A DNA stretch of 64,000 bases from Bacteroidota bacterium (GCA_050259955.1 JBLNBM010000003.1:83935-147934), one strand, 5' to 3'. Positions 1 through 64,000 are shown, numbered from the stretch's first letter. Made by a program: numbers and translations. Notes: a model not told the origin generated them from the letters alone.

Positions 1-1672
1 ACAGCTTGAGGGCTGCCGGCAGGTCTGCCTCGTCCTTGAAACCGTAATGGACGATGACCTGGGCGAAATTTTCGGCCAGGCGATGCACCTCGACGCGGTC
101 GATTTCCGGCACGTAGGGAACGTCGAAAACGCGCACGCTGAGGATGACGACCTGCTCGTGCAGCGCCTTGTAATGCTTGATGCTGTGCAGCATGGCGTGG
201 GGCACGGCTTCCGGGTCCGGCGTCATGAAAATGGCGGTGCCGGGAACGCGTCCGATGCCGCTGCCGGCGATGTCCTTGATGAAGGGCTTGAGCTGCAGCG
301 AATCGGCGGCCAGGCGCTGCTGCAGCAATTCGCGGCCACGTTTCCAGGTGGTGAGCAGGATGAACACGGCGAGGCCGAATGCCAGCGGGAACCAGCCGCC
401 ATCGGGAATCTTCACGGAATTGGCGAGGAAGAAGCCGAGGTCGATGCAGATGAAGGGCAGGGCGCCCAGCGTGGCGCGCAGCGGGCTCCAGTCCCACAGG
501 CGGATGGCGACGGCGATGGCCAGGATGTTGGTGATCAGCATCGTGCCAGTCACCGCGATGCCGTAGGCGGCGGCGAGGTTCGACGAGGTGCGGAAGCCGA
601 GGACCAGCGCGATGATGGCAATGAGCAGCAGCCAGTTGAGGGCCGGCAGGTAGATCTGGCCGATTTCCTGGTCCGAGGTGTGCTGCACTTCGAGGCGCGG
701 CGTGTAGCCGAGCTGGATGGCCTGCTGGGTGATCGAGAAGGCGCCGGAAATGACCGCCTGCGAAGCGATCACCGTGGCCACGGTGGCCAGGATGACGAGC
801 GGATAGAGCGCCCAGTCCGGCGCCAGCAGGTAGAAGGGGTTCTCGATGGTTGCCGGATCGGCCAGCAGCAGCGCGCCCTGGCCGAAGTAATTGATGACCA
901 GCGATGGCAGCACGTAGCCCAGCCAGGCGTACTGGATGGGGCGGGCGCCGAAGTGGCCCATGTCGGCGTAGAGCGCCTCGGCGCCGGTGATGCAGAGGAC
1001 GACGGCGCCCAGCGCGAAGAAACCGAGGCTGCCGTTGGCGATCAGGAAATGCCAGCCGTAGAGCGGGTTGACGGCCGCCAGCACGCCCGGGTGCCGAGCG
1101 ATGCCGACCAGGCCGAGGACGGCGAGCACGGCGAACCAGAGCACCATGATCGGCCCGAACAGGGCGCCGACGCTGGCCGTGCCGCGCCGCTGGAAGGCGA
1201 AAAGGCCGATCAGGATGGCCAGCGTGATGGCCAGGATGTAAGGGTTGAAGGCCGGCGTGATCAGCTCGAGACCTTCGACCGCCGAGAGCACCGAGATGGC
1301 CGGCGTGATGACGCCGTCGCCATAGAACAGCGCGGCCCCGAACAGGCCCAGGGTAATCAGCGCCTTCTGCTGCCACGAGGACGGATTGCCCTTGTGCAGC
1401 GCCAGCGTCATCAGGGCGATGATGCCGCCTTCGCCCTTGTTGTTGGCGCGCATGATGAAGGACACGTACTTCAGGGTGACGACGATGAGCAGCGACCACA
1501 GGAACAGCGACAGGATGCCGAGCACATTGTCGGGGGCGATCGGCACCGGGTGGTGGGCGCTGCCGAAAACTTCCTTGATCGAATAGAGCGGGCTGGTCCC
1601 GATGTCGCCATAGACGATGCCCAGTGCAGCCAGGGTCAGCGTCAGCAGACGTTTGTTGTTATTGACTTGCAT
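1..1672 (-). CDS. kup: Kup (KUP/HAK/KT) potassium transporter, 3' end beyond window edge
   Basis: Manual translation from ATG at 1672: [34 protein letters not shown]...MRANNKGEGGIIAL, with the Kup motifs GDIGTSPLY and GEGG. It runs off the window, so it is absent from the ORF track. Confidence 0.95.
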   Translation of the reverse strand, partial: MQVNNNKRLLTLTLAALGIVYGDIGTSPLYSIKEVFGSAHHPVPIAPDNVLGILSLFLWSLLIVVTLKYVSFIMRANNKGEGGIIALMTLALHKGNPSSWQQKALITLGLFGAALFYGDGVITPAISVLSAVEGLELITPAFNPYILAITLAILIGLFAFQRRGTASVGALFGPIMVLWFAVLAVLGLVGIARHPGVLAAVNPLYGWHFLIANGSLGFFALGAVVLCITGAEALYADMGHFGARPIQYAWLGYVLPSLVINYFGQGALLLADPATIENPFYLLAPDWALYPLVILATVATVIASQAVISGAFSITQQAIQLGYTPRLEVQHTSDQEIGQIYLPALNWLLLIAIIALVLGFRTSSNLAAAYGIAVTGTMLITNILAIAVAIRLWDWSPLRATLGALPFICIDLGFFLANSVKIPDGGWFPLAFGLAVFILLTTWKRGRELLQQRLAADSLQLKPFIKDIAGSGIGRVPGTAIFMTPDPEAVPHAMLHSIKHYKALHEQVVILSVRVFDVPYVPEIDRVEVHRLAENFAQVIVHYGFKDEADLPAALKL

Positions 1673-1682
1673 GGGGATTCCT

Positions 1683-2375
1683 TCAGGGCTGGAAGCGGTA
1701 ACCGACGCCGGTTTCGGTCAGGAAATGGCGGGGCTGGGTCGGGTCGATTTCCAGCTTCTGGCGCAGATGCCCGACATAGACGCGCAGGTAATGGCTGCTT
1801 TCGATGTAGGACGGGCCCCAGATTTCCCGCAGCAGGTTGCGCTGGGTCAGCACCTTGCCGGGATGGCCGAGCAGCGTCGCCAGCAGGCGGTATTCGATGG
1901 GCGTCAGGTGCACTTCCTGGCCGTTCCGGGTGACGACGCGGCGCGACAGGTCGACCCGGATCTCGCCGAATTCGATCAGCGGCGTCGCCGCTTCGCCGCT
2001 GCGGGCGCGCCGCCGCAACAGGGCGCGGACGCGGGCGCGCAATTCACCAACGCTGAACGGCTTGGTCAGGTAGTCGTCGGCACCGGCGTCGAGGGCATCG
2101 ATCTTGTCGTTTTCCTGGGTGCGGGCCGAGAGGATCAGCACCGGCACGTCGGACCAGCCGCGCAGGTCGCGGATCAGGTCGATGCCGTTGCCGTCGGGCA
2201 GGCCCAAGTCGAGGATGAGCAGGTCCGGCTTGCGCAGGCCGGCCTCGACCAGGCCCTGGGCGACGGTTTCCGCTTCGCAGACCGAGCAGCCTTCTTCCTC
2301 GACGGCGACGCGGACGAAGCGGCGGATCGGCTTTTCATCCTCGATGAGCAGGACTTTGGGGGCCGGTGCGTTCAT
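1683..2375 (-). CDS. kdpE: OmpR-family response regulator KdpE
   Basis: MNAPAPKVLLIEDEKPIRRF...LILDLGLPDGNG...ADDYLTKPF, then winged-helix HLTPIEYRLL...HYLRVYVGHLRQKLE...ETGVGYRF. It overlaps the kinase stop codon. Confidence 0.92.
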   Translation of the reverse strand: MNAPAPKVLLIEDEKPIRRFVRVAVEEEGCSVCEAETVAQGLVEAGLRKPDLLILDLGLPDGNGIDLIRDLRGWSDVPVLILSARTQENDKIDALDAGADDYLTKPFSVGELRARVRALLRRRARSGEAATPLIEFGEIRVDLSRRVVTRNGQEVHLTPIEYRLLATLLGHPGKVLTQRNLLREIWGPSYIESSHYLRVYVGHLRQKLEIDPTQPRHFLTETGVGYRFQP

Positions 2376-3910
2376 GCTCCCTCCTCCTCGACCACCGGCG
2401 GCACGCCGCAAGGCAGGGTGAAACGGACGCAGGCCCCGCCGTCCGCCGCCTGGTCGGCCCGGATACTGCCGCCGTGCGCTTCGACGATGGCACGGCAAAT
2501 GGCCAGGCCGAGGCCGGTGCCGGGCTGGCTCGGCGGCGTCGGGCCGCGCACGAACATCTCGAACAACGCATCCCGAGAGCCATCCGGAAAGCCCGGCCCA
2601 TGGTCGCAAACGGAGATTTCGACGCGTTCGTCCTGGCGTTGAGCAGTGATTTCTATGGTCGTTCCCGGCGGCGCGTACTTGGCGGCGTTTTCCAGCAGGT
2701 TGCAGAAAACGCGCTCGATCAGCACGGCGTCGAATTCGAGCAGCGGCAGGTCGGCCGGCAACGTGACGCGGACCGGGTGTTCGGCCAGCGCGGTGCCGAG
2801 CAGCTTGATGCTGGCGCCAATCACTTCTTCGAGCGGTTGCCATTCGCGGCGCAAGGTCACCTGGCCGGCATTGAGCCGGGCCATGTCGAGCAGGTTGCCG
2901 ACCAGGCCGGCCAGGCGGGCCGCCTGCTCGTGCATGGCCTGGGCAGTCTCCAGCGCCGGCTCGGGCAAGGGCGGCTTGATCAGGTTGAGCGAATCGGCCA
3001 GCCCGACCAGCGCCGTCAGCGGCGTGCGCAGGTCGTGCGACAGCGCCGACAGAATGGAGCTGCGCAGGCGTTCGGCCACCATGTTGAGTTGCGTGGCCTG
3101 GGCGACGTCGACGTAATGCAGGCGCTCGACGGCGATGGCCAGCAGCGAGGAGAGCGCTTCGAGCAGGGCCTGGTGCTCGGGCAGAAAGTCCGGCGGATTT
3201 TCCGGAAAGGCCACCGCCAGCACACCGCGTATCCGTTGCGAGGCACGCAACGGCAGGTAGAGCGAGGCGTAGCCGCCGCTGGCGAACTCGTTGTTGCGCA
3301 CGGTTTCCCCGCCTTTCATGGCAATGGCGGCCAGATGCGGTTCGACGCGAAAATGCGGTGGCGCCGGCATCCCTGTCGCCGCCTCGCTCTCGCCGGGAGG
3401 CAGCAGGATGGTCGAGTCGGCATTGAACTGCTCACGGACGAATAGGCCGGCAATCTCGACGACCTGCACCAGGCTCAGCGTTCCAGCCAGTTGCCTGGCC
3501 ACTTCGTACAGGGCCAGCGTGCGCTGTTCGCGGACCTGCGCCTCCTTCGCCTTGTGTTTCAGGCCGGCCGCCAGTTGGCCGGTGATCAAGGCGGTGGCCA
3601 GCATGACGGCGAAAGTGACGAGATACTGGATATTGGCGACGGCCAGCGAAAAGCGCGGCGGGACGAAGAAAATGTCGAAGAGCAGGACGCTCAGCACGGC
3701 GGCCAGCACGGCGGCGCCCCGACCGAGGCTGACGGCGAGCAGCAATACCGTGAGCAGAAAGAGCATCACGATATTGGCGAGATCGAGATAACCGAGCAGC
3801 GGGGTGGCCAGCAAGGTTGTCGCCGCGCAGGCGAGTACGGTCAGCAGGACCCGTTGCCGGGCGGAAAAGCGTTCCGGCGGATGAGCGGTCAGGGAGACTT
3901 CGTTGGGCAT
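2372..3910 (-). CDS. kdpD: KdpD-like sensor histidine kinase (4-TM DUF4118, GAF, HisKA, HATPase) lacking the N-terminal KdpD/Usp domains
   Basis: TM block LANIVMLFLL...FDIFFVPPRFSLAV...YLVTFAVML, H-box LSHDLRTPL, N-box NLLENAAKY, G2 GTGLGLAIC; about 512 aa. Confidence 0.88.
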   Translation of the reverse strand: MPNEVSLTAHPPERFSARQRVLLTVLACAATTLLATPLLGYLDLANIVMLFLLTVLLLAVSLGRGAAVLAAVLSVLLFDIFFVPPRFSLAVANIQYLVTFAVMLATALITGQLAAGLKHKAKEAQVREQRTLALYEVARQLAGTLSLVQVVEIAGLFVREQFNADSTILLPPGESEAATGMPAPPHFRVEPHLAAIAMKGGETVRNNEFASGGYASLYLPLRASQRIRGVLAVAFPENPPDFLPEHQALLEALSSLLAIAVERLHYVDVAQATQLNMVAERLRSSILSALSHDLRTPLTALVGLADSLNLIKPPLPEPALETAQAMHEQAARLAGLVGNLLDMARLNAGQVTLRREWQPLEEVIGASIKLLGTALAEHPVRVTLPADLPLLEFDAVLIERVFCNLLENAAKYAPPGTTIEITAQRQDERVEISVCDHGPGFPDGSRDALFEMFVRGPTPPSQPGTGLGLAICRAIVEAHGGSIRADQAADGGACVRFTLPCGVPPVVEEEGA

Positions 3911-3986
3911 GATCGGCGTCCGGCTGCTAGATGTATCCAGCCTAGTCGGCTGCATCTATAAATGCCGAGCATTCTGCTCCCCGCCG

Positions 3987-4003
3987 CGTAAAAAATTCGT
4001 AAA
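3987..4003 (-). promoter_or_regulatory. Putative KdpE operator (TTTACG-N5-TTTACG)
   Basis: Minus strand TTTACGAATTTTTTACG is a direct repeat with an 11-bp period, similar to the E. coli KdpE site TTTATACTTTTTTTACA. It lies 77 nt upstream of kdpD. Confidence 0.7.
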
Positions 4004-4024
4004 TATTGCCCCGCCCAGGCGCGC

Positions 4025-6259
4025 TCAGTACTCCTGCAACATGGTCAGTTCGGTATCGGCATTGCGCAGACGGATGGCCAGCGTGCGGGCGATGGCGTTG
4101 ATCAGGTTGAAGGCCAGTTTCTTGTGTTCCTCGGCCAGTTCGTAGAACTGCTTGCGCGACAGGACATAGACTTCGGTATCGGTCAGCGCGATGGCGTCGT
4201 CGCCGCGCGGCCGGGTGTCGAGGAAAGCCAGGCCGCCGAAGAAGTCGCCGCGGCCGAAACTGGCGATATGGCGGGTCCGGCCGCCGCCGAGCGGGGCGAA
4301 GATGCGCACCGCACCGCGCCGGATCCAGAAAATCTCGTCGCCTGGTGCGCCCAGGGCATAGATGGTGTCGCCCGCCCGGTAGCTGCGCAACTCCATCCGC
4401 GCTTCCAGGTCGAGCATGGTTTCGTCCTTGCGCAGCTTGAACAGTTCCATCTCGTGGATCTGGATCGGCGTCTCTTCCTCGACCGGAACCTTGTGCTCGC
4501 CAAGAATGCGGTTCTCCACCCATTCGATCGCCGCATCGAGTTCGGGGAAGACGCGGACGACGTCTTCATCGGCGGTCACGACACCGGTCTGTTCGAGGAA
4601 TTCACGCAGATTGCGGCCGTTCGGCAGCTTTTCCCGAACGCCCGACAGGAGCAGCATGGCGCCGCGTTCCTGCAGGGCGTCGCGGACATTGTGCAGGAGG
4701 TGGGCGGCCGTGACATCGACCGAAAGCACGTGTTTGAGATCGAGAAGGATGTAATTGCGTTTGCCGAGCTCCGGTTCGATTTCGCCGTACAGTTGCTGGG
4801 TGGTGCCGAAGAAGAGGCTGCCCTGCAGTTCGAAGATCACCGCCTGGTCGCCCTTCTGCTCGATGATGCGCATTTCCGCCTCGGGCCGGTACCAGGTCGA
4901 AGACATCTGGTTGGCGTAGATCTTGTGGCGGACGACCGAGCCGCCGATCTGCTCGCGCAGGAAAAGAATGATCGCCAGCGCGACACCGACCGCCGACGCG
5001 GCAATCAGGTCGATGGTCAGGGCAACGATGATGACGGCGAGGACGACGCCGAAATCGAAGACCGTGGCGCGGGATTCGATGAAGCGCAAGGGTTCGCGGT
5101 CGATCATCCGGATGCCGATGACGATCAGGATGCCGGCCAGCGCGGCGACCGGAATCCACGCCATGAAGGAGCCGAGGATCAGGGCGGCGACCAGCGCCAG
5201 CCCGCCTTCGAGGACGCCCGAGATGCGCGTTTGGGCGCCGCTGTTGAGGTTGACCAGGGTGGCGCCCATGGTGCCCGAGCCGGGGATGCCTCCGGCTGCC
5301 GCCGAGGCGATATTGGCGATGCCCTGGGCGACCAGTTCGCGGTTCGATTCGTGCTGGGTGCGCGTCAGCTGGTCGATGACGACACAGGTTTTCAGGGTGT
5401 CGATCGAGAGCAGGGCGGCCAGGGTCAGCGCGCTGCCGAGCAGTCCGCCGATCTGGCCGAGGCGCAGGTCGCCGATCTCGTTCCAGCGCCCGCTGATGGC
5501 GGTGAAGTAGCCGTCCTGCGCGGCGCCGAGGGCGCCGATGATCAGCGGGTTGCCGCTCACTTCCCACAGGCTCGGGTCTTGCAGGGCCAGGCCGAAATAG
5601 GTTAGGAGGCCGGCCAGGATGCCGAGGATGGTGCCGGGCACCTTGCTGGTGATTTTTGGGGCGACGAGGGCGACCAGCACGGTGGCAGCGCCGATGGCGA
5701 CGCCGCGCCAGTCCCAGGTCCACGGCGCAATCAGCGCTTCCCACCAGCGCGTCGCGGCGGCGGCACCGACGAATTTGGGGATCTGGCTGCCGATGATGAT
5801 CAGCCCGACGCCGGACAGATAGCCGCTGACTACCGGATAGGGGATGTACTTGATCAGCCGGCCGACGCCGATGAAGCCAAGGAGCAATTGCACGGTGCCG
5901 GCCAGTATGCCGAGCAGGATGAGCAGCAACACGACGGTGGCTGGCGTCACGCCCTGGTGGGTCAGTTCGATGGCGAAGGCCGAGAGCACCGCGGCGGCCG
6001 GGGCGCACGGGGCGCTGATCAGGCGGTCGGTGCCACCCAGCGTCGAGGCGACGAGGCCGATGACGCTGGCCCCGATAATCCCGGCCAGGGCGCCAAGGGC
6101 CGCGTAGTGCGGGGCAATCGCCGAATAGATGGTGACGCCGAAAGCGATTGAGGCGGGCAGCGCCACCAGCATGGCAGCGAGGGCGCCCCAGAAATCGCCC
6201 GGCACCTGTTGGCGCCCGAGCAGGCGCGGCAAACCGCTGGATGAGGATGTTTGCGTCAC
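4025..6259 (-). CDS. SulP/SLC26 anion transporter with STAS and C-terminal cyclic-nucleotide-binding domains
   Basis: GDFWGALAAMLVALPASIAFG, SNRELVAQGIANIAS, STAS GSLFFGT...DVTAAHLL, cNMP-like GDTIYALGAPGDEIFWIRRGAVRI...GDFFGGLAFLDTRPR. GTG start chosen for the AGGTGG RBS. Confidence 0.9.
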   Translation of the reverse strand: MTQTSSSSGLPRLLGRQQVPGDFWGALAAMLVALPASIAFGVTIYSAIAPHYAALGALAGIIGASVIGLVASTLGGTDRLISAPCAPAAAVLSAFAIELTHQGVTPATVVLLLILLGILAGTVQLLLGFIGVGRLIKYIPYPVVSGYLSGVGLIIIGSQIPKFVGAAAATRWWEALIAPWTWDWRGVAIGAATVLVALVAPKITSKVPGTILGILAGLLTYFGLALQDPSLWEVSGNPLIIGALGAAQDGYFTAISGRWNEIGDLRLGQIGGLLGSALTLAALLSIDTLKTCVVIDQLTRTQHESNRELVAQGIANIASAAAGGIPGSGTMGATLVNLNSGAQTRISGVLEGGLALVAALILGSFMAWIPVAALAGILIVIGIRMIDREPLRFIESRATVFDFGVVLAVIIVALTIDLIAASAVGVALAIILFLREQIGGSVVRHKIYANQMSSTWYRPEAEMRIIEQKGDQAVIFELQGSLFFGTTQQLYGEIEPELGKRNYILLDLKHVLSVDVTAAHLLHNVRDALQERGAMLLLSGVREKLPNGRNLREFLEQTGVVTADEDVVRVFPELDAAIEWVENRILGEHKVPVEEETPIQIHEMELFKLRKDETMLDLEARMELRSYRAGDTIYALGAPGDEIFWIRRGAVRIFAPLGGGRTRHIASFGRGDFFGGLAFLDTRPRGDDAIALTDTEVYVLSRKQFYELAEEHKKLAFNLINAIARTLAIRLRNADTELTMLQEY

Positions 6260-6451
6260 GATGCCACCTGTTTTGATCGTTGTCTGGGGGGCGCGCGTTG
6301 TCATGGGCGCAGATGCAACGGAAATCTTAAACCGCTTTGTCGCGGGTGGGGGCGTTTGCCCGTTCGTGGCGTCGAAAAGATCCGCCCGCCGCCGCTTCCC
6401 GACCGCCTGGCGGACTCGCATCGCAGGCGGCGCAGGACACCCTTTTCCGGT

Positions 6452-6778
6452 TCAGCCGAAAATGGTGACCTTCAGTTTTTGCAGCAGGCTGAGACTGCTC
6501 CACCAGACAATGCCATTGTCGCGGAAACGGTTGCCGTGCGTGGTCAGGGCCAGCTTGCGGGCGCCCAGTTCGGTGGCGCCGCTGTCGGCGATGAAGCCGG
6601 CCTGGAGCAGGTAGCGGGCGATGCCCGGCTGGATCTGCTGGCCGTCGAGAATCCAGCGCGTGCCGTAACCGTCGTCGTCGCCTGACAATTGCAGGATCGG
6701 TTCGTAGGCACCCATCAGCCGAAGCACCTTGAGCGTTTCGGCACGGTTGGGAATGAGGGACGGCGGTTGAGAGTCCAT
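6452..6778 (-). CDS. Hypothetical protein (108 aa)
   Basis: MDSQPPSLIPNRAETLKVLRLMG...LKVTIFG has a protein-like composition and fills the gap between genes. No family recognised. Confidence 0.6.
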   Translation of the reverse strand: MDSQPPSLIPNRAETLKVLRLMGAYEPILQLSGDDDGYGTRWILDGQQIQPGIARYLLQAGFIADSGATELGARKLALTTHGNRFRDNGIVWWSSLSLLQKLKVTIFG

Positions 6779-7017
6779 GATGTGTCGATTATGCCAGCCG
6801 GCCGGCGTTTCCTTGGTCAAAATATCCTGTCCAGTGCCGGCGGGGCGCCGCGTCGGAATCTTGCTGCGGCCGGCCAAGCTGGCGCGGAAGAGCTTGGTTT
6901 GTGGATGATCCGAGGGCGCATGTTGCCGTGTTCCGGGGCGGCCGCGTATCGGAGGATGCCCTCGCCGATGTCGGAATACCGGTCGTGCCGCGTCGCCGCC
7001 TTTTGCCGCAAGAATGC

Positions 7018-7040
7018 AAAAGCCGCAGACGGGCTGCGGC
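7018..7040 (-). terminator. Rho-independent terminator after bfr genes
   Basis: Minus strand GCCGCAG-cccgt-CTGCGGC followed by TTTT. Confidence 0.6.
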
Positions 7041-7067
7041 CGATGGCTGTGGGCGGAGCCCGGCGGC

Positions 7068-7550
7068 TCAGTCGCCGCCCGGCTCCATCTGCGATTGCAG
7101 GTAATTCGGCAGGGTGACGTCGCTGATCAGGGTCTGCTGCGTTTCCAGCCAGTCGATAGCTTTTTCGCAATGTTCGAGCAGCTCCTCAAGCAGGTCGCGG
7201 CTGACGTAATCCTGCGTTTCCTCGCACAGCGCAATGCTCTCGACCAGCAGGGGGCGCTGGATTTCGCGCTCGTACTTGAGGTCGCCCTGCAGGCATTCGA
7301 CGACATTTTCGCCGATCAGCAGCTTGCCGAGATTCTGCAGATTGGGCAGGCCTTCGAGGAAAAGGACGCGCTCGATGACTTCGTCGGCTTCCTTCATGAC
7401 GCGGATCGACTGCTTGTACTGGTAACCGTTGAGCTTTTCCAGCCCCCAGTTGCGGAACATCCGGGCATGCAGGAAATACTGGTTGATTGAGGTCAGCTCG
7501 TTTTTCAGCACCAGGTTGAGGGCTGCGATGACTTTCTTGTCGCCTTTCAT
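7068..7550 (-). CDS. bfr: Bacterioferritin, heme-binding subunit (Met52 kept, ferroxidase centre degenerate)
   Basis: [12 protein letters not shown]...[10 protein letters not shown]...SIRVMKEAD...[10 protein letters not shown]...DYVSRDL...NYLQSQ. Confidence 0.92.
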
Positions 7551-7560
7551 GGTCTGCTCC

Positions 7561-8046
7561 TCAAGCCGGGGTGTCGGAGCCCATCTGGCTCTGCTGGTAG
7601 TTGGCGAGGCCGACCAGGTCGATCAGGCCGATCTGTTTCTCGAGGTAATAGGCATGATCCATTTCGGTGTCTTCGAGCTGGACGGCAAGCATGTCGCGGC
7701 TGACGTAATCCTGGGCCGTTTCGCAGGCGGCGATGGCTTTCTTCAGTTCCCCGACCACCTTGTATTCGACGGCGAGATCGGACTTCAGCATCTCCGGCAC
7801 GTTGGCACCGATTTGCAGCGCATCGCGCTTGCTGAGGTCGGGTTTCCCTTCGAGGAAGAGAATGCGCTGGATCAGGGCGCGGGCATGCAGGCGCTCGTGT
7901 TCGGATTCGTGCAACGCCTTTTCCGCCAGACGGCCGAAACCCATGTCGGCATACATCTCGCCGTGGATCAGATACTGGTCGACGGCGGTCAGTTCGCCGG
8001 CCAGCAGACCATTCAATATGTCGATGATTTTCGTGTCGCCCTTCAT
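7561..8046 (-). CDS. bfr: Bacterioferritin-family subunit with intact ferroxidase centre and no heme Met
   Basis: [12 protein letters not shown]...GELTAVDQY...[10 protein letters not shown]...[13 protein letters not shown]; E18, E51, H54, E94, E128 and H131 are present and residue 52 is Arg. Confidence 0.92.
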
Positions 8047-8116
8047 GGCATTCTCCGGTGTTCGTTGGAAACTGGGGCTGGCTGGCGAATTCGGCTGGCT
8101 TGCCTGAGCGGGCATT

Positions 8117-8374
8117 CTAGACGTGCGACGGATCCCTTTCCACCCAGATATGACGTGCGACCGCATGTTCCAGGGCAAGTTCCACTTCTTCGGCCAGAAT
8201 CACCGTCATCGGTCGTTGCTGCAGCACCTTGAGCGACCGGTTTTCGGCCAGGCCGTAAGCGGTGAGCTGTTCGCGCTGGAGGGCGTCGATTTCATCACCC
8301 AGCGTCGCCAAGCGGACTTCCGTGCCCGGGGTGATGAAAGCCAGGGGCAGGCGGGCTTCGTGTTTTGGGCTCAT
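8117..8374 (-). CDS. feoA: FeoA family protein
   Basis: 85 aa with LPLAFITPGTEVRL...LTAYGL...LKVLQQRPMTVI...ELALEHAVARHIWVE; directly downstream of feoB. Confidence 0.8.
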   Translation of the reverse strand: MSPKHEARLPLAFITPGTEVRLATLGDEIDALQREQLTAYGLAENRSLKVLQQRPMTVILAEEVELALEHAVARHIWVERDPSHV

Positions 8375-8378
8375 CGGT

Positions 8379-10340
8379 TCACCAGACGGCGTGCAGGAGG
8401 ATGTTGAACAGGCCGCCGATGAAGAAGGCGAAGGGAACGATCACGGCGACCATGCCGAGGGCGACTTTCGTGCCCTGTTCCTTGACCATCATCATCAGGC
8501 TGGCAAAGCAGGGGATGAACAGGGTGATGGTGATCATGCCGACCACGGCCTGGATCGGGGATAGCGAGTGCGACATGGCGAACAGCCCGGTCGCTCCGAA
8601 ATCGCGGCGCAGGAAACCCATCACGAAAGCCGCCGAGGCTTCCTTGGGCAGGCCCAGCCAGCCGGAGACCAGCGGCTCGCCGGCTTCGATGATGCCGGGC
8701 AGGGCGCCCGACTTGTCGAGGGCGTACATGATGAAGGTGCCGATCAGGAATAGCGGGATGACTTCGAGCAGGTACCACTTCAGCCGGCCGCCGGTCTTCT
8801 TCAGCACATTGGCAATGATCGGCAGGCGCATCGGCGGCAGTTCGGTGACCAGCGGGATGCGCCGGCCGGGAATCAGCCGGGAGGCGAGAAAGCCGGAAAG
8901 CAGCAGGATGCCGACCATGGCCAGTGCCCAGATCAGCACGGCGGTGAAGGAGAGGCCGCCGAGCATGCCGAGGACGACGCCGAGCTGCGCCGAGCAGGGA
9001 ATGGCCAGGGCGAGCAGGAAGATGGTGATCAGGCGTTCACGCGGGCTGTGCAGGATGCGCGTCGTCAGTGTCGCCATGGTGACGCAGCCGAGGCCGAGCA
9101 CCATGGGCAGCACGGCGCGGCCGTTCAAGCCGATCAGCGAAAACAGCCGGTTGGCGATCACGGTCAGGCGCGGCAGGTAGCCAGAATCCTCGAGCACGCC
9201 GAAGGCGAAGAAAAAGGTGGTGACGATGGGCAGGATCAGCGCCAGCGCGTAGGTCATGCCCATGGTCCACAAGCCGTACTGGCCGACCAGCAATTCGGCG
9301 AGCCAGGGGGCGGTGACTGCGGAATTGACCAAGTCGCTGAAGGCCGGGTTGAGGATTTCCTGGAAGAGATCTTTTTCGAGTAGGCCGACCAGCACCGTGG
9401 CGCCGAAGACGCCGACGAACTGGTAAACGACGTAGAGTACGCCGAGCAGGATGGGGACGCCCCAAACCGGATGCACGACATATTGCCCGAGGCGCTGCGC
9501 GAGCAGGGGACTGCTTCGGGCGGCGCGCGAGATGACGCTGGCCGCCAGCGCGTCGGCCGCTTCGGTGCGTTCGCGAGCGAGCAGCGTCGGCAGGTCGGCC
9601 TCGGCGCGCTCGCCGGCGGCGTGGCGCAAGGCGTCGAGTTGCGAAAAATTGTCGCCGGCGGCGCTGGCCAGCCAGTCCGCCACGACCGAGTCGCCGCCGA
9701 GGAAGAGAATGGCCAGGCCGCGCGCCGCGAGGCCGGGATGCGGCGCCAGGCGATTGATCGCGGCGCTCATGTCGGCGATGTCTTGTTCGAGATCGCCGTC
9801 GTAGCGGAGCAGGGCTTGCGGCCGCTGTGCCTCGGCCAGGCTGCCGGTCAGTTCGCCGACGCCCTCGCCGCCGGTCGCCACCGTGGCGAGCACCGGGATG
9901 CCGAGTTCTTCGGCGAGCGCCGGGATATCGACGGTGACGCCGCGCGCCGCCGCTTCGTCGTGCATGTTCAGGGCCAGCACCATGGGGACGCCGAGTTCGG
10001 CGAGCAGTGCGGTCAGCGTCAGGGTGCGGCGCAGGTTCTTGGCATCGCCGACCTGTACCAGGCAACGCGAGTTTTCATGCAGCAGGGCGCGCATCGTCGC
10101 CCGCTCGTCATCGCTGCGTGAAGGCAGCGCCAGGACGCCCGGCGTGTCGAGCAGCACTGCCTCGCGATCGAAGCGGGTGCTGGCCCGGGTGACTTCGACC
10201 GTGGTCCCGGGGTAATTGGAAACATTGACGTAGGCACCGGTCAGGCGGTGAAAGAGCACGGACTTGCCGACATTGGGATGGCCGACGAGCAGGATGGCGT
10301 TGGCGGTGGACAGGGAAGTATTCACGTGGGCAAGGGGCAT
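8379..10340 (-). CDS. feoB: Ferrous iron transporter FeoB
   Basis: G1 GHPNVGKS, G2 NYPGTTV, G3 DTPG, G4 NMHD, and membrane motifs LEDSGYLPR, LGLGC, IPCSAQ, LFIPC. The start codon is uncertain because the frame is open to 10493. Confidence 0.93.
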   Translation of the reverse strand: MPLAHVNTSLSTANAILLVGHPNVGKSVLFHRLTGAYVNVSNYPGTTVEVTRASTRFDREAVLLDTPGVLALPSRSDDERATMRALLHENSRCLVQVGDAKNLRRTLTLTALLAELGVPMVLALNMHDEAAARGVTVDIPALAEELGIPVLATVATGGEGVGELTGSLAEAQRPQALLRYDGDLEQDIADMSAAINRLAPHPGLAARGLAILFLGGDSVVADWLASAAGDNFSQLDALRHAAGERAEADLPTLLARERTEAADALAASVISRAARSSPLLAQRLGQYVVHPVWGVPILLGVLYVVYQFVGVFGATVLVGLLEKDLFQEILNPAFSDLVNSAVTAPWLAELLVGQYGLWTMGMTYALALILPIVTTFFFAFGVLEDSGYLPRLTVIANRLFSLIGLNGRAVLPMVLGLGCVTMATLTTRILHSPRERLITIFLLALAIPCSAQLGVVLGMLGGLSFTAVLIWALAMVGILLLSGFLASRLIPGRRIPLVTELPPMRLPIIANVLKKTGGRLKWYLLEVIPLFLIGTFIMYALDKSGALPGIIEAGEPLVSGWLGLPKEASAAFVMGFLRRDFGATGLFAMSHSLSPIQAVVGMITITLFIPCFASLMMMVKEQGTKVALGMVAVIVPFAFFIGGLFNILLHAVW

Positions 10341-10481
10341 TCTGGTAAAGGCGGCCGGCCGGGTATGTTCCCGGCTGACCGCCACTTTACGCCGGAATGC
10401 CGGACAGATGAAGAAAACCGGCGTTCGCAGCCGGTCTGGCCGGCAAATCGACGGCCTGGGGTGGCGCGAAAAAATCATGGT

Positions 10482-10522
10482 AATAACAATCATTCTTGTT
10501 TAGAATGCGAAACATTCTCATT
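10482..10522. promoter_or_regulatory. Two Fur-box-like sites in the feoB/tonB divergent promoter
   Basis: AATAACAATCATTCTTGTT (10482-10500, 14/18) and AATGCGAAACATTCTCATT (10504-10522, 16/18) against the AATGAGAAT-N-ATTCTCATT palindrome. Confidence 0.75.
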
Positions 10523-10541
10523 TGCGAATATTCCCCCCGAC

Positions 10542-11210
10542 ATGTCGTCCGCCGCTACCTCAAGCTCATTTGCTGGACTCCGTGCCTACCACGGCGCGCA
10601 CCGCTGGTCAGCCCGGGGAATTGCCGCAATCGTCGCCGCCCATATCGGCGTTCTTGCTGTGCTGGCCTCGCTCGACGCCTTGCCGCCCTTGCCGCCACCG
10701 CTCACCCTGATGGTTGAAGTGATCGCACCGACGCCGCCGGCCAGTCCGCCGAAGCCGCAGCCGACACCTGTCGAGCGCCGGCCGGCCGTCAAGCCGGTCG
10801 CCCGGCCGGCGATGCCGACCCCGCCGCCGTTGGCGATACCGGCCGCGGCAGCGAGTGCAGTGGCCGCTGTGTCGCCGGTGGCCAAGGAAACCACGCCGCC
10901 GGCCGCCGCGCCGGCGCCGGCCAGTGTGCAGTCGCCCCGCTTCGATGCCGACTACCTGAACAATCCGGCGCCGGCCTATCCCCCGATGGCCCGGCGCCTG
11001 GGCGAAGAAGGCAAGGTCGTGCTGCGCGTCTTCGTCGAACCCAGCGGCCGCCCCGGCCAGATCGAGGTCAAGACAGGGAGCGGTTCGCCGCGCCTCGATC
11101 AGGCCGCCCAGGATGCCGTCTGGCGCTGGAAATTCGTCGCCGCCCGGCGCGGCGACGAGACGCTCGGCGCCTGGGTGCTGGTTCCCATTGTTTTCAATCT
11201 GAAAGGCTGA
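10542..11210 (+). CDS. tonB: Energy transducer TonB
   Basis: N-terminal TM with His (AAHIGVL), Pro-rich linker, C-terminal PAYPPMARRLGEEGKVVLRVFV...SGSPRLDQAA...VPIVFNL. Confidence 0.92.
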   Translation: MSSAATSSSFAGLRAYHGAHRWSARGIAAIVAAHIGVLAVLASLDALPPLPPPLTLMVEVIAPTPPASPPKPQPTPVERRPAVKPVARPAMPTPPPLAIPAAAASAVAAVSPVAKETTPPAAAPAPASVQSPRFDADYLNNPAPAYPPMARRLGEEGKVVLRVFVEPSGRPGQIEVKTGSGSPRLDQAAQDAVWRWKFVAARRGDETLGAWVLVPIVFNLKG

Positions 11211-11211
11211 C

Positions 11212-12027
11212 ATGGAAAATACCCTGGGCTTCGCCCACTTTCTCGACCACGCCGACGGCATCGCCCGTTTCGTCCTCGGCCTGATGCTGCTCGCCTCGGT
11301 CGGCACCTGGTACCTGATCGTCACCAAGGGCATCCAGGTCTGGCGCATGCATCGCATCAGCGCGGCCTTTCTCGCCGACTTCTGGGAAGCGCCCAACCTC
11401 GAGGCGGTCGCCGCCCGCATCCGCGAAAGCGGCACCACCGAGCCCTTTTCGCACCTGATGCACCACGGCTTCACTGCCATCGAGCAGCACAATCGCCAGA
11501 AGACCGGCAGCGAAAGCAGCACCGCCAGCCTGATCCACACCGGCGCCCCGGACGACCTGCTGACCCGCGCTCTGAAGCGCGCCATCGACGAGGACCGCAG
11601 CCACCTCGAATTCGGCCAGACCTTCCTCGCCACCGTCGCTTCCGCCGCGCCTTTCGTCGGCCTCTTCGGCACCGTCTGGGGCATTTACCATGCGCTGATC
11701 GCCATCGGCCTCTCGGGGCAGAGCAGCCTCGACAAGGTCGCCGGCCCGGTCGGCGAAGCGCTGATCATGACCGGCATCGGGCTGGCCGTCGCCATTCCTG
11801 CCGCCATCGCCTATAACACCTTTGCCCGCGCCAACCGCAATACCCTGTCGCGGCTCAATTCCTTTGCCTACGACGTCTTCGCCTTCCTGGCGACCGGCAT
11901 CAAGACTTCGCCGATGCTGACCGACGCCCGCAGCACCAGCGAAAAGGTCATCGCCCTGGCCCGAGCCCAAGGGCTGGCCGCCACCGATGACAGCTCCCCG
12001 GCCCATCCCGGCCTGGCGCTGTGCTAA
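11212..12027 (+). CDS. exbB: ExbB (MotA/TolQ/ExbB proton channel)
   Basis: FLATVASAAPFVGLFGTVWGI...VAGPVGEALIMTGIGLAVAIPA. Confidence 0.92.
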   Translation: MENTLGFAHFLDHADGIARFVLGLMLLASVGTWYLIVTKGIQVWRMHRISAAFLADFWEAPNLEAVAARIRESGTTEPFSHLMHHGFTAIEQHNRQKTGSESSTASLIHTGAPDDLLTRALKRAIDEDRSHLEFGQTFLATVASAAPFVGLFGTVWGIYHALIAIGLSGQSSLDKVAGPVGEALIMTGIGLAVAIPAAIAYNTFARANRNTLSRLNSFAYDVFAFLATGIKTSPMLTDARSTSEKVIALARAQGLAATDDSSPAHPGLALC

Positions 12028-12039
12028 GGAGAGCCGATC

Positions 12040-12465
12040 ATGGCTTTTGCCAGCCTGGAAGGCGCCGACGACAACGAGCCACTGGCCGAAATCAACATGG
12101 TGCCGCTGATCGACGTGATGCTGGTGTTGCTCATCATCTTCATGGTCACCGCGCCGCTGCTGACGCACGCCGTCAAGGTGGACCTGCCCAAAGCCGCTTC
12201 GGCGCCCAACGTCAGCAAGCCGGAGAACGTGCAACTGGCGATCGATGCCGGTAGCCGTTTATTCTGGAATGGCCAGGCGGTCGATAACGCGCAGTTCGCC
12301 GAGCACCTGAAAACTGCCGCCGCGCAGCAGCCGCAGCCCGAACTGCAGATCCGCGCCGAGCGCACGACACCTTACGAAAAGGTGGCGCAGGTGATGTCGG
12401 AAGCGGCACGCCTGGGGCTCGTCCGCATCGGTTTCGTCACCGATCCCAGCCAGTCCGCTCACTGA
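12040..12465 (+). CDS. exbD: ExbD biopolymer transport protein
   Basis: EINMVPLIDVMLVLLIIFMVTAP...IRAERTTPYEKVAQVM. Confidence 0.93.
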   Translation: MAFASLEGADDNEPLAEINMVPLIDVMLVLLIIFMVTAPLLTHAVKVDLPKAASAPNVSKPENVQLAIDAGSRLFWNGQAVDNAQFAEHLKTAAAQQPQPELQIRAERTTPYEKVAQVMSEAARLGLVRIGFVTDPSQSAH

Positions 12466-12545
12466 ACACTTTTTACTTTCCCGATCTTACCGGCAAGCCA
12501 GGCGACTTCTCCCAGCCAGCCATTACCTCTTGAGGAGTTGTCCCG

Positions 12546-14675
12546 ATGTTGCCGAATACCCCGATCAAACCTGTGGCGCTCGCCGTGCTCGCCATGCTTG
12601 CCAGCCTGGGCGGCGCCCAGGCCGAGGAACAGACCTTGTCGCAGGTCACCGTCGAGGCCCGGCAGGAGCGCGCCGACGGCCCGGTCGACGGTTACCGCGC
12701 TACCCGCTCGGCCACCGTTACCAAGACCGACACTGCCTTGCGCGACGTACCGCAGTCGGTGCAGGTGGTTTCCGAGGAACTGATCAAGGATCAGAACATC
12801 ACCAGCATGGCGCAGGTGCTGCGCTATGTGCCCGGCACTTCGATGAACCCGGGCGAAGGCGGGCGCGACCAGCCCGTGCTGCGCGGCATCAGTACCACCG
12901 CCGATTTCTACATCGATGGCGTGCGTGACGATGCACTTTATTTCCGCGATCCCTACAACGCCGAACGCATCGAGATCCTCAAGGGGCCGAGCGGCATGAC
13001 TTTCGGTCGCGGCGGCGCCGGCGGCGTCATCAACCGGGTCAGCAAGCGGCCCCTGGAAACGCCGCAGACCCGGCTCGACCTCAGCGTTGGCAGTTACGAC
13101 ACGAAACGCGCCAGCGTCGATGTCAGCGGCCGTCTTGCTCCCGGCGCCAATTTCCGCGTCAATGGCATGATCGAGGACTCCGGCGGTTTCCGCGAGGGCT
13201 ACGAACTAAAGCGCCACGGCATCAATCCGGTGGTCGAATTCGCCGTCGGCGATGCGACCTCGGTGCTGCTGAGCTATGAGCATTTCTACGACGCCCGCAC
13301 GGTCGACCGCGGCGTGCCGTCCTTCAACGGCAAGCCCTACGCTTCGCCGCGCGAAACCTTCTTCGGCAACCCCGAGCAGAGCCCCAGCCGCGTGACCGTC
13401 GACAGCTTCGGTGCCCGCGTCGAACACGCCCTGACTGCCGATACCACGTTGCGCAACACTTTCCGCGTCACCCACTACGACACGCTGCGCCAGAACGTCC
13501 AGCCCAACGGCACGGTCAATGCCAGCACCGGCCAGGTGCAGATCAGCGCCTACAGCCAGGCCAACGACCGGACCAACTACTTCAATCAGACCGAGCTCGA
13601 AACCCGCTTCAAGGCGGCCGGCATGGAGCATCTGCTGCTCGCCGGCCTCGAACTGGGCCGTCAGGAGAGCGACAACCTCCGCCTGACCGGCTGGTTCAAC
13701 AGTGCCGGAACGCAGGAATTCGCGACGCCCCTGGCCACCGATCCGCGCGCCAATGTCCTGGTCTGGAAGGCGAAGGCCAGCGATACCAACAACAGCACCA
13801 CGGCCGATATCGCCGCCGTCTATCTGCAGGATCAGATCACGCTGACCCCGCAATGGAAGGCCGTGCTCGGCCTGCGCTACGACAGCTTCGGCGTCGCCAT
13901 CGATGACCACGGCAGCGCCAATGTCGACCTGTCGCGTACCGACCGCCAGTTCTCGCCGCGCGCCGGCCTGATCTACCAGCCGAACGACGTGGTTTCCTAT
14001 TACGCCAGCTACAGCTACGCTTTCATCCCGAGCGGCGAAACCCTGTCGCTGGCGGCAAACAATGCCGAACTGGCGCCGGAAAAGGCCACCAACTACGAGC
14101 TTGGCGCCAAGATCGATATCACGCCGAAGCTGTCGGCCACCGCCGCCCTTTTCCGTCTCGACCGCGCCAACGTCAAGGCCGCCATCCCGGGCACCAGCCC
14201 GGTGCTGCTTTCGCTTTCCGGCCTGCAGCGGACCGAAGGGATCGAACTCGGCCTGCAGGGCCAGGTCACCAAAAACTGGCAGGTCTATGGCGGTTATGCC
14301 AACCTCGATGCCCAGGTTGAAAAAGGCACCGGCTCGGGCTCCAGTGCCGTGCCGGCCGGCAATCGCGTCGCCCTGGTGCCGCGCAACGCCTTCTCGTGGT
14401 GGAACCGCGTTGATCTGAGCGCCGGCTGGGCGGTCGGTCTCGGCCTGGTATACCAGAGCCGCGTCTATGCCCAGACCAGCACCAATGCGGTGACTCTGCC
14501 GGCCTTCGCCCGGGCCGATGGCGCCATCTATTACCAGTTCGACAAGAAGACCCGGCTGGCGCTCAACGTCGAGAACCTGTTCGACCGTGGTTACTACGCC
14601 ACCGCCGGCGGCGACAACAACATCATCGTCGGCACGCCGCGCAGCGCCCAGTTGAGCCTCAGCACCACCTTCTAA
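12546..14675 (+). CDS. TonB-dependent siderophore receptor (Fiu/PiuA-like)
   Basis: Signal peptide, plug DVPQSVQVV...NAERIEILKGPSGMTFGRGGAGGVINRVSKRP, and C-terminal VENLFDRGYY...PRSAQLSLSTTF ending in Phe. Confidence 0.92.
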   Translation: MLPNTPIKPVALAVLAMLASLGGAQAEEQTLSQVTVEARQERADGPVDGYRATRSATVTKTDTALRDVPQSVQVVSEELIKDQNITSMAQVLRYVPGTSMNPGEGGRDQPVLRGISTTADFYIDGVRDDALYFRDPYNAERIEILKGPSGMTFGRGGAGGVINRVSKRPLETPQTRLDLSVGSYDTKRASVDVSGRLAPGANFRVNGMIEDSGGFREGYELKRHGINPVVEFAVGDATSVLLSYEHFYDARTVDRGVPSFNGKPYASPRETFFGNPEQSPSRVTVDSFGARVEHALTADTTLRNTFRVTHYDTLRQNVQPNGTVNASTGQVQISAYSQANDRTNYFNQTELETRFKAAGMEHLLLAGLELGRQESDNLRLTGWFNSAGTQEFATPLATDPRANVLVWKAKASDTNNSTTADIAAVYLQDQITLTPQWKAVLGLRYDSFGVAIDDHGSANVDLSRTDRQFSPRAGLIYQPNDVVSYYASYSYAFIPSGETLSLAANNAELAPEKATNYELGAKIDITPKLSATAALFRLDRANVKAAIPGTSPVLLSLSGLQRTEGIELGLQGQVTKNWQVYGGYANLDAQVEKGTGSGSSAVPAGNRVALVPRNAFSWWNRVDLSAGWAVGLGLVYQSRVYAQTSTNAVTLPAFARADGAIYYQFDKKTRLALNVENLFDRGYYATAGGDNNIIVGTPRSAQLSLSTTF

Positions 14676-14752
14676 CCCAGCGGTATTGCCGCAGCGCACC
14701 CCATGTCCCACTCGGGGCCTGGGGTGCCGAGCCATATTCAGGAATACGGAAA

Positions 14753-15406
14753 GTGAATCCCTTGCCTTCAAATACCCTCGTTCGTGGCCCGCAGCGCCTC
14801 AAGTGGCTCAAGTGGCTGCGCCGCACCCATGCCTGGATCGGCCTCTGGGGCGCCGCTCTCGGCCTGCTCTTCGGCTTTACCGGCATTCTGCTCAATCATC
14901 GGGCGGTGATGAAAATTCCGGCCGGCCACAATGTCGAGACGCAGAGCCAGGTCGTCCTTGAGACGCCGCCCGACTCGCCGCAGGCACTGGCCGGATTGCT
15001 CGGCGAGCGCTTCGGCTATCCGGCGGAACGGATCAGGACCCGCCGTGAAGCAGCGCGCGACGTGATCTGGAACGGCCAGCCCGTTCACCAGCCCGAGCGC
15101 TGGAATCTTTCCTTCGACGCTCCCGAACGCTTTGCGCGGGCCGAATACTGGGTCGGTAACCGGACGGTTTCGGTGAAGCTCGCCGAGGCCGACGCCGTGT
15201 CGACCCTGAAGCGCCTGCATACCGGCGCCACCAACGACACTGCCTGGATCGTGCTCGCCGACGCCCTGGCCGGTGGGCTGCTCTTTCTCGCCCTCTCCGG
15301 CACGCTGTTGTGGACGCGGCTGGCCGGCCCCAAGCTGGTCGGTGCAGCGCTGGTCCTCAGCGGTTCTGGCAGTGCGGCCTGGGTTGCACTGGGCGGTATG
15401 GTCTGA
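14753..15406 (+). CDS. PepSY-associated TM helix domain protein
   Basis: LRRTHAWIGLWG...FGFTGILLNH...LKRLHTG...WIVLAD; follows the receptor gene. Confidence 0.8.
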   Translation: MNPLPSNTLVRGPQRLKWLKWLRRTHAWIGLWGAALGLLFGFTGILLNHRAVMKIPAGHNVETQSQVVLETPPDSPQALAGLLGERFGYPAERIRTRREAARDVIWNGQPVHQPERWNLSFDAPERFARAEYWVGNRTVSVKLAEADAVSTLKRLHTGATNDTAWIVLADALAGGLLFLALSGTLLWTRLAGPKLVGAALVLSGSGSAAWVALGGMV

Positions 15407-15449
15407 GCGACACAGCGGGCGCTAAGGTCGCCCGAAATGAAAATAAACC

Positions 15450-15488
15450 TGGGGCCAGGCCGACAACGGCACTGGCCCCATTTTTTTT
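15450..15488. terminator. Probable bidirectional terminator between convergent operons
   Basis: TGGGGCCAG...CTGGCCCCA followed by T8 and preceded by an A-rich run. Confidence 0.7.
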
Positions 15489-15540
15489 CCGCACTCGCTT
15501 CCGGCGATCAGGCCGGAAACGGTGCAACTTCCCGAAACGC

Positions 15541-16956
15541 CTACCAGATGAAGAACACCAGCGTCCACATCGTGGCCATCAGGCCGACCGGCCACAGCAT
15601 CGCCGTGCCGGCGGTCAGTTTGCGGCCGATTCCTGGCGTCGGGCGTTCGCCAACAGTGCTTGCACCTTGGCGCAGGAGTTGGAAGGTCAACCATAGGCTG
15701 CCCAGGCAACCGGCGCTAAGCAAGGTGATGCGGAAATACGGCAGCCAGCCCAGCCAGAGGTGCTCGGCTTTCAGGTGGGTCACGGTCAGCATCGACAAGC
15801 CGAGGATCACACTGGCTGCGGCCAGCGGCGTCAGGGACAGCGAAAAGCGCTGCCAGGTAAGGGGGGCGCTGTTCATCAGCCGGGATGCCAGCAGCGGGCC
15901 GAGTAACAGCAGGCTGCCAAGCAGGAAACCGCCGCCCAACAGATAGCCGAGAATGAGCAGGCCGTCCAGCCAGGTGAACAGATCGTTGGCTTCCGGATAA
16001 TGGGTCAGCAGCCACCAGGGGACATCGCTGTCGAGTAGTGCGAAATGCTCGTGGTCGACCAGCCATTCGGCGGCCGTCAGCTTGATCTGGAGCAGCCAGG
16101 GACTCAGCGTCCACTGGAAGGCGGCGGTGGCGACGCCGAGCACGCCGTAAATCAGGGTCAGAGCATCCGGTGTTTTGGCCGGGGCATCGAGATTGAGCAC
16201 TTCGGCGAAAGGTGAGCGGGCGGAATAAGTCACGGCGTCGCGCTGGCCGGCGCAGCGCCCGCAGCTATGGCATTCGGAGGCGCTGGTCATGCGCCGGACG
16301 TCAAGCAGCGGGGCGCAATTGACCGGCTCGAAATCGCCCTGGTGACGATCCCAGGCGTCGCGATCGACCTTGTAGTGGAGCGGTGCGATCTTGGCCAGCA
16401 CGGCGAAGACGCCGGAAGCCGGGCACAGGTAGCGGCACCAGATGCGCTTTTCGCGGCCGTAGAGCAGCCCAATGACGATGGCGGCGACAGTCGAGCCGCC
16501 GAGGACCAGTAGCGCGGCCTGCGGATATTCATAGACGCTGACCAGTTGCCCGTAGACCGTGGTGCAGATGAAGGCGACGAAGGGCCAGCCGGTCCATTTC
16601 AGCCAGCGCGGCAGCGCCTTGCCCCGGCCGTACTGGCTGACCCATTCGGAGAGGGCGCCTTCCGGGCAGAACACACCGCACCAGACGCGACCCATGCTCA
16701 CCGTGGCAATCATCACGCCCGGCCACCACAGGCCCCAGAAACAGAACTGGGCGAAAAGGCGCAGGTTGTCCCAGATGTGGGCATCTTCCGGCGGCAGCGG
16801 CAAAAAGGCGGGAATGATCACCATCGCCGCGTAGCCGATGACCACCAGCCATTGGATACCGATGATCAGCCGGCGGTTGCGGCGCAGGAAGAGGCCGATC
16901 CGGGCGATCCGGCTGCGCTCGACTGACGGGTAGAACTGCAGGACCTGTTCAGCCAC
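15541..16956 (-). CDS. Membrane polyferredoxin (4Fe-4S binding), FtrD-like
   Basis: Multiple TMs, two CxxxCP motifs (WCGVFCP, WCRYLCP), and C...ECHSCGRC; last gene of the ftr operon. Confidence 0.85.
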   Translation of the reverse strand: MAEQVLQFYPSVERSRIARIGLFLRRNRRLIIGIQWLVVIGYAAMVIIPAFLPLPPEDAHIWDNLRLFAQFCFWGLWWPGVMIATVSMGRVWCGVFCPEGALSEWVSQYGRGKALPRWLKWTGWPFVAFICTTVYGQLVSVYEYPQAALLVLGGSTVAAIVIGLLYGREKRIWCRYLCPASGVFAVLAKIAPLHYKVDRDAWDRHQGDFEPVNCAPLLDVRRMTSASECHSCGRCAGQRDAVTYSARSPFAEVLNLDAPAKTPDALTLIYGVLGVATAAFQWTLSPWLLQIKLTAAEWLVDHEHFALLDSDVPWWLLTHYPEANDLFTWLDGLLILGYLLGGGFLLGSLLLLGPLLASRLMNSAPLTWQRFSLSLTPLAAASVILGLSMLTVTHLKAEHLWLGWLPYFRITLLSAGCLGSLWLTFQLLRQGASTVGERPTPGIGRKLTAGTAMLWPVGLMATMWTLVFFIW

Positions 16957-17752
16957 GGCCGCTTCTCCGCCAGGCCACGATCACCACGCCCCAGTAAGCG
17001 GCCCAGGCGAGCAGGGAACTGAGCGCCGGGCGGGCGCGGTAACCGGAGAAATCGGCGATCAGCTTGCCGCCCTTGGTGGTGTCGTCGAGCAGTCGCGAGC
17101 TGTCCCACACCGGGTCGAGCAGCGGTGGCAGCCAGCCGGCGCCGATCAGGCGGTCGATGGCGGCGATCAGCAGGGCCGAGGCGAGGATCAGCAGCAGGAT
17201 GGAGGAGAGACGCAGCAGCAGGCCGATATTCAGGCGGGCTAGGCTCTTCGCCGCCAGCCAGGCGGTGCCGCCGGCCGCGGCAAAACCGCTGACGGCGCCG
17301 AGCAGCAGGCCGCTGAGGTCGCCTTCCTGCGACATGCCGTAGAGAAAGATCACCGTTTCCGCCCCTTCGCGGGCCACTGCCAGCGCGGCGACGACGGCGA
17401 TCCCGAGATGCCCGGAGCGTTCGGCGGCCGCCGCCAGGTCGGCATGCAGCCTGGCTTTCATCTGCCGGCCATGTTTCCTCATCCACAGCACCATCTGGGT
17501 AATCAGGCCAGCGGCGACGAAGAGCGTGGCGGTCTGGAAAATTTCCAGCGCCTCGCCGGTCAGTTCGTCCTGCACCGTCAGCAAGGCCCAGCCGAGCAGC
17601 AGGGCCAGCCCGGCGCCGGCGGCCAGGCCGAGGAACAGGGCGCGACGCCCGGTGCCGCTGTCGTCGTTGGCTTTCAGCCAGGCGTAGAGGATGCCGGCAA
17701 TCAGGAAAGCCTCCAGGCTTTCCCGCCAGACGACAAAAAATGCATTACCCAT
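16949..17752 (-). CDS. FTR1-family iron permease, FtrC-like
   Basis: Two RExxE motifs (WRESLE and AREGAE) and seven hydrophobic segments. Confidence 0.92.
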   Translation of the reverse strand: MGNAFFVVWRESLEAFLIAGILYAWLKANDDSGTGRRALFLGLAAGAGLALLLGWALLTVQDELTGEALEIFQTATLFVAAGLITQMVLWMRKHGRQMKARLHADLAAAAERSGHLGIAVVAALAVAREGAETVIFLYGMSQEGDLSGLLLGAVSGFAAAGGTAWLAAKSLARLNIGLLLRLSSILLLILASALLIAAIDRLIGAGWLPPLLDPVWDSSRLLDDTTKGGKLIADFSGYRARPALSSLLAWAAYWGVVIVAWRRSGRG

Positions 17753-17802
17753 ACTGTGCTCCGTGCTTGCTGGCTAGTGATTCGATTTGGCTGGCTGGCA
17801 GT

Positions 17803-18135
17803 TCATTTGGCGATGATTTTTCCCTGGCCGGTTTCCGGATGGAAATCATCGAAGAACTTGTAGCTGCCCGGCTTCATCGGAAAAAATACCAGGCTGCGGC
17901 TGACGCCGGGCGCCAGCACCAATTCCTTCTTCAGTTCCAGGCTCTCGAATTCAGTTGCGCCCGGTCCCTCGTTCTTCACTTCCAGGCGAAAGCGGGTGTT
18001 GGCCGGCACTTCGATCGTCTCGGGGAAAAAGCGGCCGTCTTTCATCAACAGCTTGAAAGTCGGCAGGTCATCGGCCAGGGCTGCAGTCGACGCCAGGAAA
18101 GCGCTGAGAACCATGGAATAGAGGGCATATTTCAT
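17803..18135 (-). CDS. Periplasmic cupredoxin-like protein, FtrB-like
   Basis: Signal peptide, FFPETIEVPA...NEGPGATEFES...KPGSYKFFDDFHP. Confidence 0.85.
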   Translation of the reverse strand: MKYALYSMVLSAFLASTAALADDLPTFKLLMKDGRFFPETIEVPANTRFRLEVKNEGPGATEFESLELKKELVLAPGVSRSLVFFPMKPGSYKFFDDFHPETGQGKIIAK

Positions 18136-18144
18136 CAAGCTTCC

Positions 18145-19632
18145 TTAGTAGGCGATGTTGGCGCGCAGGGCGAAGACCTTGACCGACTTGGCATCGGCAT
18201 TGCCGCCGCCGTTGGTGACGTACTGGAAGTCGGGCGACAGTTCGAACTGCGGGGACAGGCGATAGCGGTAGTAGACTTCCGCCACCTTCTCGGCGCCCTG
18301 CGGCATGAAGCTGAAGGCTCCGCTGATGCAGTCGTCGTTCGCGTCAAAGCCACCGGTACAACCTGATCCGCCGGCTGTGCGGTATGCCTTGTCTGACTGC
18401 AGCCAGGCGCCGGCAATGCCGATGCTGTCGGCGGCGCGGTTCCAGTAACTGCCGGAAAAATCGGCGCCGGCGGTGAATGCCTGGTTGAATGGCAATTCAC
18501 CGTTGATCAGCTTGCCGTAACGGGCAAAGACCCGGATGCCGTCACCCAGGCGCTGGTCGATGGAAGCGCCGATGCCGGTGTGCTTGCTCGCCGTGCCGTC
18601 GAAATCGGCGGCCTGGTTGCGGTTCCAGCCATAAATCCGGTAATTGCCGGTCAGGCCGCCGAACAGCTTAAGCTGCTTCTCGGCCTGCACCATCAGCAGC
18701 GGCGAGGACAGGCTGCGCTGGTAATTGGCGCCGCGCGTGCCGCTGCCGAACAGGCCGACCGACAGCCGCCAGGGCTGGGCCTTGTCGAAATAATTGACGT
18801 AGGAGGCGATGGCGCCGGGCTGGAAACCGTTGGCATCGACGCCGACTTCGCGGCCGGCATCGAGCAGCGGGTTATGGACGAAGACGGAATTGAGGAACTG
18901 TTTCGCTTCGTCGCCGGCCGCCGCGTTCTGGTCGAAGAAGCCGAAGATGTCCATCTTGCCGAAAGTCAGTTCCAGCGTTTCGCGCGAGTACGGCTTGAAA
19001 CCGAGGAAAGGCAGCGGAATCGCCGCCTGGTACCAGGCCTGGCCGAGAATGGCGACCGAATCGTCTGGGCTGGCGCCGGAAGCGCGGAAAGCCAGAGCAT
19101 TGGGGGCGCTGGCAAAATGGCCGAGATTGGAGAAGGCGGCGTTGAGGCCGAGACCCTGGCCGAGGCGGACATGGGCGAACAGCTTGTGGTCGATGTCGCC
19201 GAGCGGCTTCAAGGGCAATTCGACCGAAACGTCGGCCCGGTAATTGAGCTGGCTGTCGCCGCCATCGATGCCCTTGGGCAGGCCGCTGGCGTGCTGGACA
19301 ACGGTGGCCAGCGAAGCGCCGACCTTGATGCCGTCGAAGGACTCGGCGATTTTGGCCGCCTTCTTCATGTTCAGCGCATCTTTCTCGACTGCTTTCAGGC
19401 GTACCGTTAAATCCGGTTCGTCCTCCGACAGGCGCGGACTCTCCAGGCCCTTGGCGACTTCCAGGCTTTCGGCCTTGAGCGCCTTGACTTCCTTTTCCAG
19501 CTCGGCGTTGCGCGCTTCCAGCTTTTCCAGGCGGGCGGCCAGTTTTTCCAGGGTAGCGCTATCGCCGGCGGCGAAGACGGGCAGGGCCATCCCTGCCGCG
19601 AGCAGCGCGGCGCTCAGTCGGGTCAGTTTCAT
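18145..19632 (-). CDS. OprB-like ('carbohydrate-selective') outer-membrane porin with N-terminal coiled coil
   Basis: Signal peptide, heptad LEKLAARLEKLEARNAELEKEVKALK, beta-strand alternation, LSPDFQYVTNGGG, and C-terminal aromatic LRANIAY. Confidence 0.8.
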   Translation of the reverse strand: MKLTRLSAALLAAGMALPVFAAGDSATLEKLAARLEKLEARNAELEKEVKALKAESLEVAKGLESPRLSEDEPDLTVRLKAVEKDALNMKKAAKIAESFDGIKVGASLATVVQHASGLPKGIDGGDSQLNYRADVSVELPLKPLGDIDHKLFAHVRLGQGLGLNAAFSNLGHFASAPNALAFRASGASPDDSVAILGQAWYQAAIPLPFLGFKPYSRETLELTFGKMDIFGFFDQNAAAGDEAKQFLNSVFVHNPLLDAGREVGVDANGFQPGAIASYVNYFDKAQPWRLSVGLFGSGTRGANYQRSLSSPLLMVQAEKQLKLFGGLTGNYRIYGWNRNQAADFDGTASKHTGIGASIDQRLGDGIRVFARYGKLINGELPFNQAFTAGADFSGSYWNRAADSIGIAGAWLQSDKAYRTAGGSGCTGGFDANDDCISGAFSFMPQGAEKVAEVYYRYRLSPQFELSPDFQYVTNGGGNADAKSVKVFALRANIAY

Positions 19633-19634
19633 GC

Positions 19635-20180
19635 TCAGTAGCCGCCCTTTTTGCCGATGCCGACGTAGGTGAATTCATATTCGACTTCGAAGGGCTTGAA
19701 CCACGGGCGGACGCCGGTGGCGCGGTCGGTATGGCGGCCGAAATGCGAATGCGGATTGGCGGAAGGCGGCAGGATGGTGTATTTCACCTTGTACTTGCCG
19801 GGGCCGGCCAGCTTGACGTTGTCGCCGTAATGCGGGCCGTCGTTGGCGACCATCGGCATGAAATCACCGGCCACCCTGAAATCGCCGCCCACCTTGGCGA
19901 CTTCGAATTTGATTTCGAGGTAGGGCATCCAGGCGCCTTCCTCGAAACCGTTCGGGTTATTGGCCAGGGCGTGGATATCGGCCTCGAGATGGATGTCGGA
20001 TTCGGCAGCTTTCTTCATCATGCCTTCCGGTTCCATTTCGACCGGCTGCAGATAGACGGCGGCGATTTCCATGCCGGCCCGCTGCTGCGGCACGCCGATC
20101 GGATACTCGATGGCGAGGGCCGGAGTGGCGAACAAGGTGGCGAGGGCCAGAGCGGACATCAATTTGTTGGGCGGCAACAT
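19635..20180 (-). CDS. Periplasmic iron/copper-binding protein P19/FtrA/Tp34 family
   Basis: AVYLQPVEMEP...DIHLEADIHA...WMPYL...MPMVANDGPHYGDNVKL...RHTD. Confidence 0.92.
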   Translation of the reverse strand: MLPPNKLMSALALATLFATPALAIEYPIGVPQQRAGMEIAAVYLQPVEMEPEGMMKKAAESDIHLEADIHALANNPNGFEEGAWMPYLEIKFEVAKVGGDFRVAGDFMPMVANDGPHYGDNVKLAGPGKYKVKYTILPPSANPHSHFGRHTDRATGVRPWFKPFEVEYEFTYVGIGKKGGY

Positions 20181-20301
20181 GGCAATTACTCCTGGAGGTG
20201 TCTGGCTGGCTCGTCATGAAGCCGGCTGCACTGGGGCGGGGCGGATTCCTGATTGGCTGGCATTGAGTGTTTGAAGGGAAAGGATCGGAAACGGTCGACG
20301 G

Positions 20302-20478
20302 CTATTTGGTCAGGATCAGTTTGTTTTCCCGAGTCACCCGCAGCAAGTAGCGCTGGCCGGCATGCTCGATTTCAACCGAGTTGTTGCCGCGCAGGATCTG
20401 CTCGCTGCCGACACAGGGTCGGGGAGGCGCGTTCGCGGTGGAAGCAGGGGAAGGCGGCGTTTTGGGCGGGGCGGTCAT
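20302..20478 (-). CDS. hemP: Hemin uptake protein HemP/HmuP (58 aa)
   Basis: Not in the ORF track. Manual translation MTAPPKTPP...SEQILRGNNSVEIEHAGQRYLLRVTRENKLILTK* ends in the HemP KLILxK signature. Confidence 0.88.
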   Translation of the reverse strand: MTAPPKTPPSPASTANAPPRPCVGSEQILRGNNSVEIEHAGQRYLLRVTRENKLILTK

Positions 20479-20494
20479 CGTGACTCCGGACGCA

Positions 20495-20540
20495 AACGAG
20501 AATTGATCGTATTATTGTGTAATTGAGAATCACTGTCAAT
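20495..20540. promoter_or_regulatory. Two Fur-box-like sites upstream of hemP-ftr operon
   Basis: AACGAGAATTGATCGTATT (20495-20513, 13/18) and ATTGAGAATCACTGTCAAT (20522-20540, 14/18) against AATGAGAAT-N-ATTCTCATT. Confidence 0.65.
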
Positions 20541-20690
20541 AATCCGTTCGTGCTGACGCCGAAGTTCCGGGCGATGGCGACATTGCCAGCCGGCCTGTGG
20601 TTGGCTGCGCCGTTCAGCGCATGGCCGGCATGCGGCGCGCGGGCTTGGTCCTGCCTCGCGTCGCCCCGGACGCTTTCACGCCGTTCGGCC

Positions 20691-20719
20691 AAAAAAAAGC
20701 CACGGCATCGGCCGTGGCT
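20691..20719 (-). terminator. Rho-independent terminator of deaD
   Basis: Minus strand AGCCACGGC-cgat-GCCGTGGCT followed by a T run. Confidence 0.8.
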
Positions 20720-20740
20720 GGTAATTGAAGATTCGGTGGT

Positions 20741-22561
20741 TCAGTAGTCGCCGAACTTCTTTTTCTTGAAACTGCGTTCGCCGTCGAACTTGCGTTCGCT
20801 ACCGCCATCCGGGCGACCTTCATCCGGCCGCAGGTTGATCGGCACGCCGCGGACGCGGGTGCGCTTCAGGGCGTTGTCGGCTTCCTTGGGCATGCCGGCT
20901 GGCAGCTCGACGGTGCTCGATTCGTCATAGAGTGCGATGCGGCCGATGAAGCGGCTTTCGATGCCGGCTTCGTTGGCGATGGCGCCGACGATGTCCTTGA
21001 CCTGGACGCCATGATCCCGGCCGACATCGATGCGGTAACGCACCATGTCGCCGGCCGGCGCGGCGCGGCGCGGCTTGTCTTCGAAGCGCGGCTTGTCGCC
21101 ACGCTCTTCAAAACGCGGCCGTTCGCTGCGCTCTTCGCGCGGCTTGCGTTCGCGGTCGCCGAAAGAGGTCGGGCGGCGGCTGTCGCGGCTGTCGCCAGCC
21201 GGGAAGGCGCGGGCCGGCGCCGGATCTTCGCCGGCGATCTGTAGCGGCTTGCCTTCCTGGGCCAGCATGCACAGGGCGGCAGCAACTTCTTCGACGCCGA
21301 CATCCTGGTCGGCGGCGATCTGGGCGACGATGTTCGAGAAGAAGTCCAGGCCTTCGGCATTGAGCACGCCGGCGACCTTTTCCTTGAAGTCGGCAACCCG
21401 CTTGTTGGTGACGTCCGCCCGGGTGGGCAGGGTCAGCGGGGCGATCGGCTGCCGCGTGGCGCGTTCGATGGTGCGCAGCATGCGGATTTCGCGCGGCGCA
21501 ACGAAGAGGATGGCGTTGCCGGTGCGGCCGGCGCGGCCGGTGCGGCCGATGCGGTGCACGTAGGCTTCGGTGTCGTAGGGAATATCGTAATTGACGACGT
21601 GGCTGACGCGCGGCACATCGATGCCGCGGGCGGCGACGTCGGTGGCGATGACGATGTCCAGGGCGCCGGATTTCAGCTGCTCGATGACGCGTTCGCGCAT
21701 CTGCTGGTTCAGGTCGCCGTTCAGGGCGGCAGCGGCATAGCCGCGGGCGGAAAGCTTGTCGGCCAGTTCGACGGTGGCGTTCTTGGTGCGCACGAAGATG
21801 ATGGCGGCGTCGAAATCTTCCTCGACTTCGAGGATGCGGGTCAGGGCGTCGAGCTTGTGCATGCCGGAAACCTGCCAGTACACCTGGCGGATGGCGGCGA
21901 CGGTGGCGGTCGCCGACTTGATCTTGATTTCGCGCGGCTCGACCAGGTACTTCTGGGCGACGCGGCGAATCTGTTCCGGCATGGTGGCCGAGAACAGCGC
22001 CGTCTGGTGCTGTTCCGGGGTGCGTTCGAGAATCCACTCGACGTCGTCGATGAAGCCCATGCGCAGCATTTCGTCGGCTTCGTCGAGCACCATGGTCTTC
22101 AGATGGTCGAGGTTGAGCGTCTTGCGCTCCAGATGGTCCATGACGCGACCCGGGGTGCCGACGATGATGTGGGCGCCGCGCGACAATTGCTTGAGCTGGA
22201 TGGTGTAGCTCTGGCCGCCGTAGATGGGCAGCACGTGGAAGCCGGGCAGGTTGTGGGCATAGCTTTGCAGCGCCTCGGCGACCTGGATGGCCAGTTCGCG
22301 GGTCGGCGTCAGGATCAGTGCCTGCGGCTTGGCCACCTTGACGTCGATCTGTTCCATCAGCGGCAGGGCGAAGGCGGCGGTCTTGCCGGTGCCGGTCTGC
22401 GCCATGCCGATCAGGTCGTGGCCTTCGAGCAGGATGGGAATGCACTGGGCCTGGATCGGCGACGGGGTTTCGTAGCCGATGTCGGCCAGGGTCTTGAGAA
22501 GCGAGGGGCTTAAGCCGAGATCGGCAAAGCTCTGAGTGTTGGATGACTCAGTGGATGTCAT
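20741..22561 (-). CDS. deaD: DEAD-box RNA helicase DeaD/CsdA
   Basis: AQTGTGKT, PTRELA, DEAD, SAT, HRIGRTGRAGR, and a DbpA-type C-terminal domain (IVGAIANEAGI). Confidence 0.95.
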   Translation of the reverse strand: MTSTESSNTQSFADLGLSPSLLKTLADIGYETPSPIQAQCIPILLEGHDLIGMAQTGTGKTAAFALPLMEQIDVKVAKPQALILTPTRELAIQVAEALQSYAHNLPGFHVLPIYGGQSYTIQLKQLSRGAHIIVGTPGRVMDHLERKTLNLDHLKTMVLDEADEMLRMGFIDDVEWILERTPEQHQTALFSATMPEQIRRVAQKYLVEPREIKIKSATATVAAIRQVYWQVSGMHKLDALTRILEVEEDFDAAIIFVRTKNATVELADKLSARGYAAAALNGDLNQQMRERVIEQLKSGALDIVIATDVAARGIDVPRVSHVVNYDIPYDTEAYVHRIGRTGRAGRTGNAILFVAPREIRMLRTIERATRQPIAPLTLPTRADVTNKRVADFKEKVAGVLNAEGLDFFSNIVAQIAADQDVGVEEVAAALCMLAQEGKPLQIAGEDPAPARAFPAGDSRDSRRPTSFGDRERKPREERSERPRFEERGDKPRFEDKPRRAAPAGDMVRYRIDVGRDHGVQVKDIVGAIANEAGIESRFIGRIALYDESSTVELPAGMPKEADNALKRTRVRGVPINLRPDEGRPDGGSERKFDGERSFKKKKFGDY

Positions 22562-22867
22562 GCTGTTTTCCTTTCGACGTCGCGGCTTGCTTTTATTGGC
22601 TTGCGACGTGTATGCCCGATGGTCGGGCGGCCTTAAGTTCCCCTGACGCAGCTATGCCTAGGGGGCGATTCAATGGTGCGACCTGTAAAGTGAACTGCAA
22701 ACGAGGGATGAAACGGTAGCTGCTCGGGGGCCCTGCGGGCAATGGATCAACGCATTGATATCATTAGTTTACTCTATTTTTGCCCGCTCCGAAACGCTTA
22801 GCTCCCTTGATTGCGCAAATATTTGTTGCGGCGCAGCATGCGCCTGGCCACCACGCCGCATGCAGGG

Positions 22868-23677
22868 TCAGGCCTGCCGTGCGGCGTGGTGCGCGATCAG
22901 CGCCGCCATTTCTCCGGCCGAAAAGCCGGCGGCCAGGCGGGCGCTTTCGTTGAGCGGGGCCTGCGGCCAGGGAGCGTCAAGTTCGACCAGCAATTGCCGG
23001 TAGGTGCTTTCCGGTTCCAGCCCGCGCCCGGCGCAGAGATAACGGAACCAACGGTCGCCGAGGCCGACGTGGCCAATTTCATCGTGCAGAATGATGTTCA
23101 GCGCCCGTGCCGACTCCTCGTCGCCGGCCGCTTCCAGTTTGCGTTGGATGGGCGGCGTGGCGTCAAGGCCGCGCGCTTCGAGGAGGCGCGGCACTAGGGC
23201 CATGCGGGCGAGCGCGTCGCCGGCGGTCTTTTCCGCCATCTGCCACAGGCCGCCATGGGCGGGAAAATCTCCGTAATCGTGACCGAGCGCCAGCAGGCGC
23301 TGGCGCAGCAGCGTGAAGTGGGCGGCCTCTTCGGCGGCGACGGCGATCCAGTCGGCGTAATAGGCTTGCGGCAGGCCGCGAAAACGCGCGGCATGGTCGA
23401 GGGCGAGGTTGATGGCGGTGAATTCGATATGGACGATGGCGTGCAGCAGCCGGGCCCGGCCTTCCGGGCATTGGCAACTGCGTTGCGGGACGCGGAGCGG
23501 CGGGATCAGTTCCGGTCTGGGCGGTCGGCCGCAGATCAGGGGCTGCGGCGCGCTGTCGCGCCAGTCGAACTTTCCCTCTTGCCAGTCGGCGGCGAGGGCG
23601 AGGGTCAGTGCCAGTTTGCGTTCGATGTCATCGGTCGCCAGTGCCGCGGCCAGGGCGGGAAACAGCGAAGCCGTCAT
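22868..23677 (-). CDS. Ferritin-like domain protein (DUF455)
   Basis: LHAIVHIEFTAINLALD, EEAAHF, FPAHGGLW, VPRLLEARGLDATP, DEIGHV. Confidence 0.85.
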   Translation of the reverse strand: MTASLFPALAAALATDDIERKLALTLALAADWQEGKFDWRDSAPQPLICGRPPRPELIPPLRVPQRSCQCPEGRARLLHAIVHIEFTAINLALDHAARFRGLPQAYYADWIAVAAEEAAHFTLLRQRLLALGHDYGDFPAHGGLWQMAEKTAGDALARMALVPRLLEARGLDATPPIQRKLEAAGDEESARALNIILHDEIGHVGLGDRWFRYLCAGRGLEPESTYRQLLVELDAPWPQAPLNESARLAAGFSAGEMAALIAHHAARQA

Positions 23678-24720
23678 GGTGCTGGGTTGGTGTAGCGCAG
23701 GTGGATGGCGTCGATGTCGGCCAGCAACTCGGCGGCAATCGGCGTTTGGGTCGCCGGCAGGGTTTCCTTGAGTTGCTCCAGCGAGGAGGCGCCGATGATG
23801 GTGCTGCTGACAAACCAGCGCGAATGGACGAAACCGAGCGCCAACTGGGTTGGCGTCAGGCCATGCCGGCGGGCCAGTTCGGCGTAGGCGGCCACTGCCG
23901 GCAAAACGTTGGGTTTCGTATAGCGCTGGCCGAAAGCCGGCCACTGGCTGAGGCGACCGGCGGCCTGCGGATGGTCCAGGTATTTGCCGGTCAGGTGCCC
24001 GAAAGCGAGCGGCGAATAGGCGAGCAGGCCGACATTCTCGCGCTGGCAGACTTCGGCCAGGCCGGTTTCGAAAGTCCGGTTCAGCAGGTGGTAAGCATTC
24101 TGTGTCGAGACGATGTGCGGCAGCCCCAGTTCCTTGGCCAGCCTGACGAATTCCATGATGCCCCACGGGTGTTCGTTGGAAACGGCGATCTGGCGGACCT
24201 TGCCTTCCCGCACCAGTTCGGCCAGGGCTTCGAGCTGGGCGCGGATCGGTGTGCATTCGCGTTCATTGGCCGGATCGAACTGCCACTGGCCGAACATCGG
24301 CTGGTTGCGTTCCGGCCAGTGCAGTTGATAAAGGTCGACGTAATCGGTCTGCAGGCGCTGCAGCGAGCCTTCGATGGCGGCCCGGATATTGGCCCGGTCA
24401 AGGGCCGGCGGGCCGTTGCGTATCCAATGCAGGTTGCGGCTCGGGCCGGCGACCTTGGTGGCGACGATGATCCGGTCGCGCGGCTGGCGGGCCAGCCAGC
24501 GCCCGACGATGCTTTCCGAAGCGCCGCAGGTTTCCGGGCGCGGCGGCACGGCATACATTTCGGCGGTGTCGATGAAATTGACGCCGGCCGCCAGCGCGTA
24601 ATCGAGCTGGGCGTGGGCATCGGCTTCGCCGGTCTGTTCGCCGAAAGTCATGGTGCCGAGGCAGACATCGGGCACCGTCAGGTCGCTGCCGCCGAGGGGG
24701 CGTTTCTGGAATGGGGTCAT
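23674..24720 (-). CDS. tas: NADP(H)-dependent aldo/keto reductase (Tas-like)
   Basis: CLGTMTFGEQ, NFIDTAEMYAVP, DLYQLHWPER, LLAYSPLAFGHLTGKY. Confidence 0.88.
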   Translation of the reverse strand: MTPFQKRPLGGSDLTVPDVCLGTMTFGEQTGEADAHAQLDYALAAGVNFIDTAEMYAVPPRPETCGASESIVGRWLARQPRDRIIVATKVAGPSRNLHWIRNGPPALDRANIRAAIEGSLQRLQTDYVDLYQLHWPERNQPMFGQWQFDPANERECTPIRAQLEALAELVREGKVRQIAVSNEHPWGIMEFVRLAKELGLPHIVSTQNAYHLLNRTFETGLAEVCQRENVGLLAYSPLAFGHLTGKYLDHPQAAGRLSQWPAFGQRYTKPNVLPAVAAYAELARRHGLTPTQLALGFVHSRWFVSSTIIGASSLEQLKETLPATQTPIAAELLADIDAIHLRYTNPAP

Positions 24721-24736
24721 GGTGTTTTTCCGGGCT

Positions 24737-25069
24737 TCAGGGTTGGCCGCAGAGCACGCCATGGATCAGGATATGGCGCTGCAGCATGGGGTCGTAACCG
24801 GCCGGCACGATGGCCAGGCGGTGGTCGGCTGGTGGCGGGCAGTTTTTTATCACCCAGTCGGCTGCCGCCGCATAAGCCTCGTCGAAACTGGCGAACAGGC
24901 CATGCAGTTCGGGCGAGCGAACCGCCAGGAAAGTGCCGCGCTGGCGGTCGAGCAGGGTGTCGGTGTCGAGGCGCTGGACCGCGTAGCCGGCCGGCGCCCG
25001 GGGCAGCGGCAGGGCGTCGAGCGCGAAGCGGTCGCCAAAGGCGTCGGCGGGAAGAGTGTGGCAAGGCAT
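24737..25069 (-). CDS. Hypothetical protein (110 aa)
   Basis: MPCHTLPADAFGDRF...LIHGVLCGQP; 16 nt upstream of tas on the same strand. Confidence 0.6.
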   Translation of the reverse strand: MPCHTLPADAFGDRFALDALPLPRAPAGYAVQRLDTDTLLDRQRGTFLAVRSPELHGLFASFDEAYAAAADWVIKNCPPPADHRLAIVPAGYDPMLQRHILIHGVLCGQP

Positions 25070-25163
25070 GCCGCATTTTAACGGCAAGCCATTGCGCGAT
25101 GCGGAGTTGCGTGGCCCCGCGTGGTAGAATCAAAGGCTGTAATAATTACTTAACAGGACAGTC

Positions 25164-25802
25164 ATGTTCGGACGGCTCATGCCCAGGGAGGGCAAGTACT
25201 TCGATCTTTTCAACGCTCATGCGGAACTGATTGTGCAGGGAGGCAAGGCGCTCTCCGGCCTGATCGGCGCATTGGTGGAAGAGCCCGAGCAGGCGGAAAA
25301 GCACGCGGATCGAATCGACGAACTGGAGCGCCAGGCGGACGAAATCACGCACAGCACGCTGGCCCAGTTGCACACTTCCTTCATTACGCCTTTCGATCGC
25401 GACGAGATCCACCAGCTGATCAACAGCATGGACGACATTCTCGACAACATCCAGGATGTCGCCGAATCCATGTCGCTCTACGACATCCGCCGCGTGCCGC
25501 CGGAAGCCAGGGCGCTGGCTGAAGTCACCGAGCAGTGCTGTGCCCGGGTACAGTCGGTAGTCAAGCTGCTGCACAGCATGGACAACGCGCCGGAAATCCT
25601 GCGCTACTGCCACGAAATCGACCATCTCGAATCGGACGCCGACCGCATGCTGCGCGAGGCGATGTCCAAGCTCTTCCGTGAAGAACCGGATGTCCGCGAA
25701 GTGGTCAAGCTCAAGGAAATTTACGAAATCCTCGAGTCGGTCAGCGATCGTTGCAAGGACGTCGCCGGCACGATCGAGGCCATCGTTCTCGAAAACTCCT
25801 GA
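25164..25802 (+). CDS. DUF47 / PhoU-like Pit accessory protein
   Basis: MFGRLMPREGKYFDLF...IDELERQADEI...FITPFDRDEI...IDHLESDAD...DRCKDVA. Confidence 0.9.
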   Translation: MFGRLMPREGKYFDLFNAHAELIVQGGKALSGLIGALVEEPEQAEKHADRIDELERQADEITHSTLAQLHTSFITPFDRDEIHQLINSMDDILDNIQDVAESMSLYDIRRVPPEARALAEVTEQCCARVQSVVKLLHSMDNAPEILRYCHEIDHLESDADRMLREAMSKLFREEPDVREVVKLKEIYEILESVSDRCKDVAGTIEAIVLENS

Positions 25803-25816
25803 GCGGACGGCCCGGG

Positions 25817-26824
25817 ATGGATACCGTACAGATCAGTTTCGGCGTGGTGGTCACGCTGGTCGTCATCGCCATGCTGTTCGATTTCATGAACGGCTTCCAC
25901 GATGCGGCCAACTCGATTGCCACCATCGTCTCGACCCGCGTCCTCAAGCCGCACCAGGCGGTGATCTGGGCCTCGGCCTTCAATTTCCTGGCCTATTTCC
26001 TGTTCCAGCTGAAAGTGGCCAGCACCATCGGCAAGGGCACCATCGACCCGGGGATCGTCGATCACTACATCATTTTCGGCGCCCTGGTCGGCGCCATCAT
26101 CTGGAACATCATCACCTGGTACTACGGCATTCCGTCGTCGTCGTCGCACGCCCTGGTCGGCGGCCTGGTCGGCGCGGCGCTGGCCAAGGCCGGCATCCCG
26201 GGCCTGGTGACGTCCGGCGTGCTGAAAATCATCGCCTTCATCTTCATCGCTCCGCTGCTCGGTTTCGTTATCGGCGGCGCGCTGATGGTGGCGGTTTCGT
26301 GGATCTGCCGGGATATGGCGCCACGCAAGGTGGACAAGTATTTCCGGCGCTTCCAGCTGCTGTCGGCCGCGGCCTACAGCCTGGGGCACGGCGGTAACGA
26401 TGCGCAGAAGACCATCGGCATCATCTGGATGCTGCTGATTGCCGCCGGGATGTCGAGTTCCGACGCGCCGATTCCCAGTTGGGTCGTCTTCGGCTGCTAT
26501 ACCGCGATGGGTCTCGGCACCATGTTCGGCGGCTGGCGCATCGTCAAGACCATGGGCAACCGCATCACCAAGCTCAATCAGCCGCGCGGCTTCTGTGCCA
26601 ATAGCGGTGGGGCGATCACCCTGTTCATGGCGACGGCGCTCGGCGTGCCGGTGTCCACGACGCATACCATTACCGGCGCCATTGCCGGTGTCGGTTCGAC
26701 GCGCGGTGCCCGCCGCGTGCGCTGGGGCGTTGCCGGTGGCATCGTCTGGGCGTGGATTCTGACCATTCCGTGCAGCGCGGCGATGGCGGCGCTGGCCTGG
26801 TATGTCGGCCGGATGATTCTCTGA
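25817..26824 (+). CDS. pit: PiT-family inorganic phosphate transporter
   Basis: NGFHDAANSIAT, GIPSSSSHAL, HGGNDAQKTIG, PVSTTH. Confidence 0.93.
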   Translation: MDTVQISFGVVVTLVVIAMLFDFMNGFHDAANSIATIVSTRVLKPHQAVIWASAFNFLAYFLFQLKVASTIGKGTIDPGIVDHYIIFGALVGAIIWNIITWYYGIPSSSSHALVGGLVGAALAKAGIPGLVTSGVLKIIAFIFIAPLLGFVIGGALMVAVSWICRDMAPRKVDKYFRRFQLLSAAAYSLGHGGNDAQKTIGIIWMLLIAAGMSSSDAPIPSWVVFGCYTAMGLGTMFGGWRIVKTMGNRITKLNQPRGFCANSGGAITLFMATALGVPVSTTHTITGAIAGVGSTRGARRVRWGVAGGIVWAWILTIPCSAAMAALAWYVGRMIL

Positions 26825-26825
26825 T

Positions 26826-26969
26826 TTGAAGGGCCTGCGCTACCTGGGCTTGCTGGCCGTATTGGCGGTCATCGTCTGGTACCTGCCGATGTTGTGGGAG
26901 CTGGCGGTGGCCGGCGCCATCGGCGGCGTCTACTGGATTTTCTTCCGCATTCCGCCAGCCCGGGACTAG
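26826..26969 (+). CDS. Putative small membrane protein (47 aa)
   Basis: TTG start 1 nt after the pit stop; MKGLRYLGLLAVLAVIVWYLPMLWELAVAGAIGGVYWIFFRIPPARD* has two hydrophobic segments. Confidence 0.55.
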   Translation: MKGLRYLGLLAVLAVIVWYLPMLWELAVAGAIGGVYWIFFRIPPARD

Positions 26970-27018
26970 TACCAGCCGTTGGGTCTATGGCACTAGTGCC
27001 AGCCGCTGGTTCTATGGC
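26965..27018. repeat. Tandem 2 x 27-bp imperfect repeat with internal palindromes
   Basis: ACTAGTACCAGCCGTTGGGTCTATGGC / ACTAGTGCCAGCCGCTGGTTCTATGGC (24/27 identical). Confidence 0.85.
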
Positions 27019-27019
27019 A

Positions 27020-27241
27020 TCAGGCCGGAATATCCGGCACCAGCTGTTCCTCCAGCAGCAATATGCGATCCTTCAGCGCCAGCTTCCGCTTCTTCAGGCG
27101 GCGTATCAGCAGGTCGTCGGGCGGCGGATTGTCGATCAGATGTACGATCACCAGATCGAGGTCGCGATGTTCCACCTGCAGTTCGTGCAAACGGGCGTGA
27201 ATGTCGCCGATTTCCTGTTCGTTCAGCGGCTGGTTGGACAT
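27020..27241 (-). CDS. DUF465/YdcH family protein
   Basis: LHELQVEHRDLDLVI...IRRLKKRKLALKDRI. Confidence 0.9.
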   Translation of the reverse strand: MSNQPLNEQEIGDIHARLHELQVEHRDLDLVIVHLIDNPPPDDLLIRRLKKRKLALKDRILLLEEQLVPDIPA

Positions 27242-27309
27242 GCGGAGTCTCCTGACAACATGCTGTGTTTTGCTAGAATAACCCGAAGAGTCCACGAAGG
27301 GAGAGACGA

Positions 27310-27618
27310 ATGCAACACCTGGTGATCGTGTCGTTCGGCAAAGATAAACAATATGACTTCAAGCTCATCGGCGGCGCGGCGAGCGATGATGCTCGCCAGT
27401 GGTTCGACCATGAGTTCACGACCCTGAAATGCGAAGTGGCGACGCCGACCGGCAAGATTCTCGCCGTCGATCGTATCCTCAGTGTCGCCCGCTATGCCGG
27501 CGAAGAGCGTTTCCGCGAGCGGACGACCTGGGCCGACCAGTTTGCCCGCTATACCGCCGCCATCCTCGGACGCGAACTGATCCGTGTCGATGTCGAGCAC
27601 TACAGTATCGGCTACTGA
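27310..27618 (+). CDS. Hypothetical protein (102 aa), coupled to greB
   Basis: RBS-like GGGAGAG upstream; its stop overlaps the greB start (TGATG). Confidence 0.7.
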   Translation: MQHLVIVSFGKDKQYDFKLIGGAASDDARQWFDHEFTTLKCEVATPTGKILAVDRILSVARYAGEERFRERTTWADQFARYTAAILGRELIRVDVEHYSIGY

Positions 27619-28178
27619 TGAACAAGGCGTTTGTCCGGGAAAATGACGGTGACGACGAGGAGGAGGGTCTTTCGCCTTCCCTCAAGTTGCCGGCCGGGAC
27701 GCGCAATTACATTTCCCCGGCAGGTCACCAGCGGCTGAAGGACGAACTGGAACACCTGGTCAAGCGCGAACGGCCGCATGTCGTGGAGATCGTCGCCTGG
27801 GCGGCTTCCAACGGCGATCGCTCGGAAAACGGCGACTACATCTACGGTAAGCGCCGGCTGCGCGAAATCGACCGGCGTATCCGTTTCCTGACCAAGCGAC
27901 TGGACAATGCCGAGGTGGTCGATCCGCTGCGCCAGGGGGACAACGACCAGATTTTCTTCGGCGCCCGGGTCACCGTCGCCGACGCCGAGGGTGTCGAAAG
28001 CACCTACACCATCGTTGGCGTCGACGAAATGGATGTCGCCAGCGGACGCATCAGCTGGATTTCGCCGCTCGCCCGTGCCCTGATCAAGTCGCGGTTGGGC
28101 GACACCGTACGCTTCCAGAGTCCGCTCGGCATCCGCGAACTCGACATTGTCGATGTCGTGTACGAAACCATTGTGTGA
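27618..28178 (+). CDS. greB: Transcription elongation factor GreB
   Basis: MNKAFVRE...NYISPAG...AASNGDRSENGDYIYGKRRLREIDRRIRFLTKRL...ISWISPLARAL. Confidence 0.95.
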   Translation: MNKAFVRENDGDDEEEGLSPSLKLPAGTRNYISPAGHQRLKDELEHLVKRERPHVVEIVAWAASNGDRSENGDYIYGKRRLREIDRRIRFLTKRLDNAEVVDPLRQGDNDQIFFGARVTVADAEGVESTYTIVGVDEMDVASGRISWISPLARALIKSRLGDTVRFQSPLGIRELDIVDVVYETIV

Positions 28179-28278
28179 ACGACGGGTCGGATCGCTTGCC
28201 TCATCCGACCGGCAATCGCTTGATGCCGTGGCAGTGGAGCTACAATATTTACATTGGTTTTCTTGAACAGGGCGTTTG

Positions 28279-28776
28279 ATGACAGGGCAGCTTTCACTGA
28301 TTGCAGCGATTCGTACCGGCAAGTTGCGCCCGGTGCAGGACGCGCTCGACGCCGGCGCCACGGTCGAACTGCATGACGGCCAGGGCGATCCCGGCCTGCC
28401 GATGGGCATTGCCTGCTTCATGGGTCTGGCCGATATCGTCCGCGAACTGGCCAGGCGGGGTGGTGCGGTCAATCTGCCCGACAATTCGCTGCCGACTTCG
28501 CCGCTCAACATGGCGATTCGCGGCAAGCGGACGGAAGTGGTGCGCACCCTGATCGAACTCGGCGCCGAGGTGCCGCCCGGGATGGTGACCGGACTGTCCG
28601 AGCAGGAAGTCATCCTGGCGCAGTGGGTGGCCCAGCGCGCCGGCTTGCGCGTTGCACCGGCCAACGCAGCGCCCGATCATCCGGTCATCGAGGAAATCGA
28701 AATGCTGCGCTGTGTCGGGACCGACACCCTGGTTCTCGAAGCCGATGCGCTGCGCGCCGCGGACGACATGCGTTGA
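28279..28776 (+). CDS. Ankyrin-repeat-like protein
   Basis: LIAAIRTG...ALDAGA, ACFMGLADIVRELARRGGAVN, SPLNMAIRGKRTEVVRTLIELGA. Confidence 0.7.
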   Translation: MTGQLSLIAAIRTGKLRPVQDALDAGATVELHDGQGDPGLPMGIACFMGLADIVRELARRGGAVNLPDNSLPTSPLNMAIRGKRTEVVRTLIELGAEVPPGMVTGLSEQEVILAQWVAQRAGLRVAPANAAPDHPVIEEIEMLRCVGTDTLVLEADALRAADDMR

Positions 28777-28802
28777 GCGGTTCGGCGTTTTGCAAAACGC
28801 CT

Positions 28803-28828
28803 CTTGAAATCCCGGTGGCAGCCCCCAT
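28803..28828 (+). promoter_or_regulatory. Sigma32 (RpoH) promoter of htpG
   Basis: CTTGAAA-N13-CCCCAT, matching the RpoH consensus, 40 nt upstream of htpG. Confidence 0.9.
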
Positions 28829-28868
28829 CTTCCGCTCACCTTATTTGGTTTGATTGGGAGTTCCAAGC

Positions 28869-30779
28869 ATGTCCGAGTCTGCAACCGCGAATCGCGAAAC
28901 CCTGGGTTTCCAGGCCGAAGTAAAGCAACTGCTGCAACTGATGATCCACTCCTTGTACAGCAACAAGGAGATTTTCCTGCGCGAATTGGTTTCCAACGCT
29001 TCCGACGCCTGCGACAAGCTGCGTTTCGAGGCCCTGAACAACAGCGCGCTGTACGGCGATGACGCCGACCTGAAAATCCGCGTTTCCTTCAACAAGGAAG
29101 CGCGCACCATCACCATTTCCGATAACGGCATCGGCCTCTCGCGCGATGAAGCGGTCGAACATCTGGGTACCATCGCCAAGTCCGGCACCAAGGAATTCTT
29201 CTCGGCGCTGACCGGCGACCAGGCCAAGGATGCGCATCTGATCGGCCAGTTCGGCGTCGGTTTCTATTCCTCCTTCATCATTGCCGACAAGGTCACGGTG
29301 ATTTCCCGCCGTGCCGGCGTCGAGGCCAACCAGGCGGTGTGCTGGGAATCGGCCGGCGAAGGCGACTACACCGTCGAGATGGTGGAAAAGGCAAGGCGCG
29401 GCACCGATGTCACGCTGCACCTGCGCGATGGCGAGGATGAATTCCTCGGCGGCTGGAAGCTGAAGTCGATCATCCGCAAGTATTCCGACCACATCACCCT
29501 GCCCATCGTGATGAAGAAGGAAGAATGGGACAAGGACAAGGGCGAGCAGGTCATCACTGACGAAGATGAAACGGTCAACCAGGCCAACGCCCTGTGGGTA
29601 CGCAGCAAGTCGGACATCACCGACGAGCAGTACAAGGAATTCTACAAGCACGTCGCCCACGATTTCGACGAGCCGCTGGCGTGGACCCACGCCCGCGTCG
29701 AAGGCAAGCAGGAATACACGCAACTGCTCTACATCCCGGCCCGCGCCCCGTTCGATCTGTGGGACCGTAACGCCCGCCACGGCATCAAGCTCTACGTCCG
29801 CCGCGTCTTCATCATGGACGACGCCGAACAGCTGATGCCACTCTACATGCGCTTCGTGCGCGGCGTCGTCGATTCCTCCGACCTGCCGCTCAACGTTTCG
29901 CGCGAAATCCTGCAGCAGAGCAAGGACATCGACGGCATCCGCAGCGGCTGCACCCGCAAGGTGCTGAGCATGCTCGAAGACCTCGCCGAGAACGACAAGG
30001 AGAAGTACGCCAAGTTCTGGGAAGCCTTCGGCTCGGTGTTGAAGGAAGGTGTCGGCGAAGACCACGCCAACAAGGAAAAGATCGCCGGACTGATCCGCTT
30101 CGCCTCGACGCACAACGACACGCCCGATCAGAACGTTTCGCTGGCCGATTACATCGGCCGGATGAAGGAAGGCCAGGAGAAGATTTACTTCGTCACCGCC
30201 GACACTTTCAACGCCGCCAAGAACAGCCCGCACCTGGAAATCTTCCGCAAGAAGGGCATCGAAGTGCTGCTCCTCTCGGATCGCGTCGATGAATGGGTGG
30301 TCGGCCATCTGACCGAGTTCGACGGCAAGCACCTGCAATCCGTCGCCAAGGGCGGCCTCGACCTCGGCAAGCTGGAAGACGAAGCCGAAAAGAAGGAGGC
30401 CGAAAAGGCAGCCGACGAGTACAAGGAACTGATCGACAAGGTTAAGACTTCGCTCGGCGACAAGGTCAAGGATGTCCGCGTCACCTACCGCCTGACCGAT
30501 TCGCCGTCCTGCCTGGTGTCCGACGAGCACGATCCGTCCGGCAACCTGGCCCGCCTGATGAAGGCGGCCGGCCAGAACATGCCGGCCACCAAGCCGATTC
30601 TCGAAATCAACCCGCACCACCTGGTGGTGCAGCGTCTGAAATACGAGGAAAGCCGTTTCGATGACTGGGCCGCCCTGCTCTTCGAACAGGCCACGCTGGC
30701 CGAAGGCGGTCAGCTGGACGATCCGGCCGGTTTCGTCAAGCGCATCAACGACCTGATGCTGGCCCTCTCCGGCAAGTAA
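28869..30779 (+). CDS. htpG: Molecular chaperone HtpG (Hsp90)
   Basis: FQAEVKQLL...[18 protein letters not shown]...[10 protein letters not shown]...[11 protein letters not shown]. Confidence 0.97.
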
Positions 30780-30824
30780 GGCGGTTCTCCCCGGCCGGCG
30801 CCCGATGGTGCCGGCCGGTCCGGT

Positions 30825-33041
30825 TTAGCGCTTGGCGCGGCCGGTCAGCCAGTCGGCCAGTTGCTCGGCCGGCATCGCTGCGGCGTAGAGAAAACCCTGC
30901 CCGGTGTCGCAGCCCAGTTCGCGCAGGCGCTCGACCTGAGCCGGCGTTTCGACGCCTTCGGCGACGGTGTCAATGCCGAGCTTGCGGGCCAGTTCAATGA
31001 TGGTGCCGACGAACAGGTCGCCCTTGCCGCTGTCGATTTCGACGACGAAGGAACGGTCGATCTTCAGACTGTCGATCGGCAGCTGACGCAGATAAGCGAG
31101 CGACGAGTAGCCGGTGCCAAAGTCGTCCACGGCGATCAGCACGCCGGCCTGGCGCAGCGTTTCCAGATTGTGCAAGACGACCAGCGGCTCATCGAGCAGC
31201 AGGCTCTCGGTTATTTCCAGTTCGAGGGCGCTGGCCGGCATGCCGTGCTTGGCCAGGATCGCCATCACCCAGGCGGGAAAATCGCCGAGGCGCAGTTGCG
31301 GCATGCTGGTATTGACCGCCATGCGGCGCGGCGCGCAGCCCGCCTCGCGGAGGCGACAGAAAGTGGCGCAGCTCTGTTCCAGCACCCAGGCGCCGATCTC
31401 GATGATCAGCCCTGCATCTTCGGCCAGGCGGATGAAGACCTCCGGCGGCTGGACAAAGCCTTCGCCCGCCGGCCAGCGGGCCAGCGCTTCGAGGCCGACC
31501 ACGCTGTTGTCGGCCAGCGAAAGCTGGGGCTGATACCAGACGGCGAGCTGGCCGGCCAGGAAGTCGTGGCGCAACTGGCGAATGATGTCGAGGCGCCGGT
31601 GCGTCTGTTCTTCCATCGCCGGCGTGAAATCGACGTAGGAGGTATGCGGACTGAGGCGCGCCTGGGTGAGGGCCAGGTCGGCTCGCTTGAACAAGGTGTC
31701 GCCTTGCTCGCGTTCGCCGATCCGGCAATAACCGATATCGACGTCGATGCTCAGCCGGTGTTCGCCGGCGGTGAATGGGGCGGCCAGCGCGGCGAGCAGT
31801 TTTTCCGGGGCGAGCAGGTCGGCGTTGCCGAGCAGACCGAAGCGGTCGCCGCCGATGCGGGCCAGCCGGCAGTCGCGGCAGGCATAGGCGAGGCGTCGGC
31901 CGAGCGCCTGCAGCAGTTGATCGCCGACGACGTGGCCGAGGCTGTTGTTGATGTCGGCGAAGTGCCGGATGTCGAGCAGGCAGACGACCTGGTCGGTGAG
32001 GGCGAGGCCGCTGGCGCCGCCCAGGTCGAGCAGGAAGCGGGTCCGGTTGGGGAGGCCGGTCAGCGGGTCGTGGTAGGCGACGAAATTGAGGCGCTCGACC
32101 AGTTTCAGGTTGCCGAAGCAGCTGCCGACATTGCTGGCGAAAACCGCCGCCAGCTGGCGGTCGACCGCGGCCAGAGGCGCCTCGTGGCGGACGAAGACGG
32201 CCGCTTCGTGGTTACGGTCGCGTAGATAGAGCACGGTGTGCTGCGGCGCGAACAGATGGTCTTGCCGCGTCATGCATTCCCGGATCGCGCCGGCGATCTC
32301 CGGCTCGTACAACTGGTCGAGCGGTTGGCCGCGGTAGGTGGCAAGCCGCCCGGTGGCAGCAATCATATACACGGCCTGGCTGCTGCTGTCCCGGAAGGGG
32401 CCACCTTTCTCGGCGCAGACCAGACCATCGCCGGGCAGCTGGAGGAGACTGATCAACTGGCCCAGGACGTCCCGGGCGAAGGCGTTCAGGTTGGGCGCCT
32501 GCATCAGGCTGGCGGCCCCGCCAACGATCAGTTCCAGGCCGCGCCGGTTGTCGTTGATGGCGCGCAGCTGCTGGTAGGAACGGAGGGCGGCGATCAGCGT
32601 CGTGATCAGCCGGGTCTGGGTCAGTTCCGCCTTGGTCTTGTAGTCGTTGATGTCGTAATCACGGATTACGTCCAGTTCCGGCGCCTGGCCGGGCTGGCCG
32701 GTGCGCAGCACGATGCGCACCTCGCTGAGGCCGAGTTCCTGGCGGATGCGCTGGACCAGCCGCAGGCCGGCATCCGGGCTTTCCATTACGACATCGAGCA
32801 GGACGACAGCGATGTCTGCCTCGCCCCGCATCAGCGCCGCCGCATCAGCCCCGCTGTGCGCCTGGATCAGCTGCAGGCGGCGACCGCACAGGCGGATGTC
32901 GTGGAGCGCGAAGCGGGTCGCTTCGTGCACCTCCTCGTCGTCATCGACAATCAGCACTTTCCACACCGGGCCCGTTTCCCCGGGCTCGGCGGGGGGCACC
33001 TCTTCGTCGACGAATTTGACGCTGTCGTCGTCAAGTTGCAT
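30825..33041 (-). CDS. Response regulator: REC - DUF3369-like - degenerate GGDEF - EAL (probable c-di-GMP phosphodiesterase)
   Basis: REC VLIVDDD...LLDVVMES; GGDEF altered to GGDRF; EAL motif LEALARW and [10 protein letters not shown]. Confidence 0.9.
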   Translation of the reverse strand: MQLDDDSVKFVDEEVPPAEPGETGPVWKVLIVDDDEEVHEATRFALHDIRLCGRRLQLIQAHSGADAAALMRGEADIAVVLLDVVMESPDAGLRLVQRIRQELGLSEVRIVLRTGQPGQAPELDVIRDYDINDYKTKAELTQTRLITTLIAALRSYQQLRAINDNRRGLELIVGGAASLMQAPNLNAFARDVLGQLISLLQLPGDGLVCAEKGGPFRDSSSQAVYMIAATGRLATYRGQPLDQLYEPEIAGAIRECMTRQDHLFAPQHTVLYLRDRNHEAAVFVRHEAPLAAVDRQLAAVFASNVGSCFGNLKLVERLNFVAYHDPLTGLPNRTRFLLDLGGASGLALTDQVVCLLDIRHFADINNSLGHVVGDQLLQALGRRLAYACRDCRLARIGGDRFGLLGNADLLAPEKLLAALAAPFTAGEHRLSIDVDIGYCRIGEREQGDTLFKRADLALTQARLSPHTSYVDFTPAMEEQTHRRLDIIRQLRHDFLAGQLAVWYQPQLSLADNSVVGLEALARWPAGEGFVQPPEVFIRLAEDAGLIIEIGAWVLEQSCATFCRLREAGCAPRRMAVNTSMPQLRLGDFPAWVMAILAKHGMPASALELEITESLLLDEPLVVLHNLETLRQAGVLIAVDDFGTGYSSLAYLRQLPIDSLKIDRSFVVEIDSGKGDLFVGTIIELARKLGIDTVAEGVETPAQVERLRELGCDTGQGFLYAAAMPAEQLADWLTGRAKR

Positions 33042-34176
33042 AGCTTTTCTCTCCGGCGAGCGGCTGGTCGGGCGCCCGCAGCGGCAGCAGCAGTTCGAAA
33101 TGCACTCCCCGGCCCGGCTGGCTGGTCATCCCGATGCTGCCGCCCAGCACGGCGGTGGTCAGGTTATAGACGATGTACAGGCCGAGTCCGCTGCCGCCGT
33201 TGCCGAGTTTGGTGGTAAAGAAGGGATCGAATATCCGCTTGGCGTCGGCTGCGTTGATGCCGATGCCGTCATCGTCGTAGGTCAGCGCCAATTGCTCGCC
33301 GGGGAGGACCCGGGCGTCGATCCGGATATTGCCGGCGGCAATGCCTTCGAAGCCGTGCACCAGCGAGTTGGCGACCAGGTTGGCGATGATCTGCTCGATC
33401 GGTCCGGGATAGCTTTCCATGATGATGCCGGGCGCCACCGTGACCTGCAGGCGATGCGGCGTCTGCTTCAGTTTGGGGTGCAGGGCGGAGAGCATTTCAT
33501 CGAGCGCCTGGCGCAGGTCGAAACGGCGCCGGCGCATGCTGGTCTGGTCGACCGCCACTTCCTTGAAATTGCCGATCAGGTCGGCGGCGCGCTGCGAATT
33601 GCGCTGCAGCATCAACGCGGCGTTGCGGCACTGGGCGATGAAGTCGAGCAAGGTCTGCTGGCGCAGCTTGCCGGCGGCGACCACGGCAGCGAATTCATCG
33701 ACCCGGCTGGCCAGGGCCGACGCCACCATCAGGGAATTGCCGAGCGGCGTGTTCAATTCGTGGGCGACACCGGCGACCAGGCTGCCCAGCGAAGCCAGCT
33801 TTTCGGCTTGCACCAGTTGGCTGGTCGCCTGCTCCAGCCGGGCGATCAGCACTTTCTGCTCGTCCTTTTCACTCTGCAGCGCCTCGTGGGCCCGCTTGCG
33901 CTGCTCGATTTCGCGGGCCATCCGTTCCTGGGTGCGCTGCAGCGTGCGGTTGATCTTTTCGTTCTCATGCAGAGCCGCTTCCAGTTCCTTGGTTCGCTCG
34001 CGCACCTGGTCCTCGAGCATCACCGTCGTCTGGAACAGGCCGAAATCGGAACTTTGCGTGCTGCGCCTTTGCTCGGCGTGATCCATCAAGACCTCGATGA
34101 TTTTCTTGCAGCGGGCGATTTCGCCCCGCAGCGCCTCGACCTCGGGCGGCGAGGGCGGAGCGCCGGCTTCAGGCAT
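33031..34176 (-). CDS. Cytoplasmic sensor histidine kinase (NosP-associated, NahK-like)
   Basis: No TM segment; N-terminal coiled coil; ASLGSLVAGVAHELNTPLG; DPFFTTKLGNGGSGLGL. Confidence 0.88.
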   Translation of the reverse strand: MPEAGAPPSPPEVEALRGEIARCKKIIEVLMDHAEQRRSTQSSDFGLFQTTVMLEDQVRERTKELEAALHENEKINRTLQRTQERMAREIEQRKRAHEALQSEKDEQKVLIARLEQATSQLVQAEKLASLGSLVAGVAHELNTPLGNSLMVASALASRVDEFAAVVAAGKLRQQTLLDFIAQCRNAALMLQRNSQRAADLIGNFKEVAVDQTSMRRRRFDLRQALDEMLSALHPKLKQTPHRLQVTVAPGIIMESYPGPIEQIIANLVANSLVHGFEGIAAGNIRIDARVLPGEQLALTYDDDGIGINAADAKRIFDPFFTTKLGNGGSGLGLYIVYNLTTAVLGGSIGMTSQPGRGVHFELLLPLRAPDQPLAGEKSYAT

Positions 34177-35317
34177 CGGCGTCTGCCGGCCGGCCAATGG
34201 CGATGCCGGTCAGGGTCTGGTTGACATGCACGCCACGGAACTGCTCGCCATAAGTGCTGAAGCCGACGGCATGGTGGTCGCGGAAAACCTGTCCGGCCGC
34301 TTCCTTGATACCGCTCTGTGTCATCTCCAGGTTGCGCAGGATGCAGTCGCAGGCAAGCACCAGTTGCGGCGGGCCGATCGCCGCCTGCAAGTCGGCGAAG
34401 GTCTGGCGCAGGTTGCCGACCAGGTCGACGCCGCGCACGACGCGCAACACCAGTCCCTCCTCGATGGCGCAGTAGAAGGTCAGGCTACCGTCCGGGTTGG
34501 CCTTCTGGATCGAACGGACGTAGTCGGTGCCGTCGATCGCCACCACCATCGGCGAGGCGGCAAAACGCGTCGGGCCGAGACCGTCGATCCCCGTGCCGAC
34601 GATCCGCGCGTATTCCGCCGCAGCCGGCAGGCAGTTGATTTCCCTGACCACCCGCCGGCTGGCATCGGCGGCAGTGACCACCAGCCGCTCGCTTTCGCTG
34701 ACGAAGTGCTGGGTCTTGAAAATCCGGAAAGGCAGCGTCGTGCCGAGCAGCAGCAGAACTGCGCTGTCGGTATGGAAAGTCCCATCGTGAAAGACCCAGG
34801 TCTGCTCGAGACGCAGGTCGTCGCCGGCCGAGCCGCCGACCAGCGGGATGGCGCCGAGTGCATTCTGCAAGGCATGCGCCACCGGCTCTTCCCGCTGCGA
34901 TAAGCCATCGATCAGGAGCAGCGCGAAAGTCTGTCCGGCTTCGGCGGCGCCCAGGCTTTCCAGCTGTCCGATCAGTCGCTGCGCCAAGGCGTGCCCCTGG
35001 CCCATCGCGAAATGCTGCAGACGGTCGAGGCGGCCGCTCACCGCCGTGCATGCCGCGGCCGGGAAGCTGGCGCCGACCAGGCTGTGCTCCCGGTAGCCCT
35101 GCGGCCCGATCTCGCCAGCGGTAGTGCAGCCGATGACCGGTACACCAGGAAACTGGCGGTTTATCTCGTCGGCCAGCGCGGCGCGGTCATAGGTGGTGGA
35201 ACAGAAAAATACCACCAACGCCATGTCCGGCTGCGCCACCCCGGCCCGAAATTCCCGTACCGCCTGCCGCGCATCGGTCGCGCCGGATTGCGCCGTGCGA
35301 ATCTGCTTGATCTTCAT
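34169..35317 (-). CDS. nosP: FIST-domain sensor (NosP-like)
   Basis: FFCSTTYD...PVIGCTTAGEIG...LIDGLSQREE...GGSAGDD...LTFYCAIEEG...DCILR...GFSTYGEQ...HVNQTLTG. Confidence 0.85.
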   Translation of the reverse strand: MKIKQIRTAQSGATDARQAVREFRAGVAQPDMALVVFFCSTTYDRAALADEINRQFPGVPVIGCTTAGEIGPQGYREHSLVGASFPAAACTAVSGRLDRLQHFAMGQGHALAQRLIGQLESLGAAEAGQTFALLLIDGLSQREEPVAHALQNALGAIPLVGGSAGDDLRLEQTWVFHDGTFHTDSAVLLLLGTTLPFRIFKTQHFVSESERLVVTAADASRRVVREINCLPAAAEYARIVGTGIDGLGPTRFAASPMVVAIDGTDYVRSIQKANPDGSLTFYCAIEEGLVLRVVRGVDLVGNLRQTFADLQAAIGPPQLVLACDCILRNLEMTQSGIKEAAGQVFRDHHAVGFSTYGEQFRGVHVNQTLTGIAIGRPADADA

Positions 35318-35489
35318 CGGCATTATGACCGCCGGCGCCGCGACAGAGTTCAGCTTTCGCCGCAAAAACTGCCAGGATGCCTCTGGCCTGTCGTCGCCGA
35401 GGCCGAGTTGCTGTATCCTTTCGCCACCATAAAACCAGTAGGGTTAATCTGCTTGACGTGACCGGGTCACGAAGGGTGCCGATCTTGTC

Positions 35490-37583
35490 ATGAGCAGCGT
35501 GGATTCAATTACCGACAGCCTGTTGCGCGAGGCTGATTCCTTACTGATGGGCCTGTTCAGCAACGCCCTGATCGGCGTCTATGTCATCCAGGATGCCCGT
35601 TTCGTCTTCGTCAACCAGCGCCTGGCCGAGCTTTTCGGCTATTCGCCGGGCCAGCTATGCGCTGGCATGGGGCCGCTCGACCTGACGGCGGCCGACGATC
35701 AGCCACTGGCCCGGCGAGAGATCGAGCGCCGCCTCCAGGGCGAGGCCAAGGCCAGCCATTACACTTTCCGCGGTGTCCGGCAGGATGGTTCGCAGCTCGA
35801 TGTCGAGGTTTTCGGCGTCGCCACCAGCTTTTCCGGTCGCCCCGCCATCATCGGCATCCTCGCCGATATTTCCGAGCGCATGGCGGCCGAGCAGGCCGTT
35901 GCCGACCAGCTGCGCTTCATCGGTCAACTGGTCGATACCATTCCGAGTCCGGTGTTCTTCAAGGATGAAAAAGGCGTCTATCTCGGCTGTAATACCGCTT
36001 TTGAGCAATATATCGGGCTGCCCCGCGAAGGCCTGATTGGCCGTTCGGTCTATGACATTTCGCCCAAGGATCTGGCCGACAAGTACTTCGCGACGGACCA
36101 GGCACTGTTCCGCCAGCCAGGCAAGCAGAGCTACGAGGCGCTGGTCTCCTATGCCGACGGTTCGCGCCGCGACGTGGTTTTCTACAAGGCGACCTTCAAC
36201 AAGGCCGATGGCAGCCTCGGCGGCCTGGTCGGGGTCATCCTCGACATCAGCGAACGCAAGCGCATGGAGCAAGCCGTCTGGCACGAGGCGAACTACGATG
36301 CGCTGACCGGCCTGCCCAATCGCCGCCTGTTCCGCGACCGCCTGCGCGAGGAACTGAAGCGTGCCCAGCACGGCGGTCATGAACTGGCCTTGCTCTTCAT
36401 CGACCTCGACCGTTTCAAGGAAGTGAACGACACGCTCGGTCACGATCTCGGCGACCGCCTGCTCTTCCTCGCGGCAGAGCGCATCGGCACGGTCCTCGAG
36501 GCCCGCGATACGGTGTCCCGGCAGGGCGGCGACGAGTTCGTCGTCATGCTGGCGGAAATTCCCAGTCACGCCGCCGCCAGCCGGATGGCCCAGGAAATCA
36601 TCGCCGTCCTGTCCCTGCCTTTCGACCTCGATGGGCATCTCGCCTATGTTTCGGCCAGTGTCGGGATCGCCTTCTACCCCGGCGACGGCGACGAGTGCGA
36701 AACCCTGGTCAGTTACGCCGACCAGGCGATGTATGCCGCCAAGGCGCAGGGGCGCAACTGTTTCTGTCACTTCACGCCAGCGTTGCAGGTTCAGGCCCTG
36801 CAGCATGTCGAACTGAGCAACGACCTGCGGCGCGCCCTGCTCGAAGGGCAGTTCGCCGTGCATTACCAGCCCATCGTCGACCTCGCGACCCGGCGAACCG
36901 TCAAGGCCGAGGCGCTGGTCCGCTGGCTGCATCCGCAGCGCGGCCTGGTCAGCCCGGCCGAATTCATTCCGGTCGCCGAGGAAATCGGCCTGATCGGCCT
37001 GCTCGGCAACTGGATCTTCCAGCAGGCCATCGCTGCCGCCGCCCGCTGGCCGGCGCTGCCGCCGTCCGCCGTCGGGGAGGCGATCCAGGTCAGCGTCAAT
37101 CTTTCGCCGCGCCAGCTGGTGTCCGGCAGTTGCCGGGAATGGATAGACGACCTGCGGCGACTGGGCCTCCCTTCAGGCCGCTTGGCGCTGGAAATTACCG
37201 AAGGTTTGCTGCTCGACGACCGGCCGGCCGTCGTCGATACCCTGCTTGCCTTTCGCGATGCCGGCATCCAGGTCAGCATCGACGATTTCGGCACGGGTTA
37301 TTCGGCGATGTCCTATCTCAAGAAATTCGACATCGACTACCTCAAGATCGACCGCTCCTTCGTGCGCGACCTGACCACCGATCCGACCGATCTGGCGATT
37401 GCCGAAGCGATGATCGTGATGGCCCACAAACTCGGCATCAAGGTCATTGCCGAAGGCGTCGAAACGGTTGAGCAACGCGACTTGCTGCAGCAGGCGGGAT
37501 GCGATTACGCCCAGGGTTTCCTCTTCGCCCGGCCGATGCCGGCCGACGATTTCGAGCGCTTCCTGGCCAACGAACAAGGCTGA
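35490..37583 (+). CDS. PAS-PAS-GGDEF-EAL protein
   Basis: Two PAS/PAC domains, GGDEF intact (SRQGGDEF) with no RxxD I-site, EAL (KAEALVRW) and DDFGTGYS. Confidence 0.92.
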
Positions 37584-37608
37584 GTCCCGGCCGGGGCGGC
37601 CGGCCTGT

Positions 37609-38547
37609 TCAGCTGGCCGGCTGGGCGTCCTGACCCGGATTGACCGGATCGACGTGCGTCATCAGGTAGAGCACCGGATGCTGCGCCATCACATTAACCC
37701 TGGCTCGATGGGCGATGTCATGGCCTTCGCGGACCGTCAGGCTGCCGTCGATTTCGAGATGGACGTCGGCGAGGATCATGTCGCCGGTCTTGCGGGTCTT
37801 CAGTTCGTGCAGGCCGAGCACGCCGGGCGTCGCCAGGATGGCCGCGGCGATGGCATTGACCTGTTCCTCGGTGGCGGCGCGGTCGGTCAGATCGTGCAGC
37901 GCATCCCAGGTAAAGCTCCAGCCCATGCGGGCAACCATGAAGCCGACGATCAGTGCGGCGATCGGGTCGAGCAGCGGAAAGCCGAGCAGGTTGCCGGCGA
38001 TGCCGATCGACACCACCAGCGACGAGGCGGCATCGGAGCGGGCATGCCAGGCATTGGCGACCAGCATGCTGGAACGCACCCGCTCGGCCACCGCCAGCAT
38101 GTAGCGGAACAGGCCTTCCTTGACGACCAGTGCCGCCAGCGCCACCCATAGTGCCAGCAGGTGTACGGTCGGGATGCTGGCCGGCGCCTGCAGCTTGTGC
38201 ACCGCCGCCCAGATCATGCCGCCGCCGACCGCCAGCAGCAGGCTGCCCAAGGCCAGCGAGGCGGCATTCTCGTAGCGCTGGTGGCCGTAGTGATGGTCGG
38301 CGTCGGCTTCCTTCTTGCTGTGGTGGATGGCGAGCAGGACGACGAAATCGGCGACCAGGTCGGACAGCGAATGGATGCCGTCGGCGACCAGGCCCTGCGA
38401 GCCGGAGACGAAACCGGCCACCACCTGGCCGATGGTGAGCAGGACATTGGCGGCGACGCTGACCCAGGTGCTGCGCCGGGTTGCCGCTTCGCGTTCCGGC
38501 GTCTGGTCTTCGCCGTCGAGTTCGGCCATGTTCTGGAGGTCGGTCAT
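37609..38547 (-). CDS. Cation diffusion facilitator (FieF-like)
   Basis: SQGLVADGIHSLSD, HHYGHQRYE, ANAWHARSDA, DPIAALIV, C-terminal dimerisation domain (THVDP). Confidence 0.9.
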   Translation of the reverse strand: MTDLQNMAELDGEDQTPEREAATRRSTWVSVAANVLLTIGQVVAGFVSGSQGLVADGIHSLSDLVADFVVLLAIHHSKKEADADHHYGHQRYENAASLALGSLLLAVGGGMIWAAVHKLQAPASIPTVHLLALWVALAALVVKEGLFRYMLAVAERVRSSMLVANAWHARSDAASSLVVSIGIAGNLLGFPLLDPIAALIVGFMVARMGWSFTWDALHDLTDRAATEEQVNAIAAAILATPGVLGLHELKTRKTGDMILADVHLEIDGSLTVREGHDIAHRARVNVMAQHPVLYLMTHVDPVNPGQDAQPAS

Positions 38548-38671
38548 CGTGCGCGCGGTGTCCAATCGTGGGGTGGAAAGGCCAGGGGGCCGCTGGATCT
38601 GTCGCGACCGGGAAAAGACGCTCGGGCGCCGCGACGGGGCGCATTTTAAGCGGCGTGCAAGAGGCTGTCCA

Positions 38672-39904
38672 TCAAGCCAGCCGGCCGGCGGCCCAGGCCT
38701 CGGTAAACGCCTGCCATTGCTGGCGCGTCAACTGGCTCATGTCGTCCGCCGCCTGCAGCATTTCCGCCGACCAGCCGCCATCCTGGGCAAACGCGATCAG
38801 GGCGTCGGCATTGGCCGAGCCGGCGCGGCCGGCGGCGCGCAACTGGTCCCAGGCGAGGATGCGGCCCATGCTGGCGACGACCTCATCCAGGCGATTCAGT
38901 TTCTTGCCCCAGTCGCCGATCGCCACGCGGTCTTCCGAAGGCTGCAGGCCGCGCAGGATGAAAGGCCGGTCGTTCCAGCGCACCGGCTGCAGAAAGGCGT
39001 GGTCGATGGCCTGCATGCGCTGCTGCACGGCCACCACCCGGCTCGCCTCGTCGGCCCAGGCCGGCTGTTCGACATCGAGCCGGGCGAGCGTCGGAGCCAG
39101 CGCCGACGGGCGTGCCTCCTTGATGTCGAGCAGGTAATTGCCGTCCGGCGAGCCTTTGCCGGCGATCAGCACGACAAAGCGTTCGATACCCAGGCTGCCG
39201 GTGCCGGCGATGCGCCGCGCGCAATCGAGGACTTCGAAGAATTTCGGCGCTGCCTGGCGCGCCGCGAATTCCGCCATGAAGCGGCACAGGCTCGCCCGCT
39301 GGTCGGCGCTGGCCGGCAACGCCTTGATGCCGTCCACCTTGAGCTGGCGCCGGCCACTCTTGAGGATGGTCCGCTTGTCGAGGAAATCCGGTCGCTTCAG
39401 GTTCTGCAGACGGTCGAACAGGTCCCGGACCAGGCCGTTGGCGGTTTCCCGTTCGACCCAGAGCGGCTTGCCCGCGACCAGCGCCCGGCGATAGGCGTCG
39501 AGACAAGCGCTGCCGAGCGCCTGTGCCTGCGCATCCGAAATATGCAGCGTCTCGGCGCCGCAGCGGATGCTGCTCAGCAGGCGCAGCAGATCCCAGCTGG
39601 CCGGGGCCAGCGCCGCCTCGTCGTAGTCGTTGATGTCGAAATAGACCAGCCGGTTGTCACCCTTGTAACTGCCGAAGTTCTCGAAATGCAGGTCGCCGCA
39701 GCACCAGGCCAGCGGCGCCCCGCGAAAGAGCGGGGAATCGGGCAGTGCGGGGTAGAACAGGTGACAGGCGCCGCGCAGTAAACTGAACGGACTCTGCGCC
39801 ATCTTGGCGTATTTCATCGCCAGCCGCTCCGGTTCGCGCCCGGCATTGGCGATACGGATGGCGCTGACGACATCGGCGGCGGACGGCGAAGTGGGCTGGC
39901 TCAT
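38672..39904 (-). CDS. DUF2252 family protein
   Basis: KYAKMAQSPFSLLRGACHLFY, CGDLHFENFG, FDINDYDE, RRIAGTGSLG, DIKEARPS. Confidence 0.85.
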   Translation of the reverse strand: MSQPTSPSAADVVSAIRIANAGREPERLAMKYAKMAQSPFSLLRGACHLFYPALPDSPLFRGAPLAWCCGDLHFENFGSYKGDNRLVYFDINDYDEAALAPASWDLLRLLSSIRCGAETLHISDAQAQALGSACLDAYRRALVAGKPLWVERETANGLVRDLFDRLQNLKRPDFLDKRTILKSGRRQLKVDGIKALPASADQRASLCRFMAEFAARQAAPKFFEVLDCARRIAGTGSLGIERFVVLIAGKGSPDGNYLLDIKEARPSALAPTLARLDVEQPAWADEASRVVAVQQRMQAIDHAFLQPVRWNDRPFILRGLQPSEDRVAIGDWGKKLNRLDEVVASMGRILAWDQLRAAGRAGSANADALIAFAQDGGWSAEMLQAADDMSQLTRQQWQAFTEAWAAGRLA

Positions 39905-40326
39905 GGCGGATGATCAATTGTTGGTGACTGGCGAACGATACGCCGGTCTGCCGTCCAGGACGACCGCGGCCTCGGGCAGACTGGCGCTGCGGGCAGATAA
40001 TCATTCATCGAACGAATACATACCGAAGGACTTTTCGAAAGAAAAAATCGAGTCTTGAGCTTGGTTACTGCCTGCAAAAAGAAATTGATATTTACACATC
40101 ATAGTCTTTCGCATCCAAGCGTTAGGCCCAAGCGGGACGCCTTTTCGGCGCTCTCCTTACGCTTAGCAAAAGGGCCGACCCCAACGAGTGCGTCGCCTAC
40201 CGGAGCATGCCTATGCGGCGTTTCCTCTTTGGTGCTGTTGGTGGCGGCTGGGGATGATCTTGCGCGGCTGAACCGGGCGCTTTTTGGCACAATGGCGGAC
40301 TTCTGCCGCCTCCACCGGATCTGCCG

Positions 40327-40545
40327 ATGCAAGCCGACGACCTGCTGCTCCTGGTTACCCGCACCATGCCTTTCGGCAAGCATCAAGGGAAGCTGCTCGC
40401 CGACCTGCCGGGCAATTATCTGAACTGGTTTGCCCGCGAGGGTTTTCCGCCCGGGGAAATCGGCCGACTGCTGGCGCTGATGCAGGAAATCGACCACAAC
40501 GGACTGTCTTCGCTGCTCACTCCTTTGCGCCGGCGCCGGCCATAG
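40327..40545 (+). CDS. DUF3820 family protein
   Basis: MPFGKHQGKLLADLPGNYLNWFAREGFPPGEIGRLL...IDHNGL. Confidence 0.85.
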   Translation: MQADDLLLLVTRTMPFGKHQGKLLADLPGNYLNWFAREGFPPGEIGRLLALMQEIDHNGLSSLLTPLRRRRP

Positions 40546-40566
40546 GTGGCCGGCGCCGGTCTGGCC

Positions 40567-41109
40567 TCATTTGGCCTTGAGCTGCTCGGTCATGCAGGCC
40601 CGATGCTGCGGACCCGGCCGGTCGGCACAGGCGGCGCGGGCTTCCTGCCGGGCGGCGCAGCGCTGCGGACGGGCCGACTTGCTGCAGTCGACCGGCGGCA
40701 TCTTGTCCTGCATGCATTGCCGCAAGGCCGGGCCGCTTTGGCCCTGACAGGCCTGGCTGGCTGCCTTGTGGGCGGCGCAGCGTTCGGGGTTGCCCATCTT
40801 GCTGCAATCAACATTTTGCATCTGCACCTGCATGCATTCCCGGCGCTGCGGCCCGGCCTTGTCCTGGCAGGCAGCCATCGCCTCGTCGCGGGCGGCGCGG
40901 CGAGCGGTGCAGGCGGCCGGGTCGGGCGCTTGCGAACAGTCGCGCGGGCTCCGCATCCGCGGCTGGCGATTGCCCGGCATCATGCCGGGGGCGGCCGGCG
41001 TGGCATTGTCGGTGGCGGTGGCGGCGGCGGGCGCCGGCTGGGCGATGGCCGGCGGGCAGAGCAGGGCGGCGAGGAGGGTGCTGACGATCATAAACAGGCG
41101 GGTTTTCAT
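40567..41109 (-). CDS. Secreted Cys-rich tandem-repeat protein
   Basis: Signal peptide, then three ~40-aa repeats DCS..P..C.A...AC....GP..R.CM. Confidence 0.8.
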   Translation of the reverse strand: MKTRLFMIVSTLLAALLCPPAIAQPAPAAATATDNATPAAPGMMPGNRQPRMRSPRDCSQAPDPAACTARRAARDEAMAACQDKAGPQRRECMQVQMQNVDCSKMGNPERCAAHKAASQACQGQSGPALRQCMQDKMPPVDCSKSARPQRCAARQEARAACADRPGPQHRACMTEQLKAK

Positions 41110-41243
41110 GGTCCTTGCTCCTTCAAATGGGTGTATTTCCATTGTAGAGGCCGCGCCGGGCATGGTTCCCGGAACTTGTAAATGACTGCAAACAGATGGC
41201 GCCTTGCTTACAAAGCGTTACGACTCGCGCTATATTGCCGCGC

Positions 41244-43028
41244 ATGAACGACAAATATGCACACGAGCATCGTCTGGTCATTGCCGACGTGCTGGAGATG
41301 ATGGTGGCCGACGGCCTGGTCGACGCCAGCGCGGCCGAGGCGCTGAAAGTCGAGCGTCGCCTGCATGGCGGCCGCGTTCATCCGCTGGTCGTGATCGCCG
41401 ATCAGAAATGGCGCTCGCTGAAGGCGCCGGGCCGGCCGCTCAGTCTCGAAGTGCTGACCGAATGGCTGGCCGGCCATTGCGGTCTCGACTACCTGCACAT
41501 CGATCCGCTGAAAATCGATTTCACCGGCGTCGCCGATGTGATGTCGAGTGCCTACGCGGCGCGCTTCGGCATCCTGCCGGTGCAGGTGACGACGCGCGAA
41601 ATCGTCGTCGCCACCGCCGAGCCCTTTCTCCGGGAATGGGAAGAGGAGCTGAAACCCATTCTGCGCAAGGAAATTCGCCGGGTGATGGCCAATCCGGAAG
41701 ACATTTCCCGCTACCTGGTCGAATTCTTCAGTCTGGCCAAGTCGGTCAAGAAGGCGGCGGCCAAGGGCGAAGTCACCTCGGGGCTGTCGAGCTTCGAGCA
41801 ACTGGTCGAACTGGGCAAGGGCAACCGTCAGTTCGACGCCAACGACCAGCATATCGTCCATATCGTCGACTGGCTGTGGCAGTACGCTTTCGATCAGCGG
41901 GCTTCCGACATTCACATCGAGCCGCGGCGCGATCTCGGCATCGTGCGTTTCCGCATCGACGGCGTGCTGCACCAGGTGTACCAGATCCCGATGACGGTGA
42001 TGAACGCGATGACCAGCCGCATCAAGCTGCTTGGCCGAATGGACGTCATCGAAAAGCGCAGGCCGCAGGACGGCCGGGTCAAGACGCGGACGCCGGCCGG
42101 CCAGGAAGTGGAATTGCGTCTGTCGACGCTGCCCACCGCCTTCGGCGAAAAGCTGGTGATGCGCATTTTCGACCCCGAAGTGCTGGTCCGCGACCTCCGC
42201 TCCCTGGGTTTTTCCGACGAAGACCAGACACGCTGGCAGCAGATGACACGCTCGCCGAACGGCATCATCCTGGTCACCGGGCCGACCGGTTCGGGCAAGA
42301 CGACGACGCTGTACACCACGCTCAAACAGCTGGCGACCTCGGAAGTCAATGTGTGCACCATCGAAGACCCGATCGAAATGGTCGAAGCCTCGTTCAACCA
42401 GATGCAGGTCCAGCACAGCATCGATCTCGGGTTTGCCGACGGCGTGCGGGCCCTGATGCGGCAGGACCCGGACATCGTGATGATCGGCGAAATCCGCGAC
42501 CTGGAAACTGCCGAAATGGCCATCCAGGCGGCCCTGACCGGTCATCTGGTGCTGTCGACGCTGCACACCAATGATGCGCCGTCGGCGATTACCCGTCTGC
42601 TCGATCTCGGTGTGCCGCCCTACCTGATCAATTCGACCCTGCTTGGCGTCATGGCCCAGCGCCTGGTGCGCACGCTGTGCCCGCATTGCAAGAAGCCGGT
42701 GCCGATCCGGGAAGAGCAGCGCGGAGCCTGGCGTTCGCTGGTGGCGCCGTGGAAATCCGGCGAGCCGGCCCAGATCCATCAGCCGGTCGGTTGCCTGGAA
42801 TGCCGGATGACCGGTTACGCCGGGCGGGTCGGTCTCTATGAAATCCTGCTCAACTCCCCTGAGATGCGCAAGCTGATCAAGCCCGCCATGGAACTGGCCA
42901 AGGTGCGCGAACAGGCTTACCGGGAAGGCATGCGCCCGCTGCGCATTTCCGGCGCCCTGAAAGTGGCCCAGGGGCTGACATCGCTGGAGGAAATCATCAA
43001 GGTGGCGCCGCCGGCCGACGACGCATAG
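41244..43028 (+). CDS. GspE/PilB-family secretion ATPase
   Basis: ASDIHIEP, RRPQDGR, GPTGSGKTTTLY, TIEDPIE, RQDPDIVMIGEIRD, LSTLHTN, and the Zn motif CPHC...GCLEC. Confidence 0.93.
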   Translation: MNDKYAHEHRLVIADVLEMMVADGLVDASAAEALKVERRLHGGRVHPLVVIADQKWRSLKAPGRPLSLEVLTEWLAGHCGLDYLHIDPLKIDFTGVADVMSSAYAARFGILPVQVTTREIVVATAEPFLREWEEELKPILRKEIRRVMANPEDISRYLVEFFSLAKSVKKAAAKGEVTSGLSSFEQLVELGKGNRQFDANDQHIVHIVDWLWQYAFDQRASDIHIEPRRDLGIVRFRIDGVLHQVYQIPMTVMNAMTSRIKLLGRMDVIEKRRPQDGRVKTRTPAGQEVELRLSTLPTAFGEKLVMRIFDPEVLVRDLRSLGFSDEDQTRWQQMTRSPNGIILVTGPTGSGKTTTLYTTLKQLATSEVNVCTIEDPIEMVEASFNQMQVQHSIDLGFADGVRALMRQDPDIVMIGEIRDLETAEMAIQAALTGHLVLSTLHTNDAPSAITRLLDLGVPPYLINSTLLGVMAQRLVRTLCPHCKKPVPIREEQRGAWRSLVAPWKSGEPAQIHQPVGCLECRMTGYAGRVGLYEILLNSPEMRKLIKPAMELAKVREQAYREGMRPLRISGALKVAQGLTSLEEIIKVAPPADDA

Positions 43029-43105
43029 CTGCCAAAACTATGCCTTATGGCATGGTCAAAACGCCACACTATGGCGATAATGCCACCTTGCACAAAGGGG
43101 TTATT

Positions 43106-43879
43106 ATGGCAGTCGAGTTGTTCAACGATGGCAAGCACATCGTTCATGCGTTTTACGATCTGGTCGACGATTCGGCCAGTGGTGCCGTCCAGTCCAACCA
43201 GTTCCTGATTGCGGATCACGGCCACGGCGCCCTGATCGATCCGGGCGGCAACATGACCTACACCGGTCTGTTGATGGACATGCAGAAATATTTCTCGTCC
43301 AAGGATCTCGACTACATTCTGGCGTCGCATCCCGATCCCGACATCATTGCCTCGATCAACAAGTGGTTCGTCGCCTCGCAGTGCAAGGTGATGATCTCCA
43401 GTTTGTGGACACGCTTCGTGCCTCATTTCACTACCGGCCGCGACGTCTCCGACCGGATTGTCGGCATTCCCGACCAGGGCGCCCAGATTCGCCTCGGCGA
43501 ATGCAGGCTGCTGGCGCTGCCGGCGCATTTCCTGCATTCCGAAGGCAATTTCCAGTTTTACGATCCGGTCGCCAAAATTCTCTTTTCCGGCGACCTCGGG
43601 GCTTCGCTGGTGCCGCATGAACAGGCGGCCGAGCCGGTGACCGACTTCGCCAGTCATGTGCGGCACATGGAAGGTTTCCATCGCCGCTACATCGTGTCGC
43701 GCAAGGTCGGCCGCTTCTGGGCCAACATGGTCCGCCAGCTCGACATCGAGCAGATCGTGCCCCAGCACGGCAGTCGTTTTGTCGGCAAGGCAGCGATCGG
43801 CGACTTTCTCGACTGGGTGGAGCGCCTGGAATGCGGCGTCGATCTGATGACCCAGGCCAATTACGTCCTGCCTTTGTAA
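43106..43879 (+). CDS. Metallo-beta-lactamase-fold di-iron protein (ODP-like, stand-alone)
   Basis: VQSNQFLI...LIDPGG...SHPDPD...PAHFLHSEGNF...ILFSGDLG...VPQHG; no flavodoxin domain. Confidence 0.8.
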   Translation: MAVELFNDGKHIVHAFYDLVDDSASGAVQSNQFLIADHGHGALIDPGGNMTYTGLLMDMQKYFSSKDLDYILASHPDPDIIASINKWFVASQCKVMISSLWTRFVPHFTTGRDVSDRIVGIPDQGAQIRLGECRLLALPAHFLHSEGNFQFYDPVAKILFSGDLGASLVPHEQAAEPVTDFASHVRHMEGFHRRYIVSRKVGRFWANMVRQLDIEQIVPQHGSRFVGKAAIGDFLDWVERLECGVDLMTQANYVLPL

Positions 43880-43904
43880 TGCCGGCCGGGCCGGCTCGCG
43901 GGAA

Positions 43905-44336
43905 CTAGAGCAAGCCGGCCTTGCGGTGTACCGCCTCGACATAGGCCAGGGCATCCATGCCGCCGCCCTGCTGCTGGGCGCGGAAAATGGTTTCGCCCAG
44001 GCAATCGAGCAGCACATGTTCCGCTGCGTGCGTATCCAGCCGGGGGCGCAGGCTGTCGAAGGCGGCGCGGATGCCGGGCGGCTGGTCGATGCTGAGTTGC
44101 TCGTGAATGGCGAGATGCAGCGAGAGGTGGAGGAAAGGATTCATCTGGCCGCCTTCCGGCGTCCATTCCTTGGCTACGGCACCCTCCGCATCGTTCAGCA
44201 GGGCGTGATATTCCGGATGGCGGGCGACCAGATCGACGGCCGTGACTTCGGCGCCGACCAGGGGGAGGCGTTCCAGGTGTTTTTTCCAGGCGTCGCAAAA
44301 GAAGCGGCGGACCTGCTCGCGGGAAGGGTTAAACAT
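43905..44336 (-). CDS. DUF1841 family protein
   Basis: MFNPSREQVRRFFCDAW...HPEYH...NPFLHLSLHLAIHEQLSIDQPPGIR. Confidence 0.9.
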   Translation of the reverse strand: MFNPSREQVRRFFCDAWKKHLERLPLVGAEVTAVDLVARHPEYHALLNDAEGAVAKEWTPEGGQMNPFLHLSLHLAIHEQLSIDQPPGIRAAFDSLRPRLDTHAAEHVLLDCLGETIFRAQQQGGGMDALAYVEAVHRKAGLL

Positions 44337-44426
44337 GCGTACCTGCAGAAAGTAGGGTGATGGGGGAATGGTCAATGAGTCGATTTTTTCCAGCGGATGC
44401 TGCGGCCGGTTCGTCCTTCCCGAGGC

Positions 44427-45059
44427 TCACGCCGTTTTGCCCTTGAAGGCGCAGAGATCGGCGACCAGGCAGGCCGCGCATTGCGGCTGCCGGGCCTTGC
44501 AGACGTAGCGGCCATGCAGGATCAGCCAGTGATGCGCATCCTGCCGGTACTTCTCCGGCGTGACGCGGAGCAGCTTCTGCTCGACCTCGAGCACGCTCTT
44601 GCCGGGCGCCAGACCGGTTCGGTTGCCGACGCGGAAAATGTGGGTGTCGACGGCGATGGTTGCTTGCCCGAATGCCGTATTGAGTACGACATTGGCCGTC
44701 TTGCGGCCGACTCCCGGCAGCGCTTCGAGCGCCGCGCGCTGGTCGGGAACCTCGCCGCCGTACTGGCTCTCGAGGATACGGCAGGTGGCGATGACGTTGC
44801 GCGCCTTGGTCCGGTAGAGACCGATGGTCTTGATATATTCCATCAGCCCTTCCTCGCCGAGGGCCGCCATCCGCTCGGCGGTCGGCGCCACCGGGAAAAG
44901 CCGGGCGGTCGCCTTGTTGACGCCGACGTCGGTGGCCTGGGCCGAGAGGATCACGGCAACCAGCAGCTGGAAGGGGCTGGCGTAGTGCAACTCGGTGGTC
45001 GGTGCCGGATTGTTGGCGGCAAGCCGGGCGTAGAAGGTTTCGATCTGGGCTTTGTTCAT
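44427..45059 (-). CDS. nth: Endonuclease III
   Basis: LLVAVILSAQATD, HhH LPGVGRKTANVV, VDTH, and 4Fe-4S motif CKARQPQCAACLVADLC. Confidence 0.96.
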   Translation of the reverse strand: MNKAQIETFYARLAANNPAPTTELHYASPFQLLVAVILSAQATDVGVNKATARLFPVAPTAERMAALGEEGLMEYIKTIGLYRTKARNVIATCRILESQYGGEVPDQRAALEALPGVGRKTANVVLNTAFGQATIAVDTHIFRVGNRTGLAPGKSVLEVEQKLLRVTPEKYRQDAHHWLILHGRYVCKARQPQCAACLVADLCAFKGKTA

Positions 45060-45152
45060 GGCCTTGTTGCAGTGCGGGATTGTCAGACCGCCCGGAAAGG
45101 CGGATATTCGACCAAAGTTGATTTTAACCCGACAGAGAAGGGGGGCGTTCCT

Positions 45153-46100
45153 GTGGAACTGACAATCCCCGGCGACAACCTGGTCCTGACACAAATCGTC
45201 GAAGGCAATCCGGTGGCGACTATCGTCATCGATGCGCAACATCGCGTCACCCACTGGAATCGCGCCTGTGCCGTGCTGACCGGGGTGGCGGCCGCTGACA
45301 TGATCGGTTGCGCCGAACAGTGGCGGGCGTTCTATCCGGACGAGCGACCGATCATGGCCGACCTCATCATCAGCGGCCCTTCCGATGACCTGATCGAGGC
45401 CTTCTATCGCGGCAAGTTCCGGCGCTCGCTGTTGATCGATGGCGCCTACGAAGCCGAGGATTTCTTCCCGGCATTCGGCGAGAATGGCTGCTGGCTGTTC
45501 TTTACTGCGGCGCCGTTGCGCAATGCGGCGGGCGAGGTGATCGGCGCCATCGAAACCCTGCAGGACGTGACCGATCGGCGGCGGGCGGAAGAGGCGCTGA
45601 AAAGGAGCGAGGAACGTTACCGCGTGCTCAGCGTCACCGATGCGCTGACCGGCTTGTTCAACCGCCGTCACCTGCATCAATGCCTGGAATACGAAATCGA
45701 GCGCGCCATCCGCTACGGGCGCCCGCTGTCCATGCTGGTCATTGATTGCGACGACTTCAAACAGATCAACGACACCTGGGGGCACCTGGAAGGCGACCGT
45801 GTGCTCCAGGGACTGGCCAAGATGGTGGTCGACTCACTGCGCGCCAGCGATTGTGCCTTCCGCTACGGCGGTGAGGAATTCGTCGTGCTGTTGCCTGAAG
45901 TCGGCGGCGAAGATGCCCGCCTGCTTGCCGAGCGCCTGCGCGTGTCCTTTGCCTGCGCCGAGAAACGGCAATGCACGGTGAGCATCGGTGTCGCCGAATA
46001 TGTTCCGGGAGAAAGCGAAAACTCCTTTATCCACCGGGCGGACGAGGCGGGGTATGATGCCAAGCGGCGGGGCAAGAATTGCGTGGTGGTCGCGGCGTGA
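45153..46100 (+). CDS. PAS-GGDEF diguanylate cyclase
   Basis: PAS (VIDAQHRVTHWNRA), RASDCAFRYGGEEF (GGEEF with RxxD I-site); GTG start after a G-rich RBS. Confidence 0.9.
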   Translation: MELTIPGDNLVLTQIVEGNPVATIVIDAQHRVTHWNRACAVLTGVAAADMIGCAEQWRAFYPDERPIMADLIISGPSDDLIEAFYRGKFRRSLLIDGAYEAEDFFPAFGENGCWLFFTAAPLRNAAGEVIGAIETLQDVTDRRRAEEALKRSEERYRVLSVTDALTGLFNRRHLHQCLEYEIERAIRYGRPLSMLVIDCDDFKQINDTWGHLEGDRVLQGLAKMVVDSLRASDCAFRYGGEEFVVLLPEVGGEDARLLAERLRVSFACAEKRQCTVSIGVAEYVPGESENSFIHRADEAGYDAKRRGKNCVVVAA

Positions 46101-46149
46101 CCGGCTCGAATTTGCCGGCAGGCCAGGGCAGCCAGAAAGCAATAAATTG

Positions 46150-47184
46150 ATGAAACTCTCCGCCAAGCGTCTTCTTCCTGTTGTCCTCGGTGTCGTATCG
46201 CTCGCCGCCGGCCTGGTCTGGCTGGCCCGGACGCACGATTCGCCGGCTCCGTCCGTTGTGCCGGCAGCCGCGCTGGCGCCGGCCGCAACCCTCGATACCA
46301 TCCAGCCGATCCAGCCCCTGCCGCCGTTGCCGGCGCTTTCTCCGCTGCGCGTGGCGTTGGGCGAGCGTTTGTTCCGCGACAAGCGTTTTTCCGCCGACCA
46401 TACGCTGGCCTGCGTGTCCTGCCATGACTTTGCCCACGGCGGCGCCGACGGCCGGCGCGTGTCGATCGGTATCGGCGGGGCGCCGGGCGGCATCAATGCA
46501 CCGACGGTATTCAACAGCGGCCTCAATTTCGTTCAGTTCTGGGACGGTCGCGCCGCCAGCCTGGAGGAGCAGGCGGCCGGGCCGATCCACAATCCGGCCG
46601 AACTGGGCAGTTCCTGGGAGCAGGTGCTCGGCCGCCTGAGCCAGGATGCCGGTCTCGTCGCCGAATTCCGCCGCGCCTATCGCGACGGCCTGACGGCGGC
46701 CAATGTGGCCGACGCCATTGCCACCTTCGAGCGCTCGCTGCTGACCCCGAATTCGCGCTTCGACCGCTATCTGCAGGGCGACAAGCAGGCGCTGACGGCG
46801 CTGGAAGTGGAAGGCTACCGCCGTTTCAGCGAACTGGGCTGCACCAGTTGCCACCAGGGCGCCCTGCTCGGCGGCAACATGTACCAGAAATTCGGCGTTC
46901 TCGGCGACTACTTCGCCGGCTACCCGGAGACCAAGGCCGACCTGGGGCGCTACAACGTCACCGGCCGCGAGGCCGACAAGCATGTCTTCAAGGTGCCGAC
47001 CCTGCGCAACATTGCGTTGACGGCGCCGTATTTCCATAACGGTTCGGTGGATACGTTGGCCGAAGCGGTGCTCATCATGGGACGTTACCAGTTGGGGCGC
47101 GAGCTGGCGCCGGCTGACGTGCAGGCCATCGTCGCCTTCCTCAACAGCCTGAACGGCGAGTGGCGGGGAGTGGCGCTCAAATGA
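46150..47184 (+). CDS. Diheme cytochrome c peroxidase-family protein with N-terminal anchor/signal
   Basis: CVSCH and CTSCH; INAPTVFN, QFWDGRA, EQA.GP...NPAE, FKVPTLRNIALTAPYFHNG, AVLIMG. Confidence 0.9.
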   Translation: MKLSAKRLLPVVLGVVSLAAGLVWLARTHDSPAPSVVPAAALAPAATLDTIQPIQPLPPLPALSPLRVALGERLFRDKRFSADHTLACVSCHDFAHGGADGRRVSIGIGGAPGGINAPTVFNSGLNFVQFWDGRAASLEEQAAGPIHNPAELGSSWEQVLGRLSQDAGLVAEFRRAYRDGLTAANVADAIATFERSLLTPNSRFDRYLQGDKQALTALEVEGYRRFSELGCTSCHQGALLGGNMYQKFGVLGDYFAGYPETKADLGRYNVTGREADKHVFKVPTLRNIALTAPYFHNGSVDTLAEAVLIMGRYQLGRELAPADVQAIVAFLNSLNGEWRGVALK

Positions 47185-49739
47185 CCACGCCCCAAGGCAA
47201 GGCGCGCTGGTTTCTGCTCGGCATAGGCTTCGTTGTCCTGGTCGGCCTGCTCACCGGGCTGTTCATGCGCGCCGGTGAAGTTTCGCCCGATGGCCATCTG
47301 GCCTACACCCAGTCCTTGCGCCACGTCCAGCAGGCAGACCTCGAACTCGACGCGACGGTACTCGGCAGCTATGCCGACCTGATGCACAATTACGATCCGG
47401 TGGTCCGTTTGCTGCGCGAAATCGGCGACGAATCGGCACGCCTGCAGCATTTTCCCGGCTGGCTGGGCAGCGACAGCTTGCCCGGATTGAGCGCCAAGCT
47501 CGCTGAACTGCAGGCCGCCGAGGCGGAAAAGGCCGAGAAAGTCGATCTCTTCCAGCGTAACAATGCCGTGCTACGCAATTCGCTGCGCTATTTTCCGCTG
47601 GCCGTGGAAAGCTATTCGGCTCGTGCCGGCCGGGAACTGCCATCCGACTTCCATCATTTCGTCCGGGCCGTTCTCAGCTTCGGCCAGGGACCGGGGCGCG
47701 AGCAGGTCGACCAGATGAAGGCGGAGCTTGGCCGCGTGCAGGGCCGTAACTGGCCGACTTTCGGACCGCTGTCGCCGGAACAGCTCTTCGTCCATGCGCG
47801 GGTCATCATCGAAAAACGCCCCATCGTCGACCAGCTGGCCTTTGATGTCACCCATGCGCCGACAGCCCGGCTGCACGAGGAATTCACCCGCCTTTACGGC
47901 CAGGCCCATGAAGATTCGCTGCGGGTTGCCGGCTATTACCGCTGGCTGTTGTACGGCGTGTCCATACTGCTCGTGCTCTATGTCGTGTACGCGATGATCC
48001 GCATCGAGCGCGATCGCCGCCACTTGCGCCAGCGCTATGAAGCCCAGTTGCGGGCCGAGGACCAGTTGCGCCTTTATGCCCAGGTGTTTACCAGCGCCGC
48101 GGAAGGGATGGCGATCACCGATGCCGATTCGCGAATCCTGGCCGTCAATCCGGCCTTCTGCGCCATTACCGGCTACACCCTGGAAGAGGTGGTCGGCCTG
48201 ACGCCGGCCATCCTTCATTCGGGCCGGCAGAACCCGGAGTTTTACCGGCAGATGTGGAAGGAACTGCTCCGCCGGGGGCAGTGGCAGGGCGAAATCTGGA
48301 ATCGGCGGCGGGATGGCGGTCTCTATCCGGAATGGCTGTCGGTGGCCGCAGTCCGGGATTCGGCCGGCCTGACCAGAAATTACATCGGCATCTTCACCGA
48401 TATTTCCGAGCGCAAGGAAAGCGAGGCGCGAATCCAGCATCTGGCCCACCACGATGCGCTGACCGGCCTGCCCAACCGCGTGCTGCTCGAGGACCGCATT
48501 TCGCAGGCCATCGCGAAGTCGCGGCGCAGCGAAAAGCAGGCCGCCGTGCTTTTCATCGACCTCGATCGCTTCAAGAACATCAACGACACCCTGGGGCACG
48601 AGGTCGGCGATAACCTGTTGATCCAGGCCGCCCGGCGCGGCCTCGGCGTGCTGCGCGAGACAGATACCCTGTGCCGCCTGGGCGGTGACGAGTTCGTCGT
48701 CGTCCTGCCGGAAATCGACCAGTTGCAGTACGCCATGCATGTCACCCGCAAATTGCTGGCCGAACTCGGGCAGCCTTATCTGCTGGCCGGCCATGCACTG
48801 ACCGTCACCGCCAGCGCCGGCATCGCGCTCTGGCCGGATGACGGCCAGACGGTGTCGGAATTGCTGCGCAAGGCTGATGCCGCGATGTATCGCGCCAAGG
48901 ACGAGGGGCGCAACACCGCTCGTTTCTACTCGGCCGGCATCAACAGCACTTCGCTGGGCGAACTGCTCCTCGAGAACGACCTGCGCGGCGCCCTGGAACG
49001 CGGCGAAATAATGATGTATTACCAGCCCAAGGTCGATGCGGCTACTGGTCGGCTGATCGGTGCCGAAGCGCTGATGCGCTGGCAGAGCCGCGAGCATGGC
49101 CTGATTTCGCCGACCCGTTTCATTCCGCTTGCCGAGGAAAGTGGCCTGATCGCCGCGCTCGGCGCCTGGGCACTGGACGATGTCTGCCGCCAGCAGCGCG
49201 CCTGGCTGGATGCCGGCCTCAGCGCGCTGCCCGTCGCCGTCAATCTGTCGGCCCACCAGTTCGCTCAGCAGGACGTGCCGAAACTGGTCGCCGACCTGCT
49301 CGAACACTACCGCCTGCCGCCCGAGTTGCTCGCCCTCGAACTGACCGAGTCGCTGCTGATGCGCAATGCCGGCAGTGCCGCCAAGGTGCTGCATGCGCTG
49401 CGCCGGATGCGCATCGATGTCGCCATCGACGATTTCGGCACCGGCTATTCCTCGCTCAGCTATCTCAACCAGTTCCCGGTCCAGGCCTTGAAGATCGACC
49501 GTGCCTTCGTCTGCGAAATCAGCGAGCAAGGCGCCCCGGTCAAGCTCGTTCCGGCGATGATCGCCATGGCGCATGAACTCGATCTGGCGGTGATTGCCGA
49601 AGGCGTCGAGACCGAAGCGCAGCGTGCCTACCTGCTCAAGCACGGCTGCGACCAGTTCCAGGGTTTCCTGTTCGGCCGGCCGGAACCGGCCGCGACGATG
49701 GGCGCCTTGCTGGCCCGGATAGAAGAAACGGCGGAATAA
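47181..49739 (+). CDS. Membrane sensor: TM - DAHL-like periplasmic domain - TM - PAS - GGDEF - EAL
   Basis: Two TMs flank an all-helical domain with NYDP and NAVLRNSLRYFP motifs; PAS; RETDTLCRLGGDEF; GAEALMRW; [10 protein letters not shown]. Confidence 0.88.
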   Translation: MTTPQGKARWFLLGIGFVVLVGLLTGLFMRAGEVSPDGHLAYTQSLRHVQQADLELDATVLGSYADLMHNYDPVVRLLREIGDESARLQHFPGWLGSDSLPGLSAKLAELQAAEAEKAEKVDLFQRNNAVLRNSLRYFPLAVESYSARAGRELPSDFHHFVRAVLSFGQGPGREQVDQMKAELGRVQGRNWPTFGPLSPEQLFVHARVIIEKRPIVDQLAFDVTHAPTARLHEEFTRLYGQAHEDSLRVAGYYRWLLYGVSILLVLYVVYAMIRIERDRRHLRQRYEAQLRAEDQLRLYAQVFTSAAEGMAITDADSRILAVNPAFCAITGYTLEEVVGLTPAILHSGRQNPEFYRQMWKELLRRGQWQGEIWNRRRDGGLYPEWLSVAAVRDSAGLTRNYIGIFTDISERKESEARIQHLAHHDALTGLPNRVLLEDRISQAIAKSRRSEKQAAVLFIDLDRFKNINDTLGHEVGDNLLIQAARRGLGVLRETDTLCRLGGDEFVVVLPEIDQLQYAMHVTRKLLAELGQPYLLAGHALTVTASAGIALWPDDGQTVSELLRKADAAMYRAKDEGRNTARFYSAGINSTSLGELLLENDLRGALERGEIMMYYQPKVDAATGRLIGAEALMRWQSREHGLISPTRFIPLAEESGLIAALGAWALDDVCRQQRAWLDAGLSALPVAVNLSAHQFAQQDVPKLVADLLEHYRLPPELLALELTESLLMRNAGSAAKVLHALRRMRIDVAIDDFGTGYSSLSYLNQFPVQALKIDRAFVCEISEQGAPVKLVPAMIAMAHELDLAVIAEGVETEAQRAYLLKHGCDQFQGFLFGRPEPAATMGALLARIEETAE

Positions 49740-49779
49740 TCCGCCGTTTCGGTTACTTCCCTGCTGGGTTATTGCTTGC

Positions 49780-50469
49780 CTAGTGGCAGCCGGCGGCCGA
49801 AATCGGGGCCGGCGGCCGGCGCTGGGCGCGTTCGGCAGCCTTGGCTTCGTACCAGTTCTTGGCGGCCACCAGGCAGGCGAGCACGATGAAGGCGCCGGGC
49901 GGCAGGATGGAAATCAGGAAGCCCGGGTAGTCGGCGGGCAGGATTTCGATCTGATGCAGGCCCGGGATCACCGCGTCGATGCCGGAGAACAGGGTGCCGG
50001 CACCGATGAATTCACGGATGGCGCCGAGCAGCGACAGGGTCCACAGCATGCCGGTGCCCATGAAGGCGCCGTCGAACATCGACTGCAGGGCGCCGTTCTT
50101 GGCGGCGAAGGCTTCGATGCGGGCGAGCACGATGCAGTTGGTGATGATCAGCGGAATGAAGATGCCGAGGATGTTGTACATGTCGTGCATGTAGGCGTTC
50201 ATGCCGAGATCGACGACGGTCACCAGCGCGGCGGCGATCAGGATGAAGACCGGGATGCGGATTTCGTAGGGAATGAAGTTGCGCAGCAGGGCGACGACGA
50301 AGCCCGACGAGCCCATCACGATAATGGTCGCCAGAGACAGCATGGCGCCATTGACCAGGCTGGTCGTCATCGCCAGCAGGGGGCACATGCCGAGCATCTG
50401 GACCAGGCTGGAATTCTGCCGCCAGGTACCGTTGACAAAAATATCCTTGAACTCTGCCCAGGTAATCAT
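49780..50469 (-). CDS. rnfE: Rnf/Rsx complex subunit E
   Basis: LVQMLGMCPLLAMT...FIPLIITNCIVLARIE...PPGAFI. Confidence 0.93.
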   Translation of the reverse strand: MITWAEFKDIFVNGTWRQNSSLVQMLGMCPLLAMTTSLVNGAMLSLATIIVMGSSGFVVALLRNFIPYEIRIPVFILIAAALVTVVDLGMNAYMHDMYNILGIFIPLIITNCIVLARIEAFAAKNGALQSMFDGAFMGTGMLWTLSLLGAIREFIGAGTLFSGIDAVIPGLHQIEILPADYPGFLISILPPGAFIVLACLVAAKNWYEAKAAERAQRRPPAPISAAGCH

Positions 50470-50483
50470 CGCTAGTCCCGTTT

Positions 50484-51146
50484 CTACTTTGCTGCGTTGG
50501 CCGCGAACAGCCGGTCGCGGTTGTCGATGGCGAACTTGAGCGCCTTCCTGACCGCCTTGACGACGGCGCGCGGCGTCACGGTGGCGCCGGCGTTGGAATC
50601 GAAATGGCCGCCGTCCTTCTTCACCTTCCAGTCCTTCTCGGCCAGTTTGTCGAAGGACAGGGCGTCGAACTGGGTGATCCACGGGCGACTCTTGTTCTTG
50701 TCCTTCTTCGGATCGACATAGTCGCCCAGTCCCGGCGTTTCCTTGTGCTGGGTGATGCGCACGCCGGTCAGCTGGCCATTGGCCTGGACGGCAAGCAGCA
50801 TGCGGATCTTGCCGGCATAGCCATCGGGCGCCACGGCTTCGAGAACCAGGGCCGCCGGCTGGCCGCCGAGACGGGCGCGATAGACCTTGGAGACGTCATC
50901 CTGGCCGAGTTCGGGCGTCGTCGGCAATTCCAGCGTGTCCTGCAGCAGGTTGTTGTCGTACAGGGCGGCCGGCAGGACTTCCTGGATGGCGCGCATTTCT
51001 TCCTGGGCGGCCGATTCCTTGATCGTCGGCGCGGTCAGGGCATAGGCGGCGGCCAGGACGGCGGTGAAGACGATGACGAAAAAGAAGAGGATGACCGACG
51101 AGCGGGCGGCCATGCCGGGTGCGGTGGGTTCCGTGACGGTGGTCAT
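50484..51146 (-). CDS. rnfG: Rnf/Rsx complex subunit G
   Basis: DGYAGKI...HKETPGLGD...FDSNAGATVTPRAV (FMN-Thr motif). Confidence 0.93.
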   Translation of the reverse strand: MTTVTEPTAPGMAARSSVILFFFVIVFTAVLAAAYALTAPTIKESAAQEEMRAIQEVLPAALYDNNLLQDTLELPTTPELGQDDVSKVYRARLGGQPAALVLEAVAPDGYAGKIRMLLAVQANGQLTGVRITQHKETPGLGDYVDPKKDKNKSRPWITQFDALSFDKLAEKDWKVKKDGGHFDSNAGATVTPRAVVKAVRKALKFAIDNRDRLFAANAAK

Positions 51147-52162
51147 GCTTTGTTCTTCATGCCAAAGATGGGCGGCTGGGTGTACAGGTCGATCAGGGGA
51201 ACGCAGATGTTCATGAACAGGATGGCAAAGGCGACACCGTCGGGATAACCGCCGAAAACGCGGATCAGGTAGGTGAGCAGGCCGGCGCCGGCGCCGAAGA
51301 TCAGTTTGCCGCGCGGCGTGGTGGCGCCGCTCACCGGGTCGGTGGCGATGAAGAAGGCGCCGAGCATGGCGCCGCCGGAAAAGAGGTGGAACAGCGGGTT
51401 GGCGAACTGGGCCGGGCTGTACAGCCAGAGCCCGCCGGAGATCAGCAGCAGGGCGCCGATGAAGCCGGTCGGGGCCTGCCAGGTAATGATCTTGCGCTCG
51501 AAGAGCCACAGGCCGCCGAGCAGGTAGGCCAGGCTGATCCACTCCCAGCCGCGACCGGCGAACTGGCCGTAGATGTCCTGGTTGCCGAGCAGGGCGCTGA
51601 CGCTGACTTCGCCCTCGCCAAGTTTGAGGGCGGTCTTCAGCGCGTCGAGCGGGGTGGCGGCCGACATCGCATCGATCCGCGGCAGCAGGCCGAAAATGAC
51701 CTGGAACTGATCGGCCAGGCCGAGGTGCAGCGCCTGGTTCGGCCACTGCGACATCAGGGCCGGAAAGGAGACGATGCAGACGGCGAAGGCGATCATCGCC
51801 GGATTGAACGGATTCTGGCCGAGGCCGCCGTAGAGATGCTTGGCGACGACGATGGCGAACAGCGTGCCGACCACCACCAGCCACCAGGGCGCCAGCGGCG
51901 GGAAAACGAGGGCGATCAGCCAGCCGGTGACGACGGCCGAGCCGTCGGTCAGGAAGAGGTCGAGCGGCCGGCGGCGCACCTTGAGCATGACCGCTTCGGC
52001 GAGCAGGGCGGCGAGCGTAGCGATGCCGATCTGGATCAGGATGGCCGGTCCGAGCAGCCAGGTGTAGACCGCGATCGCCGGCAGCAGGGCGACCAGGACC
52101 AGGACCATGACGCGCGTGACGCTGGCGTTTTTCAGGAGATAGGGAGGAGTCGAAAAGTCCAT
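51143..52162 (-). CDS. rnfD: Rnf/Rsx complex subunit D
   Basis: AKHLYGGLGQNPFNPAM, DAMSAATPL, FFIATDPVS. Confidence 0.93.
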   Translation of the reverse strand: MDFSTPPYLLKNASVTRVMVLVLVALLPAIAVYTWLLGPAILIQIGIATLAALLAEAVMLKVRRRPLDLFLTDGSAVVTGWLIALVFPPLAPWWLVVVGTLFAIVVAKHLYGGLGQNPFNPAMIAFAVCIVSFPALMSQWPNQALHLGLADQFQVIFGLLPRIDAMSAATPLDALKTALKLGEGEVSVSALLGNQDIYGQFAGRGWEWISLAYLLGGLWLFERKIITWQAPTGFIGALLLISGGLWLYSPAQFANPLFHLFSGGAMLGAFFIATDPVSGATTPRGKLIFGAGAGLLTYLIRVFGGYPDGVAFAILFMNICVPLIDLYTQPPIFGMKNKA

Positions 52163-52173
52163 GCGGAGCCTGC

Positions 52174-53844
52174 TTATTCTTCGGCTGGCGTATCGATGCC
52201 GGCCGAACTGCGCCGCGCCTCGATGGCCTGGATATCCTGCTGCTGATCGGCGGACAGGTGTTCGGTATTGCGACTGGCGGCGCTTTCGCGCTGCGCCCTG
52301 GCCCGTTCCATGGCGGCCTGGATGGCGGCCTTCTTGGCGGCGTCGGCGTCATTGCCGGCCGGTTGTTCCGCAGGCAGGGCACCCTCGGCGGCTGCTTCCG
52401 CCGCCTTCTTGGCTGCTTGCGCCGCGGCCGCCTTGGCCAGCTTCTCGGCCTTTTCCTGTTTCTCGCGCTCGTCGCGGAACTGCTTGAACTCGAAGCGCGA
52501 CTTGGCGGTTTCGGCGGCCTTCTTTTCCTTTTCCCGCGCCCAGATTTCGCTCTTCGCGAAGCGGAAATACTGGACCAGCGGAATCCGGCTTGGGCAGACG
52601 AAGGAGCAGCAGCCGCATTCGATGCAGTCGAAGATGTTGTATTCCTGCGTCTTGCCGAAATTCTTGGCGCGCGAGAACCAGTACATCTCGAAAGGCTGCA
52701 ATTCGTGCGGGCAGGCGCGGGCGCATTCGCCGCAGCGGATGCAGGGCATTTCCGGCGGCTTCGGCGGGAACAGCGTATCCGAGTGGGCGATCAGGCAGTT
52801 GGTCGCCTTGACCACTGGCACCTTGGCATCCGGTACCAGGAAGCCCATCATCGGGCCGCCCATGATGATGCCGTTGGTGTCGGCCTTGGGTTCGCCCAAA
52901 GCGAGCAGTTCGTCGAAAGGCGTGCCGATCAGCACTTCGTAGTTGCGCGGCTTGCCGACGTTGCCGGTCACCGTGACCAGCCGGGAGATCACCGGCTCGC
53001 CGTGGGCGAGGGCGCGCCAGGCGGAGTAGGCGGTGGCGACGTTGAAGCACTGCACGCCGAGGTCGGTGGAGCGCTTGCCGTTCGGCACTTCCTTGCCGGT
53101 CAGGACGCGGATCAGTTGCTTGGCGCCGCCGGCCGGGTAGCGGGTCGGTACGGCGATTACTTCGAAGTTCTCGCCGACGGCCTTGACCGCGGCCGTCATC
53201 GCGGCGACGGCTTCGGGCTTGTTGTCCTCGATGCCGATCAGCACCTTCTTGGGCTGCAGCAGGTCGCGGAAGATGCCGGCACCACGCACCACTTCCTCGG
53301 CGCGTTCGCGCATCAGGAGGTCGTCGCAGGTGATGAAGGGCTCGCATTCGGCGCCGTTGATGACCATTTCTTCCATCGGCACGGTCTTGGCGGGCGTCAG
53401 CTTGCCGTGGGTCGGGAAAACGGCGCCGCCGAGGCCGACGACACCGGCTTCGCGGAGCAGCTCGCGCACGGTTTCCGGGGGCAACGCCTTGTAATCGACC
53501 GGGGTGCGGGCGATCCACTCATCCTTGCCGTCCGGCTCGATGACCACGCAGTCGGCGGCCAGGCCCGAAGGATGCGGCACGACCTGCGGCCCGACATGGA
53601 CGACGGTGCCGGAGGTCGAGGCATGCACGGCGGCGGAAATCCAGCCGTCCGCTTCGCCGATCTTCTGGCCCTTGAGAACGTGGTCGCCCACCGCGACGAT
53701 CGGCCGCGGCGTGCCGCCGATGCTCTGGTGCAGCGGTACGGCGACATGGCTCGGCAGCGGGGCGATGGCAATCGGCAGGGTGACCGACTGCGTCTTGTTG
53801 GTGGCCGGCTTGACGCCGCCCTTGAATTTGAACAGTTGCAGCAT
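52174..53844 (-). CDS. rnfC: Rnf/Rsx complex subunit C
   Basis: GLGGAVFPT, INGAECEPFITCDD, CIRCGECARACP, CIECGCCSFVCP, and an Ala/Lys-rich tail. Confidence 0.95.
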   Translation of the reverse strand: MLQLFKFKGGVKPATNKTQSVTLPIAIAPLPSHVAVPLHQSIGGTPRPIVAVGDHVLKGQKIGEADGWISAAVHASTSGTVVHVGPQVVPHPSGLAADCVVIEPDGKDEWIARTPVDYKALPPETVRELLREAGVVGLGGAVFPTHGKLTPAKTVPMEEMVINGAECEPFITCDDLLMRERAEEVVRGAGIFRDLLQPKKVLIGIEDNKPEAVAAMTAAVKAVGENFEVIAVPTRYPAGGAKQLIRVLTGKEVPNGKRSTDLGVQCFNVATAYSAWRALAHGEPVISRLVTVTGNVGKPRNYEVLIGTPFDELLALGEPKADTNGIIMGGPMMGFLVPDAKVPVVKATNCLIAHSDTLFPPKPPEMPCIRCGECARACPHELQPFEMYWFSRAKNFGKTQEYNIFDCIECGCCSFVCPSRIPLVQYFRFAKSEIWAREKEKKAAETAKSRFEFKQFRDEREKQEKAEKLAKAAAAQAAKKAAEAAAEGALPAEQPAGNDADAAKKAAIQAAMERARAQRESAASRNTEHLSADQQQDIQAIEARRSSAGIDTPAEE

Positions 53845-54398
53845 CAGGCAGCCTTTGGCATGCCGGCAGTCTTGATCTCGACCACCGGGTATTTCCATTT
53901 CCAGCTATCGACCGTCTCGGTGATCGTTTCCATGCTGATGCACTCGACCGGGCAGGGCGGCAGGCACAGTTCGCAGCCGGTGCACAGCCCGGCGACGATG
54001 GTGTGCATCTGCTTGGCAGCCCCGACGATGGCATCCACCGGGCAAGCCTGGATGCACAGGGTGCAGCCGATGCAGGTGTTTTCATCGATGAAGGCAACGG
54101 CCTTCGGCTTTTCCTCGGCGTCGAGCGCCTTGACTTCGCGGCCGAGCAGGTCGGCCAGGCGCTGCACGCCTTCGGCGCCGCCCGGCGGGCAGAGGTTGAT
54201 TTCGGCGCCCTTGGCGATCGCCTCGGCATAGGGCCGGCAACCGGGAAAGCCGCACTGGCCGCACTGGGTCTGCGGCAGGATGCCTTCGATCTTTTCGACC
54301 AGAGGGTCGCCCTCGACCTTGAACTTGATCGAGGCGTAGCCGAGCGCGGCGCCCAGGATGATGGCGCCGAGCGCCATGACTGCGATAGCGGAAATCAT
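53844..54398 (-). CDS. rnfB: Rnf/Rsx complex subunit B
   Basis: [49 protein letters not shown]. Confidence 0.95.
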
Positions 54399-54979
54399 TG
54401 GTACTTGTCGAGGCCGGCGAAGCCCATGAAGGCGAGACTCATCAGACCGCCGGTCACCAGGGCGATGGCGGTTCCCTTGAAGTAATGCGGCACGTCGGCG
54501 CCTTCGATCCGTTCGCGAATGCCGGCGAAGAGGATCAGCGCCAGCGAGAAGCCGACCGAACTGCCGGCCCCGAAGAGCAGGGACTCGACAAAATTGTACT
54601 TGGCGCCCAGGGCGAGCAGCGGCACACCGAGCACGGCGCAGTTGGTGGTGATCAGCGGCAGGTAGATCCCCAGCGTCTGGTGCATCGACGGGCTGGTCTT
54701 CTGCACCACCATCTCGGTCAACTGCACGAAGGCGGCGATGGTGACGATGAAGGCGATGGTGCGCAGGTAGGTCAGGCCGAAGGGAACCAGCAGGTAGGTG
54801 TCGATGATCCAGCTGGCGCCGGTGCCCAGGGTCAGCACGAAGGTGGTGGCGGCGCCCATGCCGTAGGCGGTTTCCAGCTTCTTGGAAACGCCCATGAACG
54901 GGCACAGACCGAGAATTCTGACCAGGACGACGTTGTTGACGAGAATGGCGCCGACAAGGATGAAAAGATAGTGGGTCAT
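54395..54979 (-). CDS. rnfA: Rnf/Rsx complex subunit A
   Basis: [20 protein letters not shown]...[13 protein letters not shown]. Confidence 0.95.
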
Positions 54980-55053
54980 GGGCTGGAAATTGAGGTTAGC
55001 TCGGCATTATCCGTTTTTGCGATGGATCCAACAACCGCGCAGCTGACATGGGT

Positions 55054-56097
55054 TTATCGGGCCCGCTTCAGTTCGTTGGCCAGCGCTGCGGCGACTTCGC
55101 CGACCAGTTCCGGGCCGCGGTAGATGAAGGCGCTGTAGAACTGCACCAGGCTCGCCCCGGCCTGAATCTTGGCGACCGCGTCGGCTCCCTTCGAAATGCC
55201 GCCGACGCCGATGATCGGCACTTCGCCGGCGAGCGCCGTGGATAGTTTCTGCAGCACGTCGGTGGACTTGCGGAACACCGGGGCGCCGGACAGGCCGCCC
55301 GTTTCATTGCCGTGCGGCAGGTGCTCGACGCCTTCGCGCGACAGCGTCGTGTTGGTGGCGATCACCCCGTCCATCCGGTGACGGCGCAGCGCGTCGGCAA
55401 TCGCGGTGATCTGGCTGTCGTCGAGGTCAGGAGCGATCTTCAGCGCCAGCGGCACGTATTTGCCGTGCTGCTGCGCCAGGCCTTCCTGGCGGGATTTCAA
55501 TTGCGCCAGCAGGTCGTCCAGCGCCTCGTCCTTCTGCAGTTCGCGCAGGTTCTTGGTGTTCGGCGAGGAAATATTGACGGTGACGTAGCTGGCGTCGTTA
55601 TAGACTTTTTCCAGGCAGATCAGGTAGTCGTCGGCCGCCTTGTCGATCGGCGTCGTCGCGTTCTTGCCGATGTTGATGCCGAGGATGCCGCCCCGCTTCG
55701 GGAACTCGGCCATCCGCACGTTGTGCAGCAGGCGGTCGACGCCGGCGTTGTTGAAACCCATCCGGTTGATGATGCCCTGCGCTTCCGGCAGGCGGAAAAG
55801 ACGCGGTTTCGGGTTGCCATCCTGCGGGCGGGGCGTGATGGTGCCGATTTCGATGAAGCCGAAACCGAGACCGGCCAGGCCGTCGATGTAATCGCCGTTC
55901 TTGTCCAGCCCGGCGGCGAGGCCGACCGGATTGGGGAATTTGAGACCCATCACCTCGACCGGGCAGGGCGTCACCGGCTTGGTCAGCAGTCCGGAAAAAC
56001 CGGCTGCATTAAGGAAGGAGATACCGGCCATGCCGACGCCGTGGGCGGTTTCGGCATCGAGGGCGAAGAAGAATTTGCGGATCAGTGGATAGAGCAT
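55054..56097 (-). CDS. pyrD: Quinone-dependent dihydroorotate dehydrogenase
   Basis: [34 protein letters not shown]. Confidence 0.96.
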
Positions 56098-56158
56098 AAC
56101 TCGCGATTTTACCGCATTGTGGCGCTATTCTGGCAGCCGGCGCAGCAATGAGCAGCGT

Positions 56159-58018
56159 TCAGATGACCAGCTGGGTGCCCAGTTCGACGACGCGGTTGGT
56201 GGGAATCCCGAAGAAATCGCTGGCGCTGGTCGCATTTTTCGACATCACCGCGAACAGGCGGGCGCGCAGCGGCGTGAAGCGCCGCGCCATGGACGGCACG
56301 ATGGTTTCGCGCGACAGGTAGAAGGTGGTTTCCATCAGGTCGAAACGCTCGCCGAAATGCTTGCACTGCTCCAGGATGCCCGGCACATCCGGGCTTTCCA
56401 TGAAGCCGTAGCGGACGATCAGGCGCTTGAAGCCCTTCTTCAGGTTGTGCAGGTAGATGCGGTCGAGGTCATTGACGTAGGGTGTGTCGGTGGTCTGGAT
56501 GGTGAGCAGCACGATGCGCTCGTGGAGTACTTGGTTGTGCTTGAGGTTGTGCAGCAGCGCGGCCGGCACGCCTTCCTTGGAACTGGTCAGGAAGACGGCG
56601 GTACCCTCGATGCGATGGATGTCGTTGATCGAGGCCAGGAAGGCGTCCATCGGGATGCTTTGCTTGGTCATTTCGTCGGAAACCAGGCGGCGGCCGCGGC
56701 GCCAGGTGGTGAGCACGCTGAAGGAAATGATCCCCATGGCGATCGGAAACCAGCCGCCTTCGGGAATCTTGATGGCGTTGGCGGCGAAGAAGGCGAGGTC
56801 GACAGCGAGCATCAGGCCGGCGACGATGCCGATCACGATGCGGTTCCAGCGCCACATCAAGAGCATCACGAAGGCGATCAGCACGGTGTCGATCAGCATC
56901 GTGCCGGTCACCGCGATGCCGTAGGCGGCCGCCAGGTTGGATGAGTTCTTGAAACCGATGACCAGCGCGACAACGGCCAGGTAGAGCGTCCAGTTGGTGA
57001 AGGGGACGTAGATCTGGCCTTCTTCCATGCCGGAGGTATGGACGATCTGCATGCGCGGCAGCAGGCCCATCTGCACCGACTGACGGGCCACCGAAAAGGC
57101 GCCGGAGATCACCGCCTGCGAAGCGATCACCGTCGCTACCGTGGCCAGCCCGACCATCGGCACCAGCGCCCAGTCCGGTGCCAGGTGAAAGAAGGGGCTT
57201 TGGATCGCCGCCGGGTCGGCAAGGAGCAGCGCACCCTGGCCGAAATAATTGAGGACCAGGGCCGGCATCACGAAGCAGAACCAGGCCAGACGGATCGGGA
57301 AACGGCCGAAATGCCCCATGTCGGTATACAGCGCTTCGCCGCCGGTCACCGCCAGCACCACCGAACCCAGCGCCATGAAGGCGAGGGCGGGATGGGTGAC
57401 GATGAAGTTGCCGGCGTAGGAAGGGTAAAGCGCCGCGAGGACGGCCGGGTTGTCGATGATTTCAAGCAGGCCGAGGAGGCCGAGAATGGCGAACCAGATG
57501 ACCATCACCGGGCCGAAAAAGAGGCCGACGGTGCCGGTGCCGCGCTTCTGGATGGCGAAGAGGCAAGTCAGGATGAGCAGGGTCAGCGGGATGACGTAAG
57601 GCGTCAGCGTCGGCGTGATGATCTCGACGCCCTCGACGGCGGAGAGCACCGAAATGGCCGGCGTGATCATGCTGTCGCCATAGAATAGTGCCGCCGCGAA
57701 AATGCCGAGCAGGGTGATGACCCAGGTCAGGCGCGGATTCCTGGCGCGCTCGGTGACTAGCGCCAGCAAGGCCAGCGAGCCGCCTTCGCCGCGATTGTCG
57801 GCGCGCATGATGATGGCGACGTACTTGGTCGAGACCAGCGCCATGATCGACCAGAAAACCATGGACAGGATGCCGAGGATGTTTTCGGGAGTGACCGGGA
57901 TGGGGTGGTGGCCATTGAAGATTTCCTTCAGGGCATAGAGCGGACTGGTCCCGATGTCACCAAAAACCACCCCGATGGCGGCGACGGTGAGCGTCGGCAA
58001 AGCTTGCCGTGAATGCAT
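56159..58018 (-). CDS. kup: Kup potassium transporter (second paralog)
   Basis: [55 protein letters not shown]. Confidence 0.95.
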
Positions 58019-58262
58019 GATTTCCCCTGCAGCGCCAGCGGCGCCAAGCGTTTTGATCCCGGCGGCATGGCACCCGAACCCCCGTTCGATGGGTGCAGCC
58101 GTGAATCCGCGAATCTAGCATTTTGGCGGGACGATGGAAACGAAACCCGGTGTCCGGGAAGTTGTTCCAGGCACTGTTGTTGCGGTGCAACCACGGTTCC
58201 TCTGGTCCGCCGCAAAGTAGGGGCGGCGGCCGCAGCGCCGCTGGCGCCAGCCGGCCCGCCGT

Positions 58263-59223
58263 TCAGGGATTGCGGCAGGCGTCTACCCGGTCGTCGCCGC
58301 CTCGCCCGCAGGGCGTCGGCTACCGGATGCGGCGTACCGTCGGCGTCGATCTGCGCGGCGACGGTCGCCCAGTCCACCACGCCGGATCGGTCGAGGCGAA
58401 CGCGCAACAGCCAGCCGCGCCGAGCCTCCGGGTAGTCGAACCCGTCGAAAACGAAATTGCCCAGGCTGTAAATGATCGGTTTGCCCTGGTAAATTTCGGC
58501 GCCCTGCGTGACGTGCGGATGGCCGCCGACGACCAGGGCGGCGCCTTCGTCGATCAGGCGGCGGGCGAACTGGCGTTGCCGCTCGCCGGGGAGCGTTTCC
58601 TTTTCCCAGCCCCAGTGCATGAAGGGGATGACCAAATCGGCGCCGGCGGCCCGGGCTGCCCGAATGTCGTCGATCACCTGGTCGTCCTCGCTCCAGGCAA
58701 TGCCCGGCCAGTCGGCGCCGGCTTCGAAGGCGCGCGGTTTGAATTCGTTGTAGGCGAGCACGGCGACTTTCAGGCCGTTTCGGGTGATCCACAGCGGTTG
58801 GTGCGCTTCGCCAAGATTGCGCCCACCGCCGAAGTGGGTGATGCCGGCGCTGTCGAGATGGCTGATGGTTTCGAGGAAGGCGGCCTGGCCGTAGTCGCCG
58901 GAATGGTTGTTGGCCAGTCCGACGGCATCGAAACGGCCGGCCAGCACGCGGGTGGCGGCCGGACTGGCGCGAAAACTGTAGATCTTGTTGTCCGCCGCCC
59001 TGCCGACGTCGGCGATCGGGCATTCGAGATTGCCGATCCGGTAGTCGGCGGCCTGGAGGATGTCGGCGAACGAAGCGAGCGGATCGCCGCCTTGGGCGAT
59101 CAGGCGGCCGGGGCCGTCGTCGAGCATGATGTCGCCAGCGAAAATCAGGGTCAGCGGTTCGGCGTGCAGGCCGAGGCCGAGCAGCAGGCTGATCGCCGCC
59201 AGCAAGCAGGAGACAGGCTTCAT
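58263..59223 (-). pseudogene. CapA-family metallophosphoesterase with apparent frameshift near the 3' end (true lesion or sequencing error)
   Basis: GDIML, GNLEC, LANNH, HWG, GGHPHV, YSLGNFVF. The main frame runs on to 57928 as an Arg-rich tail overlapping kup, whereas a shifted frame from 58310 gives CGRGGDDRVDACRNP*. Confidence 0.65.
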
Positions 59224-59627
59224 GACCGGGCTGCGCTTGTCAGTTCGCACCAATACTGCAGTTCGCCGTCGCGCAGCGGTTCATAGACCCGCTGCTGGCC
59301 GGTAAAGCCACCGACGGCCGCATTGCTCGCCGGGTAGTGGTAGCTGGCCTGATGGATCAGGGCCGGTCCGCTGGCGTGGTCGGCGTAGGTGTAGAGCTTG
59401 ATGCCGGCGAGGTCGGCGGGGGCGTCGCGGAAAACGATGCGAAACAGGAAATAGGAACCGATGGCGCGCGGTGCGATGGCGTAAGGCGAACTCACCGGCT
59501 CGGCTTCGATGACGCGGCTTTCGCCACCGTAGTCGACATGGCAGGCGACGGTTTCGGCCCGGGCCAGCCCGCTGGCGGCGAGCAGTCCGACGAGCAGCCA
59601 GGCCCGGCAGTTAGCGGGCCGGAACAC
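59220..59627 (-). CDS. Hypothetical exported protein
   Basis: Signal-like N-terminus, ETVACHVDYGGE...ELQYWCEL; overlaps both neighbours. Confidence 0.7.
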   Translation of the reverse strand: MFRPANCRAWLLVGLLAASGLARAETVACHVDYGGESRVIEAEPVSSPYAIAPRAIGSYFLFRIVFRDAPADLAGIKLYTYADHASGPALIHQASYHYPASNAAVGGFTGQQRVYEPLRDGELQYWCELTSAARS

Positions 59628-60300
59628 GGTTCACTGCTTGCAGCAGGATGTCCTGATGGCTGGCCTCGCCGTTACTCAGCGTCGGATAGTGTTGGCCGCT
59701 GGCGAATAGCCGGTGGCCGCCGTGCTCGATGTATGCCGAAACGCCGACGTGCGGCTTTTTGCCGAGCAGATCGCGGTCGATGCTGGTCGCGAAGGCGATC
59801 GGCAGCGGCTGGCCGGCGAGGGCGATGCGTTGTTCGGCCAGACTGCGGGCAGTGCCGCCGGCAAGGTTCTGGACGCGGACGACGAGCACGGCACCCGGCG
59901 GTAGCGCGCTGCGCTGGCGGTAGCTGACGCTGCCGGTGATGTCGATGAAACTGCTCGGGGCGGCCGGCGAGCGGCTCGCCACGGCGGTGGCCGGGGCGCT
60001 GTCGCCCTGGCTGCAGCGCCGGGTGTTGCCCCGGCCATCCTCGAACAGCGCCTGCTCGTCGCGAATGTGCAGGCGGATCGCGTCGTCGCGGTAGAGGACG
60101 CCGGCAGCGGCCGGAACCTGCGGCAGGGTCAGGGTTTCGTCGGCAAAATGGAGGACGGCGAGCGGCCGGTCGTCGCTGCCGGTAATCCGCGAAATCTCGA
60201 TCCGGCTGCCGTTGTCGCAGGTGTAAACCACGCGCTCGGCGGCATTCTGGGCGAAGGCGGCGAAGGGCAGGCAGAGCAGGGGCAGCAGGCGGAGTTTCAT
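59611..60300 (-). CDS. Periplasmic MliC-like / YbaY-like two-domain protein
   Basis: YTCDNG...[12 protein letters not shown]...RRC (MliC-like), then [23 protein letters not shown]...LPIAF (YbaY/YscW-like). Confidence 0.75.
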
Positions 60301-61040
60301 GGGGTTGGGTCAAGGTTGAGCGTTTGCCACTGGCCGTCGATCAGGCCTTCGATGGGCGTAAAGCCGGATTTGTAGGCCATTTTGCGGCTTTCGGCAATCC
60401 AGTAGCCGAGATAAAGGTAGGGCAGGCCGAGTTCCATGCACTGTCCCGCCTGCCACAGCACGTTGTAGGTGCCGAAGCTGGCATGCGGGACGTCCGGGTC
60501 GTAGAAGGTGTACACCGAGGACAAGCCGTCGTCGAGGACGTCGATCAGGCTGACCATGCGCACGCCTTCGTCATCGGAAAACTCGATCAGCCGGGTATCG
60601 ACCCGGCTTTGCAGCAGGAACTGGCTGTATTGCTCGCGGCTGTCGTCGTCCATGCCGCCGCCGGGATGGCGCGCCTGCTGGTAGCGGTTGTAAAGCGCGT
60701 AGTGATCGCTGAACAGCATCAGCGGCATTTCGCGGGCCTGCAGATTGGCATGCTTCTTCAGGGCGCGGCGCTGGCTGCGGTTCGGCTGCAGGTCGGCGAC
60801 CGGCAGGCGGACCGGGACGCAGGCGCGGCAATGGTCGCAATGCGGCCGGTAGGTAAACACGCCGCTGCGCCGAAAGCCACTGCGCACCAGCATGCTATAG
60901 ACGTCGCTGGAAATCAGGTAGGCCGGGGTGGCGACTTGCGAGCGCGCCTGGCGGTCCGGCAGGTAACTGCACGGATAGGGCGAGGTGGCGTAGAACTGCA
61001 GCAGCGAGAAAGGCAGGGCTGCGTCATTGGGTTGGGACAT
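60297..61040 (-). CDS. bpt: Aspartate/glutamate leucyltransferase Bpt (ATE1-like)
   Basis: YPCSYLP, GFRRSG...[32 protein letters not shown]...KMAYK. Confidence 0.9.
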
Positions 61041-61043
61041 GGC

Positions 61044-61748
61044 TTACCAGTGAGTGTGTAAATTGTCGGCGGACCATGGGGTGCGCGGGCTGGGCGCCGC
61101 GCTCAGGAGTTCCAGGCGGGCCAGGAATACGCTCCGGGGGATTTCCCGGCCGCCCAGGGAAGCGAGGTGTGCGGTACGCATTTGACAGTCGATCATGCCG
61201 AATTTCTGCTCGTTGAGTTGCGCGATGAGATGAGCGAAGGCGACCTTCGAGGCGTCGCTGCGCTGCGCGAACATCGACTCGCCGTAAAACATGCGACCGA
61301 TGGCCAGACCGTACAAGCCGCCCACCAAATCGCCTCCGACATAGCTTTCGACCGAATGCGCCCAGCCAAGTTCATGCAGCCGGATGTAGGCATTCTGCAT
61401 TTCCGGCGTAATCCAGGTGCCGTCCTGGCCGGGCCGCGGTGTTGCAGCGCAACGGGCGATGACGCCGGCAAAGTCGGTGTCGAAGCGAACCTCGAATTTG
61501 CCCGAGCGCAGCGTTTTTCGCAGGGAACGGGTCAGCCGGAATTCATCCGGGAAAAGCACCATCCGGGGGTCCGGGCTATACCACAGCGGCTGGCCGTCGA
61601 TCGTGCCCCACGGGAAAATGCCGCGCCGGTAGGCATCGAGCAAATGGGCCGGATCGAGATCGCCGCCGACGGCAAGCAGGCCGCCCAGATCTTCGCGCGC
61701 CCCCTCGATCGGGGGGAAAGGGTCGAAGGGGCCGAGAAAGCGGATCAT
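61044..61748 (-). CDS. aat: Leucyl/phenylalanyl-tRNA--protein transferase
   Basis: GLLAVGGDL, AYRRGIFPW, WYSPDPR, WAHSVE, LVGGLYG, FYGESMF, DASKVA, IDCQ. Confidence 0.95.
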   Translation of the reverse strand: MIRFLGPFDPFPPIEGAREDLGGLLAVGGDLDPAHLLDAYRRGIFPWGTIDGQPLWYSPDPRMVLFPDEFRLTRSLRKTLRSGKFEVRFDTDFAGVIARCAATPRPGQDGTWITPEMQNAYIRLHELGWAHSVESYVGGDLVGGLYGLAIGRMFYGESMFAQRSDASKVAFAHLIAQLNEQKFGMIDCQMRTAHLASLGGREIPRSVFLARLELLSAAPSPRTPWSADNLHTHW

Positions 61749-61775
61749 CAGCGGCGCCGGTGCTGCGTCGTCAGC

Positions 61776-62393
61776 CTAGGGCTGGCGACGGCTTTTCCAG
61801 AAGCCGGCTTTCTCGTTGTCGGCGGGGGCAGCGGCGGCCGGTGCGGCGGCGGTTTTGCCGGAATCCATCAGGTCCATGGTCAGCAGATTGGTGTCGAGAC
61901 CATAACTGGCCACGATGTCGACTTCTTCGATGACTCGATAATCTTCGTCGTGGCCGGCGTCCGCTGCTGCGTCGGCGGAGCCGGCCGGCGCCGAGGGCGT
62001 GAATTCGATGGGCGGCAATTCTGGGGCAACGACCCGCGGTTCGAGCGGCGGCTGCGGCAAGGTGGCAGGCAGGGCGATGCCTTCCGGAACCTGCGCGCCG
62101 CAGGCCAGCAGCAGGCTGACGATGGCGTCGTGGCGGGCGCGCAGGGCCAGGCGCAAAGGCATGCCGGGGCCGTCGGCGCCGGCGGCATTGACGTTGGCGC
62201 CGCGTCCGACCAGTTCGCGCACGATATCGACATTGCCGGCAAAGCAGGCGGTTCGCAAGGGGAGACCGGCCAGTCCGTGCTGGTCGGCTTCCTCGATGGC
62301 GCCGCCGGCGTCAAGGGCGGCGATGACCGCCGTCAGACTGGACTGGCGGATGGCGGCGATAAGCGGGCTGGTGGTGAAACTCTTGGCTGACAT
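61776..62393 (-). CDS. Ankyrin-repeat-like protein (paralog of 28279-28776)
   Basis: LIAAIRQS...ALDAGG, LPLRTACFAGNVDIVRELVGRGANVN, MPLRLALRARHDAIVSLLLACGA. Confidence 0.75.
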   Translation of the reverse strand: MSAKSFTTSPLIAAIRQSSLTAVIAALDAGGAIEEADQHGLAGLPLRTACFAGNVDIVRELVGRGANVNAAGADGPGMPLRLALRARHDAIVSLLLACGAQVPEGIALPATLPQPPLEPRVVAPELPPIEFTPSAPAGSADAAADAGHDEDYRVIEEVDIVASYGLDTNLLTMDLMDSGKTAAAPAAAAPADNEKAGFWKSRRQP

Positions 62394-62508
62394 GGCTGCG
62401 ACGGATGGGCCGGGGAGAAAGTCTGTGGAATTGTGCGGTCTTTTGCCGGTCGTGCCAAGAGGCCGGTTGGCTGGCTATCGGCCTGCGCCGCGAGGGCGAA
62501 TCGGGGAC

Positions 62509-62538
62509 GAAAAAAAAGCGGCCGCGCCGCCCTGTTTT
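62509..62538 (-). terminator. Rho-independent terminator after NlpC/P60 gene
   Basis: Minus strand GCGG-cgcgg-CCGC followed by a T run directly after the stop codon. Confidence 0.55.
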
Positions 62539-63044
62539 CAGTTGCCGTCGATGATGCGACGGGCGCCGTTGTAGCGCTGCATCCAGTAGCTGCTGTCCAT
62601 GTTCTCGACGCGGACTTCGGCGCCGGTGCGCGGAGCATGCAGGAAATGGTTGTCGCCGAGATAGATGCCGACGTGCGAGAAAGTGCGCCGCATGGTGTTG
62701 AAGAAGACGAGGTCGCCCGGCTTCAGCTGGCTGGAATCGATCTGCTGGCCGACTTCGCTCATTTCCTTGGCGGTGCGCGGCAGCAGTGCGCCGACGCTGT
62801 CCTTGAAGACGAGGCGGACAAAACCGCTGCAGTCGAGGCCGCTGTCTTCGTTGTTGCCGCCCCAGCGGTAGCGTACGCCGACCAGCTTGAGGCCTTGCAG
62901 GATGACATCCTGGGCGACGTTGGTGTAACGTTCGAAGAAGGATTGCTGCTCTTCCTTGCGGACAGGCTCGGCCGCGAGGGACGAGGTGATTCCGCAGGTG
63001 AAGAGTGCGGAAGCAAGGAAAAAGGAAGCCAAGACTTTTTGCAT
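62538..63044 (-). CDS. NlpC/P60 (C40) cell-wall peptidase
   Basis: GVRYRWGG, GLDCSGFV, LPRTA, GDLVFF, SHVGIYLG...FLHAP. Confidence 0.92.
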   Translation of the reverse strand: MQKVLASFFLASALFTCGITSSLAAEPVRKEEQQSFFERYTNVAQDVILQGLKLVGVRYRWGGNNEDSGLDCSGFVRLVFKDSVGALLPRTAKEMSEVGQQIDSSQLKPGDLVFFNTMRRTFSHVGIYLGDNHFLHAPRTGAEVRVENMDSSYWMQRYNGARRIIDGN

Positions 63045-63112
63045 AGCGGCGAAATGTATTGCAAAAACATTGGCCTGTAAAGCCGTGGTAACAATCGGCG
63101 ACTGCAACTATG

Positions 63113-63133
63113 TTCATAATCCGTAATTATGAA
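63113..63133. promoter_or_regulatory. Perfect 8-5-8 inverted repeat, candidate operator
   Basis: TTCATAAT-ccgta-ATTATGAA in the AT-rich divergent promoter region. Confidence 0.55.
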
Positions 63134-63164
63134 TACAATTTATTCCCCGATAGCTAGGAGCATC

Positions 63165-64000
63165 ATGAATTCCTTCAAGGCACTGCTGATAGAAGAGCGC
63201 GACGGTCAGGTCAGCAGCGGCTTTGTCCGGCTCGATGAAAGCCGGCTCGACGCGGGCGAGGTGACCATCCGGGTCGCCTATTCCAGCGTCAACTACAAGG
63301 ATGCACTGGCGGCGACCGGCAGTGGCAAGATCATTCGGCGCTTTCCCTGCGTCGGCGGTATCGATCTCGCGGGAACCGTAATCAGCAGTGCCGATGGCCG
63401 TTTCCGGCCGGGCGACGAGGTGATTGCGACCAGTTTCGACATCGGCGTCGCCCATCACGGCGGCTATGCCGAAATCGCCCGCGTGCCGGCCGACTGGGTG
63501 GTGCCTTTGCCCGCCGGGCTGTCGCTGTTCGACGCCATGGCGCTGGGCACGGCCGGTTTCACCGCGGCGCTCGGCATTGTCCGCATGGAAGAAAATGGCC
63601 TTCGGCCGGACAAGGGGCCGGTCATCGTCACCGGCGCCACCGGCGGCGTCGGCAGCCTGGCGGTCGATATGCTGGCGCAACGCGGTTATCACGTCGTCGC
63701 GCTGACCGGCAAGGAAAGTGAAGCCGATTACCTGCGCCGCCTGGGGGCGGCCGAAGTCATGCTGCGCCAGGGCCTGGACCTGGGCAAAATCCGCCCGCTC
63801 GACCGGGCGCGCTGGGCCGGCGCCGTCGATAACCTGGGTGGCGACGTGCTGGCCTGGATCGCCAGCACCATGGACCAGGGCGGCACCATTGCCAGTATCG
63901 GGCTGGCCGCCAGCATGTCATTGAATACGACGGTGGCCCCTTTCATCCTGCGCGGCGTTTCCCTGCTCGGCATCGACTCCGGCTACATCCGCGAACCTTA
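63165..64000 (+). CDS. acuI: MDR-family oxidoreductase AcuI/YhdH (acrylyl-CoA reductase-like), truncated by window edge
   Basis: Manual translation MNSFKALLIEE...YSSVNYKDALA...GIDLAGTV...GTAGFTAAL...VTGATGGVGS...PFILRGV. Confidence 0.88.
   Translation, partial: MNSFKALLIEERDGQVSSGFVRLDESRLDAGEVTIRVAYSSVNYKDALAATGSGKIIRRFPCVGGIDLAGTVISSADGRFRPGDEVIATSFDIGVAHHGGYAEIARVPADWVVPLPAGLSLFDAMALGTAGFTAALGIVRMEENGLRPDKGPVIVTGATGGVGSLAVDMLAQRGYHVVALTGKESEADYLRRLGAAEVMLRQGLDLGKIRPLDRARWAGAVDNLGGDVLAWIASTMDQGGTIASIGLAASMSLNTTVAPFILRGVSLLGIDSGYIREP

Follow-up and report, generated by a model that had tools for sequence, protein, structure and literature searches.

Kup is classically viewed as a constitutive K+ carrier, and the KdpD/KdpE pair as dedicated to the Kdp pump; we know of no KdpE control of kup in Escherichia coli. 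The N-terminal domain of KdpD is a serine kinase that acts on KdpB and its C-terminal part a histidine kinase that acts on KdpE, and the sites suggested to sense K+ in the E. coli protein lie in the membrane block and the GAF domain (PMC11018627). The E. coli KdpE site has been defined experimentally as TTTATA-N5-TTTACA, and R193, R200 and T215 are the DNA-contact residues of the regulator (PMC3264566). The survey of KdpD variants in Silberberg et al. (2024) was restricted to species whose Kdp pump is annotated, and stressed proteins in which the serine kinase is kept and the histidine kinase lost (PMC11018627). As at the locus described here, Vibrio cholerae encodes a short, 497-aa KdpD homologue beside a KdpE homologue (VC_A0531/VC_A0532), although the report on this pair names no target genes, Kup linkage or operator (PMC3937525). 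The main target in a Caulobacter KdpE ChIP-seq preprint is the kdp promoter, and the passages of it that we consulted do not describe KdpE control of kup. Full-text searches of the literature found no description of such wiring.

A short kdpD, kdpE and kup in tight succession

We analysed a 64,000-nt stretch of DNA (the window) from an Azonexus/Dechloromonas-like bacterium, in which kdpD, kdpE and kup all lie on the minus strand. A sequence-only reading had described these genes as a tight operon in which kdpD and kdpE overlap by 4 nt and kdpE and kup are 10 nt apart, and both junctions are exactly of that size. The first gene is a short kdpD (2372..3910), which encodes 512 aa from the ATG at 3910 in a frame that is open to 3955. 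It overlaps kdpE (1683..2375), which encodes a 230-aa response regulator of the OmpR/PhoB family, and the third gene, kup (1..1672), follows after the 10-nt gap with an AAGGA ribosome-binding site just 5′ of its ATG. Codons 1-557 of kup fall within the window; the full-length gene (G000:C3:83729-85606, 625 aa) continues 206 nt past the window edge.

The regulator passes the cut-off of the KdpE equivalog NF007820 (358.8 bits vs. 325), and among PDB entries it matches KdpE 4KNY best, at 325.9 bits, the highest-scoring other regulator reaching 156.9. Identity to E. coli KdpE is 64%. The phospho-acceptor Asp of the receiver is conserved (D56, equivalent to E. coli D52), as are the three DNA-contact residues, with R198, R205 and T220 corresponding to R193, R200 and T215. 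The Kup product matches PF02705 (625.9 bits) and PF22776 (91.4 bits) in a Pfam scan, with the K_trans membrane domain and the C-terminal cytoplasmic domain both present, and it scores above the cut-off of TIGR00794 (573.9 vs. 539.6); the partial protein reaches 703.9 bits on NF008015. It belongs to the same transporter family as E. coli Kup (TrkD) and groups in a clade of Kup orthologues whose genes, in relatives, are linked to kdpDE. Unlike the monocistronic E. coli kup, the operon gene is one of three kup paralogues in its genome, and the only one of them to stand behind a putative KdpE box.

The sensor corresponds to the C-terminal half of KdpD

Among NCBIfam models, KdpD was by far the best match of the kinase (440 bits vs. 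134 for the next), yet the score on NF007793, at 440.5 bits, is below the cut-off of 1123 and comes from profile positions 401-891 only. Likewise, the protein aligns to residues 409-889 only of E. coli KdpD, at 40% identity, and has no equivalent of residues ~1-400. Its DUF4118 domain, which forms the four-helix membrane block, and its GAF, HisKA and HATPase_c domains all score above the Pfam cut-offs, and the histidine box SHDLRTPLT is kept with its phospho-acceptor His. The same Pfam scan detected neither PF02702, the N-terminal P-loop serine-kinase domain of KdpD, nor Usp in the short protein. A split KdpD, with its N-terminal part encoded elsewhere, was ruled out by the lack of any PF02702 match genome-wide in an assembly that is 93.6% complete.

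The ATG at 3955 was dropped as the kdpD start because the -10 element and transcription start predicted below fall 3′ of it. A GGAA-N7-ATG arrangement conserved in 70 aligned orthologous promoters places the start at 3910 instead, and this ATG is the likely start codon. The sequence-only reading of the kinase as kdpD holds for the C-terminal half of that protein; it had made no mention of the N-terminal truncation. The modular serine-kinase/histidine-kinase logic of the variants of Silberberg et al. (2024; PMC11018627) is recognizable in the short KdpD as a mirror image, in which the histidine kinase is kept, the serine kinase is lost and the pump is absent.

Kdp pump genes are not found in the genome

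The window had been reported to contain no kdpFABC, and this result extends to the whole genome. We found no match to KdpA or KdpC in the 3.64-Mb assembly, where, at 93.6% completeness, absence falls short of proof, and every kdpB match in it was below the cut-off (best 186 bits vs. 528). The best of these is a heavy-metal P-type ATPase with an HMA domain, encoded near the window edge. A kdpABC cluster just past that edge, which would have placed the pump genes next to the operon, was ruled out: the neighbour there is a convergent gene, and the nearby P-type ATPase is the one that carries the HMA domain. The KdpD N-terminal domain and TrkH were also without a match in this 93.6% complete genome. 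In the same genus, a closed genome (G159) has the short KdpD and is without KdpA. Compared with the E. coli kdpFABC system, the cargo at this locus is a proton-coupled carrier, Kup, rather than a P-type pump, and the regulator genes come first in the operon rather than last.

A kdp-type promoter precedes the operon

Upstream of kdpD is a direct repeat with an 11-bp period, TTTACG AATTT TTTACG (3987..4003, minus strand), that had been picked out earlier as a candidate KdpE box. Its half-sites and period match those of the E. coli site TTTATA-N5-TTTACA, and the conservation of the contact residues leads to the prediction that E. coli KdpE would recognise it. The box is the sole match in the window even when one mismatch is allowed, with 0.07 expected from shuffles, and the strict TTTACG-N5-TTTACG occurs once in the 3.64-Mb genome. 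As scored with a position weight matrix, it reaches 35.0 bits. The next-best genomic site has 16.6 bits, less than the lowest training site (20), and no further KdpE targets were found, the other two kup genes included.

A predicted -10 hexamer, TAGGCT (3939..3944, minus strand), lies 42 nt downstream of the box, and its position puts the predicted transcription start near 3932. Of 70 orthologous promoters, 57 have TAnnnT at exactly this distance past the box, and E. coli PkdpF has its -10, TACCCT, at the same offset, such that both systems share an operator of the form TTTAYR-N5-TTTACR followed at 42 nt by a TAnnCT -10. With respect to the predicted start, the locus has the layout of an E. 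coli-type operator, namely two T-rich 6-bp direct repeats with an 11-bp period at about -72 to -50. Closer to the promoter is a degenerate second repeat, TGCTCG GCATT TATAGA (3955..3971, minus strand), that ends 10 nt before the -10 and may also serve as a KdpE site. At its offset E. coli has TTTGCG-N5-TTTGCA, while relatives have a conserved TTTACA half-site at this position and, in two loci (L068, L069), a full second box. The canonical kdpFABC promoters of relatives show the same layout as the kdpD-kdpE-kup promoter. Being colinear with the kdpFABC promoter in E. coli and in related Betaproteobacteria, it most probably derives from such a promoter.

A further hexamer, CAGAAT (3971..3976, minus strand), is found 10 nt past the box. 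NAnnAT occupies offset 10 in 63 of the 70 promoters, and CAGnTT is found at this position in E. coli and in the canonical kdp promoters, so CAGAAT is a candidate for an alternative -10 or for a conserved promoter feature. Because two -10-like hexamers, at offsets 10 and 42, are conserved past the box, the transcription start near 3932 and the geometry of activation are assigned only tentatively; a pho-box-like geometry would place the start near 3964. If CAGAAT were the true -10, the repeat would cover the -35 region, and a site so placed could in principle allow phosphorylated KdpE to repress, shutting the operon off. We consider this very improbable despite the conservation of the hexamer: the related regulator PhoB classically activates from pho boxes set at this 10-nt geometry, and the E. 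coli and canonical kdp promoters bear CAGnTT there and are nevertheless activated from the -10 at 42 nt.

Short KdpD and KdpE are linked to potassium importers across relatives

The linkage was surveyed in 80 related loci from Rhodocyclales, Methylophilaceae, Thiobacillaceae, Gallionellaceae and others. A Kup gene follows the short kdpD-kdpE in the same orientation in 75 of them, down to 48-50% Kup identity. Four loci have TrkH in that position, with TrkA next in three. Upstream sequence is long enough to be informative in 79 loci, and in every one of these a KdpE-type box precedes the short kdpD, as a strict match in 69 and a variant in 10. Cultivable carriers of the operon include Dechloromonas denitrificans ATCC BAA-841, Azonexus sp. 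IMCC34839, Novimethylophilus kurashikiensis La2-4 and Methylobacillus sp. MM3. A SulP-STAS-cNMP gene upstream of the operon was dropped as a member of the system, being upstream in one of the 80 loci and downstream, reversed, in one more.

The box might serve solely for autoregulation of the sensor pair, with a merely adjacent kup expressed constitutively from its own promoter in or after kdpE, as would suit the constitutive character ascribed to E. coli Kup and the presence of a separate ribosome-binding site and a gap before the gene. A gap of 10 nt, however, is too small for a promoter outside kdpE, and a consensus scan found no sigma-70 promoter within the operon, although an internal promoter of divergent sequence may escape such a scan. 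The two terminator-like matches in the operon are both weak and no more than in shuffles, and so give no argument against read-through. Adjacency in a constant orientation across 75 of 80 loci also argues against this explanation, and the exchange of Kup for TrkH in four loci would be difficult to account for if the importer were not functionally coupled to the pair; moreover, KdpE would regulate itself alone, as the genome holds no other strong KdpE site. Autoregulation without control of kup is consequently unlikely, and the earlier proposal that KdpE controls the Kup operon gains support from the constant box, the E. coli-like spacing, the conserved contact residues and the synteny.

The distribution of KdpD forms was examined in a family sample. 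Full-length KdpD occurred only where KdpA was present (43 of 43 genomes), which fits the N-terminal domain being a serine kinase directed at KdpB (PMC11018627). The short KdpD was found mostly without KdpA (54 of 71 genomes), and the remaining 17 of the 71 had KdpA as well. The suggestion that the Kup system replaces or supplements the Kdp ATPase was apt on both counts, no pump genes being found in the present genome and KdpA accompanying the short KdpD in those 17. The ~510-aa short KdpDs are homologues of the KdpD C-terminal half that would regulate Kup or Trk, and not broken kdpD genes.

A likely self-activating potassium-uptake operon

Together, these data make it likely that kdpD, kdpE and kup constitute a three-gene, self-activating potassium-uptake operon, in which the sensor, regulator and promoter of the Kdp system are joined to Kup and no pump genes are found. 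By analogy with E. coli, the short KdpD would retain the K+-sensing membrane and GAF part and the histidine-kinase part, and it has lost the N-terminal half that in E. coli is the serine kinase shutting off the Kdp pump. Under K+ shortage this membrane-bound kinase would phosphorylate KdpE; a dimer of phosphorylated KdpE would then occupy TTTACG-N5-TTTACG, whose centre lies ~63 bp before the predicted start of transcription, and activate a promoter that has no good -35 element. Since transcription would run through kdpD, kdpE and kup, the sensor, the regulator and one dedicated Kup paralogue would rise together. Upon the return of K+, the phosphatase activity of KdpD would turn the operon off.

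The short sensor pair and the kdp-type promoter in front of it make low potassium the probable inducer of this Kup. An alternative is that the kinase and regulator are a paralogous KdpDE pair responding to another stimulus, such as osmolarity, ionic strength, Na+ or NH4+, and setting Kup for osmotic or pH homeostasis rather than for K+ scavenging. The KdpD/Usp half missing here is, in other species, where signals from ATP, UspC and c-di-AMP are integrated, and the kup-linked KdpE is a lineage apart from the pump-linked KdpE of the same family (SH-aLRT support 80). On the other hand, the membrane block and GAF domain that are retained house the sites proposed to sense K+ in E. coli KdpD (PMC11018627), the cargo is a K+ importer in Kup and TrkH loci alike (75 and 4 of 80), and the promoter is of the kdp type. 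A stimulus other than K+ is hence improbable, and we favour low potassium as the signal.

More tentatively, and with somewhat less than even confidence, we propose that the short KdpD/KdpE and its kdp-type promoter are a portable potassium-starvation switch that evolution has set before non-homologous K+ importers (two separate Kup lineages and TrkH), and that the Kup it drives is a specialised scavenging isoform replacing the Kdp pump in pump-less bacteria. If so, the split between long and short KdpD would be a natural experiment, indicating that the N-terminal half serves pump control only and is dispensable for K+ sensing; our results are consistent with the 2024 report that this domain exists for the control of KdpB (PMC11018627). 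Carriers would offer a simple system for K+ sensing by a KdpD without the serine-kinase half, and low K+ is predicted to induce one of their Kup paralogues. The operon is found widely among Betaproteobacteria of environmental importance, its carriers including Dechloromonas/Azonexus, relatives of Accumulibacter, methylotrophs, and iron and sulfur oxidisers.

A truncated KdpD, KdpE and Kup are encoded together behind a KdpE-type repeat

The assembly (3.64 Mb, 62.9% G+C, 32 contigs, 93.6% complete) has Azonexus/Dechloromonas (Rhodocyclales, Betaproteobacteria) as its nearest public relatives. On the minus strand, a sensor kinase frame (2372–3955) with DUF4118, GAF, HisKA and HATPase_c domains is followed by kdpE (1683–2375) and by kup, which runs leftwards from 1672 and whose whole gene lies at 83729–85606 of the contig (625 aa); the 4-nt overlap and 10-nt gap at the junctions are as the sequence-only reading described them, and a convergent gene sits downstream of kup. 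KdpD is the best NCBIfam match of the kinase (440.5 bits; cut-off 1123), covering profile positions 401–891 only. BLASTP gave 40% identity to E. coli KdpD across residues 409–889 and no alignment to its N-terminal half, and we refer to this form as short KdpD. KdpE exceeds the equivalog cut-off (358.8 bits against 325) and shares 64% identity with its E. coli counterpart; among solved structures its top match is KdpE (4KNY, 325.9 bits), with the next different regulator at 156.9.

The E. coli KdpE site, TTTATA-N5-TTTACA with an AT-rich spacer, was defined by footprinting and EMSA, and R193, R200 and T215 contact the DNA (PMC3264566). The KdpE studied here keeps these three residues, the neighbouring recognition helix and the phospho-acceptor Asp. 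Upstream of kdpD, in intergenic sequence, lies the direct repeat TTTACG AATTT TTTACG (4003–3987, coding strand, minus), hereafter the box. It is the sole match in the 64-kb window with one mismatch allowed (shuffles expect 0.07), and the genome as a whole contains a single copy of the strict pattern. Scored with a position weight matrix built from 61 distinct orthologous sites, the weakest of which reaches 20 bits, the box obtains 35.0 bits and the second-best genomic position 16.6; the operon therefore appears to be KdpE's one strong target in this genome. Both the operon and the repeat noticed in the earlier reading are real. Directly upstream of the operon (4025–6421, minus) is the gene for a SulP-family anion transporter of 798 aa whose STAS domain is joined to a cyclic-nucleotide-binding domain at the C-terminus; this adjacency is not kept in relatives.

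Potassium-uptake genes in the genome

The earlier reading saw no kdpFABC, and the genome-wide search for kdpABC that it proposed found none: KdpA, KdpC, the KdpD N-terminal domain and TrkH had no match in the 93.6% complete assembly, and kdpB only sub-threshold P-type ATPases, an incomplete assembly leaving absence unproven. Nor does kdpABC lie just past the window edge, where the gene beyond kup is convergent. Some 10 kb off there is a P-type ATPase, which carries a heavy-metal-associated domain and is not KdpB. The single KdpD-like gene is accompanied by three Kup paralogues of 53–63% mutual identity, the second at 56159–58018 (minus, 53% identical to the operon Kup) and the third on another contig (C28:20041–21936, minus, 63%). 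A genome scan with the matrix placed no KdpE box at either of these two. Because neither TrkH nor Kdp was found, the organism appears to take up K+ through Kup-family carriers only. In another genome of the genus, which is closed, KdpA is likewise missing and KdpD short.

The operon and its box are conserved across relatives

The synteny survey suggested earlier was run with one genome per species and returned 492 short-KdpD relatives, the best 80 loci of which were examined. In 75 of these 80, kdpE and then kup directly follow short kdpD in the same orientation, with linked Kup identity dropping to 48–50%. One locus stops at a contig edge, and in the remaining four (L074, L084, L086 and L060) the third gene encodes TrkH. 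The TrkH carriers are Azonexus hydrophilus, A. fungiphilus, Thauera phenolivorans and one Azonexus metagenome-assembled genome, and in the three named species trkA comes next (about 10140–13150 in L074, L084 and L086; the L060 region is 10285–11739). Thus each informative locus among the best 80 pairs kdpD-kdpE with a K+ importer. Carriers include Azonexaceae, Zoogloeaceae, Sterolibacteriaceae, Methylophilaceae, Sulfuricellaceae, Thiobacillaceae, Gallionellaceae and one Steroidobacteraceae, among others.

Enough upstream sequence was present in 79 loci, and all 79 carry the box: 69 as strict TTTAYN-N5-TTTAYN and 10 as a variant in the same place (e.g. TATACA-N5-TTTACG), nine of the latter followed by a CAGAAT-type hexamer (NAnnAT). 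Together with kup as third gene in 75 of 80 loci, this supports the original interpretation of a KdpDE system rewired to Kup, with binding and K+ response presumed. The feature is a rewiring of known parts rather than a new mechanism, and constitutes a well-supported, testable regulon prediction that contradicts what textbooks assign to Kup and KdpDE. A full-text literature search covering few subscription journals found neither KdpE control of kup nor a short-kdpD-kdpE-kup operon; the nearest published case is VC_A0531 of Vibrio cholerae, a 497-aa KdpD homologue whose gene adjoins that of a KdpE homologue and whose targets were left undetermined (PMC3937525).

The short-kdpD promoter is colinear with pump promoters

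Upstream of E. coli K-12 kdpF, exactly 42 nt separate the box from the TACCCT after it, which puts the half-sites at −72 to −50, as published. The window promoter is alike, with box, 42 nt and TAGGCT (3944–3939). In a gap-free, box-anchored alignment of 70 short-kdpD promoters, TAnnnT occurs 42 nt after the box in 57 (41 nt in two more) and NAnnAT (CAGAAT) at offset 10 in 63; also kept are a TTTACA half-site at offsets 26–31 and GGAA-N7-ATG, with the ATG at offsets 76–78. Given the E. coli precedent, we favour the offset-42 hexamer over that at offset 10 as the likely −10 element. Offset 76 corresponds to 3910, so the kdpD start codon is most probably this ATG (512-aa protein); 3955 is disfavoured, lying upstream of the predicted transcription start.

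For comparison, canonical kdpFABCDE operons were taken from eight genomes within the family. Six promoters have a first box, 41–43 nt and a −10 element, several with an additional degenerate repeat ending 10 nt ahead of the −10. The other two (L096 and L098) carry a second repeat 10 nt ahead of the −10, the first box being further upstream in L098 and not located in L096. The short-kdpD promoter is thus colinear with pump promoters, and could have arisen simply, through duplication or deletion of a kdpFABCDE operon that joined it to the 3′ half of kdpD. E. coli itself (L092:8300–8480, minus) carries a further direct repeat, TTTGCG AAATC TTTGCA, between the KdpE site and the −10, ending 10 nt ahead of TACCCT; its position is taken by the TTTACA half-site in Rhodocyclales promoters and by a full second box in loci L068 and L069.

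The operon is best read as a positive-feedback system inducible by K+ limitation, with the K+ signal, KdpE binding, direction of regulation and co-transcription inferred from E. coli. At low K+, short KdpD would phosphorylate KdpE, which would then occupy the box and turn on transcription of all three genes, kdpD, kdpE and kup; at high K+, KdpD phosphatase activity would reverse this. No consensus sigma-70 promoter was found in the operon, and its only two terminator-like matches, one on the opposite strand, are weak and fewer than in shuffles, which as weak evidence would be consistent with activator dependence and read-through.

Sensor length follows the pump across the family

Among 201 sampled genomes of the family, in which KdpD classes were set by open-frame length, 46 have KdpA. 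These include all 43 genomes with a KdpD-like frame of at least 850 aa; of the 71 with a short one, 17 have KdpA and 54 do not. Resting on frame lengths and on kin that are not independent, these numbers are descriptive only. The pattern is nonetheless clean, the full-length sensor going with the pump and the short sensor not. On these counts the module, proposed earlier to replace or supplement Kdp, seems to do both, supplementing the pump in some genomes and standing in for it in others. The KdpD N-terminal domain was reported in 2024 to be a serine kinase phosphorylating KdpB S162, in work whose survey took in only species in which the pump is annotated (PMC11018627), and the split between sensor forms fits such a KdpB-directed role.

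KdpE and Kup phylogenies

A KdpE tree of 46 rows, with E. coli as the root, puts 37 of 38 short-KdpD-linked KdpE on one side and the seven pump-linked betaproteobacterial KdpE on the other, with moderate support (SH-aLRT 80 on both branches). The 59-row Kup tree places the genus's operon Kup in a 31-row clade, 30 members of which are kdpE-linked, and each of the genus's other two paralogues in an unlinked clade of its own. Elsewhere in this tree lies another linked lineage (Thiobacillaceae, Gallionellaceae, Sulfuricellaceae and others). These two linked lineages and the TrkH cases suggest that a sensor-regulator-promoter unit was joined to different importers.

Two further arrangements were observed. 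In an uncultured betaproteobacterium (L083:8001–14380), a second, convergent short kdpD-kdpE pair lies just past kup, so that one transporter is flanked by two sensor-regulator pairs. Two Sterolibacterium-like genomes carry a second Kup paralogue (61% identity) convergent just downstream of the operon kup (L065:12893–14755 and L071:12931–14103).
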